Source: Phycisphaerae bacterium (GTDB lineage: Bacteria; Planctomycetota; Phycisphaerae; FEN-1346; JAACEH01). From it: a stretch of DNA of 64,000 nt. The stretch is from contig JAWLHX010000005.1 in NCBI GenBank assembly GCA_041690105.1, forward strand, positions 1,551 through 65,550. Reading direction: 5' to 3'. Both the position numbers and the translations under genes were made by a program. Of the stretch, positions 1 through 64,000 are shown piece after piece. Below the pieces are notes generated by a model. The model saw only the letters and a list, made by a program, of their open reading frames with translations. It made no database searches and was not told the DNA's origin. Numbering within the stretch: the first letter of the stretch is position 1; each line of letters begins with the position of its first letter.

Positions 1-519
1 ATTGCGATATGCTGCGATGGCCGCGGGCAAGGCTTCCTTGGCCCTTGGGGCCATGGCTTCGTTGCGGGCCAGGCGCAAGACTTCGGCGTGCAGAATGGCG
101 TCGGGCGACTTCTGGCCGGCAATAACGCCCAGCACGGCCAGTTGCACCTCTGGCCGATCGGTTCGCTGCAGGGCGGCCGAGAGAATGGCCCGGGCGGCAT
201 CGCTGTTGCGATTCATAAGCAGCACGGCCGCATCCTGCCGATTAGCCGGCGTCGATTCGGGCCGCGTAAGTATGGCCTCAACCAGGCGCAATTCGTTTTC
301 GGCACTGTCGTCAGTAACTGGTTCCTGGGTGGGAGTTTCAACCGGGACTTCGGTGGAATTGTCGGCCGCAGCACTGCCAGCGGGCTCCGATGGCGCCCCA
401 ACCTGCTCCGACGGCACCACAACCTGCCCCGAAAGCGGCACCGCGGCACAGCCAAAGAGCACCATCAGGGTGAACGATGCCAGAGCGACCAGATTGAATG
501 TTCTGTGCTTACTCAGCAT
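1..519 (-). CDS. Putative lipoprotein with helical (HEAT-like) region; runs off the window edge
   Basis: Not in the ORF track. Manual translation from ATG at 519: MLSKHRTFNLVALASFTLMVLFGCAAVP...ELRLVEAILTRPESTPANRQDAAVLLMNR..., open to base 1. Lipobox-like LFGC followed by a Pro/Glu/Thr-rich linker. Confidence 0.7.
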   Translation of the reverse strand, partial: MLSKHRTFNLVALASFTLMVLFGCAAVPLSGQVVVPSEQVGAPSEPAGSAAADNSTEVPVETPTQEPVTDDSAENELRLVEAILTRPESTPANRQDAAVLLMNRNSDAARAILSAALQRTDRPEVQLAVLGVIAGQKSPDAILHAEVLRLARNEAMAPRAKEALPAAIAAYRN

Positions 520-670
520 GTATCAGGACCCGTTGGTTCATTTTGAACTGCGATTGCCGATTCCCTGTTTATTCCAGACGTCCACCTGCTGCTATTATTC
601 GGCCATATCCTGGCTATGGCACCCGCAAAAGTCTGTTGCAGAACATCCGGCGGCAAGCCAGCGGCCACAA

Positions 671-2959
671 TTATTCCGCCGGCGGCAACTTCTGCGAGCT
701 GAAGCTGTCCACCTTGACTTCATCGGCATCCGAGCGCGAAACAAGATAATAAAGCAGATCCACCGTCTGTTCGCCCTGCAGGATGACCCGTGGCGGTATC
801 GATTTCTCGAAAACTTCCTGGCCTTTCAGCCTGACCGAGAGCGGCGCTATGGCGTTGGCCGACTTACCCTCGGCCAGCACCTTTACCTGTCCCGGCTCCA
901 CGTAATAATAGCTACGATCATCGGACTTCGAAGGGCTAAATAATAATTGCACTAAAACGTATTGGCCGCCAACGCCGGCATCGGTCTTCATTACGCGGGT
1001 GCCAATGGTGACCTCCGGCAGAACCTGCACTTTGCTGACCCGCAGCCCGTGGCTGCTGGAGCGGGCCTGGCGACTATCGAGCTGCAGATACCACTCGGGA
1101 GCGGTCTCGGGCAGGTCGCCGGCCAAGGACCAGGCAACATCGCGGAAGTTCGTGCCGCGCTTCACCTGAGACACAAACTGTACCTTGGCGGTAGCCCCCT
1201 TTGTAAGCACCATCTGCCAGTCGGCGCTCAGCAGGGCCATCTTCTTCTTGTCCTTATCGTGCTTTGCTTCAATCTCCTGGCCGAGCCGGACAAATTGCCG
1301 TTTCGATGAATCGTGGTAGACGTAACCTTTAAGGGCGTCAGCATCGTCGGTAAAGTCAAGCTCATCGTTGAGCAACGACACCCGGAAGGCATCGCCCTGC
1401 CCCTTGGCTTTCAGTTGCAGATCTTCGCTTCCAAGGCCTATCGGAGCGTTACCCTTATTCTCAATTCGGGCTTCGACTACGAAGAATTCCTCGTCGCTCC
1501 CGCTGCTCAGGTCAAACTGATTCAGCCGCGGCATGCGGTCGGCCTTATCCACCGTCAGCTCGAGCTGGCCAAGCGTCGCCACGGCCTTGGGCATAAGCCC
1601 CTGCGGCGGCTCGCTGGAGGAGGTCCCCGCGACTACATCGTCCGAAGAGTAGCGCAAGGCATAATTCCACGGTTGGCTCAGGTGCGGAACCAGAAAAACC
1701 AGCGTCGTCCGGACCTGCGAGCGATCGCTCGCCGGAGGGAAGCGCCAGACGGCGCTGTCGGCAACAAAAAACAGCTCTTGACCATCGCGCAGCCCGCTGA
1801 AATCCTCCGGGCGCTGGTACGTAACCGAACCATCAATAACATGCTCGCCCACCGTCGGCGGAAGCTGGAAGCGGCTCTCCAAGTTGCTCCACGTGCCAAC
1901 GCCAATCAGCTTGGGCCGGGCATGTTCGAAGAAGTACCTTTGCTCGCGGCGGGCGGTCGGCTCGGGTTTCACCAGGTTGGACGACAGCTTGAAGTTGGCA
2001 AGTGGCACATCCATCGAAGCATCCGTCTCAGGCTGGAAGGTGACATCGACCAGCAGCAAATCGTGCCGCTCGGCCTCTGCCTCCATCTGCCCGCCACTCT
2101 GGTCCAGCCATTTCAGGTCGGCAGGCGATATGGCCGTACGCTCGTCGCGATCGATTTGCGGCGAGATAATCGCCGGCACAATCCGTGCACCTTCAATTTT
2201 AATTCGCAGGTTATCCTGAACCGACTGGCCGGCAATAAGGGCGGCGCCGATTCCGGCGCTGGAGGACATCGGCCCCTTGCCCTCCTGATCCAGGAAGGTC
2301 AGGGCAACGCGACGCCGGAAGTACTCGTAAAGAATGTCGTCACTGTTGCGGCCGCGATAGGGGTTGTCTCGCACGGCAGTGCTGGCAACGGCCAGAGCAT
2401 TTTCGGGGTAACGGTTCGGGTAGCGCCCCGGCAGGCCGGCTTCGTCGGTCGACAAGGCTCCACGGCTGAGCCCGCTGTACATGCCGAGCACCGCATCATC
2501 GTACCGCAGGCTCATGCGCTGCTCGCGGTCGCGACCATCGAAGCCGAATGGCTGATAACCCAGGACCGAGGGCGGCATGGGCATCATCTGGGCCACGACA
2601 ACCACAACGCCGGCGGCAAAATATCCGGCTACCACACCACCAACCGCCCCCAACGCTCCATCAATAAGGTCCGGCAGACTCATCCGGCGACGCAGTTGGG
2701 CGCCCATCAGCAGTCGTAGCAACCCCAAGCTTACGATAAACAGAATAAGCAAAGCCAGCCCATCGGCCCAATAGTACGATTTGGACACTGGGTCGGGGTT
2801 GCTGACCATCAGCCTGGATACCGGCAGATAAAAGCCGAAGGCCACTGCCCCGCTGACAATCACCGTCCACAGGCTCATTACGCCTGCCCAGGCGCCAGCT
2901 TTGAAATGAAGCAGAGCGCTGGCCAGCACTATTACTATGGCCAAAATCTCAAGGAACAC
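671..2959 (-). CDS. CvpA (colicin V production)-like membrane domain fused to a large soluble beta-rich region, 762 aa
   Basis: Four N-terminal hydrophobic helices with a CvpA-like pattern (D..LGAVGGVVAGY). About 600 aa soluble C-terminus with DUF4352-like segments (FFVVEARIENKGNAPI; YVLVQLLF). GTG start, TAA at 671. Confidence 0.65.
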   Translation of the reverse strand: MFLEILAIVIVLASALLHFKAGAWAGVMSLWTVIVSGAVAFGFYLPVSRLMVSNPDPVSKSYYWADGLALLILFIVSLGLLRLLMGAQLRRRMSLPDLIDGALGAVGGVVAGYFAAGVVVVVAQMMPMPPSVLGYQPFGFDGRDREQRMSLRYDDAVLGMYSGLSRGALSTDEAGLPGRYPNRYPENALAVASTAVRDNPYRGRNSDDILYEYFRRRVALTFLDQEGKGPMSSSAGIGAALIAGQSVQDNLRIKIEGARIVPAIISPQIDRDERTAISPADLKWLDQSGGQMEAEAERHDLLLVDVTFQPETDASMDVPLANFKLSSNLVKPEPTARREQRYFFEHARPKLIGVGTWSNLESRFQLPPTVGEHVIDGSVTYQRPEDFSGLRDGQELFFVADSAVWRFPPASDRSQVRTTLVFLVPHLSQPWNYALRYSSDDVVAGTSSSEPPQGLMPKAVATLGQLELTVDKADRMPRLNQFDLSSGSDEEFFVVEARIENKGNAPIGLGSEDLQLKAKGQGDAFRVSLLNDELDFTDDADALKGYVYHDSSKRQFVRLGQEIEAKHDKDKKKMALLSADWQMVLTKGATAKVQFVSQVKRGTNFRDVAWSLAGDLPETAPEWYLQLDSRQARSSSHGLRVSKVQVLPEVTIGTRVMKTDAGVGGQYVLVQLLFSPSKSDDRSYYYVEPGQVKVLAEGKSANAIAPLSVRLKGQEVFEKSIPPRVILQGEQTVDLLYYLVSRSDADEVKVDSFSSQKLPPAE

Positions 2960-2971
2960 GCCGCACCCTCC

Positions 2972-4756
2972 CTACTTTGCCGGCTTCAGCACGCGAAGCA
3001 GTTCTGTCACGCTGGTTTCGCCGCTGACGACTTTTCGCAATCCCTCTTCCTGCAGGAAGTCCTGCCCCTGCTTGCGAAGATGAGAACGTACTTCGGTCAG
3101 CGATTTGCCCGACGACAGTTGACGCCGGGCCTCGTCATCAAAAACAACTACTTCGTAAATGAATGTCCGACCGTGATAGCCTTCGTTGTTGCACAGCGGG
3201 CAGACAATAACCTCGCCCTTTTTGTCCACTGGTCGGCTTTTCGGCTCACGGTACAGGACCTCGACCTGCGAAGCCTGCAGATTGGCCTTGCGCAGAAAAT
3301 CAGGATTCGGACGATAGCCCTCGCGACAACCCGGGCACAGCTTGCGCATCATCCGCTGATTGGTGGCCGCACGAAGCAGGCTTGCTGCACTGCGGACATC
3401 GCCGCTGGCCTGCAGAAACTTTTCGATCGCATCGGCCGCATCGTTGGCGTTAAGTCCGGCAACCATCATCTTGCCTGCCGCCGCCCCGTTTATCAGCACC
3501 TTGGCCGCGGCCGCTTCTTCAAGCGTCTCGAGCATGACCACGTCCGGGTCGGCTCGCAAGGCAGCCTGCATCGTCTGGGCCACAACGTCGCCGCCCTGGC
3601 GACCGGCTTCCAACTGCTGAATGTCGGGGTATTCGATGCTGATTTGCGTCGTCACAGCCATTACGTTCTTACTGAACAGGTCGAACTCGCGCATGGCGGC
3701 GTACATGCTGATGAGCCGCCGGTTGTAATTCGGTGAGCCCATCAGCACCATTCCGCCTTGCGGACTGTTGAGGGCCTCGCGCAGGGCGGCCACCTGCTCC
3801 GGCCGCATACCCGAATCTTCCAGCCTCATCTCAATCAGCTCGCGCGGATGCAGCCGCATCAGCAACTGCTCGCCGCGGACGCTGCCGGCGGCCTCAACCG
3901 TGATGAAGGTGCTGCGTTCGCCTTCCAGCACAATGAGGCGGCCATTCTGCGGCTTTCGATGCTCCTTCACATCCAGATCGGCCAGCCGCTTGAAGAAAGC
4001 CGTCACGCCAGCCGCCTGGGCCGGCTCGACAGTGCCGCCGTCTCGCAGAATACCGTCGCCACGGTAGCGCACCTGCAACTGCTGGCCCTGCGGAATCAGG
4101 TAAAGCTCCTCGGCATCCAGGCGCAGGGCCTCGTGCAGCAAACGTTCTGCCTGCGAAAATTCCGCCTCCTGCTGCTCGTTTTCCGGGCGCAGGCGGATGG
4201 GGAAATCGTTCGTCTTCATGTAAACCAGTTTGAGCTGCTCGGTGAGCTGCGACCTGGCCGCTACATGCACGGCCCGTTCGGCGGCCGACTCACCCTCCTG
4301 CTCGCGACGGAGCAGCCGATTTTTGACCCGTTCGGCATGGGCGGCAGTGAAAATGCGAACCCGGGCCGGCACCAGTGGGTTGCGCCACGAGGCATACCAG
4401 GCCATCACACCGCCCACCATGGCCAAGGCCAGCAGCAGGCCGACAATCAGCCAGGGCACGACCAGCACGATGATCAGGGCCAAGGCCGCCACGGCCAGCA
4501 TGGTCGAAAGCCACTGCACGACATTCTTCTGCAGCAGAACCACGTCGCCCGCCAACCAGTTGCCGGTAGCCCCGACAACCATCATAAGCAGCACCAGGGC
4601 GATTATTTTCCACATGCTCAGTGCTGCGCCCTGGGCCAGGTCTTCCGTTGGCTCGACCGGCGAAGCGGCCGCCATGGCAGCAGGGGCGAAAACTGCCGCC
4701 ACCAAGAGGGCCAAGGTCACCATCAGCAGAACCGATGCAGCGCGACTTCGTATCAT
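2972..4756 (-). CDS. GspE/PilB-like protein with N-terminal TM helices and degenerate ATPase motifs
   Basis: PilB-type segments are recognisable (VRYRGDGIL, EHRKPQNGRL, ALRADPDVVM, QRMMRKLCPGC, CPLCNNEGYHGRTFIYEV, EGLRKVVSGETSVTELLRV). The Walker A position reads GSPNYNRR. Confidence 0.85.
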   Translation of the reverse strand: MIRSRAASVLLMVTLALLVAAVFAPAAMAAASPVEPTEDLAQGAALSMWKIIALVLLMMVVGATGNWLAGDVVLLQKNVVQWLSTMLAVAALALIIVLVVPWLIVGLLLALAMVGGVMAWYASWRNPLVPARVRIFTAAHAERVKNRLLRREQEGESAAERAVHVAARSQLTEQLKLVYMKTNDFPIRLRPENEQQEAEFSQAERLLHEALRLDAEELYLIPQGQQLQVRYRGDGILRDGGTVEPAQAAGVTAFFKRLADLDVKEHRKPQNGRLIVLEGERSTFITVEAAGSVRGEQLLMRLHPRELIEMRLEDSGMRPEQVAALREALNSPQGGMVLMGSPNYNRRLISMYAAMREFDLFSKNVMAVTTQISIEYPDIQQLEAGRQGGDVVAQTMQAALRADPDVVMLETLEEAAAAKVLINGAAAGKMMVAGLNANDAADAIEKFLQASGDVRSAASLLRAATNQRMMRKLCPGCREGYRPNPDFLRKANLQASQVEVLYREPKSRPVDKKGEVIVCPLCNNEGYHGRTFIYEVVVFDDEARRQLSSGKSLTEVRSHLRKQGQDFLQEEGLRKVVSGETSVTELLRVLKPAK

Positions 4757-4782
4757 GTGCCTGTCTCTCCCGCCTTCTGGCC

Positions 4783-5907
4783 TCAGCGGATAATTCCTTG
4801 CTTCACCGCAATGCCCTTCAGGGCCATTCGCAGCGCGTCCTGGTTGGGCGCATATTCGTAAGCCGTCTGATGATTAATCCAGCCCTTGCTGACAAGTTCG
4901 GCAAAGCTGGTGGTGAAGTCGATCATGCCCTCATTTACTCCGGCGGCTATCACTTCGCCAAGCTTATCGTCTTCGCTGTCGCGAATAAGCCGCCTGGCCA
5001 TGCCGGTGCCCATCAATATTTCCAGGGCCGGAACCCGCTTGGCCTCGGGCATCTCGCTCGGCACCAGAATCTGCACGATAATACCGGCCAGACTGAAGGC
5101 CAGGCTCTGCCGCACAGCCTTCTGCTGATCGTCCGGATAAAGGTCCAGAATGCGACCAATGGCCGACCCGGCGCTGGAGGCGTGCAGGGTGGCAAACACC
5201 AGGTGACCGGTCTCGGCGGCCTGAATTGCCGCCTCGAAGGTATCGCGGTCGCGCATTTCGCCAATCAGCACAACGTCGGGGTCCTCGCGCATCAGGTACT
5301 TCAGGGCCAACTCCATGCTCTCGACATCGGTACCGACCTCGCGCTGGCTGACAAAGGCCCGCTTGTCCTCGTAGAGGAATTCGATCGGATCCTCGATCGT
5401 CACAATGTGGCACGAGCGAGTCTGGTTGATGTGTTCCAGCATACTGGCGATACTGGTGCTTTTGCCGCTGCCCGTCTGGCCGGCAAAAATTATCAGCCCC
5501 TGGTGCATTTTGGCAAGCCTCTGCAGCGGGGCCTCGGGCAGATGCAGCTCGGAAAATGTGGGTATGCGACGTTCGACCCGGCGGCAACTGACGCTGGTGA
5601 AGCCGCGTTGCCGGAATACGTTGATGCGGAAGCGGTCGCCGTTTTCGGCCGTGTGAGCAAAATCGGTGCTGCCGATGCGCTCGTAGTCGGACTTCAGGCG
5701 GTCATCCATGACGGCCAGCACAAGTTGCTCGATCTCCGGGCTTTCGAGAGCCCGCACGCTTGTCTGCTTAATCTGCCCCTCGACCCTCAGGGCCGGAGCC
5801 ATGCCATGCTTCAGATGCAGATCGCTGGCCTTGAATTGCACGGCTATGCTGAGCAGGCGATCAATCGTCAACTCGACCGAGCGACCGTTAATCTCCACCT
5901 GCACCAT
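4783..5907 (-). CDS. pilT: PilT/PilU-family type IV pilus retraction ATPase
   Basis: ASDLHLK, Walker A GQTGSGKST, TIEDPIEF, Walker B DPDVVLIGEMRD, His box GHLVFATLH. Start reassigned to ATG 5907 because the longer ORF overlaps hisF. Confidence 0.92.
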   Translation of the reverse strand: MVQVEINGRSVELTIDRLLSIAVQFKASDLHLKHGMAPALRVEGQIKQTSVRALESPEIEQLVLAVMDDRLKSDYERIGSTDFAHTAENGDRFRINVFRQRGFTSVSCRRVERRIPTFSELHLPEAPLQRLAKMHQGLIIFAGQTGSGKSTSIASMLEHINQTRSCHIVTIEDPIEFLYEDKRAFVSQREVGTDVESMELALKYLMREDPDVVLIGEMRDRDTFEAAIQAAETGHLVFATLHASSAGSAIGRILDLYPDDQQKAVRQSLAFSLAGIIVQILVPSEMPEAKRVPALEILMGTGMARRLIRDSEDDKLGEVIAAGVNEGMIDFTTSFAELVSKGWINHQTAYEYAPNQDALRMALKGIAVKQGIIR

Positions 5908-5962
5908 CAGGAAAATCCCTTCCGTCGTCAGACGCCAGCGGCCGAGGAGGCCTCTGCCAAAG

Positions 5963-6742
5963 CTAGACCGCCTCCCGGTGTCGCACCGGAACTCCGCGGC
6001 CCTGAAGATAACCTTTGACCTCGGCAATGCTGAACTGCCGGTAATGGAAAATGCTGGCCGCCAGGGCGGCATCGGCCCCGCCCTCAACCAGCGCTGCCCG
6101 CATGTGCTCCGGACTGCCACAACCGCCGCTGGCAATAACCGGCACGCTTACGGCCTCGGCCACTGCCCGGGTCATTTCAAGATCGTAGCCATCCTGCGTG
6201 CCGTCGGCATCCATGCTTGTCAGCAGAATTTCGCCCGCCCCAAGGGCAACCACCTGCTCGGCCCAGCTTACGGCCTCCAAGCCGGTCGGCAGACGCCCGC
6301 CGTCAATATGAACTTCCCAGAAGTCGCGGCCCTCGCGCTGCACCCGTTTCGGATCGATTGCCACCACTATGCACTGCGACCCGAACCGGCTGGCAGCCTG
6401 GCGAACGAAATCCGGATTGCGCACGGCCGGCGAATTGATTGAAACCTTATCGGCACCGGCCTTCAGAATTTCGCGAATGTCGTCCAGCGTCCTTATGCCG
6501 CCGCCAACCGTCAGCGGCATGAAGCATCGATCGGCCGTACGGCGGACCACATCCAGTATAATGGGCCGCTTCTCGTGGCTTGCGGTAATGTCCAGAAAAA
6601 CAAGCTCGTCGGCCTCTTCCTGCTCGTAACGCTCGGCCACCTCGACGGGGTCACCGGCGTCGCGCAACTCAAGGAATCGCGTCCCTTTAACGACGCGGCC
6701 TTCCTTGATGTCCAGACAGGGTATTATCCGCCTCTTGAGCAT
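5963..6742 (-). CDS. hisF: Imidazole glycerol phosphate synthase cyclase subunit
   Basis: [67 protein letters not shown]. Confidence 0.98.
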
Positions 6743-6886
6743 TAAGACATTCCCGAAAAGAGTCGATTATATCTGTCGCAAAAGGGATTGCAAGCTTCCG
6801 GCACGGCAAAGACGGCCCTCGGGTGATATTATTCCTGCCGCGACACATGTCCGCCGCGCCACCCGGGGCCCAGCGGCCACCGCTTT

Positions 6887-7765
6887 TCAGCTCCTGACCC
6901 TGTTGCGGATTCGGCCAAGGCCGCTTATTTCGCACTCCACCACGTCGCCCGGCTGAAGGTAAATCGGCGGCTCTCGATAGTGCCCGACGCCCGATGGCGT
7001 GCCCAGCGAAATGCAATCGCCGGCCTCAAGAGTCATAAACTGGCTGATGTAACTGATGGTCGCCTCGGGGGTGAAGATTATGTCCTCGCCGGCATTGGCC
7101 TGCTGCACGACCTGGCCGGCGTCGCTCCCGGCCTCACCGTGATACAGTCGGCAGGTCAGGTCCATCTTCTGCCATGGGCCGGCTTCGTCAATGGTCACCA
7201 GCGCGGGGCCCATCGGGGCGAAGGTGTCCGGGCTTTTACCCCGGTGCCACTGGCTGGCGGCAAACTGCCAGTCGCGGGCCGATACGTCATTCATCACCGT
7301 ATAGCCGGCCACATACGACAGGGCCTCGCCTTCGGAGACCTTCTTGCACGTGCGGCCAATCACCACGCACAGTTCCACCTCCCAGTCGACCTTATCGGTG
7401 CCCTGGGGGATGACAATGTCGCCGGTCGGGCCGTTAAGGGCCGTGACTGCCTTTGAGAACAGCAGCGGGGCCGTGGGCAGCGGCTTGTCGTTTTCTTCGG
7501 CGTGGCTGTGAAAGTTGAGGCCAAGGCAGACGATTTTGCCCGGCCTGTCCACGGGCGCCCATAGCGTTACATCGGCAGGCAGCAGGGCCTCGGCCGGTAC
7601 GCTCTTGGCACTGATTTCACGCAATTCTTCCAGCCGCCCCTGGGCCAGAATATCCACCACTCGCCGCGGACCGGCAGGCCAGGCAATCGACAGATCGACT
7701 ATTGCGCCATCGGTCTGCAGCCCTGCCCGGCGGCCCTTCGAATCGTTAATGGTCACAAGACGCAT
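6887..7765 (-). CDS. Fumarylacetoacetate hydrolase family protein
   Basis: KIVCLGLNF, PLLFSK, DWEVEL, GYTVMNDVSARD, GKSPDTFAPMGP, GTPSGVG. Start set at ATG 7765 (MRLVT), which has a GGAG upstream. Confidence 0.93.
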   Translation of the reverse strand: MRLVTINDSKGRRAGLQTDGAIVDLSIAWPAGPRRVVDILAQGRLEELREISAKSVPAEALLPADVTLWAPVDRPGKIVCLGLNFHSHAEENDKPLPTAPLLFSKAVTALNGPTGDIVIPQGTDKVDWEVELCVVIGRTCKKVSEGEALSYVAGYTVMNDVSARDWQFAASQWHRGKSPDTFAPMGPALVTIDEAGPWQKMDLTCRLYHGEAGSDAGQVVQQANAGEDIIFTPEATISYISQFMTLEAGDCISLGTPSGVGHYREPPIYLQPGDVVECEISGLGRIRNRVRS

Positions 7766-7907
7766 AGCAAGCTCCTTTTCATGGGCCTCACCAGTCGCCA
7801 CTGCATCGCCGCAGATGGCCGGCATAAGGTGGTCAGCATACCATGAAGCCAACCGAGCCGCAAAAAAAACGTGCCCGTCCGCGAGGACTCAACTTATAAT
7901 GTGCCAG

Positions 7908-8372
7908 ATGGATCATCTTGATGAGAAGATTCTCGACGTCATTCAGCGCGGCTTTCCCATCGATCCGCAGCCCTACGCACGCATAGCCGAAACCGTAGGC
8001 GCGGACGAGCAGGAGGTCTATCAGCGCGTCATGGCTCTGCTCGATTGCGGCGTGCTGCGCAGGCTGGGGGCCAGTTTTAACAGTCGGCGTTTGGGCTTTA
8101 CCAGCACGCTGGTTGCCCTCCGCCTGCCGGAGGTAGAGGTAGCACGCGTGGCCGGCATGGTAAACCGCTATGCCCAGGTGACGCACAACTATCAGCGCGG
8201 CGGGCAGTGGAATCTCTGGTTCACGCTGATTTCTCGCAGTCGGCAGGAAATTCAGCAGATTCTCTCCGAGATCAGGCAACAGGCCGCCTTGGACCAGGCC
8301 GACATGATGGAACTGCCAGTGCAGCGGATGTTCAAGATCGACGTTCAGTTCCGACCATCCTGCAGCAACTGA
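7908..8372 (+). CDS. ahbA: Lrp/AsnC-like siroheme decarboxylase subunit (AhbA/NirD type)
   Basis: ILDVIQRGFPIDPQPYARIA, LRRLGASFNSRRLGFTSTLVA, VTHNYQR, NLWFTLI, LPVQRMFKIDVQF are typical of the AhbA/NirDL family. Confidence 0.8.
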   Translation: MDHLDEKILDVIQRGFPIDPQPYARIAETVGADEQEVYQRVMALLDCGVLRRLGASFNSRRLGFTSTLVALRLPEVEVARVAGMVNRYAQVTHNYQRGGQWNLWFTLISRSRQEIQQILSEIRQQAALDQADMMELPVQRMFKIDVQFRPSCSN

Positions 8373-8430
8373 TAATCCGCCGCCCAGGCGCCGTTGCAGC
8401 CGGTGCCGCATCCGGAGGAGGTATTGAACT

Positions 8431-9003
8431 GTGAAACCCGCACTTCCGCCACGCTCGACAGCGCTAATATCGGCCGCTGCGGCTCTTGTGCTCGTGTGTG
8501 CGGCCGGTTGCGATAATGCCCTCTCCTCACTCGACTACGTCAACCAGCCAACCGGTGTGCGCAAGGTTTCCAGCAAAGAGTCGGCCTGGCGATATGCCGA
8601 CGGCGGCCGCATCGAGGTGGTTGTCAACGAGCAATGGGAGATGCCTGGCGGCGAGGCCGTGCCCGATATTGATTACATCTATTTGCTGCTGCCCGACCAG
8701 CCGGGCCAGTATGTACTGGAAAGCGACCCGATAATTTTTTATCGTCTTGTTCGCCGCAACCGGGAGGAGTTGGTTTACACGCCGCAAAGCGCGACGGTGA
8801 CGCTGGAGCACCGCAGCAACGGCCGCATTGCAGTGCACTTTTCGGGCCTTCTTTTTGCCATCGGCCGGCCTGTGGCGCTGGACGGTACAGCCAAACACCT
8901 GGAATTCTGGCAGACGATCAAGCAGGATGACAACCTGGTCCGCCGGCTTCTGATACGTCATCACGAGCGTCTTCGCACGCTTAAACAAGAGATTCAGGAC
9001 TGA
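8431..9003 (+). CDS. Hypothetical lipoprotein
   Basis: Signal peptide ending in AAGC; follows ahbA-like gene on the same strand; no family recognised. Confidence 0.7.
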   Translation: MKPALPPRSTALISAAAALVLVCAAGCDNALSSLDYVNQPTGVRKVSSKESAWRYADGGRIEVVVNEQWEMPGGEAVPDIDYIYLLLPDQPGQYVLESDPIIFYRLVRRNREELVYTPQSATVTLEHRSNGRIAVHFSGLLFAIGRPVALDGTAKHLEFWQTIKQDDNLVRRLLIRHHERLRTLKQEIQD

Positions 9004-9032
9004 TCTATTGCAGACAGGAAAGGACAATCAGT

Positions 9033-10124
9033 ATGAGTAACATGCTTCGCGTTGGCATCATCGGCAGTGGGAGTTGGGCCCGGTTCCATGCCCGCTGCCT
9101 GCAGGAAATCGAAAACGTTTCGCTGATCGCCTGCTGCGACGTGCACGACGAAACCTGCCAGTCGTTCGCCAAGGATTTCAAAATCGAGTCGACCTACAGC
9201 GATTACCGCGAAATGCTGGAAAAGGAAGATCTGGACGCCGTCAGCATTGTGGCCAGCGACGTGGTGCACTGCCCGGCTGCCCTGGCCGCACTCGACCGCG
9301 GGTTGCACGTCATGTGTGAGAAGCCCATGGCCGTCACGCTCGATGAAGCCGAGCAGATGTATGCCGCCGCCACAAAGGCCGGCACCATGAACATGATCCA
9401 GTTCAGCTATCGCTCGGCCCCCGCACTTGAACAGGCGCGTCAACTGGTGGCCGAGGGACGGCTCGGGCGCATAATGCACGTTGAGGCCTCGTACCTGCAG
9501 TCGTGGCTGGTCTCTAACGCCTGGGGCGATTGGCGGAAAAGCTCGGCCTGGCTCTGGCGCCAGAGCAAAGCCCACCACGGCGGGACGCTGGTGGACATCG
9601 GTTGCCACATTTTCGACTTCGCCGCATACGTTGCCGGAGACATTACCGAGGTCTCCTGCTCGATGAAGAACTTCGAGAAGACGCCCGGCAACATCCACGG
9701 TGAATGGACCCTTGATGCCGATGACAGCTTCGTCTGCCGGACAGGTTTTGCCAACGGCGCAATCGGTGTCGTGCACAGCTCGCGATGGGCCACCGGCCAT
9801 CTCAACTCGCTCCGCCTGAGGGTCTTCGGCGACAAGGGCGGCTTGGCGATCGATACCGACCGTGGCAATGATAAGCTCAGCGTATGCGTGGACGATTTCC
9901 ACACCCAGAACGCTCTCTGGACCGAGATGCCGGTCAAACTGACCGTGCCCAACAACTTTGTCCGCTTCATCCGCAGCATTCGTTCGGGCAAGGCCGAGGG
10001 TGCGACTTTTGAGGATGGCCTGAAGATTCAGCGCGTGCTGGACGCCTGCGTACGCTCCAGCAAAGAGGGCCGCTGCGTAAGCCTCCCGGCCAACGCCGAA
10101 GAGACCGCCGCCGCCAGCGTCTGA
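9033..10124 (+). CDS. Gfo/Idh/MocA family oxidoreductase
   Basis: VGIIGSGSWA Rossmann motif, HVMCEKPMA, GTLVDIGCHIFD, HSSRWATG. Confidence 0.93.
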   Translation: MSNMLRVGIIGSGSWARFHARCLQEIENVSLIACCDVHDETCQSFAKDFKIESTYSDYREMLEKEDLDAVSIVASDVVHCPAALAALDRGLHVMCEKPMAVTLDEAEQMYAAATKAGTMNMIQFSYRSAPALEQARQLVAEGRLGRIMHVEASYLQSWLVSNAWGDWRKSSAWLWRQSKAHHGGTLVDIGCHIFDFAAYVAGDITEVSCSMKNFEKTPGNIHGEWTLDADDSFVCRTGFANGAIGVVHSSRWATGHLNSLRLRVFGDKGGLAIDTDRGNDKLSVCVDDFHTQNALWTEMPVKLTVPNNFVRFIRSIRSGKAEGATFEDGLKIQRVLDACVRSSKEGRCVSLPANAEETAAASV

Positions 10125-10158
10125 TGCGCAAGGCTTGATGCCTCAGTGAAGAAACAAT

Positions 10159-10208
10159 AAAAAGGTGCCGCGAGCTGGAACAATCAGCCGCGACACCTTT
10201 TTGTTTTT
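10159..10208. terminator. Bidirectional intrinsic terminator
   Basis: AAAAAGGTG-CCGCG...CGCGA-CACCTTTTTG hairpin with A and T tracts, between convergent genes. Confidence 0.7.
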
Positions 10209-10236
10209 GAGATTTTCCGCTACCCGTCATCCCGTC

Positions 10237-10267
10237 GGGTGCCACCCACAAACTCGTTTGTGGGTGC
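10237..10267. repeat. REP-like palindrome, copy 1
   Basis: GGGTGCCACCCACAAAC-TC-GTTTGTGGGTG; a related copy lies inverted at 27086-27121. Confidence 0.65.
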
Positions 10268-10329
10268 TCTACCTCAACCGTGACTAATTCAGCATATAAC
10301 AACATGAACCACAGCCAACTAGACCTGCA

Positions 10330-11010
10330 TCAACCTTGCAACAACGGATCAACAATACCGGCCTCGGCAAAGGCACTGCTTCGCAATTCGCAGCTCGAGC
10401 AATCCTGGCAAGGCACATCTTCCTGCCTGTAGCACGACCAGGTCAGCTCGAAGGGGGCATTAAGCCGGTCGCCCAGGCGGACAATCTCCGGCTTGCTCAA
10501 CTTTATCAGCGGCCCCTCCACCCGGATATTTGTCTCGGGACGGGTGCCCTGGCGAATCAGGGCGTTCATGGACTCAAGGTACTCGGCCCGGCAATCGGGG
10601 TAGCCGGGAGCATCCTCCTCCACCACGCCGATGAAAATCTTCTCGGCACCAAGCACTTCGCCCCAGCTCACAGCAATGCTGATCAGGTGCGTGTTGCGGA
10701 AAGGCACGTACGAGGCCGGCACGCCCCCACTGTGCTGCCCCTTGCGCGGGACCTCGATGCGACTATCAGTCAGGGCGCTGCCGCCAATCTCGGCCAGGTA
10801 TCGCACGTCGGCCACCAGGCGGTGCTTTACATCGTAATAGCCGGCAATCTGGTAAAAGCTGATGAGCTCGCGGGCCTCGGTCCGCTGGCCGTAATTAACG
10901 TGCAGCAAGGCCAGCTCGTAGCCCTCATCGGCGGCCACGGCGGCGGTGACGCAGGAATCCATGCCCCCGCTCAGCAGCACGATGGCCAGCTTATTGTCGC
11001 CCTTGTCCAT
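10330..11010 (-). CDS. queC: 7-cyano-7-deazaguanine synthase
   Basis: LLSGGMDS, YGQR, YVPFRN, YPDCR, TWSCY, CQDCSSCELR. Confidence 0.96.
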   Translation of the reverse strand: MDKGDNKLAIVLLSGGMDSCVTAAVAADEGYELALLHVNYGQRTEARELISFYQIAGYYDVKHRLVADVRYLAEIGGSALTDSRIEVPRKGQHSGGVPASYVPFRNTHLISIAVSWGEVLGAEKIFIGVVEEDAPGYPDCRAEYLESMNALIRQGTRPETNIRVEGPLIKLSKPEIVRLGDRLNAPFELTWSCYRQEDVPCQDCSSCELRSSAFAEAGIVDPLLQG

Positions 11011-11889
11011 CTATCCGCCTTTCCGGTTGCCTATCAGCATAGCCTGCCGACCGGCCCTGCCGCCGTCGCGCCTGTAACTGTGCAGACGGCTGTCGCAATG
11101 CGTGCAGTGGCCACTCAACATAATATTTTCTGATAACAGCCCCAGCGACACCAGTTGATAACATAGCACCGCCTCCAGATCAAGATGCAGTCCACCGTCC
11201 AGCGGCACAAAATGTTCCGGCAGTGCCCGGCCATCCGGCAGCAACTGGCCCTTTAGATCGGCCCCGACCTGGTAGCAGCACGGGCCGATGCTCGGGCCGA
11301 CCAAAGCCCGCAAGCTATTCACCCGCGCTCCGCGGGAGATCATCAGCTCGACAGTAGCCTGCAGCACACCCGCCGCCAACCCACGCCAGCCGGCATGGGC
11401 CACGGCCACCAGCGGCTTGCGGTGGGCGGCATCATTATCACGACCATGCCCCTGCTCTTCCCACAGCGCCACCAGCGGACAATCGGCCGATAGCGCAACC
11501 AGGGCCACCTGCTGGTCGTCGGTAACCAGGGCGTCGGCCCCGGCGATTGCGCCACTGCGCTCTGACAGACCGGCCCCGGCGTCGGCCGAATCCACCCATG
11601 ACGCCCGCCCGGCATGTACCTGCTCCATGAAGACAAGTTGCTGCCCGGCGAGTCCCGCCAGTTCAGCCAGGCGCTCGCGATCGGCCGGAGATGCTGCCCG
11701 ACCGTCGGCCGCGTAGCCAAGATCAGGCCGATGCTGCGACCCGCCTATTGTGAAGGCGATAAAGGGGCCGTCGGGCGAGCACACATCCGGAGCGGGACGC
11801 AAGTGTGGCAGATTATCCGCCCCCTGCCCGTCGGCCGAAACCATTGCCCAGGGACTGCCCGATGCTCGTGTTGGAGTGCTGGAGCTCAT
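11011..11889 (-). CDS. pgeF: YfiH/PgeF (laccase-domain, purine nucleoside phosphorylase-like) protein
   Basis: EQVH, ADALVT, SADCPLV, AHAGWRG, GPSIGPCCYQVG, HCT...SYRRDG. ATGA overlap with the upstream ADH stop. Confidence 0.9.
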   Translation of the reverse strand: MSSSTPTRASGSPWAMVSADGQGADNLPHLRPAPDVCSPDGPFIAFTIGGSQHRPDLGYAADGRAASPADRERLAELAGLAGQQLVFMEQVHAGRASWVDSADAGAGLSERSGAIAGADALVTDDQQVALVALSADCPLVALWEEQGHGRDNDAAHRKPLVAVAHAGWRGLAAGVLQATVELMISRGARVNSLRALVGPSIGPCCYQVGADLKGQLLPDGRALPEHFVPLDGGLHLDLEAVLCYQLVSLGLLSENIMLSGHCTHCDSRLHSYRRDGGRAGRQAMLIGNRKGG

Positions 11890-12860
11890 TTGCCGCCACT
11901 GTTGCGCAGGACGATTTTCAGATTCTCGGGCCGCTGGGCCGCCTCGAAGGCCTCCGCGGCCTTTTCCAGCGGAAAGCTGCCGCTAATAAGCCCGTCCAGG
12001 TTGATGCTGCCTTCATTCAGGGCGGCAATGGCCTGCGGAAATGGTCCGCAGCGCGAGCCAAGTACCGTTATCTCGTTAACCACCACTGGAGCCAGGTTGA
12101 TTCCACTATCGGCGGCAATGGTGCTTTTGAGCACAATTGTGCCGCGCGAGCGGACGTAATCCATAGCCATCCTGAAACCGTCGGCGCTGCCACTGGCCTC
12201 AACCACCAGGTGGGCATCGTTGCGCGGGCGAGCCTCGTCGACCGTCAGGCAACTTATGCCCATACGCTCCAGCCGGCGGAGTTTCTCGGCGTGTTTGCCG
12301 ATAACCAGCGGGCGCACACCGTGCGACTGCATTACCTGGGCAATAAGCTGACCGAGTCGCCCATCGCCAATTACCACGCTCTGCTGCCGGGGGTTAAGCT
12401 TAACCTGCTGGGCCACCTGGAAGGCGGCCGCCAGAGGTTCCACCAGCACGGCCTCCTCGTCCGACACGCCGTCGGCAATGCGATGCACATTATCAACCGG
12501 GATGGCCACCCGCTGCGCCATGCAGCCATCGCGCCCGCTGATGCCCAGAACAGTACGCCGCTGGCAATGAGTGCTGAGGCCCATGCGGCACATTTCGCAC
12601 TGCCCGCACACGCAGTTGATTTCGCCCACCACGCGTCGGCCAACCAAGGGCCGGCCTTCGTGCCCGCCGCAGGAGCGTACCGTGCCCACGAACTCGTGCC
12701 CCAGAACGCCCCGGAAGTCCATGTAGCCGCGCGTAATTTCAATGTCGGTCTGGCAGATGCCCGCCAGGTGCACGTCGACGATGACCTCCTGGGCCGCGGC
12801 CACAGGCTCCGGATAATCGTCGACCACTCGAAGTTTCCCATCAAAGACGACAGCCTTCAC
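11886..12860 (-). CDS. Zn-dependent medium-chain alcohol dehydrogenase family protein
   Basis: GICQTD, GHEFVG, CGQCEMC...HC structural Zn site, EPLAAA, IGDGRLG. Confidence 0.93.
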   Translation of the reverse strand: MKAVVFDGKLRVVDDYPEPVAAAQEVIVDVHLAGICQTDIEITRGYMDFRGVLGHEFVGTVRSCGGHEGRPLVGRRVVGEINCVCGQCEMCRMGLSTHCQRRTVLGISGRDGCMAQRVAIPVDNVHRIADGVSDEEAVLVEPLAAAFQVAQQVKLNPRQQSVVIGDGRLGQLIAQVMQSHGVRPLVIGKHAEKLRRLERMGISCLTVDEARPRNDAHLVVEASGSADGFRMAMDYVRSRGTIVLKSTIAADSGINLAPVVVNEITVLGSRCGPFPQAIAALNEGSINLDGLISGSFPLEKAAEAFEAAQRPENLKIVLRNSGGK

Positions 12861-12891
12861 TCGATCCTCTCCATTTCGGCCGAAACGCTGC

Positions 12892-13704
12892 TCAGTCGAA
12901 CGGACCTTCTTCGCGCTCCAGCGGGAAAAGGTCGCCGAGTATCTGCCGCGTCTTCTGCTGACGTTCTTCGGTCATGCCCAGGGTCGGCTCGGCCGCTTTG
13001 CGCTGCTTGGGCGGATTACCGTAATCGGCCAGCGGATTTTCAGTTTCCTGCAGATAGCTCGCCCAGGCCTCGCGATCGTAGCCGAAATCGTGCCCGGTCA
13101 TGTATCGCAGGCTATCGGCCGCATAATAGCGGACGGCCGGGTCGTCTTCGCTCGGCTCCAGGGCTACCAGCAGAGCCTCGGCCGACTGCCCGTCACGATG
13201 CTGGCGAAGGGACTGCGCCGCTGCCAGGCGCACATCGGAACGCGGGTCGCCACGCAGTGCACCGGCCAGGGCAGCCTGGGCCTCGTTGCTTTCGATCTCA
13301 CCCAAAGCTTGGGCACATTCGCTGCGGACATGAACATCGGGGTCTTTCTCCAGGCACAGTCGCAGCTCTTCGACACTGCTCTGCCGCCCCCAGATGCCCA
13401 GCGTCCGGGCCACCTGGGCCCGCACCAGCGGATCGGTCTCGCCCAGCAGGCTCAGTTCGACCAGGTCGACCAGTTCTTCGCCCGGATCGCTCCACCTGCT
13501 CATCTCGTAGAAGGCTTTGCGCCGGGCGTCGGCATCGTCCTGATCGACCGAAGCCTCGATAACCGCCGCTCGCTTGCTGCCGGATGTCCCGAAAGGCGAG
13601 CCCAGTTCGTATTCCTGACCGTCGTAACAGCCTGCCAGCGTCGCCACCAACAGTGTGGCCGCCAACAGCATCTGTGCCCCGGGGCGCCTGCCGCTTGTGA
13701 TCAT
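12892..13704 (-). CDS. HEAT-repeat lipoprotein
   Basis: Lipobox LAGC; repeated DPxVRxxAAxxL units (DPLVRAQVARTL, DVHVRSECAQAL, DVRLAAAQSL, DPAVRYYAADSL). Confidence 0.85.
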   Translation of the reverse strand: MITSGRRPGAQMLLAATLLVATLAGCYDGQEYELGSPFGTSGSKRAAVIEASVDQDDADARRKAFYEMSRWSDPGEELVDLVELSLLGETDPLVRAQVARTLGIWGRQSSVEELRLCLEKDPDVHVRSECAQALGEIESNEAQAALAGALRGDPRSDVRLAAAQSLRQHRDGQSAEALLVALEPSEDDPAVRYYAADSLRYMTGHDFGYDREAWASYLQETENPLADYGNPPKQRKAAEPTLGMTEERQQKTRQILGDLFPLEREEGPFD

Positions 13705-13713
13705 CTTCTCACC

Positions 13714-14577
13714 TCAACTGGTAGTGTTTAACTGCTCCGTCCGGCAAATGGCCGGATGCTCATTCAGGAAGAAGTCATCCGGCTCAACCAGTGTAACATC
13801 GCGCAGGGTCTCGCCCTGCATGAATCGTTCGCCAATGGCCCGGAACCGGTCCGGATTATCGCTGACATAACAGCGCAGGCCGCCGGCAGAACCATCTGGA
13901 GCCATAAGTTGCTGACGCTCCAGCATTTGCAGAACATCGCTGGCAACCTCTTCGGCCGAATCGACCAGGCTGACCTGCGGCCCCATGAAGTCGGCCAGGG
14001 CCTCCTTCAGCAACGGATAATGCGTGCAGCCGAGCACCAGGGACGATATCCGCCCCTTAACCGGTTCGAGGTACTCGCCCACAGCGGCCCGCACAATGGG
14101 GTCGGCAACGCTGCGACCTTCCTCCACCAGGGGCACCAGCAGGGGACAGGCACGTTCCCATATCTCATTGCGGCAACCAAGGTTACGAATTGCACGATAA
14201 TAGCTGCGAGAGGCTATGGTCGATTCCGTGCCGACAATGCCTATGGCCCCATCGGCCGGGCAGTCGGCCACCGCCCGGCGGGCGCCGGGTTCAATAACTC
14301 CAACCACCGGCAGCGAAGCGGCTTGCGATACGACATCCAAGCCCGCCGCCGTGGCCGTGTTGCAGGCCACGACAATCATCTTCAGGTCGAATCGCATCAG
14401 GAACTGCGTGTTCTGCAGGCTGTATCGGCGGACGGTGATAGGGCTTTTTGTGCCGTAAGGCACGCGGGCTGTGTCGCCAAAGTAGATGAATCGCTCTTTT
14501 GGCAACTTTCGGCGCAGGGCGGCCAGCACTGTCAAGCCGCCTATGCCGCTGTCAAATACACCAATAGCCCGGTGCAT
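13714..14577 (-). CDS. murI: Glutamate racemase
   Basis: IGVFDSGIGGLTV, GDTARVPYGTKS, VVACNTAT, VLGCTHYPLL. Start at ATG 14577. Confidence 0.97.
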   Translation of the reverse strand: MHRAIGVFDSGIGGLTVLAALRRKLPKERFIYFGDTARVPYGTKSPITVRRYSLQNTQFLMRFDLKMIVVACNTATAAGLDVVSQAASLPVVGVIEPGARRAVADCPADGAIGIVGTESTIASRSYYRAIRNLGCRNEIWERACPLLVPLVEEGRSVADPIVRAAVGEYLEPVKGRISSLVLGCTHYPLLKEALADFMGPQVSLVDSAEEVASDVLQMLERQQLMAPDGSAGGLRCYVSDNPDRFRAIGERFMQGETLRDVTLVEPDDFFLNEHPAICRTEQLNTTS

Positions 14578-14737
14578 GGCCCGCCTCTCGTGAGAAATTC
14601 CGGATAAAAATCTTTGCCGTCGCAGAAGATTTACCGGAGGCATCATAAGTGGGCAAAAGGCTTAATGCAAGCGATTAAGAGGCCATCGGGGGAGACCTGC
14701 GTCCGATAACTCTGCTCTATCTGCCATTATGCCACTC

Positions 14738-14767
14738 TTGACATTTAGTCTTCCCAAATGCTATATT
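14738..14767 (+). promoter_or_regulatory. Putative sigma70 promoter of dksA-lspA-ribD
   Basis: TTGACA (14738), 18 bp spacer, extended -10 TGcTATATT. Confidence 0.55.
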
Positions 14768-14822
14768 GTAAGGCTCAAGTGCCCTGCTGTCCTTTGTCGG
14801 GAGAGAACAAGGAGCTTTTGGA

Positions 14823-15194
14823 ATGCGCAAAGAAGAGTTGCAACGTTTCCGCAAGCTGCTGCTGGCCAAACGGGCCCTGATTTCCGGAGACGTAAGTACT
14901 TTACAGCGTGAGGCTTTGCGTCAGGGACGCGGAGACTCGGGAACATCCAGTATGCCTATTCACATGGCAGACCTGGGAAGCGATAACTTTGAACAGGAAT
15001 TCGCTCTCGGATTGATCGAAAACGAAGAGATTACTCTTCGTGAAATCGACATCGCACTGGCTGCCATTGACGACGGAACATACGGCATCTGCTCAGCTTG
15101 CTCAAAGAAGATCCCGGTTGCCCGCCTGAAGGCTAAGCCACAGGCCAAGTTATGCATCGATTGCAGAAGACTGGAAGAGAAGGGCCTGCTCTAA
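14823..15194 (+). CDS. TraR/DksA family C4 zinc-finger regulator
   Basis: Coiled-coil N-terminus, HMADLGSD, GTYGICSAC...RL.A.P.A.LCIDC. Confidence 0.93.
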   Translation: MRKEELQRFRKLLLAKRALISGDVSTLQREALRQGRGDSGTSSMPIHMADLGSDNFEQEFALGLIENEEITLREIDIALAAIDDGTYGICSACSKKIPVARLKAKPQAKLCIDCRRLEEKGLL

Positions 15195-15805
15195 AATCGG
15201 CTGCCGCATGGATCCGTTTCGCGGTCATTGTAATTGCCGCGTCGGCTGCCGATCTGTGGACCAAGGCCTGGGCTCAGCACTGGCTTGAAACCGGCAACCG
15301 GTATGCCGATGCTCAGGGTGCGCCCCGGCACAGCCTGCCACTGCTCGATCTGCTATGGCAGGCAAACCACGGGGCCGTCTTCGGCATTGGCCAGCACCGG
15401 ACGGGCCTCTTCATCGTCTTTACGCTGGCCGCCCTCGGCCTGCTCGCCTGGCTTTACGCCCAGAGCCGACGCCGGGCATTTATCATGCAGATTATGCTGT
15501 CGCTGATTGTAGCCGGAGCCCTGGGCAACCTCTACGACCGGGTCACCTTTGGCTTTGTGCGGGATTTTCTGCGACTTAAAGCCACGGCCGACTGGGCCTT
15601 CTGGGGCGGGCCGGAAGGTTACCTCTGGCCCTACGTCTTCAATGTGGCCGACGTCTGGATCAGCATTGGCGTAGTCGGCCTGGCCATCCTCTGGCTGCTG
15701 GGCGAACCCGTTTGCGGGCAAAAGTGCGCCGGCGGCAAGGAGCAGAGCGAGGCCGAGACGCAAAAGAAGCCCTCCCCTTCATCACCATCAGACAAAGCGA
15801 GCTAG
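15152..15805 (+). CDS. lspA: Lipoprotein signal peptidase II (start uncertain)
   Basis: DLWTK, NHGAVFG, GALGNLYDR, VRDFL, VFNVAD. Confidence 0.93.
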   Translation: MHRLQKTGREGPALKSAAAWIRFAVIVIAASAADLWTKAWAQHWLETGNRYADAQGAPRHSLPLLDLLWQANHGAVFGIGQHRTGLFIVFTLAALGLLAWLYAQSRRRAFIMQIMLSLIVAGALGNLYDRVTFGFVRDFLRLKATADWAFWGGPEGYLWPYVFNVADVWISIGVVGLAILWLLGEPVCGQKCAGGKEQSEAETQKKPSPSSPSDKAS

Positions 15806-15811
15806 GTTGCC

Positions 15812-16972
15812 ATGGACCCACGCGACACCCAGAGCCAGACAGATCTGCGGTGGATGCGGCAAGCCCTCGAGATTTCCCGCCGGGGCCTTGGCGGGGTCGA
15901 ACCGAACCCGAAGGTCGGGGCGGTTGTGGCCGATGGCGAGCAGTTCATCTCCGAGGGCTGGCACCAGCGTTTTGGCGGTCCGCATGCCGAGGTAATGGCC
16001 CTGGAAGCCGCCGGCGAGCGTGCCCGCGGGGCAACTATCTACGTTACCCTTGAGCCCTGCTGCCATCACGGCAAAACGCCCCCCTGCAGTGATCGAGTGT
16101 TGGCCAGTGGAGTTCGCCGAGTGGTGGTTGCTATGTGCGACCCATTCGGCAAAGTTTGCGGCCAGGGCATTGCCATGCTGCAGGCGGCCGGGCTTGAAGT
16201 TGTGCTCGGAGTGCTGGAAGACGAGGCCCGCCTGCTGAACCAACCGTTCATCAAGTACGTGACAACCAGCCGTCCTTACGTTACGGCCAAGTGGGCCATG
16301 ACACTCGATGGTCGCCTGGCCAGCAGCACGGGCGACTCCCGGTGGATCAGCGGCCCGGCCAGTCGCCAGTGGGTCCACAGTCTGCGCAGTCGCATGGACG
16401 CCATAATTGTTGGTGCCGGCACGGCCCTGGCCGATGATCCGATGCTGAATGTCAGGCTGGCCCCACAGGCAGCCGAAGCCGAAGCCGCATACCCTGATTA
16501 CGGTCGTCGTCCGCTGCGCGTGGTGCTCGATGAGGGGCTGGAACTTTCGCCCCAAAGCAAACTGGTCGGCAGCGCCCGGGAGATTCCGCTGCTGCTGGTT
16601 ACCGTGGATGAAAGCCTGCTTGCCAGCGATGCCGCCCAAGCCCTTAGAGCGGCCGGGGCCGAAATCATCGCCCTGCCGGCCTCAGCTTCGCGAATATCGA
16701 TTGATGGCTTGCTGGCCGAGCTTGGCCGTCGCGGCTTGACGAATGTATTGGTTGAAGGTGGACGCGCAACGCTGGACAGCTTTTTTGCAGCCGAGGTCAT
16801 CGACAGCCTGGCCGTGTTTATTGCACCAAAGTTGATTGGCGGCGAGCCCTGTCATGTCGCCCCCGGCCCGCTTGGGCTCAGCCAGATGTCAAGCGCCCTC
16901 AGCATTATCAATCCAGCCTATTCGCCCATCGGCGATGATCTGCTGGTGACCGGCCTGCTGCGCCAGTACTGA
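15812..16972 (+). CDS. ribD: Bifunctional riboflavin biosynthesis deaminase/reductase
   Basis: PNPKVGAV, PHAEV, VTLEPCCHHGKTPPC, KWAMTLDG, DAIIVGAGT, VLVEGG. Confidence 0.97.
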   Translation: MDPRDTQSQTDLRWMRQALEISRRGLGGVEPNPKVGAVVADGEQFISEGWHQRFGGPHAEVMALEAAGERARGATIYVTLEPCCHHGKTPPCSDRVLASGVRRVVVAMCDPFGKVCGQGIAMLQAAGLEVVLGVLEDEARLLNQPFIKYVTTSRPYVTAKWAMTLDGRLASSTGDSRWISGPASRQWVHSLRSRMDAIIVGAGTALADDPMLNVRLAPQAAEAEAAYPDYGRRPLRVVLDEGLELSPQSKLVGSAREIPLLLVTVDESLLASDAAQALRAAGAEIIALPASASRISIDGLLAELGRRGLTNVLVEGGRATLDSFFAAEVIDSLAVFIAPKLIGGEPCHVAPGPLGLSQMSSALSIINPAYSPIGDDLLVTGLLRQY

Positions 16973-17044
16973 ACAACTTGCGGCGGTGGTCAGGCCCGGG
17001 CACAACTAACGCATCCGTGGGCACTATCTCAACCACACGCACAA

Positions 17045-18904
17045 TCAGTTGGACATAGAGTTGTTCAGACGGCGGCGGAGGAGGCGGACGTCGTTGCCGG
17101 TGACGCTGCCCGAAGAGTCGATGTCGCAGCGAGCGGCCAGGCCCGTAGTTGCGTCTGCTCCGGCCTGCTGTCGCACCAGTAACATGTCGCTGGTGGCGAC
17201 AACTCCATCGCTATCGCAGTCGCCCGTCAGCGTCCGAAGCTCCACCTGCACTACACCGCCAACCGAGGCCCCGTCATCTCCGGCAATGGCCGTGTTTATG
17301 GCAAGCTGGTAGTGACCGGCGTCGGGCAGACGCGCGGGCAAGACGAATGTGAGCGTTGTGCGCGGGCCGTCAAGCGTGTGCGTGGCGCCCGATGTATCGA
17401 CCGGCACAGGCTCCGGCCCGCCAAGCTGATGAATGACCAGGGCCCCCTCGGCCGGAATTGTCGAGGCATCAATGGGCAGACTGAAGACGAGTTGCACGGT
17501 GCGGGCGCCATCCAGTCGAGGCTCGATAAAACCATCGACAACGTCGAGCCCCACCGCGCCTGCCCCGGCCTGCCCCGCCAGCGATTTCCAGCCTGTAACC
17601 TGCGGGCCATTGCCGCCGACCGTGCCAACGGGTGGGCCGAAAGCATGAAGCCCCGTTGCGCCGATTGTGTACAGGTTGCCGTTGGCGTAAGCCGGGCTGG
17701 AGCCGGCACCCACGAAGTGCCCTTTGACGAACCCCTCGTCAGCCGGAGTTTTGCTGAGGTCGAGGGCGTAAAGATTGCCGGCCGGCGTGGTCGGATTTGC
17801 GCTTGCCCCGTCGCCCACGTAGAGCGTCTGGCCCACGAGCACAGGCTGCATGGTCCAGCCTCCGGCAGTCGTCCACTGCCACAGCTTGACTCCGTCGGAG
17901 CGGCGGAAGGCCTCGATTTTGGGCTGGCTGCCGTAGCCGACTACTCCACCCGAAAGGTAGACCGTATCGGCCGTGACGATTGGCTGGGTATCGGTGCGCT
18001 CGCACAGCGAGCTCCAGACCTGCTCTCCGCTGGCGGCATTGATGCAGACGAGGATGGCCGCGCCGTAAAAGTTGTATGTGGCCGCAAATGCCTGTTCGCC
18101 GGCCACCGCTAATCCGCCATTAAAGCCGCCATTTGGCAGAAAACTGCCTGCCCCGGGCAAAGCGAATACCCAGCCGGCCGATCCCGTGGGCGTAAACTGG
18201 CGGATATAGCCGGCCATGTCGGTGGACAGAATGTGGCTTCCGGAGGAGGTCTCCGCAACAGCCGCCTCCGAGCCCACGCTGCGCATCAGCGGCTGCGACC
18301 AGACCATTGCCCCATCAGCGTACTGCTGGTCATCCGGGTCGAGGTTCAGACAATACAGTTTTGCGCCAGTGCTCATGGGGCGATGATCGGCGACATAGGC
18401 CCGGGCACCATGCACCAGCACCGTACCATTGACTATCGGGCTGATGCCGAGAGTCGTCTGCCATGCCCTCTGCCCCGTTGCAGCACTGATGGCCGTCACC
18501 TTGTTGCCCGATGGCATAAGCACCAGGCCACGCTGCTCGGCGATGGTGGGGGCGCTCCAACTGTCGCCCTCCCGGGAGGCGACATCAGCCGTCCAGAGAT
18601 GCGCACCGTCGGCCTCGCTGAAGGCGATTACATGGCTGGTGGTAACAGTGTCGACCGTGCGAATGGCATAGACGAAGATGCGTCCATCGTGCACCACCGG
18701 AGCGCTCTGGCCGACAAGCTGATAGCCATCCGGGGCCGCGGCGACAAAGCGAGGCTCGGCAATCTCAGGGGCGACGGCTCCGGCAGCAGCCATCGAATTG
18801 CGGGCCTGTGTAGCCCCGCGATGCGTCCAGGCGTCATCGGCCAGCGCCGTGTGCGGCACAAGCAGAGCGACGGTCACGATTATCATCAGGCGAAGGTAAA
18901 GCAT
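17045..18904 (-). CDS. Secreted PQQ-like beta-propeller protein with C-terminal dockerin-like domain
   Basis: Signal peptide MLYLRL...ALA; repeated (A/S)xDGxxLW / GxxxW blades; C-terminal GDCDSDGVVATSD...DIDSSGSVTGND duplicated EF-hand-like dockerin motif. Confidence 0.8.
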   Translation of the reverse strand: MLYLRLMIIVTVALLVPHTALADDAWTHRGATQARNSMAAAGAVAPEIAEPRFVAAAPDGYQLVGQSAPVVHDGRIFVYAIRTVDTVTTSHVIAFSEADGAHLWTADVASREGDSWSAPTIAEQRGLVLMPSGNKVTAISAATGQRAWQTTLGISPIVNGTVLVHGARAYVADHRPMSTGAKLYCLNLDPDDQQYADGAMVWSQPLMRSVGSEAAVAETSSGSHILSTDMAGYIRQFTPTGSAGWVFALPGAGSFLPNGGFNGGLAVAGEQAFAATYNFYGAAILVCINAASGEQVWSSLCERTDTQPIVTADTVYLSGGVVGYGSQPKIEAFRRSDGVKLWQWTTAGGWTMQPVLVGQTLYVGDGASANPTTPAGNLYALDLSKTPADEGFVKGHFVGAGSSPAYANGNLYTIGATGLHAFGPPVGTVGGNGPQVTGWKSLAGQAGAGAVGLDVVDGFIEPRLDGARTVQLVFSLPIDASTIPAEGALVIHQLGGPEPVPVDTSGATHTLDGPRTTLTFVLPARLPDAGHYQLAINTAIAGDDGASVGGVVQVELRTLTGDCDSDGVVATSDMLLVRQQAGADATTGLAARCDIDSSGSVTGNDVRLLRRRLNNSMSN

Positions 18905-19034
18905 GTTGTTTGCTCCGGGCGAGGCCATGCGTACAGAAAAGGTAAGACATAACGCAAGAAAAGACGTGCACGGCGGGGCAAGCGTCCCGCCGTGCCACAT
19001 CAGCTTAATGCGACTGTGCCACGTACAATTACAG

Positions 19035-19925
19035 TTACTTCTGCCGCTGCAGGCGGCCACGTTTGCGGGCGCCGATGACGGCCCCGGCACCAATAAGGAG
19101 CATGGTCATTGTGGCCGGCTCGGGCACGGCTGCCACATCCGAGAAACCATGCAAGGCGTTTGTCTCGCCCTGCACGCGGACGTAACGAATCCAGTCCAGG
19201 CTGGCGGCATTCTGGTTCTCGTCCAGCAAGTTGGACAGATCGATGCCCAGACCGCCACCGCTGCCATCGTAGAGATCAATGGCATCGGCAACGCTGATGT
19301 TGGCAAAGTCGGCCCAGGTGAGACTCGGGTTGACCGGCCTGGTGTAGTCGCTGGGCGTGGCCCCGTTAGCATAGGCGTCGCGGGTGTAATCCAGGTAGCC
19401 CTGCATGGGGAAGATGGGGCTGGCCAGCACGGCCGTGTACCAGTTCAGGTCATCCTGGCTGACGCTGATTGTACCGATGTTGCCGCCAAAGTATCCGTAA
19501 AACCCGTTCGGGTCGGCAATGTTGTCGTTGGCCGGATAATCGCTGGAGCCGAAACCGAGGTTCGTGAACACCAGCAGGTCGACGCCGTAAGGGTTGAGCG
19601 AGTCGTTCTGCACGTTCTGGCTGAAGCTGACGACCAGTTCACCTGTCTGGCCGATGGTCAGCAACTGCTCGGCCAGCCAGACCGGTTCGGTCAGGCGCGC
19701 GCTCACGGTCTCGCCTGTGCTGGGATAGTTGACGGATTCGTGCGTAGTGCGGTCGGGCTGTCCCAGGACGACATTGGCATCGTTGAAAGAGGTGGCGCCA
19801 CCGGCATTGTAGCGGACCACGCTGTCGGCCCACGGATGATCGGCCCGGGCCGAGGCAGCGGTTACCGCCAGCAGTGTGGCGGTAGCGACAAAAAGGTACA
19901 GGGCGAACTTAACGAGCGGTTTCAT
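19035..19925 (-). CDS. PEP-CTERM surface protein
   Basis: Signal peptide; C-terminal VPEPATMTMLLIGAGAVIGARKRGR. GGAGG RBS before ATG 19925. Confidence 0.92.
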   Translation of the reverse strand: MKPLVKFALYLFVATATLLAVTAASARADHPWADSVVRYNAGGATSFNDANVVLGQPDRTTHESVNYPSTGETVSARLTEPVWLAEQLLTIGQTGELVVSFSQNVQNDSLNPYGVDLLVFTNLGFGSSDYPANDNIADPNGFYGYFGGNIGTISVSQDDLNWYTAVLASPIFPMQGYLDYTRDAYANGATPSDYTRPVNPSLTWADFANISVADAIDLYDGSGGGLGIDLSNLLDENQNAASLDWIRYVRVQGETNALHGFSDVAAVPEPATMTMLLIGAGAVIGARKRGRLQRQK

Positions 19926-20106
19926 CAGCAAGCAACCTCCATGTTGTGGACAGCCCGGCACCCTGCCTGGCCGACCGCGGGGTGTGCGCTGCATGCCGAT
20001 CCGCGCGGACCGGTCATCGCGATGCAGAACACATTCTGACAGTTGCGTGCAGTGGGAGGTCTTCAGACTAAGCTGCAGGCGGGCGGCGTTTGTCGGCGGG
20101 TGGCCG

Positions 20107-20144
20107 AAAAAGCAAAAAGCCCGCCTTCGCCATGGAAGGAGGGC
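20107..20144 (-). terminator. Intrinsic terminator in the riboswitch expression platform
   Basis: Minus strand GCCCTCCTTC-CATGGC-GAAGGCGGGC (9 of 10 bp paired) followed by TTTTTGCTTTTT, about 90 nt downstream of the aptamer. Confidence 0.7.
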
Positions 20145-20232
20145 CGCAGCCTGATGTCGGCTGCCCCAACTCTGGAGCGGTCGACAGAAGGACGTGAGGG
20201 TCTTTTCCGCGAAGACGTTCTGCACACTTTTT

Positions 20233-20440
20233 GTCACAGGCAGGTCTTCTGACTCGGGCTCACCTCCCGGCACCTTCCCATCCGCTGGCTCTTGATCAAA
20301 GAGCGGACAGTGGTTATTTGCCGGGAAAACAGGCCCATCACAGCGGCGCGTCCGTGCCGGATTCTCACCGGCTTCCCTCTTCGCCCGTTCCGGCCGATGG
20401 CACTGCGCCCACCATCCGCCACAACAGGAACCCGCGACAG
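20233..20440 (-). ncRNA. Cobalamin (AdoCbl-type) riboswitch
   Basis: Minus strand AAGAGGGAAGCCGGTGAGAATCCGGCACGGACGCGCCGCTGTGA, CCACTG...GGGAAGG, and B12 box GAGTCAGAAGACCTGCC; P1 GCGGGTT/GACCTGC. Confidence 0.93.
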
Positions 20441-20636
20441 CTTCACTTGTCAATCCTCACTTTATAACCTATGGTGGCCGGAAAGTCAAATTGTCGTTCT
20501 TTCTGTATTCAGCATGGGTGCGGCCGTTTTTCAGTGGGCACGGACTCGTGATGGTTGACCTTGCGTGGTTATGGATTGAGCGGCATTTGGGCCGTCAGGG
20601 TCTGGGGCAGACCACGGCGCCGATAAAGAAAATGCA

Positions 20637-20967
20637 CAGAAACGGGCCGAGGGGCAAGATGCCCCCCGGCACTCACGGCCAGGATGGCCGTGCCACGGTA
20701 AAGATGCCCCCTGCAACGTGTTGTTAAAGCCCCCGGCACTGCCGGGGGATGCTGTTGCTGCTGTTGTTTTGCGCCTTGAGGTTAAGAGAAGTTCGATCCC
20801 CCGGCAATGCCGGGGGCTTCAAAAGCAACGGCAAAAGCAAAAGCAACGGCAGAAGCAAAGGCAAAGGCAAAAGCAAAGGCAAAGGCAGCGGCAACGGCAA
20901 CAGAAACGGGCCGAGGGGCAAGATGCCCCCGGCACTCACGGCCAGGATGGCCGTGCCACGGTAAAGA
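20637..20967. repeat. REP/BIME-like composite repeat
   Basis: Direct repeat of 68/67 bp (20637-20704, 20901-20967). An inverted pair of 24-bp palindromes (20727-20750, 20796-20819). GCAAAA/GGCAAA/GCAACG hexamer tract (about 20821-20900). Confidence 0.85.
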
Positions 20968-21179
20968 AGCCCACGGAGCATGCCACTTAAAATCGGCCGC
21001 ACACCCTCGCCGATCAACATTATGCCGTTCTTGCATTTCCGGGTACGAATTCTACAATGAACCAGGCCAGCCGACGCCGTCCGCTCATCTGCCGCATACC
21101 TGCTTCGGCCCTGGCAATGACCGGCCTGTAATCCTTACCCCCGGCGGCTGACCGGAGGGCCTTGGGAGGCACGCTACTG

Positions 21180-22766
21180 GTGATTCTTCATCCGCGATGG
21201 ATATTGCTGTTGTTTGTTGCCGTGGGTCTGGCGGCACTGGCCGTGTCGATGGGCGGCGGCTGCGCCGACGATGCAGGCGACGCCCCTGCCGGCCACACCG
21301 ACCATGGCGACGCCAATTGCCCGGAGCATCAGGATTCCGCTGCCGGCGAGGTTCGACAGGATGATGACGATTGGCTTGCGGCGCAATTGGCTCGGGCCGC
21401 TAACGTCAATGCCCCCCTGTTGCCGGGCGAGCGTCGGGCAGACATCATCTACTCCGGCGGCCTGTACGGCATGATTGAATCCTGCGGCTGCGCCGGCAAC
21501 CCCAATGGCGGCATGGCCAAGGAGTTGACAGTTGTCGAGCATCGGCGGAATTCGGGCATCCCCACCATATACGTTCAGCCAGGCAAACTGTTTTCGTTTG
21601 AGCCTCGCCCGCTGAAGCGGCCCTTTGTGGCTCGGGCCGCCAGGCGCATGGGCTGGGACGCTATTGGCCTTGGCAGCCACGAACTGGTGGCAGGTGTTGA
21701 GCCGCTGCAGAAGCTTGCCGACCGTCACAATCTGCCGCTGGTAAGTGCCAATGTTCTCGACCTTCAGGGCCGCCCGGTTGCCAAGCCTTATATTATTCGC
21801 GATCTTGACGGCATCCGCGTGGGCATCTTCAGCCTGCTGGGCGACGAGCAGTACCTTTTTGTGCAGCGCGAATTTCTGGATCATGTGCAGGTGGTACCCC
21901 CGCTTGAGGCGGCGGGCCAGGTGCTCGGGGAGTTGAGCGGCAAGGTCGATTACATTATTGTGCTCAGCCAGCAGGCCCCGCACCTGGACCGGCAACTGGC
22001 CCTTAAGTTCCCGCAGATCAACCTGATCGTCGGTGGTAACGAGTCCAGGATGATTAACATTCCCGTGCGTGAAGGCAGCACACTGATTGTCAATGCCGGC
22101 GTCAATGGCTCGTTCAGCGGGGTTGTGCGGCTGGCAATCGACCCTTCGCGTCATGTGCGGGTTCTGGGGCACGAATTTTTGAACGCCGCGGCGGCCGTGC
22201 CGCGACATCCGGAGATGCAGGCCATCTACAAGGCTTACCTCAAGGAGAGCAAGGAGAAGCCGCTGGACGAAGGCGGGCAGGATCCGCTGCCACCAATCTA
22301 CCAGCCAAGTTCGGCCTGCCAGCCATGCCATCGGGAGATTTACGCCCAATACCAGAAGACCGCTCATGCCTCGGCCTGGCAGACCCTGGTCAAGGCGGGC
22401 CGGGCCGACAATCCGGAATGCTCGTACTGCCACGCCATGGGCCTTGGCCGCAAATCGGGCTTTCAGAGCATCGAGAAGACGCCCGAACTGGCCAACGTAT
22501 CGTGCCAGGCGTGTCACCTTGTGGCCAGCGACCATAACCTGCGCGGCATCAAGCCCGACCTGGAGTACGCCACCAGCCAGCGCACCTGTGAGCATTGCCA
22601 TACGCCGGTGACCAGCCCCAATTTCGACTTCTGGGGCGGAGCGGCCAAAGTCGATCACAGTGACGTAAAACAGAAGTCGAACGATCCGCCGCCCGGTTAC
22701 GAGCCGCGACTTATTGAGCCGGTCGTGCCGCCAAAGCCGGCCCCGCAGGCACCGGCAGAAAATTGA
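21180..22766 (+). CDS. 5'-nucleotidase/UshA-like domain fused to a tetraheme cytochrome c domain
   Basis: YGMIESCGC...GGMAK, DAIGLGSHE, LVSANV, INLIVGG, IVNAG. Four CxxCH (CQPCH, CSYCH, CQACH, CEHCH). GTG 21180 has GGAGG upstream. Confidence 0.85.
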   Translation: MILHPRWILLLFVAVGLAALAVSMGGGCADDAGDAPAGHTDHGDANCPEHQDSAAGEVRQDDDDWLAAQLARAANVNAPLLPGERRADIIYSGGLYGMIESCGCAGNPNGGMAKELTVVEHRRNSGIPTIYVQPGKLFSFEPRPLKRPFVARAARRMGWDAIGLGSHELVAGVEPLQKLADRHNLPLVSANVLDLQGRPVAKPYIIRDLDGIRVGIFSLLGDEQYLFVQREFLDHVQVVPPLEAAGQVLGELSGKVDYIIVLSQQAPHLDRQLALKFPQINLIVGGNESRMINIPVREGSTLIVNAGVNGSFSGVVRLAIDPSRHVRVLGHEFLNAAAAVPRHPEMQAIYKAYLKESKEKPLDEGGQDPLPPIYQPSSACQPCHREIYAQYQKTAHASAWQTLVKAGRADNPECSYCHAMGLGRKSGFQSIEKTPELANVSCQACHLVASDHNLRGIKPDLEYATSQRTCEHCHTPVTSPNFDFWGGAAKVDHSDVKQKSNDPPPGYEPRLIEPVVPPKPAPQAPAEN

Positions 22767-22806
22767 GTTATCCAAGCATCCAAGCGGCATACAGGAGAGC
22801 ACGATC

Positions 22807-24981
22807 ATGCAACAAGTTCAGACGAATCGGCAATCGCGGCGGACGGCTTCGGTTTTCACTGCGGCCCTGCCCTTTGTTCTTCTGGTACTGTTTTGCCCCG
22901 CGGTCGCCCTGGCCGACGAGCCACAGGCCGGTGCGGACCCGAGTCGCCCCAAAGCCGTTTCGTCCGATGGAGTGGCTATTGCCGCAACTTTGGCCGAACA
23001 GCTTAAGACCACTCGCGTTCCGCTGTTGGAAGATTACGCAGAGGCGCGTCCGCGGCTGCTTTTTGGTCCTGCCGACCGTGAGCGTCTGGCAGCCAAGGCC
23101 GAAAAGCAAAAGGACATGTGGGCCGAAGTGTTGAAGAAAGCTGCCACGGCCGGCGCGTCAAATGTGCCCACCGACGATGTAATCGAGGGCGGTAAAACCT
23201 ACTGGCGGATTGAGCGTGTGCAGTCGGCCGCCCTAACTCATTTTGTCACAGGCCAGCAGCGTTACGCCAGCGGCGCCGCCGTCTGGATGCTGGCTCATGG
23301 CAAGGTTGATACCTGGGGCACGGGTTACCGGCCGAATGTCGATCTGGCCGCCTCCTGGTACCTGTATCACATTGCCATTGCGTACGATGCCCTGCACAGC
23401 TCGTTGTCGGAAGCCGACCGGGCGGTCATTCGCAAGGGTCTGGCCGATCATGCGGCGGCCATTGCCGTGGGTCTGCGCGAAGGCGAGGACCGGGGCATAC
23501 GCTACGAGCAGAATCATACCTACATACCGGCCACAGCCCTGACGGCAGCCGCCCTGGCACTGAAGGGCGAGGTGGCCGAGGCAGACGACTGGCTCAACCT
23601 GAGTTGGGCCATAATGATGCGCTCGCGCTACGCCCTTGGCGAAGACGGCTACTATTACGAGGGAACGGGCTATTGGGCCTATGCTCTGCACTGGCATGTC
23701 CGCTGGGCCGAGATGATGTCGAGGGCCACCGGCCGCAAGCTGATGGAACTGCCGGCCCTGAGCGAGAACTGGCGATACGCCCTGCTGATGACCCTGCCGG
23801 GAGCCCCCGGTGTCTTCGACATTGGCGACACCAGCATGTGGCGCGATGGCGTCAGGCCGACAATATCGCTGCCCAACACATCGATGCTCCGAGCCGTGGC
23901 CGGCCAGCTCAAACGCCCCGAGCAACAGACGGCAGGCGACCTGATGTACCAACGTCAGCCCGAAACCGATTACCCTGCCGCGGCTTTCCTCTGGCACGAT
24001 GAGACGGTCGAAGCGGCACCACTGGCGAAGATCGACCCCTGGCACCATTTTAAGGACCACGACGTGGTAGCCTGGCGCAGCGGCTGGGACAGCCGGGACA
24101 GCGCTTTTGTCTTCCGCTGTGGTCCGCCGCAAGGACATGCGGCCACCGAGAAGCTGGAAATTATGAAAGACTGGACCATGAATTCCGGCCACGTGCATCC
24201 GGACATAGGCGCCTTCTGGATTTACGCCCGCAGCAACTACCTGGCCGTCGACACCGGATACCTGGATCAGAAGTGGACGCGGAATCACAACACCCTGCTG
24301 GTGGGCGGCAAAGGCCAGGGCATCGATGGCTCGTACTGGAACGACCGCGGCTGGCCCTACCGGAAATTCGATCAGGCCCGCATCACTGTAAGTCGTCTGC
24401 AAAAAGATTACGGCTATGCCTCAGGCGAGTTCTCATCAATCTACCCGGAAGAGCTTGGCCTGAAAAATTTGCGCCGCAGCGTAGTCATGACTGCCAACTG
24501 GATGATAGTCATCGACGACATGCAGGCCGACCAGCCGCAAACGCTGACCTGGCTCTGCCACAGCGATTCGCCGTTCGAGCAGGTGGCCGGGGGCGATGGC
24601 GCTTCGGCAGTTTTCCTCAGCCGCACCAACCAGGCTGGCCTGGCGGTACTGCCCCTGGGGCCAACCGCCGCAAAAGGCAAAAACGAACGCACAGTGGTGA
24701 TTGCCGGCACCTCACCGGGCCGCGGCAAGGAGATGGAGCTCAATCATCACCTGCGGCTCGATACCGAGGCGGCGACCAGGCAGCGGCTGGTTACTGTGGT
24801 GGCCATACTTGCTGATGGCCAGGCGCCGCCGGCGGCCCGGCTGGTCAAGTCGGACGACAAGCAGGTGACGGTTGAAATCAGCCGCTCGGTTGAGGGACAA
24901 CCGGCGGTCGCAACGACTGTATCTATTGACTTGGCAACCGGCGAACTTAAACACCACGATCAATCGAATCCGTCGAGGTAA
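22807..24981 (+). CDS. Secreted DUF4962 / heparinase II-III-like (oligo-alginate lyase-like) protein
   Basis: Signal peptide; helical toroid with QNHTY and YYEGTGYWAY; FDIGD; C-terminal beta-sandwich with GHVHPD, VDTGY, TRNHNTLLVGG. Confidence 0.75.
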   Translation: MQQVQTNRQSRRTASVFTAALPFVLLVLFCPAVALADEPQAGADPSRPKAVSSDGVAIAATLAEQLKTTRVPLLEDYAEARPRLLFGPADRERLAAKAEKQKDMWAEVLKKAATAGASNVPTDDVIEGGKTYWRIERVQSAALTHFVTGQQRYASGAAVWMLAHGKVDTWGTGYRPNVDLAASWYLYHIAIAYDALHSSLSEADRAVIRKGLADHAAAIAVGLREGEDRGIRYEQNHTYIPATALTAAALALKGEVAEADDWLNLSWAIMMRSRYALGEDGYYYEGTGYWAYALHWHVRWAEMMSRATGRKLMELPALSENWRYALLMTLPGAPGVFDIGDTSMWRDGVRPTISLPNTSMLRAVAGQLKRPEQQTAGDLMYQRQPETDYPAAAFLWHDETVEAAPLAKIDPWHHFKDHDVVAWRSGWDSRDSAFVFRCGPPQGHAATEKLEIMKDWTMNSGHVHPDIGAFWIYARSNYLAVDTGYLDQKWTRNHNTLLVGGKGQGIDGSYWNDRGWPYRKFDQARITVSRLQKDYGYASGEFSSIYPEELGLKNLRRSVVMTANWMIVIDDMQADQPQTLTWLCHSDSPFEQVAGGDGASAVFLSRTNQAGLAVLPLGPTAAKGKNERTVVIAGTSPGRGKEMELNHHLRLDTEAATRQRLVTVVAILADGQAPPAARLVKSDDKQVTVEISRSVEGQPAVATTVSIDLATGELKHHDQSNPSR

Positions 24982-25108
24982 TCGCTGCTTGTGCGACAAG
25001 CGTGGCATCGTATAATGTGCCGCGACAGATTTTGTCCGCCGTAGTTTTTCGTTATTTTTCAGCAACGGCTTTACCTGACCGGCATAGCTGGCAGGGCAGA
25101 AATGGAGA

Positions 25109-26119
25109 TTGATGCCGATGAACGTTCGTGACCGTTTCTGGGCGGCGATGCGACGTCAGCCCTGCGACAGGCTTCCTCTGGTGGAGTGGGCGCCGTGGTG
25201 GAAGGATGCCACGATTGCCCGCTGGTATGGTGAAGGCCTGCCGCGGGAGTTGAGCGACGACGTGTCGCTAAGGGCTTACTTCGGCCTGGACGATTGGCGT
25301 CAGTGCTGGTTGCGGGCCATCTCCCCCGACGCTCCCGAACCCGAAAGCCATGGCGCTCCGATCATCTCCAACAAGGCCGACTACGATCGATTCCAGCGAT
25401 ACCTGTGGCCCGACCCGCAGCCCTGGCTCGAGGAGTTGCAGCAATGGGCCGACTTGCACGCCAGGGGCGACTGCGTGGTCTGGATTACGCTGGAGGGCTT
25501 CTTCTGGCTGCCGCGGCGATTGCTGGGCATCGAAAATCACATGTACGCCTTTTACGATCAGCCGGACCTGATGAAGGAGATTAACGCGCGGCTGACGGAA
25601 TACCACCTGCAATGTCTGCAAAGCGTCAGTCAGATACTGCGTCCGGACTTCATGACCTTTGCCGAAGATATGTCCTACAACCTCGGGCCCATGCTGTCGC
25701 GCGATACGTTCGATGAGTTCGTCGCCCCCTATTACCGCCAGCTCATTCCGGAGATCAAGGCCCTGGGCATGGTGCCGATTATTGACAGCGATGGCCAGGT
25801 GGAGCCGATGATTGACTGGCTGGTCGATTCGGGCATAGAGGGCGTGCTGCCGCTGGAGCGACAAGCTGGCGTCGATGTGGCGGCCATACGGCAGAAGAGC
25901 GCCGACTTCAAGATGATTGGGGCCTACGACAAGATGGTGATGAACAAGGGCGAAGCGGCCATGCGGGCCGAATTCGAGCGTCTCTTGCCCACCATGGCCA
26001 GCGGCGGATTTATCCCCAGTTGCGACCACCAGACACCACCTGGCGTCTCGCTCGAACAGTACCGCACATATATTTCGCTGCTGGAGGAATACGCCACACG
26101 AGCCGTGGCCGACTGGTAA
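25109..26119 (+). CDS. Uroporphyrinogen decarboxylase-like (URO-D/MtaA family) protein
   Basis: RLLGIENHM, FAEDMSYNLGPMLS, IDSDG, GGFIPSCDHQTP. Confidence 0.8.
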   Translation: MMPMNVRDRFWAAMRRQPCDRLPLVEWAPWWKDATIARWYGEGLPRELSDDVSLRAYFGLDDWRQCWLRAISPDAPEPESHGAPIISNKADYDRFQRYLWPDPQPWLEELQQWADLHARGDCVVWITLEGFFWLPRRLLGIENHMYAFYDQPDLMKEINARLTEYHLQCLQSVSQILRPDFMTFAEDMSYNLGPMLSRDTFDEFVAPYYRQLIPEIKALGMVPIIDSDGQVEPMIDWLVDSGIEGVLPLERQAGVDVAAIRQKSADFKMIGAYDKMVMNKGEAAMRAEFERLLPTMASGGFIPSCDHQTPPGVSLEQYRTYISLLEEYATRAVADW

Positions 26120-26164
26120 GGCGGCGACCGAACGTGGGCGGCATCGGCCGCGCGGGGCCCGATT

Positions 26165-26839
26165 TTAAAGACGGCGGTAAAGGTCGTTAATGTCGAATTG
26201 CTTACCGGGGCAATCGGTGGCTTTCAGGCTGCCATGTCCGTGTATGCGGCTCTTGGGAATGCTGTAACGCCCCTGGAGTTGCTGAATCAGGGCCGCCAGG
26301 CTTCGCATCTGGGCTTCGCTCGGCTTGCCATTATTGAAGTTTCCGACCAGGCAGATGCCGATGCCTACCTCGTTGAATTCCGGCCTTCCGCGCACCCTGC
26401 AATGGGCGCCGGTATTCTGCTCGCGCCACCGCGGGCCAAGCTCTATCTGCCCATCGGCTACACCCATGGTGCCATTGCCAATTGTAAAGTGGTATCCCAA
26501 CCCACCAGTCCAGCCCTGGCTGCGATGCACGCGGTCGAAAAAAGCGGCACTGCCCTTGTCGGTCGCCGAGTGGTGCACGACGATAAACCGCCACTTACGC
26601 TCTTTGACGCCGGGCAGCCAATTGGGCACACGGGTTGAAGCGGCCCTGGCAACAACCAGTTGTTCGGGGGCCGGCTTGTAGGTTGCCTGAGGACGGTAGT
26701 AACTCGATTGCCGCTGCGGGCCGCTGGGTGGAGCAGGCAGGTTGCGCACCAGGGCCGTCCCGTCGCCGCACCCGACGAGCATCGACATAATGAGTGAACA
26801 GAGCAGGAAGCTTTTTCTAAAGCCCGTTGGCGTCAACAT
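26165..26839 (-). CDS. Lipoprotein N-acetylmuramoyl-L-alanine amidase (Amidase_2/PGRP type), copy A
   Basis: LVGC lipobox; IVVHHSA, GLGYHF, GAH, IGICLVGNF, GH...TDCPG Zn ligands. Start ATG 26839 with AAGGTG upstream. Confidence 0.9.
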   Translation of the reverse strand: MLTPTGFRKSFLLCSLIMSMLVGCGDGTALVRNLPAPPSGPQRQSSYYRPQATYKPAPEQLVVARAASTRVPNWLPGVKERKWRFIVVHHSATDKGSAAFFDRVHRSQGWTGGLGYHFTIGNGTMGVADGQIELGPRWREQNTGAHCRVRGRPEFNEVGIGICLVGNFNNGKPSEAQMRSLAALIQQLQGRYSIPKSRIHGHGSLKATDCPGKQFDINDLYRRL

Positions 26840-27085
26840 CGTCACCTTTCGCTTCTGATCAGGTGTGGCGCGACGCACGAGTGTCCCATGTCCGGACAAC
26901 ATCGGGGCAGCAACCATCCGGGTGATGAGCCATGAGGCGCATTCTGCGCGAACTCTCGGCGCTTCGTTAATATCGACCGGTCAGTACCCGCTCATGCAGA
27001 AAAACTCTCGACACATGCTGAAGACGGGTGGGGGTGACGCTGCTGCACTGTCGCGAGTTACCTGATGGATGGGGTGCTTCGTCGA

Positions 27086-27121
27086 CACCCACAAGCAAAC
27101 AGCCGCTTGTGGGTGGCACCC
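27086..27121. repeat. REP-like palindrome, copy 2
   Basis: CACCCACAAGC-AAACAGCC-GCTTGTGGGTG-GCACCC; its reverse complement starts GGGTGCCACCCACAA like the 10237 copy. Confidence 0.65.
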
Positions 27122-27188
27122 AACAAATTATGAGCAATGGAGCACCAGCCTGCGGAAGCTGTCGGCCTCCTGCCCGACCAAAGCCTCA

Positions 27189-27260
27189 CCCTCATCCGGC
27201 CCCACGGGCCACCTTCTCCCGTCAAGCCCTTCGACGGGGCTCAGGGTGGGATGAGAAGGG
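27189..27260. repeat. Second palindromic intergenic element
   Basis: CCCTCATCCGGCCCCACGGGCCACCTTCTCCC...GGGATGAGAAGGG: self-complementary ends with an internal GGCCC/GGGCC hairpin. Confidence 0.45.
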
Positions 27261-27282
27261 TAACGGAAGAAACAGATGCCCT

Positions 27283-28038
27283 TCAGCGTCTAGCCATGTT
27301 CGGGCGACGGATTTCGTGCACGCGGGACATCAGGGTCTGGTACGGAAACAGCCGACCGGGACAATCGGTCTTGGCGCCTTGCACCTGGTTGTGCCCAATC
27401 ACCTTTTCGTCCGGAATGTTGTACTGCTGCTGGAGGTAAGCCACCAGCCTGGCCGCATTTTCGAGCTGCTGGCGGGTCGGTCGCGCGAGATTGAAATCGC
27501 CCACCAGACAAATGCCTATTCCATAGCGGTTCCAGTAATTGTCATCGGTCTTGCTGACGCGGACATGGGCTCCGTGCTTTTGCACCGGCCAACGCGGACC
27601 GACGGTCACTTTGCCGTCCACTCCGCCATTGCCGTTGGTTATCACAAAATGGTAGCCAAGCTCATCCCAGCCATTGTTTACGCGGTGATCTCGATCGATC
27701 ATGGCTGCATTGCCGCGGTCGGCAGCGCTGTGGTGGAGGATGATGTGCGTCCAGCGGTGGCCATCAGTCACCGCCCAATCAGCTGCGAGCGGCTGGACAC
27801 GATTCTGAACAGGAGTTGGCTGCGGGCGCGGCGACGGCGCTTCGCTGTGGTCAACCACCGGCCGCTGAACGACCCGCAATTCCTGCGGCAGCTGCCGATA
27901 AACAATGGGCGGCGGCGGAGTTATCTCAGGTTTGGGCACAGCCCCCACTCGCGCTCCATTGGGAGGCACTGTGCAGCCAGCCGCAATTGCCGTCACACTC
28001 AGAAGCAATAGTAACGTCAGCCACCTGCTGATGCTCAT
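27283..28038 (-). CDS. Lipoprotein N-acetylmuramoyl-L-alanine amidase (Amidase_2/PGRP type), copy B
   Basis: AAGC lipobox; Pro-rich linker; IILHHSA, ELGYHF, GAH, IGICLVGDF, IGH...TDCPG. Confidence 0.92.
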   Translation of the reverse strand: MSISRWLTLLLLLSVTAIAAGCTVPPNGARVGAVPKPEITPPPPIVYRQLPQELRVVQRPVVDHSEAPSPRPQPTPVQNRVQPLAADWAVTDGHRWTHIILHHSAADRGNAAMIDRDHRVNNGWDELGYHFVITNGNGGVDGKVTVGPRWPVQKHGAHVRVSKTDDNYWNRYGIGICLVGDFNLARPTRQQLENAARLVAYLQQQYNIPDEKVIGHNQVQGAKTDCPGRLFPYQTLMSRVHEIRRPNMARR

Positions 28039-28144
28039 GCCCGCCCTGCCCTTCGCTGTTATGCCCGATTCATCGCCCAGGCTTGCAACGCCGGGGCGGC
28101 AAAAAAGCTGGTATTTGAGAAATTGAACTATCGCGGAAACCGAT

Positions 28145-28332
28145 CCGGATAAAAAGGAGAAAGCACTGGGTCAGAAAACCCGTCCATGGAGTCACAATTG
28201 CGTCTGATGATAGCTGTGGAGGCAGGCAACCGATTTCTTTGGCTAATCAGTTGAACAAATCACGGGAAAATCTGCACCAGAAGACCACTTTCCGTCCGCT
28301 TCGCTCCGCCCCGCTTCAGGCCCCTTTTCCGG
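28145..28332 (-). ncRNA. Candidate 6S RNA-like rod-shaped ncRNA
   Basis: 188-nt span with three nested helices symmetric about ~28240, directly downstream of a TTGACA-16-TATGAT promoter; no ORF. Identity as 6S is inferred only. Confidence 0.4.
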
Positions 28333-28350
28333 CGACCACCATAGTAGCCG

Positions 28351-28378
28351 ATCATAATGGGTTTTCGGTCACTGTCAA
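28351..28378 (-). promoter_or_regulatory. Near-consensus sigma70 promoter
   Basis: Minus strand TTGACA (28378-28373), 16 bp spacer, TATGAT (28356-28351). Confidence 0.65.
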
Positions 28379-28490
28379 GCCGCGATGTCAGCTATTGCCC
28401 AGGGCGGTTTGACTAAACCTTAACCCACTTACCGGCCGACTGTTGTAAGTAACTGCGCCTCTTAGACAAAATGCGCAAAATGGGAGAAAC

Positions 28491-29942
28491 ATGACAACCC
28501 GAGTAGAACCAATTCAACTGAGAATCGCCGGCGATGGCATGAAGCTCAGCGTCACGGTGCATGGGCCGCTGGATGCCGAGACGGCCATCGATCAGCAGTA
28601 CCTGCTGGACCGTCTGGAGGAGATGGAAATCGAGCTTACGCCCTCCCTGCGGCAGAAGACGGCCGAGTTGGCTGCTCGCCTGGCCGCCGGAGAGCTTCCC
28701 GCCGAACCAGTTCTGCTGGCCGAGGGCATTGCCCCGGAGCATGGCCGCGATGGCTGCATAGAATGGCAAGAGCAGTTTTCGCCCGACCGGCTGCAGGCGC
28801 AAGCGCAGCAACAGGATGACGACGATCAGGCGGCGGTCGACCATTATTCCCGCACCAACGTCATCAGTGTGAAGGAAGCCGACCTGCTCTGCACCATTGT
28901 GCCGCCCACCGCAGGACGGTCCGGGCGTAATCTCCTCGGAGCGGAAGTTGCCGCGCGCAAGGGGAAGTCGGCCGGTTTTCATTTCGGCCAGGGGACGGTT
29001 GTGCTGGATGATGGCCGGGTGGTGGCCACCATGGGCGGACGCCTGCACGTGGTTGGCCAGAACGTCTGGGTAAACCCGCTGCTGGTTGTGCAGGGCAATG
29101 TCGATTTCGAGTCAGGCAACGTGGACTTCGACGGAGATGTCCTTATCGAGGGCAACGTGCTGGACCTGTTCAGCGTTCGCTGCTCGAAAAATGCGGTTAT
29201 TCGCGGCATTGTTGAGGCCGCCCGAATCAGTTGCGCTGGCGACCTGGAGGTGCTTGGCGGCATCAACGGTAAGCAGAAAGCACAGATCGAAGTCGGAGGC
29301 CGGCTTAAAGCCCGCTTTCTGGACAACACCACCATCAGCGCCGGTGGCGATGTGCTCATCCAGAGCGAGATGGTCAACAGCAATCTCACCACGTCCCGCA
29401 GGGTCAGGGTGCTGGGGGACATAAAGGCCAGCCGCATCGAGGCTGCCGGCGGCGTGGAAGCTGGCAACATCGGCTCCGAGAGCGGAGTGCGGGCCACCAT
29501 TGTCGTGGGCAACGATCGGCTGGCAGCCGAGCGGCTGTCGCAGGTCGAACGCGAACTGGAATCGCTCGATCAGCAGGTCCGCCTGGATCAGGCCAAAGCC
29601 GCCCCGCTGGTGCAGCGTCAGCATGCCATGGTCGAGCTACAAAAGGTCCGGCTCATCAAACTTCTGACCGGCCTGAAAGAGGCCATGCACAGGATGGAAC
29701 AGTTGAAGAAGGAACGCGAGGCATTGTCGGTCGCTGCGCGGGTCAATCGGCAGGCCAACGTCAAGGTGCGCGAACTGATCCGCGACGGTACGAGCGTACA
29801 GATTGGCGTTGTCTGCACTACGCTGCGGGAATCGCTCCGCGGTCCGCTGACGATGAGCTTCTCGATGATCGATAACCAGCCCCGCATTGTCGTCGGCAGC
29901 GGACAGGGCGGCATGCTGGTTCTGGACAGTCACGAAAAATGA
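28491..29942 (+). CDS. FapA (DUF342) family protein
   Basis: GIAPEHGRDG, IVPPTAG..G.NLLG, GNVDFESGNVDFDGDVLIEGNV beta-helix, C-terminal coiled coil. Confidence 0.9.
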   Translation: MTTRVEPIQLRIAGDGMKLSVTVHGPLDAETAIDQQYLLDRLEEMEIELTPSLRQKTAELAARLAAGELPAEPVLLAEGIAPEHGRDGCIEWQEQFSPDRLQAQAQQQDDDDQAAVDHYSRTNVISVKEADLLCTIVPPTAGRSGRNLLGAEVAARKGKSAGFHFGQGTVVLDDGRVVATMGGRLHVVGQNVWVNPLLVVQGNVDFESGNVDFDGDVLIEGNVLDLFSVRCSKNAVIRGIVEAARISCAGDLEVLGGINGKQKAQIEVGGRLKARFLDNTTISAGGDVLIQSEMVNSNLTTSRRVRVLGDIKASRIEAAGGVEAGNIGSESGVRATIVVGNDRLAAERLSQVERELESLDQQVRLDQAKAAPLVQRQHAMVELQKVRLIKLLTGLKEAMHRMEQLKKEREALSVAARVNRQANVKVRELIRDGTSVQIGVVCTTLRESLRGPLTMSFSMIDNQPRIVVGSGQGGMLVLDSHEK

Positions 29943-30183
29943 CCTGTTCCGCGGCTGCCCAAGAGCGTAGAATTCCAGGAATGGCCGTCCGTCATCGCCC
30001 GGAGACGTACCCGCCAATACTGCCCTGCTTGACATGAGATACCGGCGGATTTACCGCCTGCTTTGGTTGTGCTGATTTTGCTGCCATTGGCCCCGCCGGC
30101 CATGGCCGGTGTGTAATTGTCTGCAACGAGGGGGCGATGCGCTATCGTCGCCAATCCGGGTTTAACTGGGGGAGCACTGAAAT

Positions 30184-32013
30184 ATGTGCGGAATAATCGC
30201 TTACCTTGGACAGCGTCAGGCCGAGCCCATACTTATTGAAGGTCTGAAGCGACTGGAGTACCGCGGCTACGATTCGGCCGGCGTCGCTCTGCGCTGCGCC
30301 GACGCCTTGCGTACGGTCAAATCGGTTGGCCGCATCCTTAATCTGGAAAACCGGCTGAGCGAGGAGCCTTGCCAGGAGGGCCACCTGGGCATTGCCCACA
30401 CCCGTTGGGCGACTCACGGCGGCCCCACCGAGATTAACGCCCATCCGCACACCGATACCGCCGGCAAGATTGCAGTGGTGCATAACGGCATCATCGAAAA
30501 CCACGGCGCACTGCGCAAACTGCTGGAACAGGAGGGCGTAACCTTCCGGAGCGAAACCGACAGCGAAGTGCTCCCGCACCTGTTCGCCAAGTATTATCGG
30601 GGAGACCTGGCCGAGGCCGTCAGACGCGGACTGAAGGACGTGCGCGGCACATACGGCATTGCCGTCATTCACTATGATCAGCCCGGCGTTCTGGTTGCAG
30701 CACGTAACGGCAGCCCCCTGATCGTCGGCGTGGGCAGCGGCGAGTTCGTGGTAGCCAGCGACGCCTCGGCTATCATCTCGCACACCACCAGCGTTATTTA
30801 CCTGGCCGACCGTGAGATTATTTCGATCAGCTGCGACGGCTTCCAGACTACTACCATCGATGCAGTGCCCACCACCAAGGAGGTTCAGCAGGTGGAGTGG
30901 GATCTGGAACAGATTGAGCGCAAGGGCTTTGCCCACTTCATGCTGAAGGAAATATGCGAGCAGCCCGAGAGCCTGAGCGACACCATGCGCGGCCGCATCG
31001 ATCTGGAGGATGCACAGGCCGTGCTCGGCGGTGTGCGCAATTTTGCCAAGGAACTGACCCGGGCCCGCAGAATTATCCTCACCGGTTGCGGCACGGCCTG
31101 GCATGCCGGGCTGATTGGCGAGTATCTGCTGGAAGACCTGGCCCGAGTGCCGGCCGAGGTCGAGTACGCCAGCGAGTTCCGCTATCGCAATCCGATAATT
31201 GAAGATGGCACCGTGGTCATTGCCATCAGCCAGAGCGGCGAGACAGCCGACACCCTGGCCGCCATTCGCGAGGCAAAAAACAAGGGTGCCCTGACCCTGG
31301 GCATTGTCAACACGGTGGGCTCGACCATCGCCCGCGAAACCGATGCCGGAGTGTACCTGCACGCCGGTCCGGAAATCGGCGTGGCCAGCACCAAGGCCTT
31401 CACCAGTCAACTGGCCGTCCTCTTCCTGATGACGCTGTTTATTGGCCGGCGGCGACACATGGCTCATCATCATGCCACCGACATCATCCACGCCCTGTCG
31501 CGAATTCCGGGACAGGTGCGGGAGATTGTCGAGCGGGCCCCGCAGATTGAAGAGATTGCCGCCTGCTATAAGGATCGGGAAAACTGGCTTTACCTGGGCC
31601 GCGGCTACAACTTCCCGGTGGCCCTGGAGGGAGCCCTGAAGCTGAAGGAAATCAGCTACGTACATGCCGAAGGCCTGCCTGCGGCCGAGATGAAGCACGG
31701 CCCCATTGCCCTCATAACCAAGGGTATGCCGGTGGTCTTCCTGGCCAACCGCGGCCTGCAGTACGAGAAAATTCTGAGCAATATCGAGGAGGTCCGCAGC
31801 CGCGGCGGAGTGGTCATCGCCATTGCCACCGAGGGCGACGAGGAGATAGCCGAGAAGGCCAACCACGTCTTCTATGTGCCCGACGTGGACGAACCGCTGC
31901 AGCCGCTGGTTAACGTCATCCCGCTGCAAATGCTGGCCTATCATGTAGCCGTCATGCGTGGCTGCGAGGTCGACAAGCCCCGCAACCTGGCCAAAAGCGT
32001 AACCGTTGAATGA
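30184..32013 (+). CDS. glmS: Glutamine-fructose-6-phosphate aminotransferase
   Basis: MCGII, RLEYRGYDSAG, HTRWATHG, SQSGETADT, VASTKAF, EGALKLKEISY, PRNLAKSVTVE. Confidence 0.99.
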   Translation: MCGIIAYLGQRQAEPILIEGLKRLEYRGYDSAGVALRCADALRTVKSVGRILNLENRLSEEPCQEGHLGIAHTRWATHGGPTEINAHPHTDTAGKIAVVHNGIIENHGALRKLLEQEGVTFRSETDSEVLPHLFAKYYRGDLAEAVRRGLKDVRGTYGIAVIHYDQPGVLVAARNGSPLIVGVGSGEFVVASDASAIISHTTSVIYLADREIISISCDGFQTTTIDAVPTTKEVQQVEWDLEQIERKGFAHFMLKEICEQPESLSDTMRGRIDLEDAQAVLGGVRNFAKELTRARRIILTGCGTAWHAGLIGEYLLEDLARVPAEVEYASEFRYRNPIIEDGTVVIAISQSGETADTLAAIREAKNKGALTLGIVNTVGSTIARETDAGVYLHAGPEIGVASTKAFTSQLAVLFLMTLFIGRRRHMAHHHATDIIHALSRIPGQVREIVERAPQIEEIAACYKDRENWLYLGRGYNFPVALEGALKLKEISYVHAEGLPAAEMKHGPIALITKGMPVVFLANRGLQYEKILSNIEEVRSRGGVVIAIATEGDEEIAEKANHVFYVPDVDEPLQPLVNVIPLQMLAYHVAVMRGCEVDKPRNLAKSVTVE

Positions 32014-32165
32014 TTGCGGCAGGGCCAGGCTGCGAATGATCTGTCAGGGCCCAGACTGTGCGGCGGGCCTCAGACTGCGCGGCGGTTCCGACTTTCGGGC
32101 TGCAAGCAGTGTGGCCGGTTCGCGGAAGTACAATTGGCTGATTATCAATTGGCCAACCAGCAGCC

Positions 32166-32194
32166 TTGAAAAGCATTGAAGTGCAGAGTATGAT
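32166..32194 (+). promoter_or_regulatory. sigma70 promoter of tRNA-Pro
   Basis: TTGAAA, 17 bp spacer, TATGAT, 21 bp upstream of the tRNA. Confidence 0.65.
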
Positions 32195-32215
32195 GTCTCA
32201 GATAATTAACGTACT

Positions 32216-32290
32216 CGGGGTGTAGCTCAGCTTGGCTAGAGCGCCTGCTTTGGGAGCAGGAGGTCACAGGTTCGAATCCTGCCACCCCGA
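32216..32290 (+). tRNA. tRNA-Pro (anticodon TGG)
   Basis: Acceptor CGGGGTG/CACCCCG, D arm GCTC/GAGC, anticodon arm CCTGC-TTTGGGA-GCAGG, T loop GGTTCGAATCC. CCA not encoded. Confidence 0.97.
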
Positions 32291-32304
32291 CTTTTCCTCA
32301 CGAC

Positions 32305-32340
32305 AAAGCCTTCCGCCAGAAACGGAGGGCTTTCTTCTTG
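32305..32340 (+). terminator. Intrinsic terminator after tRNA-Pro
   Basis: AAAGCCTTCCG-CCAGAAA-CGGAGGGCTTT followed by CTTCTTG. Confidence 0.6.
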
Positions 32341-32450
32341 CGCAGGTTTAATTTATAATCGCCCTCATAATCGCTCGGTTCGAACTCGCCGGGGAGGCGA
32401 CTGGATTTACGAACCCGGAGGGTGGAGCTGCACAGAGAAGGCTGACCCGG

Positions 32451-32723
32451 ATGGCCAACAGGGACATCATTCTTCGGATGCACCAACTGCTCGACGCCTA
32501 CGAGGCTGGCGAAATGAGTCCGGAGCAGGTCGAGAAATCAGTCCAGTTCCACATGGAAGCGCTGGAGCGTCTTCCCTACAAGCGAATCAAGGAGGCAGAT
32601 AGCTTGTGTCACCGGCTCGTGACTGTCCACATGTTAATGGGTGAGGAGGAGTTCATCAGCCCTGAAGAGGTCCGGGACGTCCTGAAGCAGTTTCGAGCAT
32701 TCCTGTCCGCGTTGCCATCCTGA
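32451..32723 (+). CDS. Small hypothetical helical protein (90 aa)
   Basis: Clean ATG-TGA ORF with natural amphipathic composition, alone in an intergenic gap; no family recognised. Confidence 0.6.
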   Translation: MANRDIILRMHQLLDAYEAGEMSPEQVEKSVQFHMEALERLPYKRIKEADSLCHRLVTVHMLMGEEEFISPEEVRDVLKQFRAFLSALPS

Positions 32724-33087
32724 TCCATTGCGGAAGTGGCTGCTGGATGAACACCGCCACGTACGGCTGTACTCCCTCCCGCGGTTTGAAGTTCGGCCAG
32801 TCGCCCCGACCATATTCAAAGAAGCCGCGCGGCGGATATGCTGGGCGGCTTTTTCCTTGTTTTCATGGGGCTGGCGGCGGTACCATCGCCATGGCTCGTT
32901 CGAATTTCAAGTGCTTTGAGCCGCTCGCGTTCGAACCGTGCAAAGGTGCGGGGGTACGCCTGCTCTGTGCGCTCTGCCGTTGCCGTTCGGCGGAGGCATG
33001 GCCGCAAGCGGCTATGGCACCCGGCAGCTGCCCCAGCAGCAACCCAACCGACCCGGCCTAGCCGGAAGCGCATTGAGGAGAGCGACG

Positions 33088-34191
33088 ATGACTTGTGCGG
33101 CACAGCGATGGTTGACGGTTCCATTCATACTTCTGGCCGCCATGGCGCTTGGCTGTGTTGCCGCGGCAGACGTCTCGCCGGCGAAGAATCCCGCTGCCGC
33201 TGACACGCCACAAACCATTTCGCCGGAGACTCCCGCGTCTGAGACTCCAGCGTCTGAAGACCCGGCTACGCCGTGGTCCCCCGCACCAGCCTCACCGCTG
33301 ACGCAGGAAGAATTCCCGCTGCCACGTCACGATCCGCGCCCGCTGATGCAGAAGCTTATCGAGCGAAAGGAGCCCACCGCCAGCACGCCTTTCACCTTTG
33401 TGGTCCTCGCCGACTGGCATGCCCGCGCGGATGCCCCGGGCATCTTCAATCTCACCGACAAACTCCAGCCCGATTTCATCCTGACGCTTGGCGACATGGT
33501 CAATACCGCAGGGCCAGGTCTTGATGACTGGCGGACGCTGGAGCGTGTTGCAGGGGACCTGTTTCGCAAGTATCCAACCTGGTCGGTAATGGGCAATCAC
33601 GATGGCGGCTCGCACCGGCAACAGCGCGGTCGCCAGTACCACTCAGCCTATTGGGCACAACCGCATAACGACATTTTTCATTTCACCTATGCCAACGCCA
33701 CGTTCATCGGCCTGCCGTGGTATTGGTCGCCGGAGTTTGAAAACGTGCCGAAGAAGTTGGAGCAGGCCCTGGCCGCGGCCCAGGGCACGCATATCTTCGT
33801 CTTCAGCCACTATGTTCCCTGGGCCATGGGCCTGCATCCCCGCGAGCAGCACATTCACCTGCTTGCCAAGTACAACGTGCTGGCGGTACTGGACGCCCAC
33901 ATCCATACCTACCGGCGGGGCCAGCGATATGGCGTCCAGCACATCTCCGCCGGGATCAACGGCCCGCGAAGACCTCCAGACGAGGGCAACAAACAGTTTC
34001 TCATACAGTTCACCGTGGACGGCGAGCGCGTCACGCTTCGCCTTCTGGATGCCGAGGGTAAGGAGTGGGACCGGGCCACGCTGGCAGGGCCGCAGGCCCC
34101 TGCGGCGGCAGAAGCCGATCGGCAATCGGCCGATCCACCGTTGGCCCCCGCCCCTGCCGCCGAAGAGACACCTACCCCGACCAGCAACTGA
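33088..34191 (+). CDS. Exported calcineurin-like metallophosphoesterase
   Basis: GAGGAG RBS; signal/lipo peptide (ALGC); motifs ADWH, LGDMV, GNHD, SH, AHIH. Confidence 0.88.
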   Translation: MTCAAQRWLTVPFILLAAMALGCVAAADVSPAKNPAAADTPQTISPETPASETPASEDPATPWSPAPASPLTQEEFPLPRHDPRPLMQKLIERKEPTASTPFTFVVLADWHARADAPGIFNLTDKLQPDFILTLGDMVNTAGPGLDDWRTLERVAGDLFRKYPTWSVMGNHDGGSHRQQRGRQYHSAYWAQPHNDIFHFTYANATFIGLPWYWSPEFENVPKKLEQALAAAQGTHIFVFSHYVPWAMGLHPREQHIHLLAKYNVLAVLDAHIHTYRRGQRYGVQHISAGINGPRRPPDEGNKQFLIQFTVDGERVTLRLLDAEGKEWDRATLAGPQAPAAAEADRQSADPPLAPAPAAEETPTPTSN

Positions 34192-34424
34192 AGAAAGCCG
34201 TTCGGCGATACCGTCGAATGGCTCTCTTTATAAGACAAACACTTGTGTCGCTCTCCGTGCGGTTCAAACTCACCGCTTCTAATGACCTCCCGTCTCCGGG
34301 CCTTGTTTGAACCGCGCCGGAGGCCATTCTTGACACCTGCCGCCCATACCATATAATCCACGCTTTCGGCCTCATCAAGGGGCGCCGGTTACGGTTGCCA
34401 GGTCCAGGCAAAGGTGAATAGACA

Positions 34425-36452
34425 ATGAATGTTCTGTGGAAATGGCTGCTGGAATATGTACGGTACGATGGCCCGCGCGATATGGCAATTCAGCGCATGA
34501 CCATGGCCGGCCTGAACGTCGACGACGTGCAGGAACTCACGCAGGGCGATGCCCTGCTCGACGTCGAAGTCACCAGCAACCGCCCCGACTGCCTGGGCTA
34601 CATGGGCATTGCGCGCGAACTTGCAGCCCTGACCGACAGCGAGTTCGTTACGCCGGATGCTGCTATCGACCAGGCCGCTGGCCAGCAGTCGCCAGCTACC
34701 GTCGAAGTGACAGATGCCTCCGGCTGCCCACGCTACACGGCCCGACTGATTCGCGGCGTCCGCATCGGTCCGAGCCCCGCCTGGCTTGCCGCCCGACTCG
34801 AAGCCATAGGCTTGCGTTCGGTAAATAACGTGGTTGATGTTACAAACTATGTCATGTACGAGTGCGGCCAACCTCTGCACGCTTTTGATTACAATCTGCT
34901 GGACGAAGGACGAATTATTGTCCGGCGGGCCAGCGAGGGTGAAGCCTTCGAGGCCATTGACCATTCCCAGCACAAGCTAAAGTCGAACGATCTGGTTATT
35001 GCCGATGCCTCGGGGCCGGTTGCCCTGGCCGGCATTATGGGCGGAGTGCGGAGCGAAGTTTCGGAGCAGACGGTTGACGTCCTGCTCGAAGCGGCCATTT
35101 TCGACCCCCTCAGCGTGCGCACCACCAGCCGTCGCGTGCAGCTTATGAGCGACAGCAGCTACCGATTTGAGCGGCGCGTTGATTACGATGGCGTGGCCTG
35201 GGCCAGCCAGCGGGCCTGCAGCCTGATTCAGCAGGTGGCGGGCGGCCAGGTTGTGGGCGAGTTGGTGGATGTTGCCGAGCCCCAGTCGCAGGTCGAGTCG
35301 ATCAGCTTCCGCTTCGGCCAGTTGCCGCGAGTGCTGGGCATCGAGGTTCCCGAGGACGAGGTGCTCCGCATTCTGTCGGCCCTGGGCTGCCAGGTGCAGA
35401 TGCACGACGCCGGATTCATCACGGTTGTGCCGCCCACTTTCCGCCGCGACCTTTCGCGCGAGATCGACCTGCTGGAAGAAGTGGCCCGCATCTACGGCTA
35501 CGATAAGATTCCTTATCTCTCGACAATCCCCAGCACCGCGCCGGTGGCTAATCAGCAGGAGACCATCACCCGGCTCATTCAGGATACAATGGTTGCCGCC
35601 GGATACCACGAGGCCTTGTCGCACACGCTGGTCGACGCCGAAAGTGCGGCCATGTTCGGGGCCGGTCGCGCCTCCGCCCCGCTGGTCACCCGGCTCACCC
35701 TGCAGGGCGTGGCCTATATCCGCAAGAGCGTGCTGAGCGGACTGCTGCAGGCCAAGCGCGTCAATCAGGACATCGGTCACGGCAAGGTTGACTTCTTCGA
35801 AATTGCCCGCGCCTTCCGCGACAATGACCGCAACGAGGGCGACAGCGACTTGCCGCACGAGGAGATGCACCTGGCCTTGGTGACCGATGAGGAGCCGCTG
35901 CTTGGCAAGGGCACGCTCGAGCTTCTGCTTGAGCGCCTTGGCCTGGCCGAACGGTTGACCCTGAAGACTACCGAACGAGTTGAGGAACTGGACCCGCAGT
36001 GGCAGGCCGATGTTCTACTGGATGGCCAGGTAATCGGCTTCTGCGGTTTGCTGAACAAGGCCACCGCCGAGAAGTTCAAGTTCCGCCGCAGCCCATGGGT
36101 TGCCGAGATTGACATTCTCCCGCTCATCGACAAGGCACAGTTGTCGCGGCGATTCGAGGACCTTCCACAATACCCGGCCATGGAGCGCGACCTGGCCTTG
36201 GTGGTGGACGAGGCGGTGAGCTGGGACCAGGTGGCCGAATGCGTGCAAAGTGCCGGTCTGGATCAGTTGGAGGCGGTGGAATTCTTGAGCTTGTACCGTG
36301 GCGAACAGATTCCGCCCGAGCGCAAGTGTCTGGCACTGCGAATGCGGTTCCGCAGCGCCGATCGGACGCTCACGCACGAAGAAGCCGATCGTTTCCAGCA
36401 GCAGGTGCTGCAATGCGCGGGCGGCAAGCTCGGGGCCACGCTTCGCACATGA
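34425..36452 (+). CDS. pheT: Phenylalanine-tRNA ligase beta subunit, short form
   Basis: DVEVTSNRPDCLG, CPRYTAR, INNVVD-like VNNVVDVTN, GQPLHAFD, SSYRFER, RRDLSREIDLLEEVARIYGY, C-terminal FDX-ACB domain. Confidence 0.97.
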   Translation: MNVLWKWLLEYVRYDGPRDMAIQRMTMAGLNVDDVQELTQGDALLDVEVTSNRPDCLGYMGIARELAALTDSEFVTPDAAIDQAAGQQSPATVEVTDASGCPRYTARLIRGVRIGPSPAWLAARLEAIGLRSVNNVVDVTNYVMYECGQPLHAFDYNLLDEGRIIVRRASEGEAFEAIDHSQHKLKSNDLVIADASGPVALAGIMGGVRSEVSEQTVDVLLEAAIFDPLSVRTTSRRVQLMSDSSYRFERRVDYDGVAWASQRACSLIQQVAGGQVVGELVDVAEPQSQVESISFRFGQLPRVLGIEVPEDEVLRILSALGCQVQMHDAGFITVVPPTFRRDLSREIDLLEEVARIYGYDKIPYLSTIPSTAPVANQQETITRLIQDTMVAAGYHEALSHTLVDAESAAMFGAGRASAPLVTRLTLQGVAYIRKSVLSGLLQAKRVNQDIGHGKVDFFEIARAFRDNDRNEGDSDLPHEEMHLALVTDEEPLLGKGTLELLLERLGLAERLTLKTTERVEELDPQWQADVLLDGQVIGFCGLLNKATAEKFKFRRSPWVAEIDILPLIDKAQLSRRFEDLPQYPAMERDLALVVDEAVSWDQVAECVQSAGLDQLEAVEFLSLYRGEQIPPERKCLALRMRFRSADRTLTHEEADRFQQQVLQCAGGKLGATLRT

Positions 36453-36613
36453 CAAAAGCAGCCTCTGCCACCGATTGCAATGAAGCGTCTGGGGCGGCTC
36501 TTTTTCCTGATGCAAACAGCCCTTCAGTGGGTTAGAATGCCCCGGCCGGGGGACCATCGACGTCGGTGTGCTTCCTGCGGCTTCCCTTTAATCGACAACA
36601 TGACGGCATATCC

Positions 36614-38926
36614 ATGATCCGACACAGACTGCTGCTAATCGAACTCCTGATCATCGCCGCCCTTGCCGGCATCCTGTTTGTGCAGCCAACGGTTGCCCAG
36701 GAGGCTGCCCAGCCAGAGGTTGTGAGCGAGGTCATCATCGAGGGCAATGAGCGGGTCGACGCCCACCGCATTCTGTCGCAGATGCGGCTGCGGCCCGGGG
36801 CCACCTTTTCGCCCGAAGCCCTGAACGATGACTATTACCGCATCTTCGCTTTGCGCGAATTTGACAATGTTCGAATTCAACCTGAACCTGGAGATGATGG
36901 AATTCTGCTGCGGGTAATGGTCGACGAGTTGCCACTGCTTAACGATGTCGTCTTCGAGGGTAATGAAAAGCTGTCCGACAAGCGGCTTCAGGAACTTACC
37001 GGCCTGAGTGCCGGAGTGCCGCTGGACCGCAATCGCCTGGTGCAGGCACCGCGGCTCATCGAGGATGAATATCGCGACAAAGGCTATTACTTTGCCAGCG
37101 TGTCGCTCGACCGCCAGGCAGTGGAAGAGACGGGCGTGGCTCGCTTTCAGGTGCGTGAAGGGCCGCGAGTACTGGTCAGGGGCATCGAGTTCAAGGGCAA
37201 TGCCTCCATTCCCGACAGTCGCCTGAAGGAGCAGATTGAAACCAAGAAGCGTTTCTGGCCATTTATCACCGGAGCCTACAGTGAAGAGCAGTTGCAGCGC
37301 GACGTCCAGAAGCTCCGGGCTTATTATGTCGGCCAGGGTTTTCTCGATGTGGAAGTAAGCCGGGCGGTCAGCTTTGATGATCGGCGAGAGCGGGCTTATG
37401 TTGAATTCATCGTCAGCGAGGGCATTCGCTATCGGGTCGCCTCGGTCACCATACGCGATCCGCGCAGCATTCTTTCGGCCGCCTATCTGGCCGAGCAGAT
37501 GCGCCTGCAGCCGGGCGGCTTCCTTACTACCGATGACCTGCAGGGTGATGCCCGCGACATTGCCGAAGCCTATGGGCGCATCGGCTATGTTCATTCCGAG
37601 GTCGCCCCGCGGACGGAATACACGGCCGAGCCCGGGACAGTTGACGTGATGATCCAGATTGATGCCGGCCCCAAGGTGCGCATTGGCGAAATCATGGTTC
37701 GCGGCAACGAGCAGACGCTGGACAAAGTTGTACTGCGCGAGCTCAGGTTCTTCCCGGAGGAGATTGCCGACTCGCGGGAGATTAACGACGGTCGCCGCAG
37801 GCTGAACCAGTCGAGATTGTTCAGCAATGCCCAGGTCAGCCTGCTTCCGACAGAAGATCCGAACGTGGACGATGTGCTGGTGACGGTCGAAGAGGCTCAG
37901 ACGGGCAGTTTTATTATCGGTGCAGGCGTTAACTCGAACAGCGGCCTGGTGGGTAACGTGATGCTGGAACAGAATAATTTCGACATCACCCGTCTGCCCC
38001 GCTACTGGGGCGACGACATGGCCTTCCGCGGCGCCGGCCAGCGAGCGTATCTGTCGCTGGAACCCGGTACCGAAATGCAGCAATATCGTGTCGGCTTCAT
38101 GGAGCCCTATCTTTTCGACCGTTCCATCCGGATGCACACCTCGGCCCATTACTACGAGCGCGACCGGCACATTTATGATGAGCGCAGGCTTGGCGGCCAG
38201 CTTTCTCTAGGGCACGAGATTCGCCGCGATGTGATGGCCACGGTGGGCTTCAGGGCCGACCAGATAGAAATTGACGATGTCGACTTTGATGCCCCGACCG
38301 ACGTCTTCGACGTGGAAGGCCGCAGCATCCTGACCAGCATCAGCCTGGCCCTGACGCGCGACAAGACCGACAACATCTGGCAACCCACCACCGGCAGCCG
38401 CGTTACCGGCGAAATTGAGCAGGCCGGAGCTATGGGCGGCGATTACACCTTCACAAAGTTCTACCTGGACGCCCGACGCTATTGGACCATTACCGAGGAC
38501 GACCTCGGCAGGCGCAGCGTTTTCAATCTGCGAGGCCGGGCCGGCTATGCCGCGGGCGACCCACCCATCTTCGAGCGATTCTACGCCGGAGGCCAGGGCT
38601 CAATTCGAGGCTTCCGGTATCGCGGCGTCGGGCCGTTTGAACGCGACGAACCTATCGGCGGCGACTTCCTGTTGCTGGCCGGCGGAGAATACGAATTCCC
38701 GCTGTACGGAAAAAATCTCCGCGGTGTACTATTCCTCGATACCGGTACTGTCGAATCTTCGACTACAATATCTACCTACAGGGCGGCTGCAGGTTTCGGC
38801 TTCAGGCTGACACTGGACGTGTTCGGCCAGCCACTGCCGTTCATGTTCGATTTCGGCTTCCCGATTTCAAAGGCCGACGACGACGAAACGCAGATTTTCA
38901 GCTTCAATATCGCCTGGAACTTCTGA
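36614..38926 (+). CDS. bamA: Outer membrane protein assembly factor BamA
   Basis: Repeated POTRA domains (FEGNEKLSD, FKGNASIPD, RGNEQTLDKVVLREL), FYAGGQGSIRGF, C-terminal FNIAWNF. Confidence 0.95.
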   Translation: MIRHRLLLIELLIIAALAGILFVQPTVAQEAAQPEVVSEVIIEGNERVDAHRILSQMRLRPGATFSPEALNDDYYRIFALREFDNVRIQPEPGDDGILLRVMVDELPLLNDVVFEGNEKLSDKRLQELTGLSAGVPLDRNRLVQAPRLIEDEYRDKGYYFASVSLDRQAVEETGVARFQVREGPRVLVRGIEFKGNASIPDSRLKEQIETKKRFWPFITGAYSEEQLQRDVQKLRAYYVGQGFLDVEVSRAVSFDDRRERAYVEFIVSEGIRYRVASVTIRDPRSILSAAYLAEQMRLQPGGFLTTDDLQGDARDIAEAYGRIGYVHSEVAPRTEYTAEPGTVDVMIQIDAGPKVRIGEIMVRGNEQTLDKVVLRELRFFPEEIADSREINDGRRRLNQSRLFSNAQVSLLPTEDPNVDDVLVTVEEAQTGSFIIGAGVNSNSGLVGNVMLEQNNFDITRLPRYWGDDMAFRGAGQRAYLSLEPGTEMQQYRVGFMEPYLFDRSIRMHTSAHYYERDRHIYDERRLGGQLSLGHEIRRDVMATVGFRADQIEIDDVDFDAPTDVFDVEGRSILTSISLALTRDKTDNIWQPTTGSRVTGEIEQAGAMGGDYTFTKFYLDARRYWTITEDDLGRRSVFNLRGRAGYAAGDPPIFERFYAGGQGSIRGFRYRGVGPFERDEPIGGDFLLLAGGEYEFPLYGKNLRGVLFLDTGTVESSTTISTYRAAAGFGFRLTLDVFGQPLPFMFDFGFPISKADDDETQIFSFNIAWNF

Positions 38927-38978
38927 TTCGTACCAGGACGGTCCCGGGGGGACAGGCAATGGTGTTAACGACAAGGGG

Positions 38979-39602
38979 ATGAAAATGAAGAAGTATGTCT
39001 TGATCGCTGCAGTTGCCTCCATGCTGTTCGGCGGAGCTTTCCTGATGGGACAGGCTCGCTCCGAACCGCCTGTCGCTCAGCCCTCGCGCGTAGCCGTGTT
39101 GCGGCTGGCCGATGTGCTGAATTCCTACAAGAAACTGCAGGCCCGCCGGGCTCGCTTTTCTTCAGACCAGAAACTTTACAAGAGCGAGTTTGATGCCCGC
39201 CGGGCGACTGTCGAGCAGCTCAAGCAGCAGTTGGACGAACTGCAGCGTGGCACGCCCGCCTACCAGCAGCACGAGGAACGCTGGTGGAAAGAGGGACTGG
39301 AAGCCAAGGCCTACATGGAGGTAATGCAGAACAAGCTGGAACGCGGGGCCATGGAAAGCCTGATCGAGTCCTACAAGGACATTATCGATGAAGTGAAGCT
39401 GTTCAGCCAGGAGAGCGGCATCGACCTGGTGCAGATTCAGGGCGAGGTTCCGCTGGAGAACGCTCGCAACATTCAGGAACTAGAGCAGATCATCAACGGC
39501 AAGCGCATCATCCATCACAGCAAGTCGATCGACATAAGCGACAGCATCATCAACCGGCTCAACCGCAAGTTTGATGAGCTGACCGGCCGCACCGCGCCCT
39601 AG
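38979..39602 (+). CDS. skp: OmpH/Skp periplasmic chaperone
   Basis: Signal peptide, RVAVLRLADV, long coiled coil, IDISDSIINRLN; directly after bamA. Confidence 0.85.
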   Translation: MKMKKYVLIAAVASMLFGGAFLMGQARSEPPVAQPSRVAVLRLADVLNSYKKLQARRARFSSDQKLYKSEFDARRATVEQLKQQLDELQRGTPAYQQHEERWWKEGLEAKAYMEVMQNKLERGAMESLIESYKDIIDEVKLFSQESGIDLVQIQGEVPLENARNIQELEQIINGKRIIHHSKSIDISDSIINRLNRKFDELTGRTAP

Positions 39603-39682
39603 GCCGTAGCGGCTTGCTCCGCCGCACGCCGGCGCAAGAATCTGTCAGGTGGCAGGACAAGCTGTTACAGAAGTCGCTCCAT

Positions 39683-39730
39683 AAAAGAAGGCACGGCAGG
39701 TAGATGATTACCCGCCGTGCCTTCTTTTTT
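39683..39730. terminator. Bidirectional intrinsic terminator
   Basis: AAAAGAAGGCACGGCAGGTA-GATGAT-TACCCGCCGTGCCTTCTTTTTT between convergent operons. Confidence 0.85.
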
Positions 39731-39798
39731 CTTGGTCGCTCCAACCAACTTACGGTCGAAGCCCATGTGCCGAGTGGCTCATTCTGCCGCCGCGCCTG

Positions 39799-40806
39799 TT
39801 ATGCCTGGGCCTGCATCTGGCGAATCTGCTCAACAATACGTTCGGCCAGGCCTACGGCATTCATACCGTCGCGTCCGGTAACCGTAACCGACGACTCGCC
39901 GCGAATTGCCCTGACGAAGTGCTTCAACTGCTCGCCCAGAGCATCATGCTCATTAATTGTAATCTGCTGGCTGTCCAGCATCTGCTCGTATTCGGCCCCC
40001 TGCACCAGATCGCTGTTAAAGCGGCCGGTCCGCATGGCATCGGCCTTAATGGCCTGCATGGTTTCGCTCGGCCTGATAAGCGTCGCCCGTTTGGCGTTAA
40101 AATCCACAGCAACGTAGCCTTCGTTACTGTAGATGCGAATGCGCCGCTCAACCTTCAGCGCCGCCCGACTGGCTATCATGTCGGCCACGCAACCGTTGGC
40201 AAAGCGCACCCGCACGTTAGCCATGTCTTCGACCGCCCCCAGCACATTCACGCCCACGGCATCTACGCCGGTGACCTCGCTGCGAGCCAGGCTCAGCACC
40301 AGATCGATGTCGTGAATCATCAGATCCATGACCACGCCGACATCCATGCTGCGGAACCGGCACGGGCTGATCCGCTCGGTCTCGATGAATCGTGGAGTCA
40401 GCCCGAGCGGCCCGAGAGCCATGAAAGCCGGGTTGAAACGCTCCACGTGCCCGACCTGCAACACCGCCCTGCTCTGCTCGGCGGCATCAACCAGGCGGGC
40501 GGCCTCAACCGAATCCATAGCCAGAGGCTTCTCGATCAGGCAGGCCAGGCCGGCCTTCAGCAACGGTTCGGCCACGGCCAGGTGGGCCTCGGTCGGAACC
40601 GCCACCACGGCGGCGTCAATCCTGCCGTCAAGCTGATCAACTGTCATAACCTGCGAGCCGTACTGGCCGGCCACTTCCTGGGCCCGGACGGCATCGGCAT
40701 CAACCACAGCCACCAGTTCAACATCATCGTTTGCAGCACAGGCCCGGGCGTGGTAACCGCCCATGCGTCCGGTGCCAATAACCGCCATGCGGATTTTCTC
40801 GGCCAT
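39799..40806 (-). CDS. Gfo/Idh/MocA oxidoreductase, GnnA-like
   Basis: AVIGTGRMG, LIEKPLA, GHVERFNPA, DLMIHDID; immediately downstream of lpxA. Confidence 0.85.
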   Translation of the reverse strand: MAEKIRMAVIGTGRMGGYHARACAANDDVELVAVVDADAVRAQEVAGQYGSQVMTVDQLDGRIDAAVVAVPTEAHLAVAEPLLKAGLACLIEKPLAMDSVEAARLVDAAEQSRAVLQVGHVERFNPAFMALGPLGLTPRFIETERISPCRFRSMDVGVVMDLMIHDIDLVLSLARSEVTGVDAVGVNVLGAVEDMANVRVRFANGCVADMIASRAALKVERRIRIYSNEGYVAVDFNAKRATLIRPSETMQAIKADAMRTGRFNSDLVQGAEYEQMLDSQQITINEHDALGEQLKHFVRAIRGESSVTVTGRDGMNAVGLAERIVEQIRQMQAQA

Positions 40807-40825
40807 CGTAGTCCCCGTCTCAAAT

Positions 40826-41623
40826 TTACTTGCGCAACGATTCGCGATGCCGGCCGTGCTTGCCGGAGGCGCTGCGTTTGAGGCTGTCAATCAGGTGCCT
40901 GATCTCCGGCACCAGGTTCGGCCGCGCCTCCAGTTGCGGCAACACAACGCTGCGCGGCTGACCATAGCAATAGATCCAGCGGTAGGCCTCTTCCAGGGCC
41001 TCGATGGATTTCTCATCGGCCCCGCTTCGCCGCAGGCCCACAACGTTTACGCCGCGAATGCGGGCCGGATGACCTTCAACAATCATGTAGGGCGGAATGT
41101 CATGCACAATGCGGGTCAGCCCGCCAACAAAGCTGAAGCAGCCGACGGTAGTGAAATGATGCATGGCCGCCCCACCGCTCACCACGGCATGGTGTTCAAC
41201 GTGAATATGGCCAGCCAGCAGCACATTGTTTTCCAGCAGAACATGGTCCTCAATCGTGCAGTCGTGAGCCACGTGGGCCATGGCCATCAGGAAGTTGCTG
41301 TTACCGATGGTCGTCACTCCATCGCTCTTGGTGGTACCGCGATGGACGGTCACGCATTCCCGGAACAAGTTGCCATTGCCGATGCGCACCAGAGTTGGCT
41401 CGTCATGATATTTGACGTCCTGTGGCGGCAGGCCGATGCACGTGCCGGGAAAAAACATATTATCGCTGCCCATTTCGACCCGGCCCCACAGACTGACTCG
41501 CTCAAACAGCCTGCAGTTTGGACCAATGCGGGCTCCGGCGCCGATGTAGCAGAATGGGCCTATCTCGACGCTGGGGTCGATTTCGGCACCGGGTTCGATA
41601 ATTGCTGTGGGATGTATTGCCAT
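40826..41623 (-). CDS. lpxA: UDP-N-acetylglucosamine acyltransferase
   Basis: IHPTAII, PQDVKY, RECVTVHRGT, AHVAHDC, HHF, hexapeptide repeats. Confidence 0.96.
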   Translation of the reverse strand: MAIHPTAIIEPGAEIDPSVEIGPFCYIGAGARIGPNCRLFERVSLWGRVEMGSDNMFFPGTCIGLPPQDVKYHDEPTLVRIGNGNLFRECVTVHRGTTKSDGVTTIGNSNFLMAMAHVAHDCTIEDHVLLENNVLLAGHIHVEHHAVVSGGAAMHHFTTVGCFSFVGGLTRIVHDIPPYMIVEGHPARIRGVNVVGLRRSGADEKSIEALEEAYRWIYCYGQPRSVVLPQLEARPNLVPEIRHLIDSLKRSASGKHGRHRESLRK

Positions 41624-41651
41624 TTCACTATTCTCCTGCCAAGCGATTTGC

Positions 41652-42968
41652 TCAGCTTTCAGCCTCAATCAACATGAATCGCAGGTCAGCCTCGGCAGCC
41701 TGATCGCTGCTGACCGTAGCCCGGCAGCGTACGTGTGCCCGCCGGGCCTGGGCCTTGACCACCTCGGCCTCGAGCTGAAGCTGATCGCCCGGCACCACAG
41801 GACGGCGCAGGCGCACCTTGTCAATGCTGATCAGCACCGCAACCTGACCGGTATGCTCCAGCTTGCGAAGCAGAAGCACCCCGGCCAACTGGGCCATGGC
41901 CTCCACAATCAGCACGCCCGGCATGATCGGCGTGCCCGGGTAGTGCCCCTGGAAGAACTGCTCGTTTATTGTTACATTCTTAATGCCTGTCACACGATCA
42001 TCGCCGGTTATCTCGACAATGCGGTCAACCATCAACATGGGGTAACGGTGCGGCAGAACCTTCTGAATCTGCCTGATGTCCATCAGCGTCTGGGCCTCGG
42101 CAATCTGCCGCCGGTTTTCGCTGAGCATCATCTTGCGCAGCCTGCGCACAAGCTCCTGGTTCAGTCTATGGCCACTGCGAACGGCCACAATGCGGCCGCG
42201 GATGTCGCTGTTGAGCAGCATCAGGTCGCCAATCAGGTCCAGCACCTTGTGCCGCACAGGCTCATCCGGAAAGCGCAGAGTGTTCTGAATAACGCCCTGC
42301 GGCCCGAAGACCAGTATGTCCTCGTAGGTCAGCAGTTTGCCGAAGCCCATCTCCCGGAGCTTATCGGCCTCGTTCTCCAGAATAAAGGTGCGGCTGGCGG
42401 CAATCTCCCGGGCGAAGCTGTCGCGGTTCAGGGTGATGGAAAAAGTTTGCGGCCGCACGGGGCTGCCACTGCCGTAATCGAGCTGGTAGATGATTGACAG
42501 CGAATCTTCGTCGCTGGGCAGAGCGGCAACCATGGCTCCGCCATCCTCCACCGTAACCGGCTCTTTAATGACCAGCGTGCGCCGCGTGGCGTCGAGCGTC
42601 TTGATGCCGGCCTGCTGAAAAAGCCGCACATAGCTGGCCGAGCTGCCATCGCAAGCCGGCAACTCTTCGCCATAAAGCTCTACAATCAGGTTATCGATAC
42701 CCAGCCCCGCCACCGCCCCCAGCAAATGTTCGACCGTGTGCACCTGCAGCGATCCATTGCCCAGGCTGGTCCGCTGGAAGGCCGGCACTACGCTGTCGAT
42801 GGTGGCCGGAATGCGCAAGCCGGGATCGACATCGGGCCGACAGAGAATTATGCCGGTATTCGCCGGTGCGGGCTTGAAGCGGACAGTGACCGGCTCGCTT
42901 GAAAAGAGCCCATGCCCCTCCATCTCCGCCTCGCGCTCAATTGTCTGTTGCATACGAGGTTCGGCCAA
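41652..42968 (-). CDS. lpxC-fabZ: Bifunctional LpxC deacetylase / FabZ dehydratase
   Basis: Lpx[21 protein letters not shown]; Fab[31 protein letters not shown]. Confidence 0.96.
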
Positions 42969-42971
42969 CGC

Positions 42972-44018
42972 TCAGCCTCCCGTAAAACGTTCTGCAATTT
43001 CGGCCAGCCGTCTTTCCAGACGCTCCAGCCGTCGCGACGCCCCAATCAGGTTACGCATCTCGGCCCGCATTCGCAAATCATCCTTCTGCAATTGAGCCGG
43101 AAAACCTCCGATTACACTGTTATCGGCGACATCCTTTGTAACTCCACTTTTTGCGGCAATACGAACATTGTTGCCAATCTTCAGATGACCATCGACCGCC
43201 ACCTGGCCGCCAAGCATGCAGTTTCGCCCCAGCGTGGTGCTGCCGGCAATGGCGCAAAGGGCAACAATAATGCAGTTTTCGCCGATACGCACATTATGAG
43301 CAATCTGTACCAGATTGTCTATTTTCACGTTGCGACCAATGACCGTGGCATCAAAACGGGCCCGGTCGATGGTCACATTGGCCCCGATTTCGGCATCATC
43401 TTCTATGACCACGCGGCCAATCTGCGGAATCTTGACCGGGCGACCAGTCTCAAACGTGTAGCCGAAACCGTCTGAGCCGACCACCGTGCCGCTATGTATG
43501 ATGACCCGGTCACCAATCAGGCAATGCTCCCGAATGGTTACCCGGGGGTAAACAAGGCAACCGCGGCCCAGCCTGGCACCCCGCCCGACGTAACTTCCGG
43601 GGCGCAAAACAGTTCCGTCGCCTATGACGGCATCCTGTTCGACGACCGCACCGGCCTGTATGCTGACCCCCCGCCCCAACTGGGCAGTCTCGTGCACAAT
43701 TGCTGCCGGATGACACCCGGCCGGGTCTTCGGGTGCGGGCGGAGCGAAAACTGCAGCCGCCCGGGCGAAGGCGGCATCGGCATTATCAACCCGGATAAGC
43801 GCCGCCGATGAGGGAACACGGCCCTTGTAAGCATGCCCTATGACCACGGCCGCAGCTTGCGTCGTGGCCACCAGCTCTGTGTACTTCGCATTGGCCAGAA
43901 AAGTGACATCGGCCGGCCCGGCCTCCTGCAGACTGCTGATGCCTGTAACGAGCCGACTGCCGTCTCCCTCGATCTGCCCGCCGATTTTTTCAGCCAGTTC
44001 GTCTATGGTAATTGACAC
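42972..44018 (-). CDS. lpxD: UDP-3-O-acyl-glucosamine N-acyltransferase
   Basis: DVTFLANAKY, VGSDGFGY, KIPQIGRV, IGANVTIDR, KIDNLVQIAHNV. Confidence 0.97.
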   Translation of the reverse strand: MSITIDELAEKIGGQIEGDGSRLVTGISSLQEAGPADVTFLANAKYTELVATTQAAAVVIGHAYKGRVPSSAALIRVDNADAAFARAAAVFAPPAPEDPAGCHPAAIVHETAQLGRGVSIQAGAVVEQDAVIGDGTVLRPGSYVGRGARLGRGCLVYPRVTIREHCLIGDRVIIHSGTVVGSDGFGYTFETGRPVKIPQIGRVVIEDDAEIGANVTIDRARFDATVIGRNVKIDNLVQIAHNVRIGENCIIVALCAIAGSTTLGRNCMLGGQVAVDGHLKIGNNVRIAAKSGVTKDVADNSVIGGFPAQLQKDDLRMRAEMRNLIGASRRLERLERRLAEIAERFTGG

Positions 44019-44254
44019 TGCTTATTGCCCTTATCCCCGAAAAACGTCGGCAAGCACACTCGCCGCCACGGCCTGCAACACCACCGGATGCAACTGCAGC
44101 AGCCGCGGCAAGATGCACATTATAAAGCCGGCGGCCCCTAAAGCAACCCATTTGACCGGGCCGACCCCACAGCACGTTTTCCTCTTGCACCGGTTTTGCA
44201 TTAGACTGGAGCTTGCAGCCCACTGACAGCCGACAGGCAGAGGAGCAGGCGACA

Positions 44255-45070
44255 ATGCCAGGACGCGCCATCTGGAAGGGCATAATCACCTTCGGGCCAA
44301 TCTCGGTCCCGGTAAAGCTTTACAGCGTGCTGGAGAGCGCCAGGGTCAACTTCCACCTGCTGCACGACCAGGACCGCCAGCGTCTGCGCCAGCAGATGGT
44401 CTGCCCTCTGGAGGAGCGGCCGGTGGAGCGGGAGGAGACGGTAAAGGGCTATGAGGTGGAAAAAGGCCTCTACGTCATTGTTGAACCGTCGGAGTTGGAG
44501 GAGGCGCAACCGCCATCGGGCCGCGCCGTCGAGGTGCGACAGTTTGTTGCGGCCGATTCCATCGACCCGCGCTACTACGACCGGCCCTATTACCTTGGCC
44601 CTGATGAAAATGAGCGGGCCTTTGCCGCCCTGGCCGAGTGCCTCTCAAAGGAAGGCGTGGCGGGAATCTGCAACTGGGTCATGCGGAAAAAGTCGTACCT
44701 GGGAGCCCTGCGCCTGGTCGACAGAACGCTGTGCCTGATCAGCATGCATTACCACAGCGAGATAACGCCGGTGCAGGAGTTGGAGTTGCCACAGGCCAAG
44801 CTGGATAAACGCGAGCTCGAGGTGGCCAATTATCTTATCGAGACCCTGGCGGCCGACTGGAACCCGGATGCTTATCATAATGAATACGATGACCAGGTGC
44901 GCGAGCTGATCGAGCGTAAGTCGCGCGGCGAGCCCGTGCCGATCAAGCGGCGACGGCGCCCGCGGTCAACACGTCCAGACCGCCTGCTGGAGACACTGGA
45001 GGCCAGTGTGCGGGCCGCCGGCAAGAAGCGGAAGTCGAAGAAGGAATCTCATGCCAAAACCGGAAAATAA
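44255..45070 (+). CDS. ku: Ku protein, copy 1
   Basis: RAIWKGIITFGPISVPVKLY, FHLLH, KGYEVEKG, IDPRYYDRPYYLGP; GGAG RBS. Confidence 0.95.
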   Translation: MPGRAIWKGIITFGPISVPVKLYSVLESARVNFHLLHDQDRQRLRQQMVCPLEERPVEREETVKGYEVEKGLYVIVEPSELEEAQPPSGRAVEVRQFVAADSIDPRYYDRPYYLGPDENERAFAALAECLSKEGVAGICNWVMRKKSYLGALRLVDRTLCLISMHYHSEITPVQELELPQAKLDKRELEVANYLIETLAADWNPDAYHNEYDDQVRELIERKSRGEPVPIKRRRRPRSTRPDRLLETLEASVRAAGKKRKSKKESHAKTGK

Positions 45071-46307
45071 GCCCCGCCGGCGCAAGGGCGGAGAGCCGTC
45101 TGTGGCCCAGATTCGATCACCAGCCGGCACCAGAGGTGGCAAAGCACGGCCCGCGGCCAGCCTAGGACGGAACACCCGCGCCGGCGTTGACGCAGCTTCG
45201 GGCGAGATGGTATGTCCTTTCTGCGCCACCGGTTACCATTATGCTCAGGAGCGACGCTGCTGGGAGTGCGATGGCCCATCCTGCCCCCAGTGCGTCTCGC
45301 CCGACAACCACCCGCTCTGCCCCGAATGCGTCCAGAATCTGTCGCTGCCGCGCCACATACAGCCCATGCTGGCCACCCTCAGCAAATTGCCCGCCAGCCA
45401 GAGCGGCTGGGCCTACGAGTTCAAGTGGGACGGAGTCCGGGCCTTGTGCTACTGGGATGGCAAACGATTGCTGCTGGAGAGCCGCAATCTGCTCAACATC
45501 ACCTTTCGCTATCCCGAGTTTCACGATCTGGCCCTGCAACTGGGAGATCGCCCGGTAGTGCTGGACGGCGAAATTGTGGCCCTGGACCGACAAGGGAGTC
45601 CCAGTTTTCCGCTCCTTCAGCAAAGGATGCACATCAGCCCCGACCGGGTTGCCGAACGGGCCAGGCAGGTGCCCGCCCATTATTTCGTCTTCGATATTCT
45701 GCACCTTGGCCGTAAGTCGCTGATGCAGGAACCGTATCTGGCGCGTCGCAAAGCACTTGAATCGCTGGGAATCGATCATCCGCAGGTCAAGGTGCCTCCG
45801 CATGAGCTTGAAGATGGCGAAGCCATGCTTCAGACGGCTCGCGACCATCGGCTCGAAGGTATTGTGGCCAAGCGTACCGACAGCCCTTACGAGCCCGGTC
45901 GCCGCAGTCGGCAGTGGCTGAAAATCAAGATTGTGCAGGCCCAGGAACTGGTCATTGGCGGATGGACGCCCGAAATCAACAATGCCGGCCGCATTGGGTC
46001 GCTGCTGGTAGGCTATTACGAAGACAGCCCCCACGGCCCACGCTTGCGCTATGCCGGCAGTGTAGGCACGGGGTTTACCGATGCCGAAAACAAACTGCTG
46101 GTGCCCAGGCTGAAGCAACTGGAGCGCTCGGCCAGTCCGTTCGCCGATACTCCCCGCCGCAAGAACATGCGCCCGGTTGCGCCGCAACTGGTGGCCCACG
46201 TGGCCTACCGCCGCTGGCCCGCCGGCGGGCAGATACATCAGGCCTCGTACAAGGGACTGCGTGCCGATAAGCCTCCGCACGAAGTAGTCCGCGAAAGGCC
46301 ACGGTGA
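45051..46307 (+). CDS. ligD: LigD-type ATP-dependent DNA ligase domain with N-terminal 8-Cys domain
   Basis: QPMLAT, YEFKWDGVR, LDGEIV, FVFDIL, EGIVAK, WLKIK, OB domain YAGSVGTGF. AAGGA RBS before ATG 45051. Confidence 0.93.
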   Translation: MPKPENKPRRRKGGEPSVAQIRSPAGTRGGKARPAASLGRNTRAGVDAASGEMVCPFCATGYHYAQERRCWECDGPSCPQCVSPDNHPLCPECVQNLSLPRHIQPMLATLSKLPASQSGWAYEFKWDGVRALCYWDGKRLLLESRNLLNITFRYPEFHDLALQLGDRPVVLDGEIVALDRQGSPSFPLLQQRMHISPDRVAERARQVPAHYFVFDILHLGRKSLMQEPYLARRKALESLGIDHPQVKVPPHELEDGEAMLQTARDHRLEGIVAKRTDSPYEPGRRSRQWLKIKIVQAQELVIGGWTPEINNAGRIGSLLVGYYEDSPHGPRLRYAGSVGTGFTDAENKLLVPRLKQLERSASPFADTPRRKNMRPVAPQLVAHVAYRRWPAGGQIHQASYKGLRADKPPHEVVRERPR

Positions 46308-47128
46308 CCGCCATGCCTCCACGCAGCCTATGGAGTGGAACAATCAGCTTTGGACTGGTGAGTATTCCGGTCAACATGGTGCCGGCAGTGCGAGCGCAAC
46401 GGCTGCAGTTCCACATGCTGCACCGCAAGGACAACGCCCGGCTGCATCGCCGCATGTACTGCCCCGAGCACAACACCGTGGTGCATCCCGAGCACATCGT
46501 TCGGGGTTACGAGGTGGAGCCCGAGCAGTGGGTAACGGTGACCGAGGAGGAGCTTGACTCGCTGGAGCCTAAGCGTAGCCGCAGCATAGAGATAACCGAT
46601 TTCGTGCAGCTCGACGACATCCCGGCCCTGTACTACGATCGGCCATATTACCTGTTGCCCGACGGCGCCGGCAAGCCCTACAACCTGCTGGTCGAGGCCC
46701 TGTCGCGCAGCAAACGTGCAGGCCTTGCCCGCTTTGTGATGCATGGCCGTGAGCACCTGGTGGCCGTGCGGGCGATTGAGTCGGCCCTGTGCCTGATAAT
46801 GCTGCATTACCCGAGCGAAATCCGACCGGCCGACGACCTGCAGACGGACGCATCGCAGGCCGACAAAGATGCCGTCAAGACATTCCGCCGGGCGGCCAGC
46901 GGGCTGAAGTGGGATTTCGACCCGCAGGCTCATGAAAACCAATCGCTCGTGCGCCTGCAGCAGATAATCGAGAAGAAGCGGAAAAAGGTCGGCACGGTCG
47001 AAGCACCCGAGTCGTCCGAAGCGGAGACACAGGAAGAGGAGGCCGAGGAAGAGACCGGCGAATCGGTCGACCTGGTGGCCGCACTGGAAGCAAGCCTGGC
47101 CCGGGCCAAAAACAAGCGCCGCAAGTAA
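46304..47128 (+). CDS. ku: Ku protein, copy 2
   Basis: RSLWSGTISFGLVSIPV, IVRGYEV, IEITDFV, YYDRPYYLLP, DLVAALEASL. GTGA overlap with the ligase stop. Confidence 0.95.
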   Translation: MTAMPPRSLWSGTISFGLVSIPVNMVPAVRAQRLQFHMLHRKDNARLHRRMYCPEHNTVVHPEHIVRGYEVEPEQWVTVTEEELDSLEPKRSRSIEITDFVQLDDIPALYYDRPYYLLPDGAGKPYNLLVEALSRSKRAGLARFVMHGREHLVAVRAIESALCLIMLHYPSEIRPADDLQTDASQADKDAVKTFRRAASGLKWDFDPQAHENQSLVRLQQIIEKKRKKVGTVEAPESSEAETQEEEAEEETGESVDLVAALEASLARAKNKRRK

Positions 47129-47177
47129 GGCATTTGACCGAACCTCAAGTGCAGCAAGCAGATTGGAAGAGAACCGG

Positions 47178-48086
47178 ATGGCCAAACAGAAGACCACTGT
47201 GGAAGTTGCCGGAAAGAAGCTCGAACTGTCCAACCTGGACAAGGTTCTGTACCCAGAGACCGGCTTCACCAAAGGGCAGACCATCGACTATTACCGCCGC
47301 ATGGCCCCGCTCATATTGCCTCACCTTGAGGGCCACCCACTCACGCTGAAGCGCTACCCGCACGGTGTGGCGGAAGATTTCTTCTACGAGAAGCGTTGCC
47401 CAAGTTACCGGCCCGAGTGGATGGAAACCCGGCAGGTTGACACGCGCAGCGACAAGCCGCTCAAATATTGCGTGGTGAACGATGAGCCGGGCCTCGTCTG
47501 GGTGGCGAACCTGGCCAGCATCGAGCTTCACTCTCTGCTGTATCGCAAGGAGCATCTGGACAGGCCTACAGCTCTGGTCTTCGACCTGGACCCGGGTCCG
47601 CCCGCCGGACTGCTGCAATGCGCGGAGGTTGCCCTGGCAATGCGCGACATGCTGGGCGAACTGGGCCTGGAGAGTTTCCCCAAGTCCAGTGGCGGCAACG
47701 GCCTGCACTTTTACGTGCCGCTGAACACGCCGGTCACCTTCGACGACACGAAAGGCTTTGCCCGAGCCGTGGCCCGTACTTTCGAGAAGCATCAGGGTGA
47801 CCAGGTGACAAGCGTGATGAAAAAATCGGAACGCACCGGAAAGGTCTTCATCGACTGGAGCCAGAACGACCAGCACAAGACGACTGTTTGCGTCTATTCG
47901 CTGCGGGCTCGCCAAAGGCCGACGGTATCGGCGCCATTGGAATGGAAGGAAGTTGAGCAGGCGGTTAAGCGCGAAGATGCATCAGGGCTTATTTTTGAAG
48001 CCGAGCAGATGCTGCAGCGGGCCGACAAAAAGGGCGACCTGTTCGCGCCGGTGCTTACGCTCAAGCAGAAGCTCCCAGCAATCTGA
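47178..48086 (+). CDS. ligD: Stand-alone LigD primase-polymerase domain
   Basis: LSNLDKVLYP, LTLKRYPHG, FDLDPG, KSSGGNGLH, VFIDWSQN, VYSLRAR..PTVSAPLEW. Confidence 0.95.
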   Translation: MAKQKTTVEVAGKKLELSNLDKVLYPETGFTKGQTIDYYRRMAPLILPHLEGHPLTLKRYPHGVAEDFFYEKRCPSYRPEWMETRQVDTRSDKPLKYCVVNDEPGLVWVANLASIELHSLLYRKEHLDRPTALVFDLDPGPPAGLLQCAEVALAMRDMLGELGLESFPKSSGGNGLHFYVPLNTPVTFDDTKGFARAVARTFEKHQGDQVTSVMKKSERTGKVFIDWSQNDQHKTTVCVYSLRARQRPTVSAPLEWKEVEQAVKREDASGLIFEAEQMLQRADKKGDLFAPVLTLKQKLPAI

Positions 48087-48147
48087 GAGATTGGTCAACA
48101 GCGGGCCCATTGAGCATGGCGCCCGCCATTGAAGCAGCGCCCTTCGA

Positions 48148-48501
48148 TCACATCCAGTACGGGTCAACGCCGTAGAAATCGTGCACCTGCATGGCCCAGC
48201 GCTGATTAGCCATGTCGGGCCAATGGTCTTTGTCGAAACCCGGCGCATCCTTCAGCACTGCCTTATCGACATTGAGCACAAAATGCTTCTTCTCCCGGTC
48301 CAGCGACAGCGCCCCCCAGGGCACGGCAAAATACTTGTCGCCCATGCCTAGAAAACCGCCGAAGCTCAGCACCACGTAGGCGATGCATCCCCGCTCGATG
48401 TCGATGGCCATATCCTGGATCTCGCCGAGCTTTTCGCCCTGCATGTTCACAACGTCTTCCCGGGTTACAGCGCTGACAGCTATTATCTTTGCACCAGACA
48501 T
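48148..48501 (-). CDS. PRC-barrel domain protein
   Basis: DVVN..GEKLGEIQD, IAYVVLSFGGFLGMGDKYFAVPW, LKDAPGFD..HWP. Confidence 0.92.
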   Translation of the reverse strand: MSGAKIIAVSAVTREDVVNMQGEKLGEIQDMAIDIERGCIAYVVLSFGGFLGMGDKYFAVPWGALSLDREKKHFVLNVDKAVLKDAPGFDKDHWPDMANQRWAMQVHDFYGVDPYWM

Positions 48502-48546
48502 CTTCCTGCCCTCCGAATGTATATCGCGTCCAATAACGCGACTTAG

Positions 48547-48708
48547 CTAATAAGGAAACCGTCCTGCCAGTATAAGAAGCAGCAGAACTATGAGCAGCAG
48601 AGCCAGAATGCCGCTCGGAAAGTAGCCCCAGGTGCGGCTATAGGGCCAGTTTGGCAGCAGGCCGATCAGCATGATGATCAGGATTATAAGCAGAAGCCAG
48701 CGTATCAT
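48547..48708 (-). CDS. DUF3309 family small membrane protein (53 aa)
   Basis: Below the ORF-track cutoff. Manual translation MIRWLLLIILIIMLIGLLPNWPYSRTWGYFPSGILALLLIVLLLLILAGRFPY; the LP.WPYSR.WGY.PSG motif. Confidence 0.88.
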   Translation of the reverse strand: MIRWLLLIILIIMLIGLLPNWPYSRTWGYFPSGILALLLIVLLLLILAGRFPY

Positions 48709-48774
48709 GTTTTTCCCCCAATTGAGTAGCTGGAGACGCCAAGGTAAGCCGCCCGTACCCCCTCGCGCCAGGGG

Positions 48775-49248
48775 CTAATGCAGATCCGCCGCCTCCGTCG
48801 CCTTGGCCGCCTTTTCCAGCGAGTCGCCCTGCTCCTGCTCTTCGCCCAGACCTTCAAAATCTCCTCGCAAGGCCTTCAGGGCGTAGCGCTCCTTGTTGAT
48901 CTCGTGCATGGTCCTGATGCCCAACCGCCGCATGATTGGCAGTGGCGGGCACCAGCCCTGAATCGCGTGCTGGAGCAGAAAGGCAGTCACCACCATGGGC
49001 AGCACCAGGGCTTTCTTCCAGAAAATCCCGAGGCCGAGGCCGAACAGAGCCAGAATGCTGGCATTGGTCTCCAGCGAGCGTTCAACGTCCCATTCCTGAT
49101 CCAACTCCTCCAACCTCTCTTCAATCTGGTCCAGACGCTGAGCAAAATAGGCCACGTTGGCCTCGATCTGGCGCCGGTTTCGGGCGTTCACCATCTGCTC
49201 GCTGTTGGACTCGACTCGCCTTGCAGTTTCGGATGCTTCCATGCTCAT
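48775..49248 (-). CDS. DUF2892 (YgaP-like) membrane protein
   Basis: RLEELDQEWDVER.LE.NA, FLLQHAIQGWCPPLP..RRLG.RT..EI..ERYALKALRGDF. Confidence 0.85.
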   Translation of the reverse strand: MSMEASETARRVESNSEQMVNARNRRQIEANVAYFAQRLDQIEERLEELDQEWDVERSLETNASILALFGLGLGIFWKKALVLPMVVTAFLLQHAIQGWCPPLPIMRRLGIRTMHEINKERYALKALRGDFEGLGEEQEQGDSLEKAAKATEAADLH

Positions 49249-49601
49249 CCTCCCCTCTTATGGGCTGGTTACTTGATCGGCACCCCCTCTAGCGGTGCGA
49301 AGATTGCCCTCCCCATCCGCTGCAAATGGCTGAGAAGAGGTGGCCAAGCTTCAATCTAAACCCATTTCAGTTTCAGAACAATACCCGTGCACGGGACCGT
49401 CACCATGTCACAATGCACGTAACGCCACCCCTGTCGCATGAAAAATGCATCGCCTGACGACATCCGCGGCCGGTGGCTGCACAGAGCGGGCAACATCTGT
49501 CGCGGAGCGGCGCAATCTGCTTGACTGCAGCAGCTTCGGCATCTACCATCCCAAGGAATATTGCTCTGATTGGTCGGGCGATTGTTGAAAAAGGATTGGC
49601 T

Positions 49602-49859
49602 ATGAGGTATTTCTGCCTGATACTGCTGCTTATGGTCGCCGGCTGCACTGCCGAGCAGGCCCGGGGGATATCGCGCCTGCAGGAACTGGAAAAGGATTTT
49701 GAGCGCGGCCAGCCCAACTACTACTCTGAAGAAGAGATGGCCCGTATGAAGGCCGACTACCCGCAAATACTGGACGAAAGGCGTCCGGCCAACCCAGAGG
49801 GACAGGCCGCTTCGGCTGCTGTTTGCCATGAATCGCCCGACGCTACTACCGGGAATTAG
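49602..49859 (+). CDS. Small hypothetical lipoprotein
   Basis: MRYFCLILLLMVAGC lipobox; AAGGA RBS. Confidence 0.6.
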   Translation: MRYFCLILLLMVAGCTAEQARGISRLQELEKDFERGQPNYYSEEEMARMKADYPQILDERRPANPEGQAASAAVCHESPDATTGN

Positions 49860-49904
49860 AGTGAAGCCACACGGAAGATGCAGCAGGCAGCCATAACGGC
49901 CCCT

Positions 49905-50381
49905 CTACTTGACCAGCACCTCGCGCATAAACTGTTCGATCTGCGGCTCTACGCTCTGCAGCGCCTCGCGCGGGCCACCCGCCTCCACAACTGTCACCCG
50001 GTCATCGTGAACCCAGACGGCCAGCCTGTAGGCCATGTCAGCATTATTCTGCCGGACCACAAAATCGAGACGCCGGCCGGGCACACTGTCGGCGCTGTTA
50101 AGCTGGCTTTCGGATTCCAGGGCATAGCCGCGATTGTTGGTCAACTCGTTGCCAATGGCTTTTGACCAGAAGTCGAGATTGCCACCGGCGGCGTCTTGCG
50201 AGATACGGCGGCCAAGGTATACACCATCAGCCGAAACCGCCCGATCTGAATAAAGATAGCCCGGGCGATCGAGTTTAACGAAGCCTTCCGGCGGCTCGAA
50301 GCCTGGCCTGCAGCCTACCGCAACGATCATCAAACCAATCATACAAACCATGCACGCCGCCACTGCTGCCCTGCCGCTCAT
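49905..50381 (-). CDS. Hypothetical lipoprotein
   Basis: AVGC lipobox; AGGAG RBS before ATG 50381; same strand directly after the DUF4349 gene. Confidence 0.7.
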   Translation of the reverse strand: MSGRAAVAACMVCMIGLMIVAVGCRPGFEPPEGFVKLDRPGYLYSDRAVSADGVYLGRRISQDAAGGNLDFWSKAIGNELTNNRGYALESESQLNSADSVPGRRLDFVVRQNNADMAYRLAVWVHDDRVTVVEAGGPREALQSVEPQIEQFMREVLVK

Positions 50382-50447
50382 ATTCTGCTCCTTCTGATGA
50401 TTCAAGTGATCATCCTTTTTTGTTGTCAACGAGATCGAGGGAGTCTC

Positions 50448-51197
50448 TCAGTATGTGGATCCGGCAGTCAGATCCTCTAAACCAAGGCGGTAGAGCCACC
50501 AGAACGGCAAACGGGGCATTAAGTGGCGATGAGCAACTTCGGTTGACGGAACCACCTCAAGGTCGATTCGGCTGAAGACCACCTGGTTGGCCAAGTTCCT
50601 CAATTGAGCCTGCAACTGTTCGATCTCGACTTCCAGTTCAACAATAGCCTTTTCAAGTTTAAGCATGTCATCCATACCTTCGGCCCGGGCCAGCATCTGA
50701 CGATAGCGTTCCAGCATGGCCTGCCTGGACTTCAGCCGCAGTTCCAGATCGGCGTAGGCCTCGGTCACGTCCTGGGCCTTGACGCTGCGATCAATCACGG
50801 TACCAAGCTGCGCCAACTGATCGAGAGTCTCCTCAAAGCGGTCGCCGGGCACACGCAGGGTAATGCTGTTCAGGGTCATCTCCTGCGCATACCCGCCAAG
50901 TCGTTGGGCTATACTGCGCGCCTGGACAACGGCCTCCTCGGGTTGAGTTGCGCCGATGGTGAGCGCGCCATTATGAATGAGTTTGCGTCCGGCCAAAGGA
51001 GACTGGCCATCGGCCACCTGGCCGGACATATCGGCCGGCGGCTCAGAGCCTTCTCTGACGGTCTCAGCAGCAGCCGGCCTTGACATGGGAAGCACTGAGG
51101 AATCCTGCCGGAATACAGTGGAACTGTCACCACAGCCGGTCAGCAGCGGGAGAGCGAGCAGTAGCAGCGGCAGACACCTGAAGCATTTTGCATTCAT
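50448..51197 (-). CDS. DUF4349 domain lipoprotein
   Basis: LTGC lipobox; RKLIHNGAL, ITLRVP..RF, QDVTEAYADLE.RL, EIEQLQAQLRNL.NQV.FSRI. Confidence 0.85.
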   Translation of the reverse strand: MNAKCFRCLPLLLLALPLLTGCGDSSTVFRQDSSVLPMSRPAAAETVREGSEPPADMSGQVADGQSPLAGRKLIHNGALTIGATQPEEAVVQARSIAQRLGGYAQEMTLNSITLRVPGDRFEETLDQLAQLGTVIDRSVKAQDVTEAYADLELRLKSRQAMLERYRQMLARAEGMDDMLKLEKAIVELEVEIEQLQAQLRNLANQVVFSRIDLEVVPSTEVAHRHLMPRLPFWWLYRLGLEDLTAGSTY

Positions 51198-51600
51198 CTG
51201 GTTCTCTCCTCTTACAGGCGCGGCGCTTAGGCTATGTGCGCGCAGCCTGCCGCTCAAATTCGTGACTCATACCAATGACTCGCCAGTCACATCACACTGA
51301 AACATTCACACTGATTTAACTTCTGCAGACACCTTTGTCAAGGCATATTAAGTCATTGACTTCATCGGTCAGCTCAGCGGTATGGTTGCGCATGCCTTTA
51401 TGTTTACAGCAGTCGGCGTGCGGCGACAGTTTTTTGATTTTGTCATGCCCGACAGCTTGTGCGATACTTCAGCCGGCACAATGGGTTAATCTATGCCAGT
51501 GGCGTAGGGGTCGTTTTTTATGACGCTGGCAACCGGCTTGCGAAAGAATTGCAGATTAAAGGGAGATGAGATGATTGTAAGACGCGGTTATAGGGAATTG

Positions 51601-53277
51601 ATGCGTAAGGTGGTGGTGATGCTGGCACTGACTTGGATATTGGCAATATCGACCACGGCGATGGCAAACGAGGTTACCGCCGCCGGTACCCCCGTCATGG
51701 TCAAAGAAGTCCGTCAGCACGACGTTACCTGGACCTTTGCCGAGCCGGTGCGGGCCGGCCAGTTCGTCAACGGCGACTGGTGGATATGCCCCGCCGAGGG
51801 CAGCGAGAGCGTGAAGGTAGTCAGTGTTGATCCAGCTCCCGCCAAAACAGCCGATGGCAAGCTGATGAACGGTTCGATGATCAACCCGATGCCCGGCGGC
51901 CATGGTTTCGATGAGCGGGCCTCGCAGTGGAAGGCCGAGGTCACGGTCTCCTATCCGCTGGAATTGAAGGTCAACCAGTCGCTGGTCTCGGCCGTCTGCC
52001 ATGGCGAGGGCGAGGGTAAGACCCGCTGGGGCACACGGCCGATGAAGTACATTGCCGTGCTGACCTGCCTGGCCGAGCCGGCCGCGCCAACCGATTTCCG
52101 CCCGCCGTACGTCGGCGTCGACAAGCCGCTCTACAGCAGCCTGAATCTGCGGCGCGATTTGCTGCCAAAGCTCAAGCCGGTGCAGGATACGCCGAACCTG
52201 GCCCAGGTGGCCAATGCTCGTTTCAGCAGGCCCTGGATCGAATTCCCGGTGGGCTGGTCGGCCGGGGCCATTCGCGGGCAGTGGGAATCGGGCTATGGTC
52301 GCGAAAAGGCGGTGGATGTCGGCGGGGCCGGGTTGCTGTTGTGTTTGGACCCGGAGGAAGTTGGCGACAAGGAGCTGCTGATTATCGGCATGGTCCAGAC
52401 CGGCATCGACCTCTACCATAATCTGGAAAGTGGCGGCCGCTGGCCCTGCGATGGTGGCCATGCCATGGGCCGCAAGTTGCCCATCCTCATCGCCGGCCTG
52501 CTGCTCGATGACAAGGATATGCTGGGCATTGGCAAAAAGTACGGCCCTAAGGACAACCGCTTCCAGGAAGACGTGATGGCCTTCATTGTGACGAAGGACG
52601 ATGTCGGCCGCAAACTGAAAGTGACCATCGATGGTCCGGTGCTGGCCGCCACGGAAGATACGGTAGGCGTGGCCGGTGGCTCGGCCGGGCCGCACGGACT
52701 GCCGGGCTACACGCGACTGAAGGGCAATCAGATCAAGATAACCGAGGGCCCCGGCGCCGGGCAGGTGCGTTACATCAAGAATGATAACGCCGGCTGGAAG
52801 CGCACCGGCGACATTGCCGCCGTGGTCACCTGCACGGTCGAGCCAGCCTGGGAGGTGACGCCGGTCGTGGGTGAATCCAAATACCAGGTGCTCGGCTACC
52901 AGGAGCAGCACATAGGCAAAGCCGAGTGGGGCGGCGGGCACGCCATCCGCCCCGAAGGCGATAATCCCAGCTACTTCCAGCAGTACCGGCATCTCAACAA
53001 GTACGCCTGGCCGGGACAGGTGCTGGCCGCCCAGCTTCTGGGCCTGAAGGACGCCTGGAATCAGCCGGCCGTGTTCAAGCTGATGGACGAATGGATGGCC
53101 GAGACCGCACCCGGCGGCAGGTATCACGAGCAGTTCGGCAACTCGCGCACCTGGAGTTCCGGCGGCAGCAATCCGGACTACAAAATCAGCGGTTCGTTCA
53201 TCAGCAGAATGTGGGATACCTACCGGAAGGAAGTGAAGGACACGCCGGCGGCGGCCGAGGCGACGAGGGAGAAGTAA
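51601..53277 (+). CDS. Large secreted protein of unknown function
   Basis: Signal peptide MRKVVVMLAL...AMA; VRQHDVTWTF..PV..GQFVNGDWW; NGSMINP; helical core GGHAMGRKLPIL.AG.LL. Confidence 0.75.
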   Translation: MRKVVVMLALTWILAISTTAMANEVTAAGTPVMVKEVRQHDVTWTFAEPVRAGQFVNGDWWICPAEGSESVKVVSVDPAPAKTADGKLMNGSMINPMPGGHGFDERASQWKAEVTVSYPLELKVNQSLVSAVCHGEGEGKTRWGTRPMKYIAVLTCLAEPAAPTDFRPPYVGVDKPLYSSLNLRRDLLPKLKPVQDTPNLAQVANARFSRPWIEFPVGWSAGAIRGQWESGYGREKAVDVGGAGLLLCLDPEEVGDKELLIIGMVQTGIDLYHNLESGGRWPCDGGHAMGRKLPILIAGLLLDDKDMLGIGKKYGPKDNRFQEDVMAFIVTKDDVGRKLKVTIDGPVLAATEDTVGVAGGSAGPHGLPGYTRLKGNQIKITEGPGAGQVRYIKNDNAGWKRTGDIAAVVTCTVEPAWEVTPVVGESKYQVLGYQEQHIGKAEWGGGHAIRPEGDNPSYFQQYRHLNKYAWPGQVLAAQLLGLKDAWNQPAVFKLMDEWMAETAPGGRYHEQFGNSRTWSSGGSNPDYKISGSFISRMWDTYRKEVKDTPAAAEATREK

Positions 53278-53322
53278 CAGCCTCCAGGGCAGCTAACGCC
53301 GGAACGGCCGGATTACATCATG

Positions 53323-53365
53323 AAAGGGGCCATAGCTGTGAACGCAGCCATGGCCCCTGTTTTTT
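53323..53365. terminator. Intrinsic terminator between convergent genes
   Basis: AAAGGGGCCATAGCTG...CAGCCATGGCCCCT followed by GTTTTTT. Confidence 0.7.
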
Positions 53366-53371
53366 GCTGGG

Positions 53372-54430
53372 CTAGATGATTTCCAAGTAATCCTTGTCCG
53401 GCAGCTTCGGGAAGGGCTGCGTCGGAAGCGTCTGATACCAGTAGGCGACCGATGCAATGTCGTCCTGCAGGGGCAGATATCGCCGTCCGCTGCGCCAGCC
53501 AAGGGCCTGAATCGTAACGCGAAGATCCTTCTGGAAGCGTACCGGATCGGTCAGGTGCCAGCGATAGAGCCCGAAGCGCGTCTGCGAGTTGTAGACGCCA
53601 TCGGGCCGAATAACCTGTGGCATTCCGGCGTAGGGCGTGCTGAATTCCTGGTACTGCTTCGTCTCCTTGTTCTCGAAATTATAGGAGCCGCAGAAGTAGT
53701 CTTCCGTCCCCGTCCCGCAGATTGTCGGGAACTCGCGGTCGCCGTCCATGTAGAACTTGATCTCGCCTTCGCCCCACCAGCCGGAATTATTGACCCCCCA
53801 GGCCATATAGGTGCCCACGTACCTGCCCTGCCCCTGCAGGCCGTCGAGAATGGTGTAGACCTCCTTGTACGGCAACGGGTTTACGCGGCGGAACTGGGCA
53901 TGGAAGTAGCCCGCCTGCTCCTGGACCGGCCCCAGGCTGTAATTAATCTGATAGTAGAGGATCATGTCTTCCGCGGCGATATTCTCCAGCGTCACGCGGC
54001 ACCTTTTGCGGAAAGGCATGGGCCAGTAGCAGTTGAAGGCGCTGCCGGGATTCACGCAGACGGCCAGCGACGAGAGCGGGGCGAACTTGCCCCAGCCGCA
54101 GGCGAAGAAGTCGCCCACCGGACACTCCACCGACGGCTGCTCCTGGTCGTCCCAGTAGATTCGCAGAATCGAAAAGCGCCAGTTGCCCGTCGGCGTCATC
54201 CATATCTGCTCCACCTGCCCCGGCCCGCTCACGTCGGCCAGGGTAAAGGTGGACCCCGCAGCAACCTTTACACTGGGAGAAACCTTCCAGCCCAGCCCCA
54301 GGTCGCGGGCGCACTCGGCCCCCGTGCCCTCGGTCGCCGCCCCGCCGCGGCCCTTTTCGCCGCTGAAATTCTCCGGGCTGACAGATCGCGATTGGCGGCT
54401 ATCGAGAATGCTCAGGTCGTTCAGGTTCAT
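53372..54430 (-). CDS. DUF2961 / glycoside hydrolase family 172-like protein
   Basis: SRSVSPENFSGEKGRGG, GWKVSP, LRIYWDD, CPVGDFF, NCYWPMPF, WWGEGEIKFYMDGD, GTGTEDYF, YRWHLTDPVRF. Confidence 0.9.
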   Translation of the reverse strand: MNLNDLSILDSRQSRSVSPENFSGEKGRGGAATEGTGAECARDLGLGWKVSPSVKVAAGSTFTLADVSGPGQVEQIWMTPTGNWRFSILRIYWDDQEQPSVECPVGDFFACGWGKFAPLSSLAVCVNPGSAFNCYWPMPFRKRCRVTLENIAAEDMILYYQINYSLGPVQEQAGYFHAQFRRVNPLPYKEVYTILDGLQGQGRYVGTYMAWGVNNSGWWGEGEIKFYMDGDREFPTICGTGTEDYFCGSYNFENKETKQYQEFSTPYAGMPQVIRPDGVYNSQTRFGLYRWHLTDPVRFQKDLRVTIQALGWRSGRRYLPLQDDIASVAYWYQTLPTQPFPKLPDKDYLEII

Positions 54431-54543
54431 TGTGCTTGGTTCCCATTATTCAATTATTCATTTCCTCGTTCACGGCAGCATTGTTGTCGTGAAGCAATCG
54501 GGCAGAGGCCTGCCACTGAAGTAGCGACCAGACGCAGGGCTCC

Positions 54544-54571
54544 AGTGTACCGCCGGCCACAGGGCTGTCAA
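54544..54571 (-). promoter_or_regulatory. Putative sigma70 promoter of the GH172-like gene
   Basis: Minus strand TTGACA, 16 bp spacer, TACACT. Confidence 0.5.
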
Positions 54572-54677
54572 TTCCCCGCAGTATATATAATGAACAGACG
54601 CGATGCGTGCGATGCCAACGACGTGCTGGGGCTAAAGCGTGCGGCCGGCCTGAGTCAAATTGTCGTGGCAAGCACGC

Positions 54678-54706
54678 TTGACGTCGACTGAATCGGCCGA
54701 TACATT
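54678..54706 (+). promoter_or_regulatory. Putative sigma70 promoter of tRNA-Ser
   Basis: TTGACG, 17 bp spacer, TACATT. Confidence 0.55.
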
Positions 54707-54810
54707 AGGTCGCTACCATCAGGCGGATACGCGGCGACCCACGCGCCAGAACGGGCGGGCCGAGATTTTTACTGCCGAATTCGCGAATTTGTACCATGTC
54801 TGACTCAGGC

Positions 54811-54898
54811 GGAGGGGTGGCCGAGTGGTCTAAGGCGGCGGTCTTGAAAACCGCTGTGCGGTTATACCGCACCGGGGGTTCGAATCCCTTCCCCTCCG
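54811..54898 (+). tRNA. tRNA-Ser (anticodon TGA)
   Basis: Acceptor GGAGGGG/CCCCTCC, anticodon arm GCGGT-CTTGAAA-ACCGC, long variable arm GTGCGG-TTATA-CCGCAC, T loop GGTTCGAATCC. CCA not encoded. Confidence 0.97.
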
Positions 54899-55007
54899 CT
54901 CTTTTTTCTGCCTTCGCACGCCCGTTGCCGGATAGGCGACAGATTGTCTCAAGTCCACCTAATAACCAGAACGCGCGGAGGCATGGGGGCGGGTCTGTTG
55001 GGGGGTC

Positions 55008-55739
55008 TTAGATGCCGGGGATGATTGAGACTCCATAGATGTTCTTCAGGATGTAATAAATGCCGGCCAGGAGGAAGACAATTCCGGTAGTGCGACGGAA
55101 CCACATTTCCACCTTGGCCAGGCTGTTGAACGATTTGCCGAGATACTGCCCTCCAAAGGCGATGACAAATGCGAAGCCGATGACGGGCACGGCGGTGCCG
55201 ATGCCGTAGATGATGGGCGGCAGGATAAGAGAACCATGCTTTAGTGAGATACCCAGGGCGCTGAGGAACATGGCGATGGACGGCGGGCAGAAGGCCAGGG
55301 CAAAAAGGCTGCCCAGCGGGAGGGCCCAGATGGCGCCGCCGCGGGCGATGCGATCCTGAAGCCGGGTGCCGCCGACGCTGAGCGATAGATTGATTTCCAG
55401 CAGATTCAGCAGAACGAGACCCACCAGCAGCAGCGCCGGCCCCAGAACCAGTTTGCCGTATCGCTGAAAGGCCCTTGACATGGGGCTGGCGAATTGGTCG
55501 AGGGCATCCTGTTCTCCGGCCATCGCCCTAAAGGCCCAGAGAAGGGCCACGCCCAGCACGACATAGACCAGTGTGCGGCCCAGGGTGTAGAGCAGCGCCG
55601 CCAGCATCACGCGGCGCGTGTCGCCAACATTGCGGCTGAGGAACGAGATGGCGGCGATGTTGGTGGTGAGCGGACAGGGGCTGATGGCCGTGCCCAGCCC
55701 CAGCAGAAAGACGAATCCCATGGCGGCCAGCAGGGTCAT
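55008..55739 (-). CDS. CcdA/DsbD-like membrane protein (ArsG-type)
   Basis: TAISPCPLTTNIAAIS and LFALAFCPPS paired Cys motifs within multiple TM helices. Confidence 0.85.
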   Translation of the reverse strand: MTLLAAMGFVFLLGLGTAISPCPLTTNIAAISFLSRNVGDTRRVMLAALLYTLGRTLVYVVLGVALLWAFRAMAGEQDALDQFASPMSRAFQRYGKLVLGPALLLVGLVLLNLLEINLSLSVGGTRLQDRIARGGAIWALPLGSLFALAFCPPSIAMFLSALGISLKHGSLILPPIIYGIGTAVPVIGFAFVIAFGGQYLGKSFNSLAKVEMWFRRTTGIVFLLAGIYYILKNIYGVSIIPGI

Positions 55740-56344
55740 TCGTTGCTGCCCTCCAGCGTTGAACGGATGCCCTGGCGGATGTAGCCGGGCAGATCGGCGG
55801 GGGCCTGCGCAGCCAGCTCCATGACTCTGTCCAACCGCACGCGCTGGACTTCCTGACCGTTAAGGAAGCGGACCACGATGACCGTATTGGTGCCCACCTT
55901 GTACTTGTCGGCCAGGGGCTCGTTCTGCTTCTCCAGGTAGTTGAGCGAGGCGTAGATCATGCGACCGGACTTCACTTGGTCGGCAAACTCGTCGCGGACA
56001 ATTGCCGCCGCGGTGCTGTCGATTCTGGTGCAGGTAACGCATGGAATGCCATGCATGTAGTAGACGATGATCTTCTCTTCAGAGGGGATTGCGGCAGGCA
56101 GTGTGGCTGCAGAATCGGCAGAATTATCGGCAACCTGGTCCGGATCAGATGTTGCGGTAGCAGCGTCCTGTTCCTGTGGCTGCTCGACTGCCTTGCTGTT
56201 CTGGCCCGAGCCATCTGCCGATCTGCGCAGCAAATCCTGTTCAACATCTGTGACCACAGGTGCCGTCTCGCGGCCAATTGCGAAACCAACGCTGACCAGC
56301 ATAAAGGCCAGCAGCAGGTATCCTATAACCTTCTTTGCCTTCAT
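55736..56344 (-). CDS. Exported thioredoxin-like CxxC protein (ArsF-type), copy 2
   Basis: N-terminal anchor; IIVYYMHGIPCVTC..ID; ATGA overlap with the CcdA-like gene. Confidence 0.8.
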   Translation of the reverse strand: MKAKKVIGYLLLAFMLVSVGFAIGRETAPVVTDVEQDLLRRSADGSGQNSKAVEQPQEQDAATATSDPDQVADNSADSAATLPAAIPSEEKIIVYYMHGIPCVTCTRIDSTAAAIVRDEFADQVKSGRMIYASLNYLEKQNEPLADKYKVGTNTVIVVRFLNGQEVQRVRLDRVMELAAQAPADLPGYIRQGIRSTLEGSNE

Positions 56345-56378
56345 GGCATCCTCCGTAGTCCGGGCCCGCTGCGGTGGG

Positions 56379-56876
56379 TTATTCGCCTCGGCCTCTGAGA
56401 CGATCCAGGCGCAGTGCAGTCAGCTCCTTGCGGATGGCCCCGGCAACATACTCCTGGAACAAAGCAGGCTGCCCGTAGAGCGACCACGTTCCCTCCAGCA
56501 CCTGGTGCGATACTTCCCGCTCATCGCGATACGAGACCAGCACCAGCGAGCTGGTGTTCAGGCCGTAGCGCTCGGCCATGTCTTCGTGCAACTGATAGTT
56601 CAGGGTCTGCCATTGGATAGTTCCGGCAGACATTTCCTCGGCGAAAGTGTTTTCAACCAATTCGCGCGACATCTGTTCGATCTTCAGGCACGTTGGACAG
56701 CGGAATTCCCGGTGCATGTAGTAGACCACGACCCCGTCCTGCAAAGGGCTGTCCTGCTCCGATGCCGACACGTCTCCGGCGGCCGAGGTCTGTTCCGGAT
56801 CGACTTGCGTAGACTGGCATCCGAACAGCGCAATGCCGGCCAGACTTGCCACTAATGCTATCGCGAATAAGCGCAT
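56379..56876 (-). CDS. Lipoprotein thioredoxin-like CxxC protein (ArsF-type), copy 1
   Basis: LFGC lipobox; VVVYYMHREFRCPTCLKIE. Confidence 0.85.
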   Translation of the reverse strand: MRLFAIALVASLAGIALFGCQSTQVDPEQTSAAGDVSASEQDSPLQDGVVVYYMHREFRCPTCLKIEQMSRELVENTFAEEMSAGTIQWQTLNYQLHEDMAERYGLNTSSLVLVSYRDEREVSHQVLEGTWSLYGQPALFQEYVAGAIRKELTALRLDRLRGRGE

Positions 56877-56903
56877 ATCAGCTCTCCCTGATGACGGCGT
56901 CGG

Positions 56904-58178
56904 TTACTTTGGGGCACACTGGCCCAGCTTGCAGGCCTTGGCAATTTGTGCAGGCGACATCCTCATTTTATCGGCAATGGCCTGATCGATGGTGATCATG
57001 TGGCCGACTTCGGTCGGGTTCTGATCGGCCCACGTCTTAAGATTATCGAGGCTGGTAAAGAAGCCCTGGTGGAAGCAGCCGGCCGATACGTACTTGCCGT
57101 CGGCGGTCTTCTTCTTGCCATACCAGGCGACAGCCGTGGCCGGCTCCAGCGATTTCACGTATCCGTCCATGGTCTTGACGACGACCATCTCGCCTGTCAG
57201 CCGGTCGGGCTGATGGACTTCAATGTCCTTGCCCGTACGCGAAGCCACGCCCAGGGCACAATGCGAGCAGCAGCCCCAACTGTAAACACCGTCGATCTTG
57301 ACCAGGGCCGCATCTTCCGGGTAGACGGAACGGTCGCAGAAGCCGCAACGGGTGGCAAGCTCCTTGCGCTTGAGCATCTCGTAGCCGACCAGATTGCCGC
57401 CAGTGGCCTTGCGTTCGGCCTCCGCGGCGTCGCGGCTGGCGAAGGCTTTGATTGTCGGGCGACCACTTTCGGCCAGGCCATACAAGTATACGGCGTCGAC
57501 CATCGGAGTCATCCTGCCCGTGGCCCAATCGGCCACCGAGGCACGGGCGTCGAAGCCGGTCTTATCCTCGGTGAGGCAGGAATACATGATGAAATAGCAG
57601 TGCGGGTCGCAGACGCGGACGTCGCCCTTGTCGCTCTTGACGACGACGGTCGTCTTGGGATTCACGTCGCCATCGCAGAAGTAGCAGATTTCGTCCTTGG
57701 CCCGCTCATCGGGTTTGGCGTCCAGGCGGCTATAGGCCGGCTTGAGGGCTTCCTCGGCGAAAGCATAGCCCAAGTCGCGGAACTTCTCGAGCATGGCATG
57801 GCGAGAGATGAAGCCCTCGTGACGCCAGAGTTCCTTGCCATCGGCATCCAGGAAGACCTGCGTCGGAATCATCTTCACGCTGTATTGGCGGGCAAGAGCG
57901 GCATTCTCGCGCTTACCGACATCGACGAACTCGACGGTCAGCTTGCCGGTGAACTCTTCCTTCATCTTCTCCAGAGCTGGCCACATGAGCTTGCAGGGAA
58001 CGCATTCGGTGGAACCAAGGTCAATCAGCTTTGGCACACCCGTGCGCACCACGGCCGGGGCGGAGGCGGGCGGCGGATCGGCCGCGGCGCCGGGCATTGC
58101 CAGCAGACTAAGGCATGCCATTGCCGTCAGCGCCACAAATGCAAAGAGACTTACGCCTTTCATCGCTGCCCTGTTCAT
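56904..58178 (-). CDS. Exported thioredoxin + NosL-like + MerB-like multidomain protein
   Basis: Signal peptide; DLGSTECVPC and IPTQVF (Trx); CYFC...VCDPHC...VADWATG..AF; CGFC...WGCCSHC...DRLTG...CFHQGFFTS. Confidence 0.75.
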   Translation of the reverse strand: MNRAAMKGVSLFAFVALTAMACLSLLAMPGAAADPPPASAPAVVRTGVPKLIDLGSTECVPCKLMWPALEKMKEEFTGKLTVEFVDVGKRENAALARQYSVKMIPTQVFLDADGKELWRHEGFISRHAMLEKFRDLGYAFAEEALKPAYSRLDAKPDERAKDEICYFCDGDVNPKTTVVVKSDKGDVRVCDPHCYFIMYSCLTEDKTGFDARASVADWATGRMTPMVDAVYLYGLAESGRPTIKAFASRDAAEAERKATGGNLVGYEMLKRKELATRCGFCDRSVYPEDAALVKIDGVYSWGCCSHCALGVASRTGKDIEVHQPDRLTGEMVVVKTMDGYVKSLEPATAVAWYGKKKTADGKYVSAGCFHQGFFTSLDNLKTWADQNPTEVGHMITIDQAIADKMRMSPAQIAKACKLGQCAPK

Positions 58179-58295
58179 GCTCGTGCTCCTTGAGGTTCAG
58201 TTTGTCTTGACGTACCAAATTGAAAACGCCGGACTACTGCTCTCCTGTGGCCCTGGCGATGTTGCCAGGCACAAACCACCTTTGCCACAAGCGGT

Positions 58296-58529
58296 TTACT
58301 GAAGCATAGGCTTGATAGCCTCGGCGTCAGGCACCTTGCCTACGACCTTGATCTGGCCGTCCACGGCCAGGGCCGGCGTCATCATTACGCCGAACTTCAT
58401 AATCTCGTTAATGTCCGTGACCTTCTCCAACTCGTACTCGATGCCCAGCGCCTTGGCGGCGGCTTCGGTGTTCTCGGCCAGCTTTTTGCACTTGGGGCAC
58501 CCGGTGCCCAGAATCTGCAGCTTCTTCAT
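58296..58529 (-). CDS. Small redox-active disulfide protein (thioredoxin family)
   Basis: MKKLQILGTGCPKC, GVMMTPALAVDG, 77 aa. Confidence 0.92.
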   Translation of the reverse strand: MKKLQILGTGCPKCKKLAENTEAAAKALGIEYELEKVTDINEIMKFGVMMTPALAVDGQIKVVGKVPDAEAIKPMLQ

Positions 58530-58557
58530 GAGCGTTGTCCTTTCAAACTTTTGCACG

Positions 58558-58983
58558 CTAAACGGTCTGTTCCATCAGCTTCTCGCGGGCGACGGTCGCG
58601 ACCTGCTCGACCTGTTCGGCTGTGCAGCGGACGCCCTTGACCTTCTCGATGCCCAGGTCAGTTACCTTAATCTGCGTGTAATTGGTGATGCCGTGGCGGT
58701 CGAAGGCCTTCTTTGCGCAGTCCATCGGGCAGCCGTCAATCACCAGATTCACGTCGGCATCGCGGGCGGTCTGGATCATGCCCTGAATGTCGCCGCCCAG
58801 GCCCGCCAGGCAGAACATCGTGCCCTTGCCCTCAAACATCAATTCGCGGGCGGCCCGGTCCGAAATCTCGCCCACGTTGGCCCCGCCGGAGCAGGCATAC
58901 AACAGCACGATCTTCTTTGCCTCGCTCCCGCAGTCGCAGGACTTGCTACTGGTTGTTTTCGGTGTTCCGCAGCATTCGCTCAT
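58558..58983 (-). CDS. DGC-domain putative zinc-binding protein
   Basis: YACSGGANVG, FCLAGLG, IDGCPMDCAKK; extra N-terminal CC/CDC. Confidence 0.88.
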   Translation of the reverse strand: MSECCGTPKTTSSKSCDCGSEAKKIVLLYACSGGANVGEISDRAARELMFEGKGTMFCLAGLGGDIQGMIQTARDADVNLVIDGCPMDCAKKAFDRHGITNYTQIKVTDLGIEKVKGVRCTAEQVEQVATVAREKLMEQTV

Positions 58984-59117
58984 TTGATTCTCCATCAGTT
59001 GGGCGAGATTCTTTTCGGATGGCGCTGCCGGCGCCCGTCCGGACAGCGCTATTGTCACCATACACACCTCGGGTAATATTCACTTTGCGCGGTAATAAGG
59101 CCAAGTCTCCTTTGCCG

Positions 59118-60731
59118 CTAGAAGAACGACCCATAAACTATCCCGCTGATGGTAGCCATGACGACCACCAGCGAACAGAAGACCACGGTCTTCTGCGTGC
59201 CCATGATGCTGCGGATTACCAGCATATTCGGCAGCGACAGCGCCGGGCCGGCCAGCAGCAGGGCCAGCGCCGGCCCCTTGCCCATGCCGGAGCCTATCAG
59301 GCCCTGCAAAATAGGCACCTCCGTCAGCGTGGCAAAATACATGAAGGCCCCGAAGACGCTGGCAAAGAGGTTGGTCCAGAGCGGCCAGACGGCCACCGCC
59401 AGACTCTCAAACGTGCCGCCGCCCCAGCCGGTCATGTCGAGCATCATTCGCGGACTGTCGCCAACCAGCATCTCAACGTATTTCTGCGGAATGAAGCCCT
59501 GGCTGCCCGGCCGGCCAAGCAGGAATCCCGCCACCAGCACGCCGAAGAACAAGAGCGGCAGTATCTGCTTGGCGAAAGTCCAGGTTGACGAGAACCATTC
59601 CTCGCCCTCGCCCTTGCTTCTGGCCAGGATGATCGACAGGCCGACAATGGCCGCCGAGAATGGCACCAGCACCCACAGATCGTGCATCGGCAGCACAATT
59701 GCCAGCAGCACCGGCGGCACGGCCACCAGCAGCACCTTCCAAGCTGGGATGCTGAACCAGAAGATAATGATGAGGCCGAAGATGGCGGCAAACAGGGCCG
59801 TCACCAGCCACTTGTTGCTCCACAGCGAAGCCCAGACGCCAGGGGTCGGGTCTCGCAACTGCTTGAATTTATTGGCCGCAATTTCAAAATCCTCCGAGCC
59901 GTCATCCGGCGCGCCCTCTGGACGCACGGTATAGGTGGCATCCGTTGCATCGGCATCAAATGGCGCTTTAACCACCTCGACACGCAGCGCGTTGTTGGCC
60001 TTGGCCGCTTCCTGCACCCGGCTTGATGCCGCATCAAGGTTTATTGTGGCATTACCGTCCGGCTGTTGCAGTGGCATATCCCAGGTGTTGGGCGAGCCCC
60101 AGTTGGCAAAAACCAGAATGGCCACCATGACGAAGAAAAAGGCAGCATTGTGCACCAGCGGGCGACTCACTTCAGGCTCGGGAGCGGCCATTTGTCCCTG
60201 GGCCCGGGCGGCCTCCTCCTTGCGGTAGACCAGGTGCATGATGACGCCGATGACAATCGAGAAGACCACCGCCCCGATGGCCCGGGCGATGCCAAGCTCA
60301 AAGCCGAGGATGCGGGCAGTTAGGATAATGGCCAGCACGTTAATGGCCGGCCCGCTGTAGAGAAATGCGCTGGCCGGCCCCAGACCCGCGCCCATCCGCC
60401 AGATGCCTGCAAAAAGCGGCAACACCGTGCACGAGCAGACCGCCAGCACCGACCCCGAGACGCTTGCCACGCCATAGGCCAGCACCTTGTTGGCCTTGGC
60501 CCCCAGATACTTCATGACCGAGGCCTGGCTGACAAAGACGCCGATGGCCCCGGCAATGAAGAATGCCGGCACCAGGCACAAGAGGACGTGTTCGCGGGCG
60601 TACCACTTGGCCAGGTGCAGCGACTCCGTGATGCCGTCCGTGAAACGTCCCCAGCCCACCGGCAGCCAGAAGAAAAGGAGAAAGATGGCTACGATCCAGA
60701 TGAGCTTTTTGCTTTCCTGCTTCCAGTCCAC
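59118..60731 (-). CDS. DUF318 (ArsP-like) permease
   Basis: EHVLLCLVPAFFIAGAI, VLAVCSCTVLPLF, FLYSGPAIN, FMYFATLTEVPI, LLLAGPALSLP. GTG start with GGGAG RBS. Confidence 0.92.
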   Translation of the reverse strand: MDWKQESKKLIWIVAIFLLFFWLPVGWGRFTDGITESLHLAKWYAREHVLLCLVPAFFIAGAIGVFVSQASVMKYLGAKANKVLAYGVASVSGSVLAVCSCTVLPLFAGIWRMGAGLGPASAFLYSGPAINVLAIILTARILGFELGIARAIGAVVFSIVIGVIMHLVYRKEEAARAQGQMAAPEPEVSRPLVHNAAFFFVMVAILVFANWGSPNTWDMPLQQPDGNATINLDAASSRVQEAAKANNALRVEVVKAPFDADATDATYTVRPEGAPDDGSEDFEIAANKFKQLRDPTPGVWASLWSNKWLVTALFAAIFGLIIIFWFSIPAWKVLLVAVPPVLLAIVLPMHDLWVLVPFSAAIVGLSIILARSKGEGEEWFSSTWTFAKQILPLLFFGVLVAGFLLGRPGSQGFIPQKYVEMLVGDSPRMMLDMTGWGGGTFESLAVAVWPLWTNLFASVFGAFMYFATLTEVPILQGLIGSGMGKGPALALLLAGPALSLPNMLVIRSIMGTQKTVVFCSLVVVMATISGIVYGSFF

Positions 60732-60826
60732 GTCATGCTCCCTGCTCTTCGGTCCAAATCGCCGGCTGTGGCAGCCACCCAAAAACGATACCAGCTGATT
60801 GAGTTCTCCCAGATACCTGCAAACAA

Positions 60827-61153
60827 TCAGCGCTTGCCCAGCACCACGGCCTCGCTTTCGAGCCTTTCTTTAAGCACCTGCGTCACACAATCAATAAACT
60901 TCATGATGCACGGCGTCCGAAGGCGGTACATGGCCCGCAGGCCGTCTTTGCGGAACTCGAGCACTCCGGATTTCAGCATCAGGTTAAGGTGCCGCGAGAC
61001 GTTACTGCGCTGGGCCACGATATGCTTGGCAATATCACAGACGCACTGCTCGCCGTCCTTCAGATAGTCGAGAATAGCCAGACGGATTGGATGCGCTGCC
61101 GCCTGGATGACTTCCGCCTGCAGATGATAAAGTCGCTGAAGTTCGTTGCTCAT
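60827..61153 (-). CDS. ArsR/SmtB family transcriptional repressor
   Basis: AHPIRLAIL, EQCVCDI, SNVSRHL HTH. Confidence 0.93.
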   Translation of the reverse strand: MSNELQRLYHLQAEVIQAAAHPIRLAILDYLKDGEQCVCDIAKHIVAQRSNVSRHLNLMLKSGVLEFRKDGLRAMYRLRTPCIMKFIDCVTQVLKERLESEAVVLGKR

Positions 61154-61184
61154 CGCCCTGCCCCATTGGTGAGTAATCAATCAC

Positions 61185-61212
61185 ATAATATCGTAGTCTC
61201 GGGCGTCGTCAA
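61185..61212 (-). promoter_or_regulatory. Putative promoter of the ArsR-family operon
   Basis: Minus strand TTGACG, 16 bp spacer, TATTAT; followed by GTGATTGAT, a possible operator half-site. Confidence 0.45.
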
Positions 61213-61423
61213 GAGGAATTCCCCTGGCATTTGGTCGGCCTGCTATCGCTACAGCGCTACTCTGGAAATTCATGGAACAGGCAGTTATAGTGGAGGCCCA
61301 TTGCTATGCAGGTTCGTTCGCTTTTTTGAGGAGGCCGGCCATGGCCAAGGACGATCTGGGCTTTGAGCGAACGCCGGCGATGTCCGCGCGGCGCAGAACG
61401 ACCATCACCCTGAGAGACGGAAC

Positions 61424-63283
61424 ATGATGACTATCGGAACAGACACCTTGGGGATAACAGCCGCGGCGGACGGTGCGGAGGTCCGCGTGACTGATGTGCT
61501 GCGCCACTGCCAGTGGGTGTGGCGCAGCGACGGGGCGACGTTCATGCAGGCAGGCGAGCAGGCCCCACGTCCGCTGGGCCGCCCGACCATCCTGATGAGC
61601 ACCGATACGATGGAAGTCGTCTTCACCGCCGGCGGCGGCACGGTTAGTTATGTGTGGTCGGTGGAAGGTGACTCCGTTGTCATTCGCCTGCGGTGTGACG
61701 CGCCGCAGATTGAATCAGTATGCCTGCCGGGGGCCTTTGCCCCGGCCGAGGGCACGGCCAGGGCGGCGGTGCCGGTGTACCAGGGACTGCTGCTGCGGGG
61801 CAGCGGCCACACGTGGCGGCGTCGCGTCGGCCATGGCGGCCACGAGGGATTCACCATGGCCATGGGCGCCATGCTGGGTGACCGTGGCGGATTGCTGGTC
61901 GTCCACGACAGCCCGTGCAACTGGATGGCCTGGTACGGCCAGAATGCCAGCGGTCCGGCATTTGGCTTTGAGCACCTGCGCTGTCCGGTTGAGGGCTGGG
62001 TGGATGCTTCGGTGCGGCTGTTCGCGGTCGATGCCGATGTCACCGCCGCCTGCAAGCGCTACCGCCGTCGCGTCATCGAGCAGGGCAACTTCGTGTCCTG
62101 GAGCGAGAAGATCGCACGCAAGCCGCTCGTCAAGGAACTCTTTGGAGCCCTGATTGCCTTCATCGGCTACAATCACGATGATTCGCTTGATTATGCCGCC
62201 TCAGCCGCTGCTCTGCATAGCCAGGGCTTTGAGTCGGTTTTCTACTACCCCGCCCGGATGTGCAGCTACACTCTGAACTTCCTCATGGGCGGGGATAAGC
62301 CGATCTGGCTGAGCGATGCACAGATCGAGGCGATGCGGGCGGTGCCCGGAGCGCACCTGTCGCCGTGGGGCTGGACGTTCGAGGGTCTGGACGATGGCTC
62401 GGAGGCCATGCGGTCGATCTTCCGCCATAACGAGTCGGGGCCTGCGGCCGGTTGGAAGATCGGCGAATTCCAATGGTACCAGGTCTGCACGCCATACCAG
62501 ATCGAGCACATCCGCAAACGGTTCGCCGGCGACATGGCGGCCATGGACTGGATCCACTATGACGTCAGCGCCAGTGTCGGCGGGCGTCCCTGCCTGACCT
62601 CCGGCCATGCCACTCACGGCAATGGGCCGCTTGGACGGCGGGGCGACACGCAGTGGATTCGCAGGCTGTTTGACCCCGAAACCGTGGGCAATCGTGTCGT
62701 CTCCAGCGAGGGCTTCGGCGATCATTTTGCGGGACACTACGACATTGGATCGACCAAGTGCATGCCTTTGTGGGGCGGTGCGGCCAACTGCGTGCCAATC
62801 CCGATGACCATGCTGGTCTTCCACGATTCCTGCATCCACGACTGGTGGGAACTGCACAACTACAACACCAACCCCGGATTCGGCCTGCAGCCGCTGCCGG
62901 AAGGCGTAGCACTGACTGGCGCGGGGCTGCCACAGCTCAAGGCGGCGATGGACGCCCTGTACGGTTGCCCGCCTAACGTGTTTCCCTTTGGCCGACAGTA
63001 CGCATGGGTGGACAAGTTCGGCGGCGACACCTTCGCCTTCACCATTCGCCCCGACGACCCATCTGTAGAGGAGGCCCTGGCTGCGGCATTGCCGGTGGCC
63101 CGGCTGCACGGGAAGATCGGGCAGTGCGAGATGACTTCGTGGGAGTCGCTCAGCGATGATGACGCCGTGCAGCGTACGGTCTTCGCCGACGGCACGGCCG
63201 TTGTCGCCAACCTCGGCGATGCTCCGTGCGAAATTGCCGGTTGCGAAAGGCTGATCGGCCATTCGTGGCGGCTGACGAATTGA
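61424..63283 (+). CDS. Putative glycoside hydrolase (DUF5696 / GH101-129-like barrel)
   Basis: WIHYDV and VVSSEG segments spaced like GH101/129-type barrel acidic residues; PMTMLVFHD; followed by a GH39-like gene. Confidence 0.5.
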   Translation: MMTIGTDTLGITAAADGAEVRVTDVLRHCQWVWRSDGATFMQAGEQAPRPLGRPTILMSTDTMEVVFTAGGGTVSYVWSVEGDSVVIRLRCDAPQIESVCLPGAFAPAEGTARAAVPVYQGLLLRGSGHTWRRRVGHGGHEGFTMAMGAMLGDRGGLLVVHDSPCNWMAWYGQNASGPAFGFEHLRCPVEGWVDASVRLFAVDADVTAACKRYRRRVIEQGNFVSWSEKIARKPLVKELFGALIAFIGYNHDDSLDYAASAAALHSQGFESVFYYPARMCSYTLNFLMGGDKPIWLSDAQIEAMRAVPGAHLSPWGWTFEGLDDGSEAMRSIFRHNESGPAAGWKIGEFQWYQVCTPYQIEHIRKRFAGDMAAMDWIHYDVSASVGGRPCLTSGHATHGNGPLGRRGDTQWIRRLFDPETVGNRVVSSEGFGDHFAGHYDIGSTKCMPLWGGAANCVPIPMTMLVFHDSCIHDWWELHNYNTNPGFGLQPLPEGVALTGAGLPQLKAAMDALYGCPPNVFPFGRQYAWVDKFGGDTFAFTIRPDDPSVEEALAAALPVARLHGKIGQCEMTSWESLSDDDAVQRTVFADGTAVVANLGDAPCEIAGCERLIGHSWRLTN

Positions 63284-63301
63284 CTTTCCTGGGAGAATGA
63301 G

Positions 63302-64000
63302 ATGAGCAGGCGCATTTCGACTTTGCCTGTTGCGAAAGTGCAGGTAAGCGCAGCGGAGGTTACAGGGCCGCTGGAAACCTGGCGTCATGCCCTCGGCCAC
63401 GGTGGAGTGAATTCCCATCCGCTGCCTGCCGGCGTTATCGACGGGGCCAAGCGGCTCCGGCCACGGCTGGTGCGGATATTCATCCAGGAGTTCTTCCGCC
63501 TCTATACTGCCACGGACCAATATGATTTTACGCGACTGGACCCGTACATGGAGGCGCTGGGGCGGACCGGCGCCAAGGTGGTCGCGGCCATCTGTGTCAA
63601 ACCGCCCCTGCTCTTTCCGCAGATTGACGAGACACAGTGGCGGCCCAACGACCCCGGGCAGTGGCACCGCTTAATTGTCGCCATGGTGCAGCGGTATACA
63701 GTTGAGCGGGCGCTGGTGACGCACTGGGAGGTGGGCAACGAGGTGGACATTGGTGAGGGGGGCGGCTGCCCGTACCTGATCCGCGACGGCGACGACTACT
63801 TCGAGTATTACCGCATGACGGTCGCAGCCATTCGTGAAGCAGCACCGGAGGTTAAGGTCGGTGGGCCGGCTGTGGCCGCTCTGGCCAATCCACCGATGGC
63901 AGACTTCATCCGCCGCTGCCGCGAGACCGGCGAGCCGCTGGATTTCATCTCCTACCATTTGTACTCCGACGACCCGGAGTTGCACGGTCGCTTGGTCCAT
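63302..64000 (+). CDS. GH39-like glycoside hydrolase; runs off the window edge
   Basis: Not in the ORF track. Manual translation from ATG 63302, open to 64000: YDFTRLD, HWEVGNEVD, VKVGGPA, LDFISYHLY. Confidence 0.8.
   Translation, partial: MSRRISTLPVAKVQVSAAEVTGPLETWRHALGHGGVNSHPLPAGVIDGAKRLRPRLVRIFIQEFFRLYTATDQYDFTRLDPYMEALGRTGAKVVAAICVKPPLLFPQIDETQWRPNDPGQWHRLIVAMVQRYTVERALVTHWEVGNEVDIGEGGGCPYLIRDGDDYFEYYRMTVAAIREAAPEVKVGGPAVAALANPPMADFIRRCRETGEPLDFISYHLYSDDPELHGRLVH

Follow-up and report, generated by a model that had tools for sequence, protein, structure and literature searches.

A possible membrane machine from pilus-motor parts: pilT, an anchored PilB-like gene and a CvpA-family gene in Planctomycetota

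Three adjacent genes near the left end of the window (the whole 64,000-nucleotide stretch of Phycisphaerae bacterium DNA analyzed here) may encode a novel membrane machine assembled from components of pilus motors: an intact PilT, a membrane-anchored PilB-like protein that has lost its catalytic motifs, and a CvpA-family fusion protein. We consider the chances roughly even that this locus is the Phycisphaerae form of an old planctomycete module, in which a dead PilB scaffold and PilT would act via CvpA on the envelope. A literature search found no published description of a pilT/anchored-PilB/CvpA module.

Layout of the locus and its proteins

On the minus strand, the genes run in the order hisF, pilT, PilB/GspE-like gene, CvpA fusion, and HEAT lipoprotein, all co-oriented, with the following features:

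6766..6793, minus strand: promoter-like site TTGCAA-16-TATAAT upstream of hisF (consensus match only)
5963..6742, minus strand: hisF (PF00977, 289 bits), 55 bp upstream of pilT
4783..5907, minus strand: pilT, 374 aa, ATG at 5907, intact PilT/PilU-family hexameric ATPase
2972..4756, minus strand: PilB/GspE-like paralogue, 594 aa, membrane-anchored, catalytic motifs lost
4373..4756, minus strand: N-terminal membrane part of the PilB-like protein, aa 1-128 (hydropathy and charge counts, model helices)
3728..3754, minus strand: degenerate Walker A of the PilB-like protein, GSPNYNRRL replacing GPTGSGK[ST]T (alignments)
2993..4147, minus strand: T2SSE N2 and C-terminal ATPase-fold domain of the PilB-like protein, aa 204-588 (alignments)
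671..2959, minus strand: CvpA fusion protein, 762 aa (PF02674 and DUF4352)
2570..2950, minus strand: CvpA (Colicin_V) four-TM domain, aa 4-130 (PF02674, four hydrophobic segments)
710..2272, minus strand: predicted periplasmic tail of the CvpA fusion, about four beta-rich (beta-sandwich-like) blocks (AF2 model)
1..519, minus strand: probable lipoprotein, 5' part, ORF open at the window edge

An earlier sequence-only reading had described four co-oriented ORFs, and its strand, positions, and gaps (26 bp between pilT and the PilB-like gene, 12 bp from there to the CvpA fusion, and 151 bp to the lipoprotein) prove exact. Its grouping of these four genes into one module does not stand; the module has three genes instead, and only the closest relatives share the HEAT lipoprotein and the long tail of CvpA. 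The lipoprotein, whose signal peptide ends LFGC, continues beyond the window and is at least 689 aa long; the contig (C5) ends within the gene. Its homologue in L001 is 810 aa long with HEAT repeats (HEAT_2, 149 bits), and homologues occur only in L001, L002, and L036-L038. No terminator-like sites were found in the minus-strand intergenic gaps, and hisF is possibly the first gene of its transcription unit. Positions 5963-14646 hold hisF, an FAA hydrolase, a NirDL-like regulator, an oxidoreductase, QueC, a laccase-domain protein, an ADH, a second HEAT lipoprotein, and MurI.

The window PilT passes the PilT/PilU family model as a whole protein (TIGR01420, 386.3 bits vs. a cut-off of 319.1), and it matches the PilT2 structure PDB 5fl3 (E 1.9e-78). 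The translation carries GQTGSGKST (Walker A), IEDPIEF, LIGEMRD, and TLHASSA; alignment to PilT structures shows no loss in the Walker A, the Asp box, the Glu of Walker B, or the His box (GQTGSGKST, IEDPIEF, DPDVVLIGEMRD, and TLHASSA, respectively). Between two close relatives, dN/dS is 0.15 for PilT, 0.20 for the PilB-like protein, and 0.25 for CvpA, values that indicate purifying selection.

In the PilB-like protein, PF00437 matches residues 204-588 at 177 bits, and whole-protein scores fall far under the assembly-ATPase cut-offs (TIGR02533, 207 vs. 630.25 bits; TIGR02538, 197.6 vs. 675.65 bits). Motifs were read from alignments to PilF and PilB structures and to this genome's own PilBs: the Walker A GPTGSGK[ST] has become GSPNYNRR, the Asp box EDPVEY is TTQISIEY, the Walker B MVGEIRD is MLETLEE, and the His box LHTNDA is LNANDA. 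The sequence-only reading was right to call this a pseudo-PilB, as all four catalytic motifs are lost in the alignments. The N2 and C-terminal domain fold with its tetracysteine zinc site is nonetheless present, as indicated by PF00437, Foldseek, and the Cys pairs; both CxxC pairs (CPGC, CPLC) and the N2 motif RKPQNGR are retained, and the AF2 model (pLDDT 79) matches PilB 5tsh_E (Foldseek TM 0.88), PilF 5oiu_B (0.85), and also GspE structures. Across 17 family members, 55 alignment columns are invariant, including the zinc site and the N2 RxPQxGR.

PF05157 (GSPII/N1) is not matched in this protein; its place is taken by a cleavable-looking signal peptide (AMA/AAS), followed by a short acidic outside segment and three TM helices, with a predicted N-out, C-in topology. 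The AF2 model has helices at residues 2-29, 48-75, 79-99, and 103-128 (pLDDT 75-88 at residues 50-130). Residues D71, W82, P101, G106, Y121, R125, and N126 are invariant across the 17 family members, and the window protein scores 914 bits on the anchored-PilB family profile.

For the CvpA fusion, PF02674 matches residues 4-130 (profile positions 2-125 of 144) at 42 bits vs. a cut-off of 29.3, and DUF4352 matches residues 461-519 at 26.5 bits vs. 25.9. The CvpA domain is the portion conserved in all lineages; its cytoplasmic loops are predicted to be short only, and after it comes a conserved juxtamembrane segment, QMMPxPP..LGY.PF...D..LG...LS.GAL. Four TM helices and an RRR loop between TM3 and TM4 suggest that the tail is periplasmic. 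The AF2 model shows strands throughout the tail, with pLDDT 70-87 in blocks 230-330, 390-530, 555-620, and 635-750; pLDDT is 61 overall, with low confidence in the membrane part, and a fold search with this low-confidence model returned nothing usable. Used as a query, the tail matched only L001, L002, L036-L039, and the window's own copy (L006). The function of CvpA has been termed largely unknown (bioRxiv 10.1101/2020.09.25.314492).

Conservation of the module across Planctomycetota

A gene-order survey, which the sequence-only reading had named as one of its checks, found the order kept far beyond chance in Phycisphaerae, Pirellulales, and part of Planctomycetaceae. The genes for PilT, anchored PilB, and CvpA are adjacent in Phycisphaerae and Pirellulales loci with enough flank (exceptions, L051 and L054), and the pilT-PilB junction ranges from a 4-bp overlap (L003) up to the 26 bp of the window. 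Of 74 locus records, 63 have a CvpA homologue directly downstream of anchored PilB; in five f3 (Phycisphaerae) genomes and G190, pilT is followed by anchored PilB and the locus ends before the CvpA position. Planctomycetaceae with the pilT-anchored PilB arrangement have one CvpA-partner gene elsewhere in 8/8 genomes, and none was found in two genomes without anchored PilB. Judged from gene content and order, the near-constant core of the module is the anchored PilB and CvpA pair, with PilT as its usual but not obligatory third member. The window locus carries the family N-terminus on its anchored PilB, CvpA directly downstream, and a clade-specific PilT upstream, and so fits the module definition.

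The dead state of anchored PilB is kept across the sampled Phycisphaerae families. The protein is catalytically intact in Planctomycetaceae and in L034 (GPTGxGK[ST]T, EDPxEY, GEIRD, VHA); all three module genes are adjacent in L034, and active anchored PilB-CvpA pairs without adjacent PilT also exist. In the ATPase-domain tree the dead clades sit on long stems (0.62 and 1.63), and the family backbone is unresolved. Ancestrally, both ATPases (anchored PilB and PilT) were probably active and worked on CvpA, with catalysis by anchored PilB probably lost separately in Phycisphaerae and some Pirellulales.

The PilT tree places 51 linked PilTs on one side of a branch with 94/94 support and 18 of the 19 included paralogues on the other; most of these paralogues adjoin PilB-type genes. 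By this phylogeny, the window PilT falls in a distinct PilT clade that is linked to the module or to hisF. hisF adjoins pilT in most loci of both classes and is a conserved neighbour of this clade. All 10 complete module-bearing genomes have exactly one high-scoring module PilT orthologue (300-363 bits), with paralogues at 255 bits or less. Two MAGs keep dead PilB and CvpA with only paralogue-level PilTs (261 and 265 bits); in one of these (L054), dead PilB and CvpA come 34 bp after hisF.

The absence of pilin, PilC, and secretin genes noted near the module extends across the 89.85-kb contig: T2SSF/PilC, secretins, and prepilin-like ORFs are all absent, and the only two T2SSE genes are the module pilT and the PilB-like gene. 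The sequence-only reading had allowed that pilin or PilC genes just beyond the left edge might make this an ordinary pilus operon. In relatives with contigs reaching past the lipoprotein, however, genes for ROK, LepA, and signal peptidase come next rather than pilin or PilC, and that case is therefore not borne out. Among about 45 related loci, a search for pilus genes beside the module found a single prepilin-like ORF (L074), 5 kb away on the opposite strand. One DUF1559-type gene lies near the module in L151.

Proposed mechanism and alternative explanations

In the mechanism we propose, anchored PilB would form the usual hexameric ring, tethered to the inner membrane through helices of its own and touching CvpA within the membrane. 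Because the ring in this genome is apparently unable to hydrolyze ATP, it would provide a stationary scaffold on which the intact, presumably co-transcribed PilT hexamer docks and through which its movements are transmitted. The TM helices would then relay these ATP-driven movements to CvpA and to the beta-sandwich tail on its periplasmic side, where the HEAT lipoprotein may be a partner, and the output would be an envelope process other than pilin polymerization, for example transport or envelope remodeling. A broader formulation, which we offer tentatively and with some doubt, is that the module represents a hitherto unrecognized, pilin-independent branch of type IV filament ATPase machines, with CvpA replacing PilC/GspF as the membrane output, and with a dead, stator-like ring and PilT as sole power source for envelope transport or remodeling in Phycisphaerae. 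The sequence-only reading had cast CvpA itself as the platform for PilT; since its predicted cytoplasmic loops are only short, any such docking platform would more probably be the ring of dead PilB, and CvpA the membrane or periplasmic output. Nor does a PilT-driven process hold as a general description, given the active anchored PilB of Planctomycetaceae and L034, the unlinked PilT of several genera, and its absence from two MAGs.

Alternatively, the module may assist or regulate canonical type IV pilus or type II secretion machines whose genes lie elsewhere, a reading that we consider unlikely but worth serious attention. For example, PilT might be parked at, or recruited to, the dead anchored PilB in the membrane, which would thereby time the arrival of this PilT at pilus bases, with CvpA as co-factor. 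The separate complete loci for which the sequence-only reading advised looking do exist, on other contigs: five PilB-PilC loci in this genome include prepilins, and three of these five also have secretins; Tad loci are present as well. Several T2SSE genes occur in every module-bearing genome scanned, and all of those examined have canonical pilus loci, so that action in trans on pili is possible. Such a role is also in keeping with the match of the window PilT to the PilT/PilU model and with known PilT-dependent helper ATPases such as PilU (PMC6762196, PMC6821130). However, two of the canonical loci (C15, C118) already have their own PilT, the linked PilTs form a separate clade, the module lies away from pilus genes across the approximately 45 loci with flanks, and the anchored PilB-CvpA pair persists without a dedicated PilT.

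That last observation also favors a reading in which anchored PilB and CvpA cooperate alone, the hisF-linked PilT being an independent retraction ATPase and merely an old neighbour. In five Planctomycetaceae genomes PilT is apart from anchored PilB; hisF still adjoins it in three, and the 1.5-kb flanks inspected in the other two showed none. PilT at module-clade score also occurs without anchored PilB in three genomes (G066, G008, G176), with no CvpA partner in either of the two tested. Against this, the tight pilT-PilB junction is kept in two classes, pair-bearing genomes nearly always retain the PilT orthologue even when unlinked (10/10 complete genomes), and PilT is the sole intact ATPase of the unit wherever anchored PilB is dead; we regard an independent PilT as improbable. 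Loss of all four catalytic motifs might instead mark the dead PilB as a decaying, pseudogene-like remnant in a cluster without joint function. This we find scarcely credible, and the conservation data contradict it: the frame is intact and under constraint (dN/dS as above), the invariant columns include the zinc site and RxPQxGR, the PilB fold is confidently predicted, and the dead state persists throughout the sampled Phycisphaerae families.

Relation to known systems and significance

The type IVa pilus motor set is often encoded as pilB-pilT-pilC, and the module resembles it in encoding one ATPase of the PilB class and one of the PilT class next to a polytopic inner-membrane protein, and in the N2 and C-terminal fold and zinc site retained by its PilB-like member. 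It differs in that no PilC (T2SSF), pilin, PilN/O, or secretin is encoded in cis, pilT comes first in the gene order, and the membrane partner is of the CvpA family rather than PilC; the PilB-like protein has its own TM anchor in place of an N1/GSPII domain and is dead here. With the GspE-GspL complex of type II secretion (e.g., PDB 4pht), the module would share a PilB/GspE-type ring at the inner membrane, consistent with the match of the window model to GspE structures. In type II secretion, a separate bitopic GspL tethers the ring through the N1E domain, whereas in the module the anchor lies within the same polypeptide and N1E is absent.

The CvpA fusion shares an N-terminal PF02674 four-TM domain with E. 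coli CvpA and with MarP of Mycobacterium tuberculosis, a CvpA-like TM domain fused to a periplasmic protease. Like MarP, it has a large extracytoplasmic domain after the TM domain, and it has a weak NCBIfam match to the MarP family (16 bits, TM part only). Unlike MarP, it lacks a protease domain; the tail instead consists of beta-sandwich repeats including DUF4352. It is also genetically tied to a T2SSE-family ATPase, a tie that to our knowledge has not been reported for CvpA or MarP. The pairing of an active hexameric ATPase with a component that is not itself the driving one recalls FlaI-FlaH-FlaJ of the archaellum, where FlaH is such a component, and also PilT-PilU. PilU is described as dependent on PilT (PMC6762196). 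Those systems, however, serve filament machines with pilin or archaellin substrates, whereas the inactive partner in the module is a PilB paralogue embedded in the membrane.

Related ATPases power type IV secretion; PilB/PilT-type ATPases are otherwise known as motors of pilin-based filaments (pili, type II secretion endopili, and archaella). A conserved set that pairs them with a CvpA protein and lacks neighboring pilin or PilC genes would represent a different use of this motor. The natural series of both ATPases active, the anchored one dead, and PilT lost is useful for the question of how pseudo-enzymes originate inside machines, and the active form occurs in cultured, genetically tractable Planctomycetaceae such as Planctopirus limnophila and Gimesia, making direct tests feasible. 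The fixed genetic partner provides a testable handle on the widespread CvpA proteins; if the broader formulation holds, this enigmatic family would gain its first mechanistic partner.

Gene layout and predicted proteins

Five genes lie co-oriented at the left end of the window (C5:1551-65550, in a genome of 3.9 Mb and 154 contigs):

5963-6742, minus strand, hisF
4783-5907, minus strand, pilT
2972-4756, minus strand, PilB/GspE-like gene (the anchored PilB)
671-2959, minus strand, CvpA fusion
519 to the window edge, minus strand, lipoprotein gene, still open at the contig end after at least 689 aa

The intergenic gaps are, in this order, 55, 26, 12, and 151 bp; the window ORFs thus confirm the four co-oriented genes and the last three gaps described in the sequence-only reading. 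Because the lipoprotein gene reaches the contig end, the assembly cannot show anything beyond it. Consensus matching identified a promoter-like TTGCAA-16-TATAAT 5' of hisF and no terminator-like sites in the gaps from hisF to the lipoprotein gene. Genes upstream of the module, up to 14.6 kb, are housekeeping genes. A second, smaller HEAT-repeat lipoprotein (12892-13704, minus strand; signal peptide ending in LAGC; HEAT_2, 83 bits) adjoins murI, 12 kb from the HEAT lipoprotein of the module.

The window PilT scores above the PilT/PilU family cut-off (386 bits vs 319), has all catalytic motifs, and matches Thermus PilT2 (1.9e-78). The PilB-like protein matches T2SSE over residues 204-588 (177 bits) and falls far under the PilB and GspE equivalog cut-offs. 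In alignment, its Walker A, Asp box, Walker B, and His box are each replaced; the RKPQNGR motif of N2 and both CxxC pairs are retained. At its N-terminus, a segment resembling a signal peptide precedes an acidic stretch and three TM helices; the side after the last helix is basic, which predicts an N-out, C-in topology. An AF2 model (pLDDT 79) places N-terminal helices before an N2 and CTD body, which aligns structurally with Geobacter PilB and Thermus PilF (TM scores 0.85-0.88). The degenerate motifs, TM helices, and modeled PilB fold together indicate a membrane-embedded pseudo-ATPase whose fold is predicted to be intact.

The CvpA fusion carries a Colicin_V four-TM domain (42 bits vs 29.3) and also matches DUF4352. 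Past the TM domain come a conserved juxtamembrane segment and then a tail of approximately 550 residues that the AF2 model builds from beta strands, grouped into some four blocks. Given the four TM helices and an RRR loop between TM3 and TM4, this tail should be periplasmic. A fold search with the model returned only TM scores of 0.11 or less (integrins, vicilins), which are meaningless beyond indicating several beta-sandwiches. The fourth protein has a lipobox-like LFGC, and its counterpart in relatives is an 810-aa HEAT-repeat protein.

Conservation and composition of the module

The PilB-like family is sharply bounded, with 16 relatives at 29-69% identity before ordinary PilBs appear. The relative at 52% identity (L001) retains hisF, pilT, anchored PilB, CvpA, and the HEAT protein, and ROK, LepA, and signal peptidase come next; more distant loci contain hisF, pilT, anchored PilB, and CvpA (L003, 35%) or the last three of these (L005, 29%). 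The absence of pilin or PilC genes after the module on these three contigs argues against an ordinary type IV pilus operon cut off at the left edge of the window. A survey of 64 loci across Planctomycetota recovered the pilT-anchored PilB-CvpA trio in Phycisphaerae and Pirellulales. Among these loci, only the closest relatives (L001, L002, L036-L039) contain the HEAT protein or the long CvpA tail; the four-gene unit proposed earlier is therefore more widely conserved as a trio. A word-based search with the CvpA fusion gave only 3 relatives, and CvpA homologs were taken from the loci.

When 401 genomes of the phylum were scanned with a profile, roughly 50 gave full-length matches to the anchored PilB family. 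They represent most families within the class of the window, together with every sampled member of a family of large, mostly complete genomes, which the names of close homologs (Rubinisphaera, Gimesia, Schlesneria) identify as Planctomycetaceae. The scan is an undercount, because divergent members score under canonical PilB paralogs and only 3 candidates were scored per genome. In one Phycisphaerae family (f3) and genome G190, for example, pilT precedes a divergent anchored PilB that the scan missed. Stops flagged inside many Planctomycetaceae matches do not reflect split genes: the match coordinates simply run through the terminal stop codon of each gene. In two MAGs sharing one project prefix (MFD), the anchored PilB is split over several frames (L063, 6257-8482; L064, 7866-9877), most likely through sequencing or assembly frameshifts rather than as real pseudogenes. 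Related contigs bear Phycisphaerae or Planctomycetota labels. Many module contigs (L036, L039-L041, L043, L048, L050, L052, L053, L061, L062) are titled "uncultured Anaerolineales/Anaerolineaceae"; the PilTs of these contigs nest among Phycisphaerae in the tree, and the titles look wrong.

A CvpA-partner gene lies directly 3' of the anchored PilB in 63/74 locus records (some genomes being counted twice). All 11 exceptions are Planctomycetaceae loci in which pilT adjoins the anchored PilB instead, and all eight such genomes tested have exactly one CvpA-partner gene elsewhere. Neither of two genomes without an anchored PilB contained a CvpA-partner gene. Two further active anchored ATPases, not of the core family, have a CvpA-partner protein (E about 1e-17) encoded 3-5 bp behind them and no adjacent PilT. 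Planctomycetaceae show two mutually exclusive layouts, with the three genes kept in both (L065-L072; genomes G043, G285, and G357 vs G095, G344, G156, G173, and G270): in one, anchored PilB precedes CvpA and pilT is elsewhere; in the other, pilT precedes anchored PilB and CvpA is elsewhere. In one genome of this group, an Rce1-like CPBP intramembrane protease (L068, 11502-12692; 60 bits) follows the CvpA partner.

All ten complete module-bearing genomes contain exactly one PilT ortholog (300-363 bits, 43-48% identity; paralogs at most 255 bits). In five Planctomycetaceae genomes, between 10 kb and 1.7 Mb separate it from the anchored PilB, and in three of these five the displaced gene still adjoins hisF. 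In the PilT tree, a 94/94 branch sets 51 module- or hisF-linked PilTs apart from 18 of the 19 paralogs used, most of which adjoin PilB-type genes. The position of hisF directly 5' of this linked clade recurs in both classes of the phylum (the window, L080, L083, L084, L087, and L108), though a functional reason for tying a histidine-biosynthesis gene to a motor ATPase is not apparent.

L054 and L051, and the genomes that contain them, rule out a constant association of dead anchored PilB with PilT in cis. L054 (6768-10811) comprises hisF, a 34-bp gap, a dead anchored PilB, and CvpA, without pilT; genome-wide, both its genome (G402) and that of L051 (G401) contain PilTs at paralog level only. 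This lineage seems to run the PilB-CvpA pair without a dedicated active ATPase. Three further genomes reach a module-level PilT score but have no anchored PilB, and both of those tested lack a CvpA partner. Linkage, co-occurrence, and these exceptions point to anchored PilB and CvpA as the near-constant unit; on this gene-content evidence, PilT is an old and usual, but dispensable, partner of the pair.

Active and dead anchored PilBs

In a motif table of 59 family members, Planctomycetaceae and one other lineage (L034) retain GPTGxGK[ST]T, EDPxEY, GEIRD, and VHA, whereas all Phycisphaerae and the three Pirellulales loci have lost the catalytic motifs; the Zn site is retained in every state. 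PilT, active anchored PilB, and CvpA adjoin in L034, indicating that a trio with two putatively active ATPases exists. One starred clade of the ATPase-domain tree unites 13 of the 16 comparison PilBs, among them all seven from the window's genome, and each of the two dead groups has a long stem (0.62 and 1.63). As a polytomy, the backbone neither supports nor contradicts monophyly of the anchored family. These stems, together with the grouping of Pirellulales with Planctomycetaceae in the PilT tree, suggest that catalysis was lost independently at least twice. dN/dS values between two close relatives (0.20 for dead anchored PilB, 0.15 for PilT, 0.25 for CvpA) indicate purifying selection on the dead gene. 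Catalytic state does not predict CvpA tail length: the CvpA partners at the dead Pirellulales loci are short (217-233 aa).

Pilus genes elsewhere and a possible mechanism

Searches of the whole of contig C5 found no PilC, secretin, or prepilin-like ORFs, extending the earlier observation that none was in view. The rest of the genome contains 12 further T2SSE genes, five PilC/GspF genes (C15, C118, C1, C9, and C98), two Tad-type sets (C29 and C17), five secretin matches, and 37 prepilin-like ORFs grouped at the PilC/GspF and Tad-type loci. Separate complete pilus and secretion loci therefore exist on other contigs, and the main rival explanation is that the module is accessory to these pili. 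The C15 and C118 loci possess PilT genes of their own. A prepilin-motif scan of approximately 45 loci of at least 8 kb returned one match only, on the opposite strand and 5 kb off. In an outlying genome, a DUF1559-type prepilin-like gene (L151, 7749-8756; N_methyl and SBP_bac_10) lies just past an active anchored PilB-CvpA pair, the sole close pilin-like neighbor seen.

Over an accessory role, we favor a model in which anchored PilB would form a hexameric ring fixed in the membrane and touching CvpA within the bilayer. The dead ring of the window may serve as scaffold and transmission element for intact PilT, while CvpA and its beta-sandwich tail would carry force or conformational change to the periplasm, possibly meeting the HEAT lipoprotein there. 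The sequence-only reading had cast CvpA as the inner-membrane platform for a PilT-driven envelope process. That idea is modified here: the cytoplasmic face of CvpA consists of short predicted loops only, making it an unlikely docking site for PilT by itself. Any strict "PilT motor" model is also hard to reconcile with lineages that lack a dedicated PilT. The observations of that reading thus stand, and its interpretation does so in part.

In its way of working, as read from the genes, the module resembles both the PilB/PilT/PilC motor set and the GspE-GspL tether. It differs from both in defining features: there are no PilC or pilins in cis, the equivalog scores are sub-threshold, and the anchored PilB has dead motifs and lacks an N1 domain. 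The CvpA domain genuinely belongs to its family, and its fusion to a periplasmic domain recalls MarP. For CvpA itself, function is reported as largely unknown (10.1101/2020.09.25.314492). Literature searches for a pilT/anchored PilB/CvpA module found no description. The module is real and under selection, assembled from known parts, and our best guess is that it serves envelope transport or remodeling.

What the first reader, a model, noticed from the sequence alone, without database searches (positions are those of the whole stretch)
2972..4756. Membrane-anchored PilB-like pseudo-ATPase with every catalytic motif degenerate but the Zn site kept
Seen in sequence: the PilB/GspE scaffold is intact, but the Walker A position reads GSPNYNRR (family GPTGSGKT), Walker B reads DPDVVMLETLEE (family DPDxxxxGExRD), and the His box reads GKMMVAGLNAND (family GHLVxSTLHTND). 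CPGC/CPLC is retained, and a signal-like segment plus about three TM helices precede the core. Established: PilB/GspE are soluble hexameric ATPases that need these motifs. Inference: this is a tethered, catalytically dead scaffold or regulator, possibly forming mixed hexamers with or recruiting the adjacent intact PilT. The 594-aa frame has no lesions, which argues against simple decay.
Basis: partly seen in the sequence, partly recalled or inferred. Interest (0 to 1): 0.72.

Follow-up and report, generated by a model that had tools for sequence, protein, structure and literature searches.

The report
Membrane-anchored dead PilB-like protein beside PilT
This gene encodes a membrane-anchored copy of the pilus-assembly motor PilB that has lost every ATP-handling residue yet is kept by selection, between a working PilT motor gene and a CvpA-type membrane-protein gene, in an undescribed gene module found across Planctomycetota; Planctomycetaceae carry a version of the module with all motifs intact.

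Summary
A lesion-free 594-aa ORF lies on the minus strand at 2972-4756. It has a signal-like segment, three TM helices and a full-length PilB/GspE core. Walker A Lys, Asp-box Glu, catalytic Glu and both His-box His are replaced. The four zinc cysteines are kept.

It is not decay. dN/dS is 0.14-0.35 in ten genome pairs, between the values for the neighbouring pilT and cvpA. At least 118 cluster representatives share the TM anchor and lack the Walker A lysine.

The gene order hisF - pilT - TM-PilB-like - cvpA recurs in Phycisphaerae and Pirellulales. pilT lies upstream in 24 of 26 informative species loci, and cvpA downstream in 29 of 29.

A point absent from the earlier-note summaries I saw: about 70 Planctomycetaceae species (Schlesneria, Gimesia) carry a homologous TM-anchored protein with all motifs intact. 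It is always followed by cvpA and sometimes preceded by hisF-pilT. A rooted tree makes the degenerate proteins one derived clade, in which the Walker A lysine was lost at least three times.

The window's protein is the most degenerate form. It also lost P-loop Gly6 and Thr8 and the first Asp-box Glu.

My best reading is a non-catalytic membrane ring that links PilT to the CvpA protein. I found no description in the literature.

The parts
2972..4756 (-). Gene for the membrane-anchored PilB/GspE-like pseudo-ATPase (594 aa, P0001)
   Evidence: ORF list and translation. Pfam T2SSE E 5e-52. PDB and Foldseek matches to PilF, PilB and GspE.
4664..4756 (-). Signal-peptide-like N-terminus (residues 1-31, ...AAMA/AAS, an AxA-type site)
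   Evidence: Hydropathy. AF2 helix 2-29. AxA-like sites recur at this position in all family members. Cleavage is inferred.
4385..4615 (-). Three TM helices (residues 48-70, 81-99, 103-124), with the GNWxxxD motif (invariant D71) and invariant W82, P101, G106 and Y121
   Evidence: The anchor aligns with that of the motif-intact P0062.
4148..4384 (-). Juxtamembrane cytoplasmic linker (residues 125-203). It starts with the conserved WRNxxVP motif (W124 is the last TM3 residue) and replaces the N1D/T2SSE_N domain of soluble PilB/GspE
   Evidence: R125 and N126 are invariant. There is no T2SSE_N hit. pLDDT is low at 151-168.
2993..4147 (-). PilB/GspE-type N2D + CTD core (residues 204-588)
   Evidence: Pfam PF00437, profile 13-370/370. 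Foldseek TM-score 0.88 to 5tsh_E and 5zfr_B.
3713..3739 (-). Walker A remnant GSPNYNRRL (Lys becomes R347, Gly6 becomes R346, Thr8 becomes L348)
   Evidence: Alignment to PilF. Column statistics. Coordinates.
3632..3658 (-). Asp-box remnant AVTTQISIE (first Glu becomes T369; the Mg-binding Glu becomes S373)
   Evidence: Role of the Asp-box Glu: PMC5424180.
3515..3550 (-). Walker B remnant DPDVVMLETLEE (DPD kept; the catalytic Glu position is T411; the pore-loop Glu position is Ala)
3440..3475 (-). His-box remnant GKMMVAGLNAND (His become K429 and N436)
3191..3337 (-). Tetracysteine zinc module (CPGC 474-477 ... CPLC 519-522) with the highly conserved YRPNPxFLRKANL insert
   Evidence: The four Cys are invariant in 19 sequences and 99-100% conserved in 118 degenerate representatives.
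4783..5907 (-). pilT-like gene (374 aa from MVQVEING), all catalytic motifs intact; its stop is 26 nt before the pseudo-PilB start
   Evidence: TIGR01420, 385 bits against a cut-off of 319. Motif alignment. Start coordinate.
671..2959 (-). CvpA-domain membrane protein (762 aa): four N-terminal TM helices (Colicin_V) plus a region of about 630 aa of beta-sandwich domains (DUF4352). It starts 12 nt after the pseudo-PilB stop
   Evidence: Pfam. A low-confidence AF2 model. SD-like GGGAGGG before the GTG start.
1..519 (-). Start of a lipoprotein gene (signal ending LFGC) that runs off the window. Its counterparts in L001, L003 and L007-L009 are HEAT-repeat proteins of 810-821 aa
   Evidence: Translation. 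Pfam HEAT_2 in L001 and L003. Synteny.
5963..6742 (-). hisF, the conserved upstream neighbour of the module
   Evidence: blastp synteny map. Pfam His_biosynth in related loci.
6766..6793 (-). Promoter-like site (TTGCAA-16-TATAAT, 10 of 12) upstream of hisF. It is a candidate start of a hisF-pilT-pseudoPilB-cvpA transcript
   Evidence: Consensus scan only. No convincing minus-strand terminator was found between the genes.

Best explanation
The gene encodes a non-catalytic, membrane-embedded descendant of a PilB/GspE-type motor ATPase.

Shown:
- It keeps the N2D+CTD fold, the zinc module and a conserved three-helix anchor.
- It lacks every residue that McCallum et al. found universally conserved for ATP handling in this ATPase family.
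- It evolves under purifying selection.
- It belongs to a Planctomycetota-wide family that is always followed by a CvpA-family membrane-protein gene and, in the degenerate lineages, is nearly always preceded by an intact pilT.
- A homologous TM-anchored protein with all motifs intact sits in the same gene order in Planctomycetaceae.
- The degenerate proteins form a derived clade. The catalytic Glu and the His box are already replaced in most of its early-branching, Lys-retaining members, and the Walker A Lys was lost at least three separate times.

Inferred: the protein still assembles as a PilB-like ring held at the inner membrane. There it contacts the four-helix CvpA domain of the next gene product through its anchor and its zinc/C-terminal face. 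It serves as the dock, or stator, through which the PilT hexamer acts on that membrane protein; PilT is the only ATP-hydrolysing part left. This resembles the way an ATPase-dead PilT still lets PilU drive pilus retraction.

In the window's own sub-lineage (with P0004) even the P-loop glycine and threonine and the first Asp-box Glu are gone. Residual nucleotide binding, which is plausible for most degenerate members, is therefore unlikely here.
For: - Motif loss with the fold kept.
- Roles of the lost residues: PMC5424180.
- Family-wide conservation of the anchor and of the loss.
- Purifying selection: pseudo-PilB dN/dS is 0.14-0.35 in ten pairs, against pilT 0.10-0.22 and cvpA 0.15-0.42. For the window against its closest relative it is 0.23.
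- Synteny: pilT immediately upstream in 24 of 26 informative GTDB species loci; cvpA downstream in 29 of 29. The same order holds in six further loci.
- Tight spacing of 26 and 12 nt, with SD-like sites.
- Motif-intact counterpart: P0062 aligns over 554 residues including the anchor (30% identity, E 8e-79). In about 70 Planctomycetaceae loci all motifs are intact, cvpA follows in 71 of 71, and hisF-pilT lies directly upstream in 9 of 58 informative loci, plus two frameshifted assemblies.
- Rooted IQ-TREE: 33 degenerate proteins form one clade (support 92/78). Lys-retaining but otherwise degenerate members branch at the base of each sub-clade, and starred branches force at least three Lys losses.
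- Precedent for a dead ring bridging an active paralogue: PMC6821130 and PMC6762196.
Against: - No physical interaction, oligomeric state or membrane topology was measured or modelled. Multimer prediction was not possible with the tools.
- The function of CvpA-family proteins is unknown, so the output of the module is undefined.
- Two degenerate loci (L022, L025) lack an adjacent pilT. Most motif-intact loci also lack one. PilT may therefore be a looser partner than CvpA.
A role inside an ordinary type IV pilus machine is not excluded.
- Whether the intact and degenerate versions are orthologues or old paralogues is unresolved.
- The TM calls rest on hydropathy and AF2 only.
Confidence: 0.5

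Rival explanations
1. Accessory part of an ordinary type IV pilus or T2SS-like machine encoded elsewhere. The dead ring anchors or regulates PilT at a PilC/PilM-type platform, for example as a retraction brake or localisation factor. The CvpA linkage is secondary.
For: PilT is a pilus-retraction ATPase by family (TIGR01420). Planctomycetes encode many pilin-like proteins, and a related TM-anchored protein (P0029) sits next to a DUF1559/N_methyl pseudopilin gene.
Against: No other T2SSE gene lies in the 64-kb window. No T2SSF or N_methyl gene appears in the Pfam-listed gene calls around the module in L001-L005 and L036. The cvpA linkage is 100% over about 100 loci. This genome could not be searched for pilus genes.
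Confidence: 0.2
2. Mixed heterohexamer, the first reader's idea: pseudo-PilB and PilT subunits alternate in one ring, so the dead subunits tether an otherwise soluble motor.
For: The genes are adjacent and probably co-translated, 26 nt apart. The family largely keeps the N2D Gln/Gly and the first Arg of the RxPQxGR motif, which lies in the domain that carries the arginine fingers of these ATPases (PMC5424180).
Against: PilT and PilU, the only studied co-acting pair of this family, form independent homohexamers (PMC6821130). The PilB-type and PilT-type cores are only about 14-15% identical in structure alignments. PilT is not adjacent in most motif-intact loci or in two degenerate loci.
Confidence: 0.1
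3. Nucleotide-binding (non-hydrolysing) sensor or switch. The ring binds ATP, ADP or another phosphate ligand and gates the CvpA-type protein or PilT according to energy state.
For: In 118 degenerate representatives, P-loop Gly6 (97%), Thr/Ser8 (90%) and the first Asp-box Glu (93%) stay conserved although the Lys is gone. This pattern is usual for binding without hydrolysis.
Against: In this window's protein and in P0004 exactly those residues are also replaced (R346, L348, T369), yet dN/dS is unchanged at 0.23. Whatever keeps this lineage's gene under selection does not need them.
Confidence: 0.12
4. Recent lineage-specific decay: a pseudogene in the making, with no function.
For: Syntenic counterparts with intact motifs exist. 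The window's protein is the most degenerate member.
Against: The 594-codon frame is intact. dN/dS is 0.14-0.35 in ten pairs, similar to the neighbours. Fifty-five columns are invariant across 17 proteins down to 29% identity, many of them in the anchor and the zinc module. The degenerate state is shared by at least 118 clusters at 50% identity.
Confidence: 0.02

Closest known systems
PilB / GspE (EpsE) / PilF assembly ATPases of type IV pili and type II secretion (Pfam PF00437; TIGR02538, TIGR02533)
   Same: N2D+CTD fold (TM-score 0.88 to Geobacter PilB), the tetracysteine zinc module, the DPD of Walker B and the C-terminal GxTSxxE helix.
   Different: No Walker A Lys, Asp-box Glu, catalytic Glu or His-box His. 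It scores far below the equivalog cut-offs (207 against 630; 198 against 676). The N1D/T2SSE_N domain is replaced by a signal-like segment and three TM helices. The neighbours are pilT and cvpA, not pilC/gspF or pilins.
Motif-intact TM-anchored PilB-like proteins of Planctomycetaceae (P0062 type; Schlesneria, Gimesia, Planctomicrobium), themselves not described as far as I could find
   Same: Homologous over the whole length, including the anchor motifs (GNWxxxD / ANWIDGD; RNxxVP). They are always followed by a CvpA-family gene, and in some loci preceded by hisF-pilT.
   Different: They keep GPTGAGK, EDPVEY, DPDVVMIGEIRD and GHMVFSTVHAND. Their Pfam T2SSE score is 370-387 bits against 177. Their CvpA partner is short (220-242 aa) against 762 aa here. 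pilT is usually not adjacent.
ATPase-dead PilT supporting PilU-driven pilus retraction (Vibrio cholerae, Acinetobacter baylyi, Pseudomonas aeruginosa)
   Same: A catalytically inactive ring of the PilT-like ATPase family is still required as the link between an active paralogue and the membrane machine (PMC6821130, PMC6762196).
   Different: There the dead ring is mostly an engineered mutant, plus one natural V. cholerae PilT variant. It is soluble, of PilT type, and acts on a pilus through PilC. Here the loss is ancient and fixed, the ring is of PilB type and membrane-anchored, and the partner is CvpA-like.
CvpA family (Pfam PF02674 Colicin_V) and MarP-type fusions
   Same: The downstream gene begins with the four-helix CvpA domain fused to a large non-membrane region, as MarP family proteases do (weak NF033740 hit).
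   Different: There is no protease domain. The fused part is beta-sandwich/DUF4352-like. As far as I could find, no CvpA protein has been linked to a PilT-like ATPase.

Membership tests
PilB/GspE assembly ATPases (PF00437; TIGR02538/TIGR02533) | N2D + CTD RecA-like fold of the PilT-like ATPase family | tested here: met
   Pfam T2SSE 13-370/370, E 5e-52. Foldseek E 1e-34, TM-score 0.85-0.88 to PilF and PilB.
PilB/GspE assembly ATPases (PF00437; TIGR02538/TIGR02533) | Walker A GxxxxGK[ST] | tested here: not met
   SPNYNRRL: Gly1 becomes S, Gly6 becomes R346, Lys becomes R347, Thr becomes L348.
PilB/GspE assembly ATPases (PF00437; TIGR02538/TIGR02533) | Asp-box Glu that coordinates Mg2+ (E357 in Geobacter PilB) | tested here: not met
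   IEDPVE aligns to VTTQIS; the Mg-binding Glu is S373. Role from PMC5424180.
PilB/GspE assembly ATPases (PF00437; TIGR02538/TIGR02533) | Atypical Walker B DPDxxxxGExRD with the catalytic Glu | tested here: not met
   DPDVVMLETLEE: DPD is kept, Gly becomes E410, the catalytic Glu becomes T411 and Arg becomes E413.
PilB/GspE assembly ATPases (PF00437; TIGR02538/TIGR02533) | His box with two histidines | tested here: not met
   GKMMVAGLNAND: K429 and N436.
PilB/GspE assembly ATPases (PF00437; TIGR02538/TIGR02533) | Tetracysteine zinc motif (PilB/GspE clade only) | tested here: met
   C474, C477, C519 and C522 are invariant. Metal binding itself was not tested.
PilB/GspE assembly ATPases (PF00437; TIGR02538/TIGR02533) | Score above the curated equivalog cut-off | tested here: not met
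   TIGR02533: 207 bits against 630. TIGR02538: 198 bits against 676.
PilB/GspE assembly ATPases (PF00437; TIGR02538/TIGR02533) | Soluble protein with N-terminal N1D/T2SSE_N domain(s) | tested here: not met
   No PF05157 hit. The N-terminus is a signal-like segment plus three TM helices.
PilB/GspE assembly ATPases (PF00437; TIGR02538/TIGR02533) | Encoded with a platform protein (PilC/GspF) and pilins or pseudopilins | tested here: inconclusive
   No T2SSF or N_methyl gene appears in the Pfam-listed gene calls of L001-L005 and L036. The window has no second T2SSE gene. The rest of this genome could not be searched.
PilT/PilU retraction ATPases (TIGR01420) | Family score and PilT-type architecture without a zinc module | tested here: not met
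   TIGR01420: 29.7 bits against 319. The zinc module is present. PilT structures align at 14-15% identity only.
TM-anchored PilB-like / CvpA module of Planctomycetota (defined here, not a curated family) | Signal-like segment plus three TM helices with GNWxxxD and RNxxVP motifs ahead of the PilB-like core | tested here: met
TM-anchored PilB-like / CvpA module of Planctomycetota (defined here, not a curated family) | CvpA-family gene immediately downstream on the same strand | tested here: met
   In the window, 671-2959 starts 12 nt after the stop. 29 of 29 degenerate loci and 71 of 71 motif-intact loci show it.
TM-anchored PilB-like / CvpA module of Planctomycetota (defined here, not a curated family) | Intact pilT (and hisF) immediately upstream | tested here: met
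   In the window, 4783-5907 and 5963-6742. 24 of 26 informative degenerate loci show it.
Pseudoenzyme (pseudo-ATPase) in the general sense | Catalytic residues lost, fold kept, sequence under purifying selection | tested here: met
   Absence of ATPase activity itself cannot be tested with these tools.

The most novel reading that the evidence does not exclude
The TM-anchored PilB-like protein, the CvpA-family protein and the module-type PilT form a self-contained, pilus-independent inner-membrane machine that is ancestral to Planctomycetota. Originally it had two antagonistic motors, an anchored PilB-like one and PilT, acting on a CvpA-type platform. In Phycisphaerae, Pirellulales and relatives the anchored motor became a dead stator and PilT alone supplies the force. 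That force is passed to large periplasmic extensions of the CvpA protein and, in this clade, to a HEAT-repeat lipoprotein. This would give the long-uncharacterised CvpA family its first mechanistic partner.
Probability: 0.3. Interest if true: 0.85.

Novelty: new variant of a known kind. Interest (0 to 1): 0.62.

Why it matters
PilB/GspE/PilT motors are textbook soluble hexameric ATPases that act on PilC/GspF platforms. This family is a phylum-wide exception in three ways: the motor carries its own membrane anchor, its partner is a CvpA-family protein instead of a PilC/GspF platform, and in most lineages it has lost catalysis yet remains under selection.

Three things follow.
- It is a natural, ancient case of a dead ring in the PilT-like ATPase family, next to an active paralogue. 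Until now this was seen mainly in engineered PilT mutants.
- It gives the widespread but functionally opaque CvpA family a candidate mechanical partner.
- Motif-intact and motif-dead versions exist in the same gene order, some in cultured genera (Schlesneria, Gimesia). What the ring does with and without ATP hydrolysis can therefore be tested directly by genetics and biochemistry.

Tried and rejected
I could not ask whether this genome holds canonical pilB/pilC/pilin genes or a second, motif-intact paralogue.
- The window's protein is not on record in the contig index. No public sequencing run holds the stretch, so there is no expression evidence.
- Five literature searches found no description: pseudo-ATPase + PilB; Planctomycetes + PilT + CvpA; degenerate Walker + GspE; CvpA + PilT + operon; Planctopirus/Gimesia + PilT/PilB. 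A general CvpA search gave nothing mechanistic.
- The AF2 model of the CvpA-domain protein was too poor (pLDDT 61.5) to justify a fold search, so its periplasmic domains stay unassigned beyond DUF4352.
- In the first, FastTree tree the PilT rows had been filtered out as too gappy, leaving it unrooted. I rebuilt a 55-row IQ-TREE with a PilT outgroup.
- A single origin of the TM anchor is neither shown nor rejected (AU p = 0.42).
- I considered a conserved C-terminal PilT tail as a docking peptide. I dropped it because it is shared by PilTs of both module versions and I had no canonical PilT to compare it with.
- The 'Anaerolineales' and 'Deltaproteobacteria' labels of some MAG records conflict with the content of their loci. 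I did not use them as evidence of spread outside Planctomycetota.
Full report
**What is there.** The finding's coordinates hold a 594-codon ORF on the minus strand (2972-4756). It starts with ATG, has no internal stop, and an SD-like GGGAGA lies about 10 nt upstream. Pfam T2SSE matches residues 204-588 over practically the whole profile (13-370 of 370, E 5e-52). NCBIfam GspE and PilB equivalogs match at 207 and 198 bits, far below their cut-offs of 630 and 676. The best solved relatives by sequence are the Thermus PilF core, Vibrio GspE/EpsE and Geobacter PilB (E 1e-52 to 1e-42). An AlphaFold2 model built on 17 family sequences (pLDDT 79) superposes on PilB 5tsh/5zfr and PilF 5oiu with target TM-scores of 0.85-0.88. 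The PilB/GspE scaffold is therefore intact.

**The motifs.**
- Walker A GPTGSGK[ST] reads SPNYNRRL. Gly1 becomes S341, Gly6 becomes R346, Lys becomes R347 and Thr becomes L348.
- Asp box IEDPVE reads VTTQIS. The first Glu becomes T369 and the Mg-binding Glu becomes S373.
- Walker B DPDxxxxGExRD reads DPDVVMLETLEE. The catalytic Glu position is T411, with a Glu one residue earlier.
- His box GHxxxxTxHxND reads GKMMVAGLNAND. The two His positions are K429 and N436.

McCallum et al. 2017 (PMC5424180) list these residues as conserved throughout the PilT-like ATPase family: Walker A and B, the catalytic Glu, the Asp-box Glu that coordinates Mg2+, and a His-box His that contacts the gamma-phosphate. 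The four zinc cysteines (C474, C477, C519, C522) are kept.

**The anchor.** Hydropathy and the model give an N-terminal signal-like helix with an AxA-type site (residues 1-31) and three TM helices at 48-70, 81-99 and 103-124. A strongly basic juxtamembrane stretch, WRNPLVPARVR, follows. A cleaved signal plus three helices, or four helices uncleaved, both place the ATPase-like domain in the cytoplasm. Topology is inferred, not measured.

**Not decay.** A word-indexed search found 14 proteins of 578-595 aa at 49-69% identity and three more at 29-35%. All share the anchor and all lack the Walker A Lys, the second Asp-box Glu, the catalytic Glu and both His. Across the 17 sequences 55 columns are invariant. 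Many lie in the anchor (D71, W82, P101, G106, Y121, R125, N126) and in the zinc and C-terminal region.

I computed Nei-Gojobori dN/dS for ten genome pairs with unsaturated or moderately saturated dS.

| Gene | dN/dS in the same pairs |
|---|---|
| pseudo-PilB | 0.14-0.35 |
| pilT | 0.10-0.22 |
| cvpA | 0.15-0.42 |
| hisF | 0.06-0.14 |

For the window against its closest relative (L036, 68% aa identity) the pseudo-PilB value is 0.23. The gene is under purifying selection of ordinary strength.

**How large the family is.** A profile search of 1.84 billion cluster representatives gave 44,625 T2SSE-type hits. The top 150 (319 bits or more) are mostly proteins of 540-620 aa matched from about profile position 35 onward, that is, including the anchor.

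I analysed 179 sequences. By hydropathy, 118 have a TM anchor and no Walker A Lys; that position holds L, R, V, M, I, Q or T. Ten have the anchor and the Lys but lack the catalytic Glu and/or a His-box His. Seventeen have all four residues and a hydrophobic segment in the first 200 residues, though some of these are long PilB-type proteins that group with the soluble clade. Thirty-one are soluble canonical PilB.

Within the 118 degenerate representatives the pattern is as follows.

| Residue | Kept in |
|---|---|
| Zinc cysteines | 99-100% |
| P-loop Gly6 | 97% |
| P-loop Thr/Ser8 | 90% |
| First Asp-box Glu | 93% |
| Second Asp-box Glu (Mg) | 19% |
| Catalytic Glu | 11% |
| His-box His | about 0% |

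The window's protein and P0004 have replaced even Gly6, Thr8 and the first Asp-box Glu. This lineage is the most degenerate form. Residual nucleotide binding is plausible for most members but unlikely here.

**Neighbourhood.**
- The gene is preceded (stop-to-start gap 26 nt) by a 374-aa PilT with all motifs intact (TIGR01420, 385 bits against 319).
- It is followed (12 nt, SD-like GGGAGGG) by a 762-aa protein. That protein has four N-terminal helices forming a CvpA/Colicin_V domain, then about 630 aa with a DUF4352 hit and predicted beta-sandwich domains.
- A lipoprotein gene follows and runs off the window. Its counterparts elsewhere are HEAT-repeat proteins of 810-821 aa.
- hisF lies upstream, with a promoter-like site before it.
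- The order hisF - pilT - pseudo-PilB - cvpA recurs in six loci fetched by protein identity and in 29 GTDB species-representative loci from Phycisphaerae, Pirellulales and unclassified Planctomycetota.
- pilT is immediately upstream in 24 of 26 informative loci. L022 and L025 lack it. cvpA is downstream in 29 of 29.
- There is no second T2SSE gene in the 64-kb window. No T2SSF or pilin-type gene appears in the Pfam-listed gene calls around the module in six loci.

**A motif-intact version of the same module.**
- One truncated locus (L029, Planctomycetaceae) showed an intact Walker B and His box ahead of a cvpA gene. It is 73% identical to P0062, a 620-aa anchored protein with all motifs.
- P0062 aligns with the window's protein over 554 residues, including the anchor: GNWLAGD against ANWIDGD, and WRNPLVP against ERNQRVP (30% identity, E 8e-79). 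A soluble PilB aligns only over the core.
- A scan of GTDB genomes with P0062 returned about 70 Planctomycetaceae species, among them Schlesneria (including a complete genome), Gimesia, Planctomicrobium and Planctomyces.
- In all of them the motifs are canonical: GPTGAGK, EDPVEY, DPDVVMIGEIRD, GHMVFSTVHAND. Pfam T2SSE scores 370-387 bits.
- A 220-242-aa CvpA-family gene follows in 71 of 71 loci. hisF-pilT lies directly upstream in 9 of 58 informative loci, plus two frameshifted long-read assemblies.
- The core pair is therefore anchored PilB-like protein plus CvpA. Adjacency of pilT is common where the anchored protein is dead (24 of 26) and uncommon where it is intact. This contrast is not corrected for phylogeny.

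**Order of events.** An IQ-TREE (LG+C20 PMSF) of 52 cores rooted on three module PilTs gave these results.
- All degenerate proteins fall in one clade of 33 (support 92/78).
- Members that keep the Lys but are otherwise degenerate branch at the base of each of its three sub-clades.
- Starred branches force at least three independent losses of the Lys.
- The window's protein sits in a 7-row clade (100/100), inside a 10-row clade (99/98).
- Motif-intact anchored proteins are unresolved near the base, next to a well-supported soluble PilB clade (99/100).
- A single origin of the anchor is not rejected (AU p = 0.42), but it is not shown either.

Catalytic decay therefore looks stepwise. The catalytic Glu and the His box are already replaced in most of the early-branching members that still keep the Lys, and the Lys was lost later, repeatedly. 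The anchor is shared with the motif-intact proteins, so it probably predates the decay.

**Mechanism.** The facts above are shown. What follows is inferred. The protein still forms a PilB-like ring at the inner membrane. It contacts the CvpA domain through its conserved anchor and its zinc/C-terminal face. It acts as the dock through which the PilT hexamer works on that membrane protein. The closest experimental precedent is PilT/PilU. Walker-mutant PilT still supports PilU-driven retraction, PilU does nothing without PilT, and the two form separate homohexamers that interact (PMC6821130, PMC6762196). What the module moves or senses is unknown, because the CvpA family has no established mechanism.

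**Known or new.** Five literature searches gave no description of an anchored or degenerate PilB/GspE paralogue, or of a PilT-CvpA link. Earlier AI notes of this scan on other genomes describe the same dead trio. They agree with my results but are not independent evidence. None of the summaries I saw mentions the motif-intact Planctomycetaceae counterpart or the stepwise loss. I class this as a new variant of a known kind: a PilB/GspE-derived pseudo-ATPase in an undescribed module.

**Caveats.** TM calls rest on Kyte-Doolittle windows and AF2. The representative library is clustered at 50% identity and carries no taxonomy. Several MAG record titles ('Anaerolineales', 'Deltaproteobacteria') conflict with the clearly planctomycete-like content of their loci.

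Noticed in passing
window 5963-6742 (-), and L001, L003, L004, L007-L035, L084-L093: hisF is the immediate upstream neighbour of the module's pilT in nearly all loci, from Phycisphaerae to Pirellulales and some Planctomycetaceae. This is unusually stable linkage between a histidine-biosynthesis gene and a motor ATPase gene. A promoter-like site (10 of 12) lies before hisF at 6766-6793.
   Followed up: partly
window 1-519 (-); L001 12229-14661; L003 11831-14296: In the window's near clade only, the cvpA gene is followed by a lipoprotein (signal ending LFGC) of 810-821 aa with HEAT repeats. More distant module loci lack it. The CvpA protein also varies greatly in size: about 220-242 aa in Planctomycetaceae, 440 aa in the L004 clade, and 609-793 aa here.
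   Followed up: partly
P0035 (624 aa): A protein with both PF00437 (T2SSE) and PF00482 (T2SSF) hits, all ATPase motifs and a hydrophobic segment. It appears to be a fusion of a GspE/PilB-type ATPase with its platform protein.
   Followed up: no
L006 8001-9833 (P0029) and neighbours: A TM-anchored PilB-like protein that keeps the Walker A Lys and the catalytic Glu but has Gln for the first His-box His. It is not next to pilT or cvpA. It sits beside a 261-aa protein with no Pfam hit and a DUF1559/N_methyl pseudopilin gene, so it may be a different use of the anchored ATPase.
   Followed up: partly
L007, L010-L012, L014, L019, L021, L023, L024, L032, L033, L075: The record titles call these MAGs 'uncultured Anaerolineales/Anaerolineaceae' or 'Deltaproteobacteria'. 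Their hisF, pilT and pseudo-PilB genes are 57-84% identical to those of MAGs labelled Phycisphaerae or Planctomycetota, so the labels look wrong.
   Followed up: no
L104, L105: In two long-read MAG assemblies the pilT and anchored-PilB genes are split into several frames. These are probably homopolymer sequencing errors and not pseudogenes.
   Followed up: no
L022, L025: Two Phycisphaerae loci have the dead PilB-like gene and cvpA but no pilT upstream. In L025 hisF directly abuts the pseudo-PilB gene.
   Followed up: partly

Follow-up and report, generated by a model that had tools for sequence, protein, structure and literature searches.

Bacterial end joining (NHEJ) is usually portrayed as the work of two proteins, LigD and a homodimeric Ku. 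An operon in the 64,000-nucleotide stretch of DNA analyzed here (the window), from a Planctomycetota (Phycisphaerae) bacterium, encodes two unlike Ku proteins, which raises the question of whether these act as independent homodimers, as redundant copies, or as the two subunits of a single Ku. The best reading of the comparisons made here is a three-part end-joining module of a zinc ribbon and two Ku families, KuA and KuB, with a probable Ku heterodimer, to which we assign a probability of roughly 0.6.

Organization of the operon

The unit comprises genes for Ku1, a ligase, Ku2 and a polymerase (Pol), and is bracketed by lpxD and a PRC-barrel gene (Table 1). All four products are intact members of NHEJ families, in agreement with the preliminary description, which had assigned a Ku/ligase/Ku/Pol operon with tight junctions of -20, -4 and +49 nt. 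The 20-nt overlap of Ku1 and ligase is accompanied by an AGGA 5' of the ligase ATG at 45051, and 49 nt separate Ku2 from Pol. The middle junction depends on the start chosen for Ku2: a GTG at 46304 gives a 4-nt overlap (GTGA), while the ATG at 46313, which agrees with homologues that begin MP..W, gives a spacing of +5 nt and a protein of 271 aa. A sigma-70 consensus scan of the 236 nt 5' of Ku1 found no promoter. The PRC-barrel neighbour also adjoins the operon in L308, the closest relative, and in L309.

Table 1. Features of the end-joining operon and its boundaries; positions are those of the window. KuA and KuB are names used here.
Feature	Position	Strand	Length	Description
lpxD	42972..44018	-		Divergent, upstream boundary, outside the system; Pfam LpxD and Hexapep
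Ku1	44255..45070	+	271 aa	KuA, upstream type
Ligase	45051..46307	+	418 aa	LigD-type NHEJ ligase fused to ZnR
ZnR	45198..45335	+		8-Cys zinc-ribbon domain in ligase, approximately residues 50-95
Ku2	46304..47128	+	274 aa	KuB, downstream type
Pol	47178..48086	+	302 aa	Stand-alone LigD-type primase-polymerase (POL)
PRC-barrel gene	48148..48501	-		Convergent, downstream boundary; Pfam PRC 5.6e-16

As the genome is a metagenome assembly of 90% completeness, a further Ku or ZnR could have been missed; it contains no Ku genes besides Ku1 and Ku2 and no ZnR besides that of the ligase. The four genes are predicted to form the sole Ku-dependent end-joining system of this bacterium, with the phosphoesterase (PE) unlinked.

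KuA and KuB form two lineages in a fixed order

Both Kus match Pfam Ku (PF02735; 8e-42 for Ku1 and 2.6e-46 for Ku2) and TIGR02772 (256 bits each, cut-off 150). They share 37% identity across 224 aa in a gap-free alignment, so that neither is visibly short of the ring elements needed for homodimer formation. A survey of linked Ku genes yielded 107 unique pairs, one of which is a frameshifted single gene; in all 106 genuine pairs, from at least six phyla, the Ku1-like gene lies upstream and the Ku2-like gene downstream. Such KuA/KuB pairs were found in more than 100 genomes of Planctomycetota, Acidobacteriota, Gemmatimonadota, Pseudomonadota (Gamma/Beta), Myxococcota and Actinomycetota. When KuA alone was used as the seed of a scan, 76 of the 79 loci recovered had a KuB downstream, and one of the other three stops at a contig edge. 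In an unbiased survey of the phylum, 57 of 401 genomes encoded Ku and seven had linked pairs.

A careful tree of 88 Kus grouped the 11 upstream Kus in one clade and the 11 downstream Kus in another (100/99 each), and the two clades mirror each other's internal topology. A larger tree of 237 Kus placed 61 of 61 downstream Kus in one clade together with one Ku cut at a contig start (SH-aLRT 94), and 55 of 63 upstream Kus in another (SH-aLRT 99). Window Ku1 lies in a 55-row all-upstream clade (SH-aLRT 99) and window Ku2 in a 53-row all-downstream subclade (98) nested in a 62-row clade (94); the careful tree supports both placements with 100/99. No true singleton Ku was found inside the KuA or KuB clade of this tree. 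A local duplication giving rise to Ku1 and Ku2 was rejected on the basis of their identity and their separate cross-phylum clades.

In the window, the ligase gene (1.25 kb) separates the two ku genes, which are therefore not directly adjacent. Interleaving of this kind, Ku-Lig-Ku-Pol(-PE), was found in nine Planctomycetota genomes (the window, L308, L005, L006, L007, L011, L130, L229 and L230), compared with 100 tandem loci. Junctions are similarly short in the other interleaved operons that were measured (-17/+5/+36 nt in L308, -8/+1/+1 in L005 and -32/+17/-4 in L006). Half of the tandem KuA/KuB junctions overlap, with a mode of -8 nt, and the distance is 30 nt or less in 64 of 80. Taken together, the trees and gene neighbourhoods indicate that KuA and KuB are two ancient Ku lineages, co-occurring in a fixed order wherever found, that appear to have diversified in parallel and whose genes are, as judged from their junctions, usually translationally coupled. 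As the two families always occur together and in the same order, they probably constitute a two-subunit Ku. Against a heterodimer, a natural Ku-Ku fusion was not present among the best 150 of 11,290 Ku representatives, and in close outgroups with Lig-Ku-Pol operons (L141, L142 and L149-L154), a single Ku suffices.

C-terminal arms and the mode of dimerization

The Ku core was the sole domain detected in Ku1 and Ku2, with no vWA domain and no Ku70/Ku80-specific C-terminal domain. The two proteins differ in their C-terminal arms. In Ku1, the linker and tail are basic (KRRRRPRSTRPDR...KKRKSKK), and the C-terminal motif, LLETLEASV, is degenerate. Ku2 has, at the position of the KuA basic linker, an acidic linker, SSEAETQEEEAEEETGE, followed by a canonical C-terminal motif (VDLVAALEASL). 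Across the families, net charge over the first 25 residues of the tail averages +1.8 in KuA and -1.7 in KuB. The canonical D-hydrophobic-hydrophobic-xx-hydrophobic-xx-S motif is present in 49 of 105 KuB and 69 of 144 single Kus, but in 0 of 107 KuA. The arms of KuA and KuB thus appear complementary.

The co-occurrence, fixed order and coupling of KuA and KuB are also compatible with any obligate functional partnership, such as two separate homodimers, KuA2 and KuB2, that are co-inherited and both needed but act at different steps, on different types of end or with different partner enzymes; for example, one could recruit the ligase and the other Pol and PE. The structures closest to the window Kus are those of B. 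subtilis and M. tuberculosis Ku (9vnq, 9i91 and 8v53); papers on Ku structures of these two species describe a homodimer, and the solved bacterial Kus in the PDB search are all annotated plainly as NHEJ protein Ku. The full-length core kept in both window Kus fits such an arrangement, and the differing arms could address different partners. However, this reading alone explains neither the strict KuA-then-KuB order, nor the stop/start overlap in half of the tandem loci, nor the total absence of singletons from both clades. Moreover, as KuA never carries the canonical ligase-recruiting peptide, a KuA homodimer alone would be a poor recruiter, and we consider two homodimers unlikely.

Somewhat less probable still is a mixed population of homo- and heterodimers in which the acidic linker of KuB modulates DNA binding, threading or bridging by KuA and KuB is no obligate structural partner. 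The matching position of the acidic and basic linkers is consistent with this, as is the finding that the C-terminus of M. tuberculosis Ku regulates DNA binding and LigD activities (PMC13717202), but translational coupling suggests approximately equimolar synthesis and not regulatory titration. The remaining explanation, redundant paralogues arising from recent duplication or from a horizontally acquired spare Ku in an incidental gene arrangement, is highly improbable and effectively refuted by the phylogeny: several Ku copies are common in some bacteria (four in S. meliloti, many on Streptomyces plasmids), but Ku1 and Ku2 are only 37% identical, their well-supported clades co-diversify over at least six phyla, the order is kept in 106/106 genuine pairs and both genes are intact.

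The heterodimer that we infer for KuA and KuB would form a ring on DNA ends with labour divided between its subunits. The basic arm of KuA may serve in DNA binding or bridging, and the canonical C-terminal peptide of KuB may recruit and stimulate LigD domains, as in M. tuberculosis and B. subtilis Ku. The Ku C-terminus touches both the POL and LIG domains of LigD (PMC13717202).

The ligase carries a zinc ribbon homologous to a small protein of the paired loci

The ligase contains DNA_ligase_A_M and A_C domains and matches TIGR02779 (NHEJ_ligase_lig) with 272.6 bits (cut-off 227.75); the domain search identified neither a POL nor a PE domain in this ORF. Among solved structures it is closest to the ligase domain of M. 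tuberculosis LigD (1vs0, E=1e-54), and the motif I lysine, K125 (EFKWDG, KxDG type), is invariant in the alignment. A basic, disordered tail is followed in this protein by an 8-Cys zinc ribbon and by an adenylation and OB core of the LigD type. An AF2 model has a mean pLDDT of 84, with residues 1-43 disordered and a pLDDT of 71-80 for the zinc ribbon. The split of LigD into separate genes had been recognized in the preliminary description and belongs to an established category, nonconventional NHEJ (Sharda et al. 2020, PMC7719229).

The zinc ribbon has the pattern C-x2-C-x11-C-x2-C-D-x3-C-x2-C-x8-C-x2-C, and no Pfam or NCBIfam family matched it above its cut-off. In other genomes, a free ZnR protein of 65-120 aa is encoded directly 5' of KuA in tandem loci. 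An HMM built from 55 of these stand-alone proteins matched the ligase only among the window ORFs (E=1e-10, 37.7 bits; runner-up 0.26). The alignment of the ligase N-terminus with free ZnR has nine invariant positions in its framework, eight Cys and one Asp; the ligase lacks the PWW[LF]E motif that the free proteins have at their N-terminus. The HMM match and the invariant framework show that the N-terminal 8-Cys domain of the ligase is homologous to ZnR. The preliminary description of the operon had not connected this domain with the two Kus.

Of 100 tandem loci, 58 have a ZnR gene just 5' of the pair, and none of 142 true single-Ku loci has one; ZnR is present at two further loci of the 144 classed as single-Ku, each of which is a pair cut short where the contig ends. 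Among interleaved loci, ZnR occurs in three of the seven tabulated, or five of nine with the window and L308 counted. Its absence from four of the nine interleaved cassettes and from all 22 Actinomycetota pairs shows that it is dispensable in some lineages.

As a third subunit or an adaptor, ZnR would link the ligase either to the two Kus or to DNA. LigD is split in this lineage, with ZnR fused to the ligase and the genes interleaved as KuA, ZnR-Lig, KuB and Pol, an order that would favour co-translational, stoichiometric assembly. More tentatively than the best reading, with odds somewhat short of even, KuA-KuB, often with ZnR, could represent an ancient and so far undescribed heteromeric end-joining machine in at least six phyla, in which the heterodimer is obligate and independent of Ku70/80 and Ku3/Ku4 and ZnR is a dedicated third subunit coupling the ligase to the Ku ring. 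If so, the ZnR-ligase fusion of the window would be a "Rosetta stone" exposing the link between ZnR and ligase. The fusion also offers a testable function for this uncharacterized small protein family, as a ligase-to-Ku or ligase-to-DNA adaptor.

Polymerase and phosphoesterase

Pol matches PF21686 (LigD_Prim-Pol, 8e-86) and TIGR02778 (283 bits), and aligns with M. tuberculosis LigD POL (2iru, E=4e-62). The FDLDP and F(V/I)DWSQN segments, which we take to be the site of the catalytic aspartates, are conserved (FIDWSQN in the window). The PE domain (PF13298) had no match on the 89.8-kb contig that contains the window. A stand-alone PE of 224 aa is encoded on contig C105 of the same genome (138.7 bits), and a second, weak match of 161 aa on contig C72 (40.6 bits). 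The earlier observation of no PE domain thus holds for the window and its contig, not for the organism. In relatives, the PE gene follows Pol, or is fused to it, within the same operon. Pol would fill and align ends, the unlinked PE would trim 3' ends and ZnR-Lig would seal.

Relationship to known end-joining systems

The window shares protein families and catalytic motifs with canonical NHEJ of M. tuberculosis, P. aeruginosa and B. subtilis, and its KuB keeps the canonical Ku C-terminal peptide. It differs in having two Kus instead of a homodimer of one, a LigD divided into Lig, Pol and an unlinked PE instead of a three-domain protein, and a ligase with an 8-Cys zinc ribbon that the canonical enzyme lacks.

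The suggestion in the preliminary description that the Kus are co-expressed partners, perhaps a heterodimer, is strongly supported by their fixed order, strict co-occurrence, co-diversification and complementary arms; the conservation of gene order, on which that suggestion had been made to depend, was found throughout the genuine pairs, and the heterodimer itself stays an interpretation of these sequence patterns. It is not the first proposal of a bacterial Ku heterodimer, as one was inferred from genetics and co-occurrence for the Ku3-Ku4/LigD4 pathway of S. meliloti (Dupuy, Sauviac & Bruand 2019, PMC6379672). This rhizobial case was the only proposed exception to the Ku homodimer found in the literature searched. 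As in the window, two unlike ku genes share one operon; as in KuA/KuB, the arm of the upstream subunit is basic (Lys-rich) and that of the downstream subunit is not, and the two proteins form separate clades with constant co-occurrence. However, S. meliloti Ku1-4, taken from pSymA and pSymB, form their own clade (SH-aLRT 97-98), far from both window clades, which indicates an independent origin and led us to reject the window pair as Ku3/Ku4 orthologues. The ku3-ku4 stretch examined (L146) lacks a ZnR gene, and its two Kus are not separated by a ligase. The window genome has no Ku other than the pair, whereas the main Ku of S. meliloti is a further, homodimeric one (Ku2). The two Ku lineages to which the operon belongs form a phylogenetically coherent pair that is much broader than the rhizobial case.

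The window is also related to the ZnR-KuA-KuB trio of tandem loci in Acidobacteriota, Gammaproteobacteria, Gemmatimonadota, Myxococcota and Planctomycetota, for which no description was found in the literature searched. The trio has the same KuA and KuB clades and the same 8-Cys and Asp framework, but its ZnR is separate and 5' of KuA, whereas in the window it is fused to a ligase inserted between the Kus.

Eukaryotic systems offer analogies only. Ku70/Ku80 also consists of asymmetric paralogous subunits but stems from an independent duplication, and the window Kus have no vWA and no Ku80 C-terminal domains. DNA ligase III (Lig3) likewise has an N-terminal zinc module, a PARP-type finger that does not match the window zinc ribbon. 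Should KuA and KuB indeed form a heterodimer, rings of asymmetric Kus would have arisen on at least three occasions (in eukaryotes, rhizobia and the KuA/KuB family), and bacterial models would be available for asking why Ku asymmetry helps. Compact and self-contained, the cassette of four genes is a candidate for reconstitution and a possible end-joining tool for engineering the genomes of laboratory strains. Finally, some Planctomycetota tandem pairs carry a C-terminal HeH/Rho_N domain on KuB only, reminiscent of the SAP domain of Ku70.

Operon architecture and protein assignment

The four open reading frames of the operon, all on the same strand, encode two Ku proteins, a ligase of the LigD clade and a LigD-type primase-polymerase (Pol), with the ligase placed between the upstream Ku (Ku1) and the downstream Ku (Ku2). 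The nearest solved structures were the Ku proteins of B. subtilis and M. tuberculosis for the two Kus, and the ligase domain (1vs0) and POL domain (2iru) of M. tuberculosis LigD for the enzymes. The motif I lysine of the ligase and the FDLDP and FIDWSQN segments of the polymerase are conserved. Recomputing the junctions returned the same spacings of -20, -4 and +49 nt as the preliminary description, the second becoming +5 nt if the ATG at 46313 is the Ku2 start.

Features of the operon, its neighbors and related loci
Feature	Location	Strand	Length	Match or remark
Four-gene operon	window 44255-48086	+		
Gene 1, Ku1	window	+	271 aa	TIGR02772 (bacterial Ku equivalog model), 256 bits, passed
Gene 2, LigD-clade ligase	window	+		TIGR02779, 272.6 bits; no POL or phosphoesterase domain
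Gene 3, Ku2	window	+	274 aa	TIGR02772, 256 bits, passed
Gene 4, LigD-type primase-polymerase	window	+		PF21686, 8e-86
LpxC-FabZ fusion protein	window 41652-42968	-	438 aa	adjoins lpxD
PRC-barrel gene	window 48148-48501	-		convergent to polymerase gene
PRC-barrel gene, closest relative of the operon	L308:8027-8380			
Stand-alone phosphoesterase	same genome, contig C105		224 aa	PF13298, 138.7 bits
Distant phosphoesterase-like protein	same genome (G000), contig C72, L002:1465-1950		161 aa	PF13298, 40.6 bits
Pol-phosphoesterase fusion	L005:6962-8443		494 aa	no ligase domain
Pol-phosphoesterase fusion	L007:4396-5946		517 aa	no ligase domain
KuB with C-terminal Rho_N/HeH	L133:2901-3836	-		26.1 bits
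KuB with C-terminal Rho_N/HeH	L134:5054-5962			

Two Ku lineages inherited as an ordered pair

Ku1 and Ku2 are the only Kus of the genome and align without gaps at 37% identity. Of 401 genomes surveyed across the phylum, 57 encode Ku and seven have linked pairs, two interleaved with a ligase and five directly tandem. A maximum-likelihood tree of 88 Ku cores placed the 11 upstream Kus together in one clade (KuA; UFBoot/SH-aLRT 100/99) and the 11 downstream Kus together in another (KuB; 100/99), the internal topologies of the two being mirrored. Local duplication or redundancy of Ku1 and Ku2 was rejected on the strength of this tree and the larger one described below.

Two wider scans were performed with one genome per species. 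The scan seeded with downstream-type Kus added 23 tandem pairs, chiefly from Solirubrobacterales and Thermoleophilales, together with many operons in which a single Ku is flanked by a ligase gene on one side and a polymerase gene on the other (Lig-Ku-Pol). The second scan was seeded only with upstream-type Kus (a six-sequence KuA subset), which introduces no bias as to the partner, and found a Ku2-like gene immediately downstream in 76 of 79 new loci; of the other three, one is a Tepidisphaeraceae Lig-Ku-Pol operon, one a lone actinobacterial Ku, and one is truncated where its contig ends. Pairs occur in Acidobacteriota (Pyrinomonadaceae and others), Gemmatimonadota, Myxococcota, Planctomycetota, Actinomycetota and Gamma-/Betaproteobacteria, the last (Halomonadaceae, Marinobacter, Alcanivoracaceae, Gallionellaceae) with the arrangement LigD-KuA-KuB. 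The Ku1-like gene precedes the Ku2-like gene in 106 of 107 unique linked pairs, the exception being a frameshifted single gene.

In a larger tree of 237 rows, built like the first from the core domain of about 240 residues alone, the 61 downstream Kus again formed one clade (SH-aLRT 94), joined by a single row whose upstream neighbor was cut off by the contig start. Fifty-five of the 63 upstream Kus grouped together (SH-aLRT 99) and the remaining eight, from Thermoleophilia, formed a separate clade (SH-aLRT 99); no genuine singleton fell within any of these three clades. Sampling was partly seeded with the clades under study, the phylum survey and the KuA-seeded scan being the less biased checks. 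The actinobacterial pairs (L155-L218, Solirubrobacterales and Thermoleophilales) share the KuB clade with upstream Kus of the separate clade, and none carries the zinc-ribbon gene described below; partner replacement or an older split may account for their upstream clade.

Tepidisphaerales, Solirubrobacterales and Acidimicrobiales commonly have single-Ku Lig-Ku-Pol operons (L141, L142, L149-L154, L012, L015 and some 20 more), whose Kus lie outside both paired clades, nearer KuA. One genome of the same class (G040; contigs C9, C39, C49 and C125) has four extra partial Ku-domain matches in frames of 131-217 aa beside a Lig-Ku-Pol operon; these matches may represent mini-Ku proteins or fragments of Ku.

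Asymmetry of the two Kus

In direct tandems, the KuA/KuB junction overlaps in half of the loci (mode -8 nt) and is 30 nt or shorter in 64 of 80. Together with the asymmetries described below, this shows KuA and KuB to be obligate, ordered and presumably co-expressed partners. KuA has a basic linker, and in none of 107 cases the canonical C-terminal peptide (xxD-hydrophobic-hydrophobic-xx-hydrophobic-xxS); KuB has an acidic linker and carries this peptide in 49 of 105 cases, as do 69 of 144 single Kus. The C-terminal arms of the two are complementary. In M. tuberculosis, the canonical Ku peptide contacts LigD at its POL domain as well as at its LIG domain (PMC13717202). A C-terminal Rho_N/HeH domain occurs on KuB only in some Planctomycetota tandems (L132, L133, L134, L135 and L300), recalling, by its presence on one subunit, the SAP domain of eukaryotic Ku70. 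When 1.84 billion representatives were searched once with HMMER, no natural Ku-Ku fusion was found among the best 150 matches, a sample too small to count as evidence against such fusions.

A comparable asymmetry is known from S. meliloti, in which Ku3 and Ku4 comprise one Lys-rich and one plain subunit and a heterodimer has been suggested by genetics (PMC6379672). The basic/plain difference between these subunits matches that between KuA and KuB. The four S. meliloti Kus, taken from pSymA (ku1-ligC) and pSymB (ku3-ku4 operon), cluster together (SH-aLRT 97-98) and distant from both window clades. Orthology with Ku3/Ku4 was ruled out by this placement, and the window pair therefore arose independently of the rhizobial pair.

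A zinc ribbon shared by the ligase and a small upstream protein

Four CxxC pairs, eight cysteines in all, lie within residues 50-95 of the window ligase. This zinc-ribbon domain is kept in the closest relatives (P0002 and P0003), with a variable basic tail preceding it. In the AF2 model of the ligase, the zinc ribbon has pLDDT 71-80, and the first 43 residues are disordered. The region is not covered by any Pfam or NCBIfam model, its resemblances to FYVE, RING, B-box and double zinc ribbon all being sub-threshold, and a word-based search with it returned two close relatives only. When the sequences flanking tandem Ku pairs were scanned, 55 loci proved to have a small ORF that ends 0-25 nt before KuA and has the same cysteine framework.

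A profile (ZnR) built from these 55 ORFs, with no ligase among them, matched only the ligase ORF among the 1223 ORFs of the window (E=1e-10, 37.7 bits; next best E=0.26), as well as the ligases of L130, L006, L005 and P0002. This natural fusion ties the small ZnR family to the ligase step. The alignment is gap-free within the cysteine framework, in which the eight cysteines and one aspartate are invariant; a PWW[LF]E motif is present on the free proteins and missing from the ligase-fused forms. ZnR was detected at 58 of 100 tandem loci and three of seven interleaved loci (5/9 with the window and L308), and at two of 144 loci classed as single-Ku, both being pairs truncated by a contig end. No second copy was found elsewhere in the window's genome, which is about 90% complete.

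Interleaved cassettes and the phosphoesterase

The interleaved order Ku-Lig-Ku-Pol, in some cases followed by 3'-phosphoesterase (PE), recurs in nine genomes, each of them from Planctomycetota: the window, L308, L005 (Ca. Kuenenia sp.), L006, L007, L011 (Anaerohalosphaeraceae), L130, L229 and L230. Their junctions are tight throughout. The four proteins of L308 are 76, 75, 67 and 80% identical to those of the window, and its upstream context is different. In both Ku trees, the interleaved rows group as a subclade of KuA and of KuB, which indicates that the cassette arose by rearrangement of the pair, with a split LigD, within one lineage.

The preliminary description had reported no PE domain in the window, which holds for the whole 89.8-kb contig (no PF13298 match), but the genome encodes a stand-alone PE on another contig, between genes for a 2-phosphosulfolactate phosphatase and a nucleotidyltransferase. 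This match ruled out that the organism lacks PE; the PE is relocated, not lost. Among related cassettes, PE is the gene after Pol in L130, L229 and L230, and in L005 and L007 it is fused to Pol, an unusual combination of LigD domains. The second, distant PE-like protein is encoded away from any Ku gene.

A proposed end-joining mechanism

On the basis of these components, whose homologies and co-inheritance are established at the sequence level, we propose the following mechanism, with an overall probability of about 0.6. At DNA ends, KuA and KuB would make up an asymmetric ring, in which KuA would provide extra DNA affinity or bridging through its basic arm, and the canonical peptide of KuB would recruit and stimulate the separate Pol and ligase proteins. 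The zinc ribbon would anchor the ligase, either on the Ku pair or on DNA, and the PE encoded elsewhere in the genome would trim 3' ends. Two specialised homodimers are an unlikely alternative reading of the paired lineages, and a mixed or regulatory arrangement is somewhat less likely still. Incidental redundancy of the two Kus is highly improbable. The heterodimer itself is something we infer rather than prove.

Split LigD is a recognised category, termed nonconventional NHEJ (PMC7719229), and the bacterial Ku heterodimer is likewise already published as an idea. In the literature searched, we found no description of the KuA/KuB family in its breadth, of its separate origin from Ku3/Ku4 or of the zinc ribbon that accompanies it, nor any mention of the fusion to the ligase or of a zinc ribbon in connection with LigD or NHEJ.

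Genomic surroundings

The source genome (3.9 Mb in 154 contigs, about 90% complete) has its best-matching loci in Planctomycetota, and GC content is even along the window. A scan for a sigma-70 promoter and terminator upstream of Ku1 returned nothing useful. The operon is flanked by a divergent lpxD, next to a gene for an LpxC-FabZ fusion protein, and on the other side by a convergent PRC-barrel gene. The latter is also present in L308 despite the differing upstream context, and this linkage may reflect chance or an accessory factor.
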